Origin: Octopus sinensis
Lineage: Eukaryota
DNA: 12,542 nt
Direction of reading: 5' to 3'
Assembly (NCBI RefSeq): GCF_006345805.1
Contig: NW_021826565.1
Coordinates: forward strand, 1 to 12,542
Shown: piece after piece, positions 1 to 12,542 of the stretch
How positions within the stretch are numbered: the first letter of the stretch is position 1
How the letters are laid out: the number at the start of each line of letters is the position of its first letter
Notes under the pieces: generated by a model
What the model saw: only the letters and a program-made list of their open reading frames with translations
The model's database searches: none
Told to the model about the DNA's origin: nothing
Made by a program: the position numbers and the translations under genes

Positions 1-18
1 CAGACAGATAGACAGACT

Positions 19-72
<54 letters not shown>

Positions 73-110
73 CAGGCAGAGAGACAGACAGATGGACAGA
101 CTGATAGATA
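1..110. repeat. (GATA)n/(GACA)n microsatellite
   Basis: Direct tandem tetranucleotide repeat running off the window start. Confidence 0.97.
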
Positions 111-684
111 TGTTTCTTTATTAGCCACACAGGGCTGTACACAGATAGAACAAATTACAAGGTAGAGCTTTTCTTTTGAAGGTTTAAAAAAAAAAGGAGG
201 GGGGAGTTTCGATCAAAAGGGATCGTAAAAGGAGAGAAAGAGGACAAAAAAAGGGGGGTTAAAAAAAAAAGGGGGAGAGGAAAAAAAAATGATCAATAGG
301 GATCGTTATCACAGAAATGTCAATATGAAGTGTAAAGGGGAGGACAGGTGAGGTTTACCCGTGGAAAGAAAAGCCTACGGAAAAGACACGGTAACCTCGG
401 TCAATGGAGTCACATGTTATATTTCTTTTTTTTTTTTTTGCGAATAAGCAACTCTCTGTTTTCAATTTCTGGGTTCATAGGATCATGCTCAAGGTGGCTT
501 CGTCATTCATACGTGCCATTCTTGCTACATTCACCCATCTTTTTTTAAAACATTCGCTAGACAAAACTTGCCTCTCTACTCTCACTTTCCTTTTCAAGTG
601 GTACTTGAAGAAGTTGATGAGAGATTGACCAGAGAGGAAAGTGTTTGTCTCCAATCCTTTCAGACGCGTCCACCAGATACATTT
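111..684 (-). mobile_element. 5'-truncated Tx1/L1-clade LINE, copy B (ORF2 C-terminus plus 3' UTR)
   Basis: Minus strand 684-475 encodes KCIWWTRLKG...MNDEATLSMIL*, with 49/69 aa identical to the ORF2 end of copy A (1082-1291). It is followed by a pyrimidine-rich 3' UTR and AATAAA at 122-117, with GATA repeats on both sides. Confidence 0.85.
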
Positions 685-717
<33 letters not shown>

Positions 718-718
718 G

Positions 719-760
<42 letters not shown>

Positions 761-782
761 TATACATACATACATACATACA

Positions 783-814
<32 letters not shown>
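685..814. repeat. Compound (GATA)n + (CATA)n microsatellite between the two LINE copies
   Basis: GATA 685-760, CATA about 765-812. Confidence 0.97.
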
Positions 815-816
<2 letters not shown>

Positions 817-1081
817 CATTTATTAAACCACGCAGTGCCAAACACGGCGGGGGCCATAAAAGGTAGAATTTTTCTTTTCAAAACCGATCAATAGGGATCG
901 AAAAAGTTTTGGGACATGTAGACAAATAGATAACAAGGTAACGTTTTAACAAGAGCAATTCCCAAAAGGGGGAGAAATATAACACTGACTAGGTTTATCT
1001 GTGGAAAAAAAAACCTAGGAAGATAAAACCACGGTAACCTTGGAAAAAACATAAGAGCATAGCGCCCTTTCTCTTTTGGAT

Positions 1082-2130
1082 TTATAGGTTTATGCTCAAA
1101 GTGCATCTGTCATTCATGCGTACCATCTTTGCTACATTCACCCATCTTTTATTAAATCTTCCATTAGACAAAACTTCCCTCTCTACTCTTATCTTCATTT
1201 TCAAATAATACTTGAAAAAGTTCATTAGAGGTTGGCCAGAGAGAAAAGTATTTGTCCCTACACCTTTCAAACGCGTCCACCTTACACATTTTTCCGCCAT
1301 AGCCACCAGTACGATGAAAACTGACTGGCCTTTCCGGTTAAAGGAAGGTGGCGGAGTAATACTTACGATAGACTCTGCTGACAAACGGATTTGTCCCACA
1401 CGTGGCAGCAGCCATTCAATTAGGCCCACAGCTCTGAAATATTTGGACACTGCACAAGTGCATGCAGAACGGTTTCATCGTTCTGACCGCATATCGGACA
1501 GGTCGCCTTGGTGTTTCTTAAACCGTATCTCTACACCTAATCTCGAATGGGCGATGATCACTGATAGCACTGCCAGGTCAGGGATCTCTAGAAATTGTCC
1601 ATAGGTCCTGGCCCGAAAGTGGTCTTCAAGAGGCAAATCAGTTATTCCTTGTCGACGCCCAGAGTCACCCCAAGAACGTCATCGCACATCTCCTCCAGTA
1701 ATCCTCTACAGAACGCCTAGGCGGAATTGAAATCACAAAAGTTTGAGCCCAGGTGACAGAGCTGCTCGTGAGCATGGCGACATTCGCCCAGCCTCGGTCT
1801 CTGCTAGATCCATGATTGCATTTCGGTCAATGAAACGAGCTGCGGAAAAGCGCGTCTCACAAACGCGGACCACACCTGTACACTATGTTCGTCTATGAAA
1901 TGCTGGAGACGTCGCAGACTCAGCGCATCACTGCGCATCATCAACTACGGCATATCCAGCCCTCCATTTAGCGTATGTTCACAGCAAATGGATCGCCAAA
2001 ACCTTCGGAACGCTTTCCCTCCACAAAAATCGGAAGAGTATGTTTTCGAGTTTCGTGATGGTAGGATCGAGACAAGGCACGACGGTCAGACGGTTGTAGA
2101 TGACGGATGTGATGTGCACATTCGCCGCCT
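1082..2130 (-). pseudogene. LINE ORF2 C-terminal remnant (post-RT thumb region and zf-RVT-like zinc finger)
   Basis: Hand translation gives EAANVHITSVIYNRLTVVPC...KLENILFRFLW, then RRSICCEHTLNGGLDMP after a frameshift, and CPICGQNDETVLHALVQC at 1500-1447. These motifs are typical of L1/Tx1 ORF2. Several stops and frameshifts are present. Confidence 0.85.
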
Positions 2131-2459
2131 CTGAGATGTCATTGTGAGATCTGATAAATTGCATCAGGTCCAAATTGTTCGTATTGATTGTAGTTAGCAT
2201 TATGGGGCCACTTGGCGTTTGTGTATTCGTAGTGTTGGTGCTGGTATTCTTACTCTGTGAGGGAATTGTGTTATTGGGAGTAGTGTAATTCCCTGCTTTG
2301 TTTCATGAAGTGATCATTCTTTTTTCCCCCTTTTTGTCTTCTCCTCACTGTGGTCATTTGCTATTGTTCTGTGTCGCCTTCATCAGACGACATGTCGGAG
2401 GAATCAGAATATGAGAGAGGAAGAGTATTGGTGTCGATTTGTGTGCGTGGTAATGTTGA

Positions 2460-2493
<34 letters not shown>

Positions 2494-3556
2494 AGTGCTT
2501 GTTGGTGGCAGTTGGGATGTGATGAATAGATTGTTGAAGATGAGGAGTTAGTCGTTTCCTTCTTTTCTGAGTTTGGTGCTTCTGTAGCTGTTGTTGTCGA
2601 TGGTGATGATGATGGTGTTACTTCTACTGTCGATGTTAAATCTGCTGATGGTAGTGTTGATTGGTTGGGTTGGTTGAGTTGTTTGGAGAGGTTAGTTTCT
2701 GCAGTTAGATGGTGGAGCTGTTTCATCTGTTGTTGCTGCTGTAGTTGTGCTGATGGCGGTATGGGTAACAGTACTGGTTTGCTGTTGGTTTTTTTTCTTT
2801 TTGTTGTTGTTTTTGTTCTATTCGTTGTTGTTGCTCTTGTTGTTGTTGTGTCTGTTTGGCAGTCGACATTGAGGTGGTTTTTGCAACCACAAAGGGGACA
2901 ACGTGGCCTTCTGCCTTCAACGGCGAAATGTAGGTTTGTGTCATCCGGCAGTTTTACTAAGTGAGGGACAGGTTCAATCATCTCTTGATCCGCTTGGATT
3001 AAGTGCTCGAACCCCTGTCCAACCCAGTTTTGCTGCCACAGGATGGCAATTTCTAGCATATTAATTGCCTCTTTGAAATCAGTGCAGATGGCTGACACTA
3101 GCAATTGTATTTCTATCTCAGAGTACATCTTTAATTTATATTTTCATCACACGACGACCAAGATATGTAGGAATCATGATGATTTCCCCATATTAAAGTG
3201 GTGTTTTGGAATGTTCTTTTGCTTGTTCCTCTGTATCAAACATTGCTTCGATAGTGCCAAATCTTTTGCCCTTTGTAATATATTTTTCAAATATATTACA
3301 AAGGCCATATAGGCCTTAAGGACTTCTCCACCGTTGCTGAGTGGCATATTCCGGTCTTCTTGATTTTGTGCTTAGTGTTTTGTAAATTATGTTTTTTTTC
3401 TTTTAAATGTCCTGTAAAATGTCTTTTTGGCGTGTTTAATTTTATGGTTCTTTCTTCTTTGGTTAAAATTGACTTGTATTCTAATAATTCTTGTCTAAAA
3501 GGAGACGAGTCGTATCCTTTGCCTCGAACAAAAGCAAATTTGTTTTGTTTGTTCAT
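2131..3556 (-). pseudogene. LINE ORF1 (gag-like) remnant with RRM-like segment and CCHC zinc knuckle
   Basis: CPLCGCKNHLNVDC (C-X2-C-X4-H-X4-C) at 2900-2859 lies in the 255-aa ORF. An upstream frame reads KRFGTIEAMFDTEEQAKEH...IPTYLGRRVMKI. The C-terminus is T/Q/S-rich and low complexity. Stops and frameshifts interrupt it; possible ATG at 3556. Confidence 0.75.
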
Positions 3557-3579
3557 AGAGTGACAGTGGTGAGACAGTT

Positions 3580-3657
3580 GTGGTGGCAGTGGTGGCGGCG
3601 GTGGCGGTGGCGGTGGTGGTGGTGGCGGTGGTGGTGGTGGTGGTGGTGGTGGTGGCA
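3580..3657. repeat. (GGT/GGC)n trinucleotide repeat
   Basis: Direct tandem repeat; source of the poly-Pro/poly-Trp/poly-Thr ORF calls. Confidence 0.95.
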
Positions 3658-3971
3658 GCAACGTTCATTGTTTTAGACATACATTCATTATCTTTGCTTT
3701 ATTTTCCCACTTGCTCGGTAGGAACGCTGGTATCATTGTGTGTGTTAGCATTGTAGTTCAATTGTGTGTATGTGTGTGTGTGTGTGAAAAGTGAATACTT
3801 GCTTTCTTATCTAGTGCTATTGGTAGAGAAAGAAATTTAATGTCGAAATTGATTAGAGAGACGCTGTTGGTCTCAAAATGACTAGCCATTTTCCCCAAAA
3901 AACTAAATTTAAAAGAAAGTTTTAAAATCCGAAAATTCATCCTTAAAGGGAGAATTTTCGAGCCAAAATCT

Positions 3972-4057
<86 letters not shown>

Positions 4058-4062
4058 CAGAC

Positions 4063-4127
<65 letters not shown>
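3972..4127. repeat. (GATA)n microsatellite
   Basis: About 39 tetranucleotide units with two GACA variants. Confidence 0.98.
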
Positions 4128-4128
<1 letters not shown>

Positions 4129-4410
4129 GGGCCAAGGGAGAAATTGGCCCCTAGGGGCAGTTTCAACCCTAATTAAATTGTATATATTTTTCTTCTCAAC
4201 ATTAAAAATTTGGAGAAATTTTATTGTCGAATGCTGGTCAAATTCTTTCATGGACCAGCATTTCCGTAGCCTTGAAACGCTAGGAGAAAAAAAAAGATCT
4301 CCTGCACGTGCACCTATTCTAATAGAACAGACATGAGCAGGAAGACATCAAAGACAAACCTGAGTGACGTGGAAGTGAACGCTGCAACTACTTTCGTTAA
4401 CAGCCCTGTC

Positions 4411-4431
4411 ACCACCACCACCACCACCACC

Positions 4432-4463
<32 letters not shown>

Positions 4464-4491
4464 CAAGGTTACCATTGCTACCACCACCACC

Positions 4492-4523
<32 letters not shown>

Positions 4524-4537
4524 CAACAACAACAACG
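4411..4537. repeat. Two (ACC)n(AAC)n compound trinucleotide blocks
   Basis: Two ACC-run/AAC-run blocks separated by AAGGTTACCATTGCT. Confidence 0.95.
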
Positions 4538-4676
4538 ATATCATCGTTTTGCCGTCTACCATAACTGCCAACAACAACACCACTACTACAACCTCAACTA
4601 CTACAACTGACGCCCCTGCCACCAACACTACCACCAAAAACAAATCAAATTTTGCGCAGTACTGCAGAAAGTCCAA

Positions 4677-5085
4677 GCCGGCGAGCTGGCAGAAACGTTA
4701 GCACCACCGGGCGAAATGCATAGCGGTATTTCGTCTGTCTTTACGTTCTGAGTTCAAATTCCGCCGAGGTCGACTTTGCCTTTCATCCTTTCGGGGTCGA
4801 TAAATTAAGTACCAGTTACGCACTGGGGTCGATGTAATCGACTTAATACCTATGTCTGTCCTTGTTTGTCCGCTCTGTGTTTAGCCCCTTTTGGGATAAT
4901 AAAGAAATAGGTATTTCGTCTGTCTTTACGTTCTGAGTTCAAATTCCGCCGGGGTCGACTTTACCTTTCATCCTTTCGGGGTCAATAGATTAAGCATTAG
5001 TTGCGTACTGGGGTCGATCTAATCGAGTATCCCCACAAAAAAAAAAAAATTGGAGCCTTGTATCTAGAGTAGAAAGTAATACTGC
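4677..5085 (+). mobile_element. tRNA-derived SINE, two-unit form (one head, two B-box/core units)
   Basis: A-box-like TGGCAGAAACGTTAG near 4688 and B box GAGTTCAAATTCC near 4750. Core GGTCGACTTTGCCTTTCATCCTTTCGGGGTCGATAAATTAAGTACCAG resembles, from memory, Meta/MESC-type SINE cores. The unit from 4725 repeats at 4910 (185-bp period); the second unit has a different tail. Confidence 0.85.
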
Positions 5086-5212
5086 AACAAGTCCGGTTTA
5101 ATATATTCTTCGCTAAACGATCGAACAAAGCCGTGCTGAGTTGTTTCCGTAATACTATAATTTTTAAAATAATATCAGTAATTGGTTATTATTACTTTCG
5201 TCTCACTGCATA

Positions 5213-5638
5213 CTCTCTTTTACTCTTTTACTCTTTTACTTGTTTCAGTCATTTGACTGCGGCCATGCTGGAGCACCGCCTTTAGTCGAGCAACTCGACC
5301 CCGGGACTTATTCTTTTTTTGTAAGCCCAGTACTTATTCTATCGGTCTCTTTTTGCCGAACCGCTAAGTGACGGGGACGTAAACACACCAGCATCGGTTG
5401 TCAAGCAATGCTAGGGGGACAAACATAGACACACAAACAAACACACATACATATATATATATACATACATATATGCGACAGGCTTCTTTCAGTTTCCGTC
5501 TACAAAATCCACTCACAAGGCTTTGGTCGGCCCGAGGCTATAGCAGAAGATACTTGCCCAAGGTACCATGTAGTGGGACTAAACCCGGAACCATGTGGTT
5601 GGTAAGCAAGTTACTTACCACACAGCCACTCCTGCGCC
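5213..5638 (-). mobile_element. Composite tRNA-derived SINE (tRNA head + CORE-like domain + internal microsatellite + second core + tail with (GTAAAAGA)3)
   Basis: Minus strand begins GGCGCAGGAGTGGCTGTGTGGTAAG (A box), then a degenerate B box GGTTTAGTCCC and ACCTTGGGCAAGT (CORE/MIR-like). A TA/TG microsatellite lies at about 5425-5472, followed by a 3' module ending TGACTGAAACAAG and three 8-bp repeats at 5238-5215. Confidence 0.85.
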
Positions 5639-5715
5639 TATGCATGATTATTTTTATTTACATTTTTAAAGTTTCTTGCTTTTTTTTTTTCTTTTTTGAG
5701 GTTTCTTTTATGTTT

Positions 5716-5939
5716 AGCTGGCAGAATCGTTAGCACACCGGACAAAATACTTAGTGGCATTTCGTTCGTCTTCACGTTCTGAGTTTTCAAATCCCACCGA
5801 GGTTAACTTTGTCTTTTATCCTTTCAGAGACGATAAAATATGTATCAGCTGAGAACTGGGGGGTCAATGTAATTGACTTACTCCCTCGCCCTAAATTGCT
5901 GGCCTTGTGCCAAAATTTGAAATCAATATCATTATTATT
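5716..5939 (+). mobile_element. tRNA-derived SINE, diverged monomer of the family at 4677
   Basis: AGCTGGCAGAATCGTTAGCA head, degenerate B box and core, tail AAATTGCTGGCCTTGTGCCAAAATTTGAAATC and an (ATT)n end. Confidence 0.85.
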
Positions 5940-6069
5940 GTGGTTGATCATCTGTGAAATTTGAAGCATACTCAGAAGGAAATACCTTGAGGTGTTACAT
6001 CAAGAGTGTCATAAAAGCCTTACTGAATCAGATAAGAATATCTGGTAAAGACGTGATAGATATTTTGCA

Positions 6070-6740
6070 TGGCGATGGAGGAGTACAAAGAAAAACTCAG
6101 TAAGGATTGCAAGAGACTTGAGCAGGACTACAGATACCAATGAGTTGGCGCTGGATAAGGAAATCTCTCTCTATATAAACGGCAGTTTGTCTGTGCGTGT
6201 TTCTGTGTGTCTGTTTGCTTGTACCCTCACCCTGACCACGGCTTTCAACCGATTCTGATGAAACTTGACACACGCATAGCCCAATGTCATAATTCAAAAC
6301 TAACGCAGCGAAAATTTTGAAAAGTTCCCCCAGTTCTGAAAAAAATCGATAAATTCGACATGGGGTCGAGAATGAGAAACACAAACCGCAAACTGTCTAG
6401 GGGACGCAACTCCACCTTTTTTTACTCTCAAAAAAAATTTACCATCAGTTTTTTCCATTTTTTTGCTATTTTTTGGCTATAACTCTCTAAAAATGCTTTA
6501 TAGTTATTTCCCTTACAAACCTGAGCAACGCCGGGCGATACTGCTAGTATGATTTAAAACCAGAGACTTGAAAATTAAAAAACAATACAAAAGAAAGTGA
6601 CAAGTGCAGGTTGTCTCATGATAAAGTCGAGATTGTATGGCATATTTTGAACGAATGCATAAAGATAGCTCAAAAAGACTACAAAATTGTGTCTGGTTAG
6701 ATAAAGCCGTTCACTGTCGCTGTTTGGGGGAAATGCTTAT
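6070..6740 (+). pseudogene. Fossil fragment of an R4/Dong-like (restriction-like endonuclease) non-LTR retrotransposon ORF, interrupted by a Helitron
   Basis: Removing 6164-6547 rejoins SWRWIRK|YDLKPET in frame. Downstream it reads DKCRLSHDKVEIV, then HILNECIKIAQKDYK after a frameshift, matching the degenerate CCHC motif that precedes the RLE domain in this clade. Boundaries are approximate. Confidence 0.65.
6164..6547 (+). mobile_element. Non-autonomous Helitron
   Basis: 5' TC (TCTCTCTCTATATAAA), a subterminal GC hairpin CCTGAGCAACGCCGGG, 3' CTAG at 6544-6547, inserted between A (6163) and T (6548) with no TSD. Confidence 0.88.
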
Positions 6741-7619
6741 TAGTACCGTATGATAAGTTTTCTCGGATTTCGGTCTACACACTGTAACTCTTCTTTCATC
6801 CAGTTCTTATTACCTGTTAATTTAGAAGATTAGCATCGTTTTTTTATATTAATTAGCAAACTGATAGACCGCCCTTGATTTCCTGCTATTTTCGAATAAT
6901 TTCATAATTTCCTAAAATTATTTCACTGCATCATTTGCTGGTATTTAATCAATAATTTTTTTCACTGAATTCTCTTTCTTTCTGCAAAATATTGATACAA
7001 ATTTAACCTTACATATTTTAGTAGTCCAGATACAGGCACGAACTTGTATCGGGGAAATTTAAGAAATGTATTGTGTATTTATATTAATATGTATATTGTG
7101 TTTTATTTATTTTCAAATTTTCTTCTGATTTTAACATTAATATATTTATTTACATTCTTTCTATAAATTGTAATGCATTCAATTTTACCGAGACCTTTGC
7201 ACAAACACTATACGCAAAAAATGGTTCTATTGTATTTGGGAAATATTTACTTATACATTTAATACAGCATCGCATTTCTGTCATTTCACTATAGAATCCA
7301 TTTTTATATTTAACCCCGGATATGGGGTTTTACAAACATAACATCCGCAATTGATTTCTCGGTATTTCCTCCCGCTTACGTACGTTTCCGTTGTTACTTC
7401 TATACGTCACCAGTTTGTATTGTAATCTGTAATATCTCTTACGGCTATCTATTTCTGCTTCCGCTGATAAAAGTTTCATACGACTTAAGTTAGACTTGCG
7501 ACTGTTTGAAACAACGGCTGCTAGTTAGAATGGTTCATGTACGTCCTTCATTTATTGTTGAACTCTTTGTCTATCTTCCGTGTTAATGTTTGGAGTAGTG
7601 TTGAAGTATTGAAGGTGAA

Positions 7620-8099
7620 TGTTGAGATCTGAATATGCAGATTATTGACATCATGTGATTTAAGTTACCTAAATTCTAGAGTTAATTCTAGAGTTAATTC
7701 TAGGTTTTGGTGAATTCATTAACTCGTTCTAGTCTGCTATGAACCCAAGAATCATTAATCAGATACAAAACTAAGGCATCTTTTGCTGGGGCTTAGAAAT
7801 ATTGTGATTATCCAATTTTTACATAGGCTAATTCCTAAAATTGTACAATATCGATACGTTAAATCGTAGATTATGCTGAGTGCAGAGATTCCTTCAGTCT
7901 CTTTTATACCCTTGATAAACTTTGGATATTTATTTTAACGAAGCGGAGGAAGAATCGATGTCTTCACACGACGTACATCGCGAAGCTCCAAAACGCCCTT
8001 TCAACGACTCTTACCGACCTCTTGTCGCTACTCTTTGTAAGAGTTCGGCTAGTCCATTCTTCCAATCCCCTAGGGGAACAATTGATTCTCGTCGCAACA
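7620..8099 (-). mobile_element. Putative 3' LTR of a Ty3/Gypsy retrotransposon (about 480 bp)
   Basis: Minus strand starts TGTTGCGA directly after the PPT and ends TCTCAACA (7/8 inverted terminal match). TATAAAAG lies at 7908-7901. The distal end is inferred because no second LTR is present. Confidence 0.65.
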
Positions 8100-8110
8100 T
8101 CTCCCCCTTT
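8100..8110 (-). other. Polypurine tract (AAAGGGGGAGA)
   Basis: Purine run abutting the TG start of the LTR, immediately after the integrase remnant. Confidence 0.75.
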
Positions 8111-8362
8111 GAGATTGACTTCCAACCGTTCTCATTGTTCCCTTTTTTTCGTGTGCTGCTCCACCTAGGTTCGATTTTTTGTGGCGTTGGAACATCAAAG
8201 GTATCATTTGTTTTTCTTAAATATTTGTTTCTTTTACTGGTAACAGCCTGTCGAAAATCGACTTTATTTTTCGAACAAATATTAGTTCCGCAGGCGACTT
8301 GCTTGAAAAGTGTTTTGGTTTGGTGTTATCCTATGAATCCTCAAGAACTGTATCAATACTTT
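8111..8362 (-). pseudogene. Gypsy integrase C-terminal remnant
   Basis: Hand translation gives KVLIQFLRIHRITPNQNT / KSPAELIFVRKIKSIFDRLLP / DTFDVPTPQKIEPR, matching the YRxTP...SPAELxFxRxI motif of Gypsy integrases. It is frameshifted and internally deleted. Confidence 0.8.
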
Positions 8363-8604
8363 TGGTACTGTTCTAATTTTGCTAATATTCGGGAAGATAT
8401 ATTAGCATCATTTCTTGCAGCTAATCCTTGAACAAAAATCAAAAATCTAAAACAAATCCGGGATTAATTCTTTCATTTGAATTTTTCACATTCTCAGTTA
8501 ACGACCCCAGCATAGGTGACGAAAATCTTCATCATCCATTTTTTGCTAAAAACATTGCCAACAAGTAGTGAACAGGGAACAGCTTTCACCGAAAATTCTC
8601 GATA

Positions 8605-8765
8605 ACTTAGCGATCCGGCAAAGAGGACCGATAAAATAAGTATCAGATTTAAAAAATATGTACCGGAGTCGATAGAGTCGACTAAAAGTATTCTTCAAAG
8701 GGGTGCCCCAGCATGACCGCTTGTCTAATGACTGAAACAAGCAAAAGATAAAAGATAATAGATAC
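8605..8765 (+). mobile_element. Diverged 3' module of the composite SINE family at 5213-5638
   Basis: CTTAGCGATCCGGCAAAGAGGACCGATAAAATAAGTA...GGTGCCCCAGCATGACCGC...TGACTGAAACAAGCAAAAGATAAAAGA. Confidence 0.8.
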
Positions 8766-8798
8766 CTTTATCAACTCATCAATTTCCATATATTAATA

Positions 8799-9309
8799 CT
8801 AGCAGTATCGCCCGGCGTTGCTCGGATTTGTAAGGGAAATAACTATATAAGCATTTTTAGTGAGTTACTTCCCTTATAGATGCCAATTCGGGCTTTCTTA
8901 GCCATTTCTGTTTTAGTGTCTTCAAGCCATGAAGTCGTTGTTCTAAAAGAACGCTGGTCTCCTTGACAACGCTTTACGACGTTGATATCCTTACACTCCC
9001 TTCCCCACAGCTTCACAAGGGAGGGAAGAAGGGGGAGAAGCAAACAGGTGCAGGTGTGACCATGGACGCCAACTCCGCCGCCATCGACACACGAAAAAAT
9101 ATGCATTAAAATGGAATAAAAAATTATGTTAAATTATTTTTTAAATCGTAGACTCATCGTAGACGCGCGCTAATAGCCAGACGGGCTCGATATGAATCAC
9201 GACCATAAGATACCCGAATTTGGTTAAACTGCACCGCAAAATGTGGGAGTAGTTAGGAATCTAAATCGAAGGGGACAGACACTCACACAACTACAGTTTT
9301 ATATATTAA
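8799..9309 (-). mobile_element. Non-autonomous Helitron, first of a head-to-tail pair (5' TC missing)
   Basis: CTAG 3' end at 8799 with a subterminal hairpin; about 21 differences from 9310-9826 by eye (about 96% identical). Confidence 0.88.
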
Positions 9310-9826
9310 CTAGCAGTATCGCCCGGCGTTGCTCGGGTTTGTAAGGGAAATAACTATATAAGCATTTTTAGTGAGTTACTTCCCTTATAGATGCCAATTC
9401 GGGCTTGCTTAGCCATTTTTGTTTTGGTGTCTTCAAGCCATGAAGTCGTTGTTCTAAAAGAACGCTGGTTTCCTTGACAACGCATTACGACGTTGATTTC
9501 TTTACACTCCCTTCCCCACAGCTTCACGAGGGAGGGAAGAAGGGGGAGAAGCAAACACAGGTGCAGGTGTTTGAGCGTGGACGCCAACTCCGCCGCCATC
9601 GACACACGAAAAATTATGCATTAAAATGGAATAAAAAATGATGTTAAATTATTTTTAAAATCGTAGACTCATCGTAGACGCGCGCTAATACTCAGACGGG
9701 CTCGATATGAATCACGACTATAAGATACCCGAATTTGGTTAAACTGCACCGCAAAATGTGGGAGGAGTTAGGAATCTAAATCGAAGGGGACAGACACTCA
9801 CACAACTAGAGTTTTATATATATAGA
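9310..9826 (-). mobile_element. Non-autonomous Helitron, complete, second of the pair
   Basis: 5' TCTATATATATAAAAC at 9826, hairpin CCCGAGCAACGCCGGG, 3' CTAG at 9310, A|T flanks. Confidence 0.9.
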
Positions 9827-9941
9827 TATATTACACATAGCAGCTTAGTTAAAATCTCCCATACTCGAGTCATATTTTCTGTTTTTTATCAGGTTTACTT
9901 TTTAAAACTTCACAAAGAAATAACTTCCCCGAATAGGCATT

Positions 9942-10580
9942 GGTTTCAAATCTTAGCACTAGCTCACAGGTTCGGTGGATGGGGCAAGGCGATTGAATCG
10001 ACCCCAGTGCTCAAATAGTTCTTATTTTTAAAAAAACCTAAAATTCAAAAGACTAAGTCGCCCTTGGCAGGATTTGGCCTCAAAACGTAAGGGCGGATGA
10101 AATGCCCATTTCTTTACTACCCACAAGGGGCTAAACACAGAGTGGCCAAACAAGGACAGACAAACGGATTAAGTCGATTACATCGACCCCAGTGCGTAAC
10201 TGGTACTTAATTTATCGACCCCGAAAGGATGAAAGGCAAAGTCGACCTCGGCGGAGTTTTAACTCAGAACGCAGCGGCGGACGAAATACCTATTTCTTTA
10301 CTACCCACAAGGGGCTAAACACAGAGCGGACAAACAAGGACAGACAAACGGATTAAGTCGACTACATCGGCCCCAGTGCGTAACTGGTACTTAATTTATC
10401 GACCCCGAAAGGATAAAAGGCAAAGTCGACCTCGGCGGAATTTGAACTCAGAACGCAGCGGCGGACGAAATACCGCCAAGCATTTCGCCCGGCGTTCTGA
10501 AACTTACTGCCAGCTGGCCGGATGAAATACCATTAAGTATTACGTTCGGTCTGCTAACGATTCTGCCAGCTTGCCACTCC
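9942..10580 (-). mobile_element. Nested SINE complex: young head plus two 184-bp units (about 10519-10107) inside an older diverged SINE (head 10580-10520, body 10106-9942)
   Basis: Two A-box heads in series on the minus strand, two near-identical B-box/core/tail units with a 184-bp period, then a highly diverged body ending in the TTTGAAACC-type tail. Confidence 0.85.
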
Positions 10581-10624
10581 GACCAAGGATGTATGTCACA
10601 ATTATGAGTAGAAGTTCCTCGACA

Positions 10625-10880
10625 TATTTTTTTTTATCCTTTTCAATCATTAGACTACGGCCATGCTGGGGCACCGCCTTCAAGAACATTTTAGTCGAAT
10701 GAATAGACACCAGTACTTAGTTTTCTGAAGCCTGGTACTTATTATATCGGTCTCTTTTTGCCGAACCCACTACGTTACAAAGATGTAAGCAAACCAAGGC
10801 CGGTTTTCAGGCAGTGGACAAGCGCGCAAGGGTGCACGGATGCAAACACGTACACACACAGACACACACACACACATATA
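10625..10880 (-). mobile_element. Diverged 3' module and microsatellite of the composite SINE family
   Basis: GGCCATGCTGGGGCACCGCCTT...GGTACTTATTATATCGGTCTCTTTTTGCCGAACC matches 5240-5365; a (CA)n tract lies at about 10850-10876. Confidence 0.8.
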
Positions 10881-10888
10881 TAAACAGA

Positions 10889-11286
10889 CTAGTAGTATCG
10901 CCCGCGTTGCTCGGGTTTGTAAGGGAAATAACTATATAAGCATTTTTAAAGAGTTATATCCAAAAAATAGCAAAAAATGCATTAAAATGGAAAAAAATGA
11001 TGGTAATTATTTTTTTAAATCGTTGACTCATCGTAGACATTTTTAGAGAGTTACTTCCCTTATATAATAGCGAAAAAATGCATTAAAATGGAAATAAATG
11101 ATGGTAAATTATTTTTAAAATCGTAGACTCATCGTAGACGCGCGCTAATACCCAGAAGGGCTCGATATGAATCACGACTATAAGATACCCGGTTTTGGTT
11201 AAACTGCACCGCAAAATGTGGGAGTAGTTAGGAATCTAAATCGTAGGAGACAGACACTCACACAACTTCACTTTTATATATAAAGA
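10889..11286 (-). mobile_element. Non-autonomous Helitron with an internal about 100-bp tandem duplication
   Basis: 5' TC at 11286, 3' CTAG at 10889, A|T flanks; shares its 5' about 190 bp with 9310-9826. Confidence 0.88.
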
Positions 11287-11303
11287 TTAGTGATTTATCT
11301 CTT

Positions 11304-11461
11304 AGGAATGCACCATGCAGTGAAGGTGTAAGATATCTGTGCAAACGGGAAATTTAAAAGATTCCCCTTTTACGAAAACGAACGATGAAAATATTCAACT
11401 ACGAAAGGCAAAAGAAAAATACTGTAGAGCAATTCTAAATCCGAAATTGAACCGAAAATAG
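11304..11461 (+). pseudogene. C-terminal fragment of a Penelope-like element GIY-YIG endonuclease
   Basis: Hand translation with frameshifts gives RNAPCSE / DICANGKFKRFPFY / KTNDENIQLRKAKEKYCRAILNPKLNRK*, resembling the terminal R..KE..(F)I..L.P.LN segment of PLE GIY-YIG domains. The GIY and YIG motifs themselves are absent. Confidence 0.65.
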
Positions 11462-11570
11462 CCAACACTCCATAGAATAAACAATGGTAAAAGAATATTT
11501 ATGACTAACTATGAACGACAGGGGAAGAATAAATCATGAAAACCCTAAGTCCGAATATAAACCGGAAATA

Positions 11571-11578
11571 ATTACTAT

Positions 11579-11647
<69 letters not shown>

Positions 11648-11849
11648 CACTACCACTACCACTACAACTAATACTACTACTACTACTACTACTTTGCTGC
11701 TGCTGCTGCTAATACTACTACTACTACTACTGCTGTTGCTGCTAATACTACTGCTACTACTACTGCTGTTGCTGCTAATACTACTACTACTGTTGCTGCT
11801 GCTGTTACTACTACTACTACCACTGCTGTTGTTGCTGCTGCTGCTGCTG

Positions 11850-11897
<48 letters not shown>

Positions 11898-11902
11898 TTA
11901 CT
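11571..11902. repeat. Compound (ACT)/(ACC)/(GCT)/(GTT) trinucleotide repeat
   Basis: Direct repeat with recurring higher-order blocks such as CTACTACTGCTGTTGCTGCTAATA. Confidence 0.97.
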
Positions 11903-12205
11903 ACGAAAATAGCAACTTCCTCATTTCATGCATTAAACTAAGAGCGCGCGTGCTTGAAAAGGTTGGTCGAAAGCGTTCACGGACAAGGAAAAAAAATCTT
12001 CCAAAAATAGTTAATGACATCTCGATATAAGATTTTTTGACTTTCCTTTAAAAAATCCCCTCCATACTTAAAGACTGTATTAAGTAACTTTATCATAAAA
12101 GTTTTCAAATATAATGTAATATTATAATCGCAGCGTGGAAGTTGTTTATAAGCCATTTAAGAAACACACAAAAACCGTTAGATTCACTTCAACATTTAAA
12201 TTCAA

Positions 12206-12256
12206 TTTGTCAAAATATTTTCCTCGCTTTCAGACCGCGACCTGTTCACTGAGAAA
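12206..12256 (-). ncRNA. Candidate minimal type I hammerhead ribozyme, G3-C8 core variant (Penelope-type)
   Basis: TTTCTCA|GTGAACA|GGTCGC-GGTCTGAAA-GCGAG|GAA|AATATT|T|TGACAAA gives helix I with 6/7 pairs, helix II TCGC/GCGA, and a palindromic helix III. Confidence 0.6.
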
Positions 12257-12295
12257 ACTTCGTGCTGCATCTGAGAAAGTAACAGTTAGTTCATG

Positions 12296-12484
12296 ATATA
12301 TATGTACGTATGTATGTGTGTGTGTATGTATATGTGTACGTATGTATGTAAGTACGTATGTGTGTATGTATGTATGTATGTATGTATGTATGTATGTATG
12401 TATGTATGCATGCATGCATGCATGCATGTATGTGTGTATGTATGTATGTATGTATGTATGTATGTATGTATGTATGTATGTATG

Positions 12485-12518
<34 letters not shown>

Positions 12519-12542
12519 TGTATGTATGTATGTATGTTGTAT
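12296..12542. repeat. (TATG)n microsatellite with TG and CATG variants
   Basis: Direct tandem repeat running to the window end. Confidence 0.97.

What the first reader, a model, noticed from the sequence alone, without database searches (positions are those of the whole stretch)
10095..10580. Candidate self-targeting SINE: a young copy inserted into an old family member with an apparent target-site duplication
Seen on the minus strand: old head (10580-10533), then TGGTATTTCATCC, a young head, two young units ending in the LINE-like tail, then TGGGCATTTCATCC and the old diverged body. The plus-strand 9-mer GGATGAAAT is exact at 10520-10528 and 10095-10103. Both carry the old element's TTTCAT variant, whereas the young units read TTTCGT, as expected for a TSD of about 9-13 bp. 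The insertion point is the same site as the other two junctions. Established: Tx1 endonucleases can be sequence-specific for other repeats (Xenopus Tx1L inserts into Tx1D). Inference: a SINE that borrowed a Tx1 tail is delivered site-specifically into its own abundant family, a safe-harbour strategy I do not know to be described for SINEs.
Basis: partly seen in the sequence, partly recalled or inferred. Interest (0 to 1): 0.82.

Follow-up and report, generated by a model that had tools for sequence, protein, structure and literature searches.

The report
SINE copies nested at one internal site
In this octopus-like repeat-rich window, a young SINE variant has landed at least twice at exactly the same nucleotide inside older copies of its own family, most likely because the last bases of its tail match a 7-base motif in every family member; this is a modest variation on known target-preferring SINEs, not a new kind of element.

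Summary
On the minus strand, 10580-9930 is an old SINE split at GGTATTTCATCC. That 12-mer is duplicated (11/12) on both sides of a 425-bp insert made of a young head and two 184-nt units that are 96% identical.

The same tail-to-GGTATTTCG junction occurs at 10291/10290, 10107/10106 and 4909/4910, so all 3 young tails in the window have it.

Repeated integration at one nucleotide of resident family members is well supported, with at least two independent events in different hosts. The Tx1 partner and a SINE-specific endonuclease have no evidence.

New evidence changes the mechanism. In O. vulgaris transcripts printed in a paper supplement, the same tail abuts non-SINE DNA at three loci. In two of these the tail still reads ...AAAGAAATAGGTATTT.

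So the tail end and the internal site share GGTATTT, and the junction is a 7-nt overlap. The site begins at the last loop base of a 12-bp head hairpin and runs along its 3' arm.

The best model is motif- or microhomology-guided target-primed reverse transcription. Resident SINEs are then the main reservoir of the motif.

No octopus genome data could be reached, so genome-wide enrichment is untested. A close precedent exists: the crocodilian SINE SINEU-3, mobilised by Tx1-Mar LINEs. I score this as a new variant of a known kind, of moderate interest.

The parts
10532..10580 (-). Head of an old resident SINE (C0). It resembles the head of copy B and ends in the loop of the head hairpin.
   Evidence: It is 87.5% identical to the head of B over 48 nt by BLAST, and 80% by global alignment.
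10520..10531 (-). Left copy of the target-site duplication, GGTATTTCATCC. It is followed directly by the 5' end of the young head.
10475..10519 (-). Complete head of the inserted young SINE (GGCCAGCTGGCAG...GCTTGGC). It carries the 5' arm of the 12-13 bp hairpin.
10291..10474 (-). Young unit 1: GGTATTTCG site, B-box-like GAGTTCAAATTCC, body, and LINE-like tail ending ...GGGTAGTAAAGAAATA.
10107..10290 (-). Young unit 2. It has no head, is 96.2% identical to unit 1, and starts at the same GGTATTTCG.
10095..10106 (-). Right copy of the target-site duplication, GGCATTTCATCC. It is also the start of the old body.
9930..10094 (-). Body and old-type tail (...GATTTGAAACCAATG) of the old resident SINE (C3). 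It is 64-70% identical to all other copies.
4660..4674 (+). 5' copy of the duplication that flanks the whole of locus A: TACTGCAGAAAGTCC.
   Evidence: 13/15 identical to 5080-5094.
4680..4724 (+). Head of locus A. It is only 78% identical to the young head at locus C, so it may be the head of the resident element.
4725..4909 (+). Unit A1 with the young tail (...GGGATAATAAAGAAATA). Its first 42 nt are identical to A2. Positions 43-121 are identical to unit 2 of locus C.
4910..5079 (+). Unit A2. It starts at GGTATTTCG directly after the young tail. Its body is 83-89% identical to the young units, and it has an old-type tail with an A-run.
5080..5094 (+). 3' copy of the duplication that flanks locus A: TACTGCAACAAGTCC.
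5716..5935 (+). Solitary old-type SINE (B). Its GGCATTTCG site at 5756 is unoccupied, so it serves as the reference for an uninterrupted element.
113..160 (-). A related LINE-like tail (...TGTGTGGCTAATAAAGAAACA) at the end of a different repeat (family X). It is followed by a (TATC)n-type microsatellite at 112-2, not by a SINE.
   Evidence: (78.6% over 42 nt, E=1e-5).

Best explanation
[quoted passage not shown] Every member of this SINE superfamily carries that heptamer once. It begins at the last loop base of a 12-bp hairpin in the head and runs along the hairpin's 3' arm.

**Why that site.** The 3' end of the element, ...AAAGAAATA(GGTATTT), overlaps the motif. Either the RNA 3' end pairs with the nicked target strand, or the partner enzyme prefers the motif. 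Either way the tail is joined in register to GGTATTTCG of a resident SINE. These SINEs are very abundant, so they probably supply a large share of all such sites in the genome. The result looks like 'self-targeting'.

**Two outcomes.**
- If the resident copy is diverged (locus C), the full cDNA is joined by its own 5' end. The result is two heads and a 12-nt target-site duplication.
- If the resident copy is similar (locus A, and perhaps unit 1 to unit 2 of locus C), the 5' side is resolved by homology, by truncation, or later by slippage between the two direct GGTATTTCG copies. The result is head-less 184-nt tandem units.

**Shown:** the anatomy, the duplication, the identical junction nucleotide in different hosts, and the tail-plus-GGTATTT association outside SINEs.

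**Inferred:** the pairing or nicking step, the order of events, the identity of the partner LINE, and the share of genomic GGTATTT sites that lie in SINEs. That share rests on my own estimate and was not measured.
For: - All 3 young tails in the window are followed in register by GG(T/C)ATTTC(G/A)TC and a full SINE body.
- Locus C is a split old element: head plus 12 nt upstream, the same 12 nt plus body downstream (11/12 identical), with a complete young head in between.
- The hosts differ. C3 is 64-70% identical to everything else in the window. A2 is 83-89% identical to the young units and carries the other tail. So at least two junctions arose independently.
- Locus A is not an in-place duplication. 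A1 positions 43-121 are 77/77 identical to unit 2 of locus C but only 66/77 identical to its neighbour A2. The first 42 nt of A1 are identical to A2. Among 20 informative sites, the first 7 are host-type and the next 13 young-type. The head of A is only 78% identical to the young head of C, against 93-94% for the bodies.
- Three O. vulgaris transcripts carry the same tail next to non-SINE sequence. Two read ...AAAGAAATAGGTATTT and then unrelated DNA. The third reads ...AAAGAAATA and then TATGTG.... BLAST confirms that similarity to the window SINEs stops after 20-22 nt.
- A related tail on another repeat family ends in (TATC)n and (TATG)n arrays. This points to a partner whose 3' end carries short GTAT/TATC-type repeats and primes by short pairing.
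- The site begins at the last loop base and runs along the 3' arm of a 12-bp hairpin.
- Tx1-clade elements favour particular repeats or microsatellites, and SINEs inherit that preference and form tandem copies.
Against: - The sample is six tail ends in all: three from one 12.5-kb window and three from assembled transcripts, whose contigs begin or end inside the tail.
- No genome-wide count, partner LINE or empty orthologous site could be obtained.
- GGTATTT after the tail at non-SINE loci could be part of the element. One possibility is a few bases carried over from a master copy that itself sits at this site. In that case it is not a target motif, and the data cannot separate the two readings.
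- The apparent 42-nt host-derived stretch in A1 rests on five clustered variable positions. At three of them (16, 17 and 19 from the start of the site) the old copies B and C3 agree with the locus A copies at one or more positions. So the two young units of locus C may simply be a derived sub-lineage, which weakens the mosaic argument.
- The unit 1 to unit 2 junction of locus C may have been inherited from a dimeric source and is not necessarily a separate event.
Confidence: 0.55

Rival explanations
1. Strand transfer during reverse transcription, or composite source elements. The element's RNA really ends in ...AAAUAGGUAUUU. While the enzyme copies one SINE RNA it reaches the internal GGUAUUUCG. 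The nascent cDNA end (AAATACC) then pairs with the 3' end of a second SINE RNA and copying continues there. Multi-unit elements (head-unit-unit) are thus made in one insertion event and can spread further as dimers or trimers.
For: - The 7-nt identity between the tail end and the internal site is exactly what such a jump needs.
- Locus A as a whole lies inside one 15-nt duplication with 13/15 identity, as expected for a single insertion primed from the old-type tail.
- Internal units lack heads.
- Units 1 and 2 of locus C are 96% identical and share sub-lineage variants.
Against: - It cannot explain locus C, where an old head plus 12 nt lies upstream of the young head and the same 12 nt starts the old body. 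That is the signature of insertion into DNA.
- For locus A it needs a second, homologous switch back to the first template to explain why the first 42 nt of A1 equal A2.
Confidence: 0.2
2. A sequence-specific endonuclease of a Tx1-clade LINE recognises an extended site in this SINE family and delivers the tail-bearing SINE almost only into its own relatives, as a safe harbour.
For: - All 3 junctions in the window are at the same nucleotide, and one has a clean target-site duplication.
- Tx1-clade LINEs with repeat-specific targets, and SINEs that follow them, are documented.
- L1-Tx1 elements are among the recently active LINEs of O. vulgaris.
Against: - The same tail lies next to non-SINE DNA at three transcript loci, so targeting is not exclusive.
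- What those loci share with the SINE site is only GGTATTT.
- The Tx1-borne SINEU elements end in poly(A), whereas this tail ends in AAAGAAATA plus GTAT/TATC-type repeats.
- The duplicated target stretch appears to vary (12 nt at C, possibly about 42 nt at A). SINEU-3, in contrast, is expected to have had the same 16-nt duplication in many cases.
- No LINE with this tail was seen.
Confidence: 0.12
3. Rearrangement at the DNA level only. Unequal crossing-over, replication slippage or gene conversion between SINE copies produced the tandem units, with no site-preferring retrotransposition.
For: Any insertion at this site leaves two direct GGTATTTCG copies 184 nt apart. Slippage between them would duplicate exactly one unit. 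The 96% identical units 1 and 2 of locus C could have arisen this way.
Against: - It does not create the first tail-to-site junction, the double head or the 12-nt duplication at locus C.
- At locus A the two neighbouring units carry different tails. A1 is identical over 77 nt to a copy at another locus and only 86% identical to its neighbour.
Confidence: 0.06
4. Chance. An ordinary nested insertion happened to fall at the same place as a junction already present in a composite SINE.
For: SINEs make up about 11-12% of the O. vulgaris genome, so nesting as such is common.
Against: Two hosts of different lineage are hit at the identical nucleotide, and the motif turns up again after the tail at two non-SINE loci. 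The chance of a given 7-mer at a fixed position is about 1 in 16,000 per site.
Confidence: 0.03

Closest known systems
SINEU-3 (and SINEU-1/2) of crocodilians, mobilised by Tx1-Mar LINEs (Kojima 2015, PMC4494074)
   Same: A SINE inherits a target preference from its partner and accumulates at one position of another abundant repeat. Tandem copies arise by repeated insertion at the regenerated target.
   Different: - There the target is a Mariner DNA transposon, not the SINE's own family.
- The tandem copies are full-length and sandwich a target-site duplication expected to have been the same 16-nt sequence in many cases.
- The elements end in poly(A), and the partner LINEs were identified.
- Here the target motif lies inside the SINE itself, the internal units lack heads, the tail is not poly(A), and the partner is unknown.
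Tx1L inserting into Tx1D in Xenopus, and the microsatellite- or gene-specific Tx1 relatives Keno, Kibi and Koshi (as summarised in PMC4494074)
   Same: Non-LTR retrotransposons that choose a repeated sequence as their landing site.
   Different: These are autonomous LINEs with demonstrated or strongly inferred endonuclease specificity. No LINE and no endonuclease were examined here, and clade membership is untested.
Alu insertions into the A-rich tails and linkers of resident Alu elements (from my own knowledge, not checked here)
   Same: A SINE family offers its partner's preferred short motif within its own sequence. New copies therefore often land in old ones, giving clusters and tandem pairs.
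   Different: The L1 motif is a loose T/A-rich site that pairs with poly(A). Here the overlap is a specific heptamer at one fixed position inside the promoter region, and the outcome includes head-less tandem units.
Chimeric L1 insertions in cell-culture assays, where the 5' end of the new cDNA is resolved by pairing with a resident L1 at the target (from my own knowledge, not checked here)
   Same: Homology between the incoming cDNA and a resident copy yields a seamless 5' junction. I propose this for locus A.
   Different: In those cases the resident copy is hit by chance. Here the 3' junction is itself at a fixed site in the resident copy.
SINEs and LINEs that end in short tandem repeats preceded by an AATAAA-like signal, such as UnaL2 and ZfL3 and many mollusc SINEs (PMC4758252)
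   Same: The tail family here ends in (A/G)TAAAGAAA(C/T)A followed by TATC, TATG or GTAT repeats.
   Different: The clade of the octopus partner is unknown, and no stem-loop requirement was tested.

Membership tests
Target-specific SINE carried by a target-specific LINE (SINEU-3 / Tx1-Mar type) | A large majority of copies sit at one defined position of one repeat family. | tested here: inconclusive
   All 3 tails in the window are at the SINE site. None of the 3 tails in transcript contigs is. The sample is tiny and biased, and no genome data could be reached.
Target-specific SINE carried by a target-specific LINE (SINEU-3 / Tx1-Mar type) | A partner LINE with the same 3' tail and the same target preference. 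| not testable with these tools
   There is no LINE in the window. A related tail occurs on a second non-autonomous repeat. Collection scans found nothing.
Target-specific SINE carried by a target-specific LINE (SINEU-3 / Tx1-Mar type) | A target-site duplication of constant sequence and length. | tested here: inconclusive
   There is one clear case, a 12-nt duplication starting at GGTATTT. A possible duplicated stretch of about 42 nt at locus A starts at the same base.
Tx1-clade tail | Sequence similarity of the SINE tail to the 3' end of a classified Tx1 LINE. | not tested
   No Tx1 sequence from octopus was available. The tail lacks the poly(A) seen in the Tx1-borne SINEU elements and is followed by GTAT/TATC-type repeats.
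tRNA-derived SINE | A head recognisable as a tRNA. | tested here: not met
   ARAGORN finds no tRNA. Rfam gives no tRNA match in the whole window at gathering score, and none in 4600-5950 (loci A and B) at E up to 10. Only A-box-like TGGCAGAATCG and B-box-like GAGTTCAAATTCC are seen by eye. The head folds with a 12-bp hairpin that is longer than an anticodon arm.
SINE (non-autonomous retroposon) in general | Dispersed copies with a defined 5' end, variable subfamily tails and flanking target-site duplications. | tested here: met
   There are seven head or unit copies at three loci on both strands. Two tail types are present. Locus A is flanked by a 13/15 duplication.
Satellite or in-place tandem duplication | Neighbouring units are each other's closest relatives and share the same ends. 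| tested here: not met
   At locus A the neighbours have different tails, and A1 is closest to a unit at locus C. For units 1 and 2 of locus C (96%) this origin stays possible.

The most novel reading that the evidence does not exclude
A SINE lineage whose integration site is built into its own promoter hairpin. Each new copy both uses and supplies the target. The family therefore grows by invading itself, re-uses the heads of resident copies, and builds head-less 184-nt tandem arrays. This would be a direct retrotransposition route from a dispersed SINE to a satellite-like repeat, possibly maintained because it spares genes.
Probability: 0.25. Interest if true: 0.6.

Novelty: new variant of a known kind. 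Interest (0 to 1): 0.45.

Why it matters
If a genome-wide census confirms it, this would be a natural case in which a few bases of overlap between a retroposon's 3' end and a motif inside its own family steer integration. That would explain three things in octopus genomes, where SINEs make up about a tenth of the DNA:
- why these SINEs cluster;
- how resident heads get re-used;
- how tandem arrays can be seeded from SINEs.

It would also give a simple handle for finding the partner LINE, which should have the same tail and the same GGTATTT junctions. It does not open a new class of mechanism. Target-preferring SINEs and microhomology-guided priming are both established.

Tried and rejected
**Attempts to reach more copies from octopus genomes. 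None reached a genome assembly.**
- A protein search with the 54-aa antisense ORF that spans the junction found no shared words.
- A search with the 255-aa ORF at 2361-3128 found no hits.
- Exact-pattern scans for the tail and for the SINE core gave 0 matches in the metagenome, prokaryote-genome and viral collections.
- I translated two O. vulgaris proteins from transcripts printed in a supplement and used them as a lure, so as to fetch octopus loci through the contig look-up. The best hit was only 56% identical and no cephalopod orthologue was listed. The protein collection apparently holds no octopus genomes, and I dropped this route.
- A full-text search for a 22-nt stretch of the SINE found nothing.
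- A first search of the supplement with 11-14-mers found nothing. Shorter words then recovered three tail ends.

**Ideas considered and set aside.**
- A reverse-transcription stop at a modified base equivalent to tRNA position 37. The units include two loop bases upstream of where such a stop would fall.
- The near-palindrome GAAATAGGTATTTC as a functional hairpin. The junction does not fold better than shuffled sequence (z about +0.5).
- A mismatch in age between the old head and the old body. They differ in identity to copy B (80% against 64%) but are equally far from the young copies (63-74% against about 70%). One split element remains the simplest reading.
- No target-site duplication was found around the old element of locus C or around copy B.

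Full report
**What the window is.** The 12.5-kb window is AT-rich and full of microsatellites and short retroposons. The repeat content matches what I know of octopus genomes. In addition, 20-22-nt stretches of the element studied here recur exactly in Octopus vulgaris transcripts. The species assignment remains an inference. ARAGORN and Rfam find no RNA gene.

**Checking the observation.** On the minus strand the region reads as follows:
- An old SINE head at 10580-10532.
- GGTATTTCATCC at 10531-10520.
- A complete second head at 10519-10475.
- Two 184-nt units at 10474-10291 and 10290-10107. Each runs from GGTATTTCG through a B-box-like GAGTTCAAATTCC to a tail ending GGGTAGTAAAGAAAT(A/G).
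- GGCATTTCATCC at 10106-10095.
- A decayed body with a different tail, down to about 9930.

The two units are 96.2% identical.

The head-plus-12-nt fragment and the 12-nt-plus-body fragment are complementary parts of one element with a 12-nt overlap. That is the signature of an insertion with a target-site duplication. The old head and old body are about equally distant from the young copies (63-74% and about 70%). I therefore see no reason to doubt that they belong together.

**The other junctions.** The same tail-to-GGTATTTCG junction lies between the two units of locus C and at 4909/4910 on the plus strand (locus A). Every young tail in the window, 3 of 3, is followed in register by a SINE body. 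A solitary old-type copy (B, 5716-5935) shows the uninterrupted arrangement.

**Locus A is informative.**
- There is no second head.
- The whole composite lies inside one 15-nt duplication with 13/15 identity.
- The two units have different tails.
- Counted from the site, the first 42 nt of A1 are identical to its neighbour A2. Positions 43-121 of A1 are 77/77 identical to unit 2 of locus C, but only 66/77 identical to A2.
- Of 20 informative positions, the first 7 are host-type and the remaining 13 young-type.
- The head of A is only 78% identical to the young head of C, although the bodies are 93-94% identical.

This rules out a simple in-place duplication. It fits a young cDNA that joined a resident SINE at the site, with the 5' side resolved by homology about 42 nt downstream.

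One caution applies. The host-type signal rests on five clustered positions. At three of them the old copies B and C3 agree with the locus A copies at one or more positions. So part of the pattern could be sub-lineage variation in the locus C units.

**Independent events.** The hosts at the junctions differ. C3 is an old copy, 64-70% identical to everything else. A2 is 83-89% identical to the young units and has the other tail. The third host is a young unit. At least two junctions must therefore have arisen separately at the same nucleotide. Random nesting cannot account for that.

**What the site is.** In young heads the site begins at the last loop base of a 12-bp hairpin and runs along its 3' arm: CGGGCGAAAUGC, a 6-nt loop, then GUAUUUCGUCUG. 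The tail-to-site junction itself does not fold better than shuffled sequence.

**Evidence from outside the window.** No octopus genome could be reached. Two protein searches with window ORFs found no homologues, and a third with octopus lure proteins returned no cephalopod orthologue. Five pattern scans found no match.

However, the supplement of PMC9115989 holds the first 400 kb of an O. vulgaris transcriptome as text. Word searches there recovered three contigs that begin or end in this tail:
- GGTAGTAAAGAAATAG-GTATTT-ATAGACTTCGG...
- TAATAAAGAAATAG-GTATTT-TGCACGTATG... (this one has the A1 tail variant)
- GGGTAGTAAAGAAATA-TATGTGCACATA...

BLAST against all SINE copies of the window shows that similarity ends after 20-22 nt. 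These are therefore non-SINE flanks.

Two conclusions follow. First, the element also lands outside SINEs. Second, GGTATTT follows the tail even there. The 'junction' is thus a 7-nt overlap between the element's 3' end and a motif found once in each SINE.

Inside the window, a related tail on another repeat (family X) is followed by (TATC)n and (TATG)n arrays. The tail family therefore normally ends in short GTAT/TATC-type repeats.

**Most likely mechanism.** The mechanism is target-primed reverse transcription, with priming guided by the heptamer. The guide could be pairing of an RNA end ...GGUAUUU with the nicked strand (AAATACC), or a nicking preference of the unknown partner.

These SINEs are very abundant; all SINEs together make up about 11.6% of the O. 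vulgaris genome. They would therefore hold a large share of all such motifs. That share is my estimate and was not measured. Family members then become frequent targets without any recognition of the SINE as such.

- A diverged target gives a full-length nested copy with a double head (locus C).
- A similar target gives a seamless head-less unit (locus A).
- Once two direct copies of the site lie 184 nt apart, slippage can add further units. This is possibly how units 1 and 2 of locus C arose.

I put this model at about 0.55.

**Rivals.**
- Strand transfer between SINE RNAs at the same 7-nt overlap, or spread of composite sources, explains locus A and the head-less units. It does not explain the split old element at locus C (0.2).
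The non-SINE insertions and the non-poly(A) tail weaken it (0.12).
- DNA-level rearrangement alone (0.06) and chance (0.03) are unlikely.

**Comparison with what is known.** Kojima (2015, PMC4494074) described crocodilian SINEU-3. About 90% of its copies lie in one Mariner family. It follows Tx1-Mar LINEs that have the same preference, and it forms tandem copies around the duplicated target. A SINE delivered to a specific site in an abundant repeat is therefore already on record.

What would be different here:
- The motif lies inside the SINE's own family, in fact inside its promoter region.
- Resident heads can be re-used.
- The result is head-less tandem units.

Membership in the Tx1-borne class cannot be claimed, because neither the partner nor the tail's clade was tested. 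The head is also not recognisable as a tRNA by ARAGORN or Rfam, although A- and B-box-like motifs are present.

**Verdict.** The finding is a new variant of a known kind, of moderate interest (0.45). It stays limited until a genome-wide census of tail junctions is done.

Noticed in passing
window 113-684 and 823-1291 (minus strand), with microsatellites 2-112 and 685-822: There are two copies (80% identical over 218 nt) of another non-autonomous repeat with a common 5' end (AAATGTRT..GGTGGACGCGT). They lie head-to-tail, and each is followed by a (TATC)n/(TATG)n array. Their 3' tails are related to the young SINE tail. The arrangement looks like successive insertions into a microsatellite.
   Followed up: partly
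window 5230-5645 (minus strand) and 10581-10880 (minus strand): Two copies of a second SINE family carry the CCTTGGGCAAGT core motif, consistent with the CORE-SINE type reported for octopus OR1/OR2. The second copy is 5'-truncated and abuts the old head of locus C.
   Followed up: no
window 8789-9821 and 10901-11281: A repeat of about 511-515 bp is present as two 95-96% identical tandem units. A third, more diverged partial unit lies on the far side of the SINE cluster. The whole cluster at 9822-10900 may therefore sit inside this array.
   Followed up: no
window 2361-3128 (minus strand): A 255-aa ORF has a C-x2-C-x4-H-x4-C-like motif (CPLCGCKNHLNVDC) and long threonine-rich, low-complexity stretches. 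It had no homologue in the protein search. It may be a decayed retroelement Gag-like remnant or may occur by chance.
   Followed up: partly
window 11580-11904, 3972-4128, 12297-12542, 4410-4536: There are very long microsatellites: (ACT)n with about 109 copies, (GATA)n with about 39, (TATG)n with about 62 running off the window end, and (CAC)n/(CAA)n directly upstream of locus A.
   Followed up: no
window 4886-4895 and 10411-10418: Two of the young-type units (A1 and C1) have each acquired a T4 run by point mutation: CCCCTTTTGGG in the A1 tail and CCTTTTATCC in unit 1 of locus C. The tail of the two locus C units has no run of four T. Polymerase III transcripts of intact copies would therefore read past the tail into whatever follows. 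This bears on how the RNA 3' end is defined.
   Followed up: no
protein collection (tool behaviour): Two O. vulgaris proteins found no cephalopod orthologue among 5.8 billion clusters; the best hit was 56% identical. Octopus genomes therefore seem to be absent from the searchable collections, which limits any test that needs related loci.
   Followed up: yes
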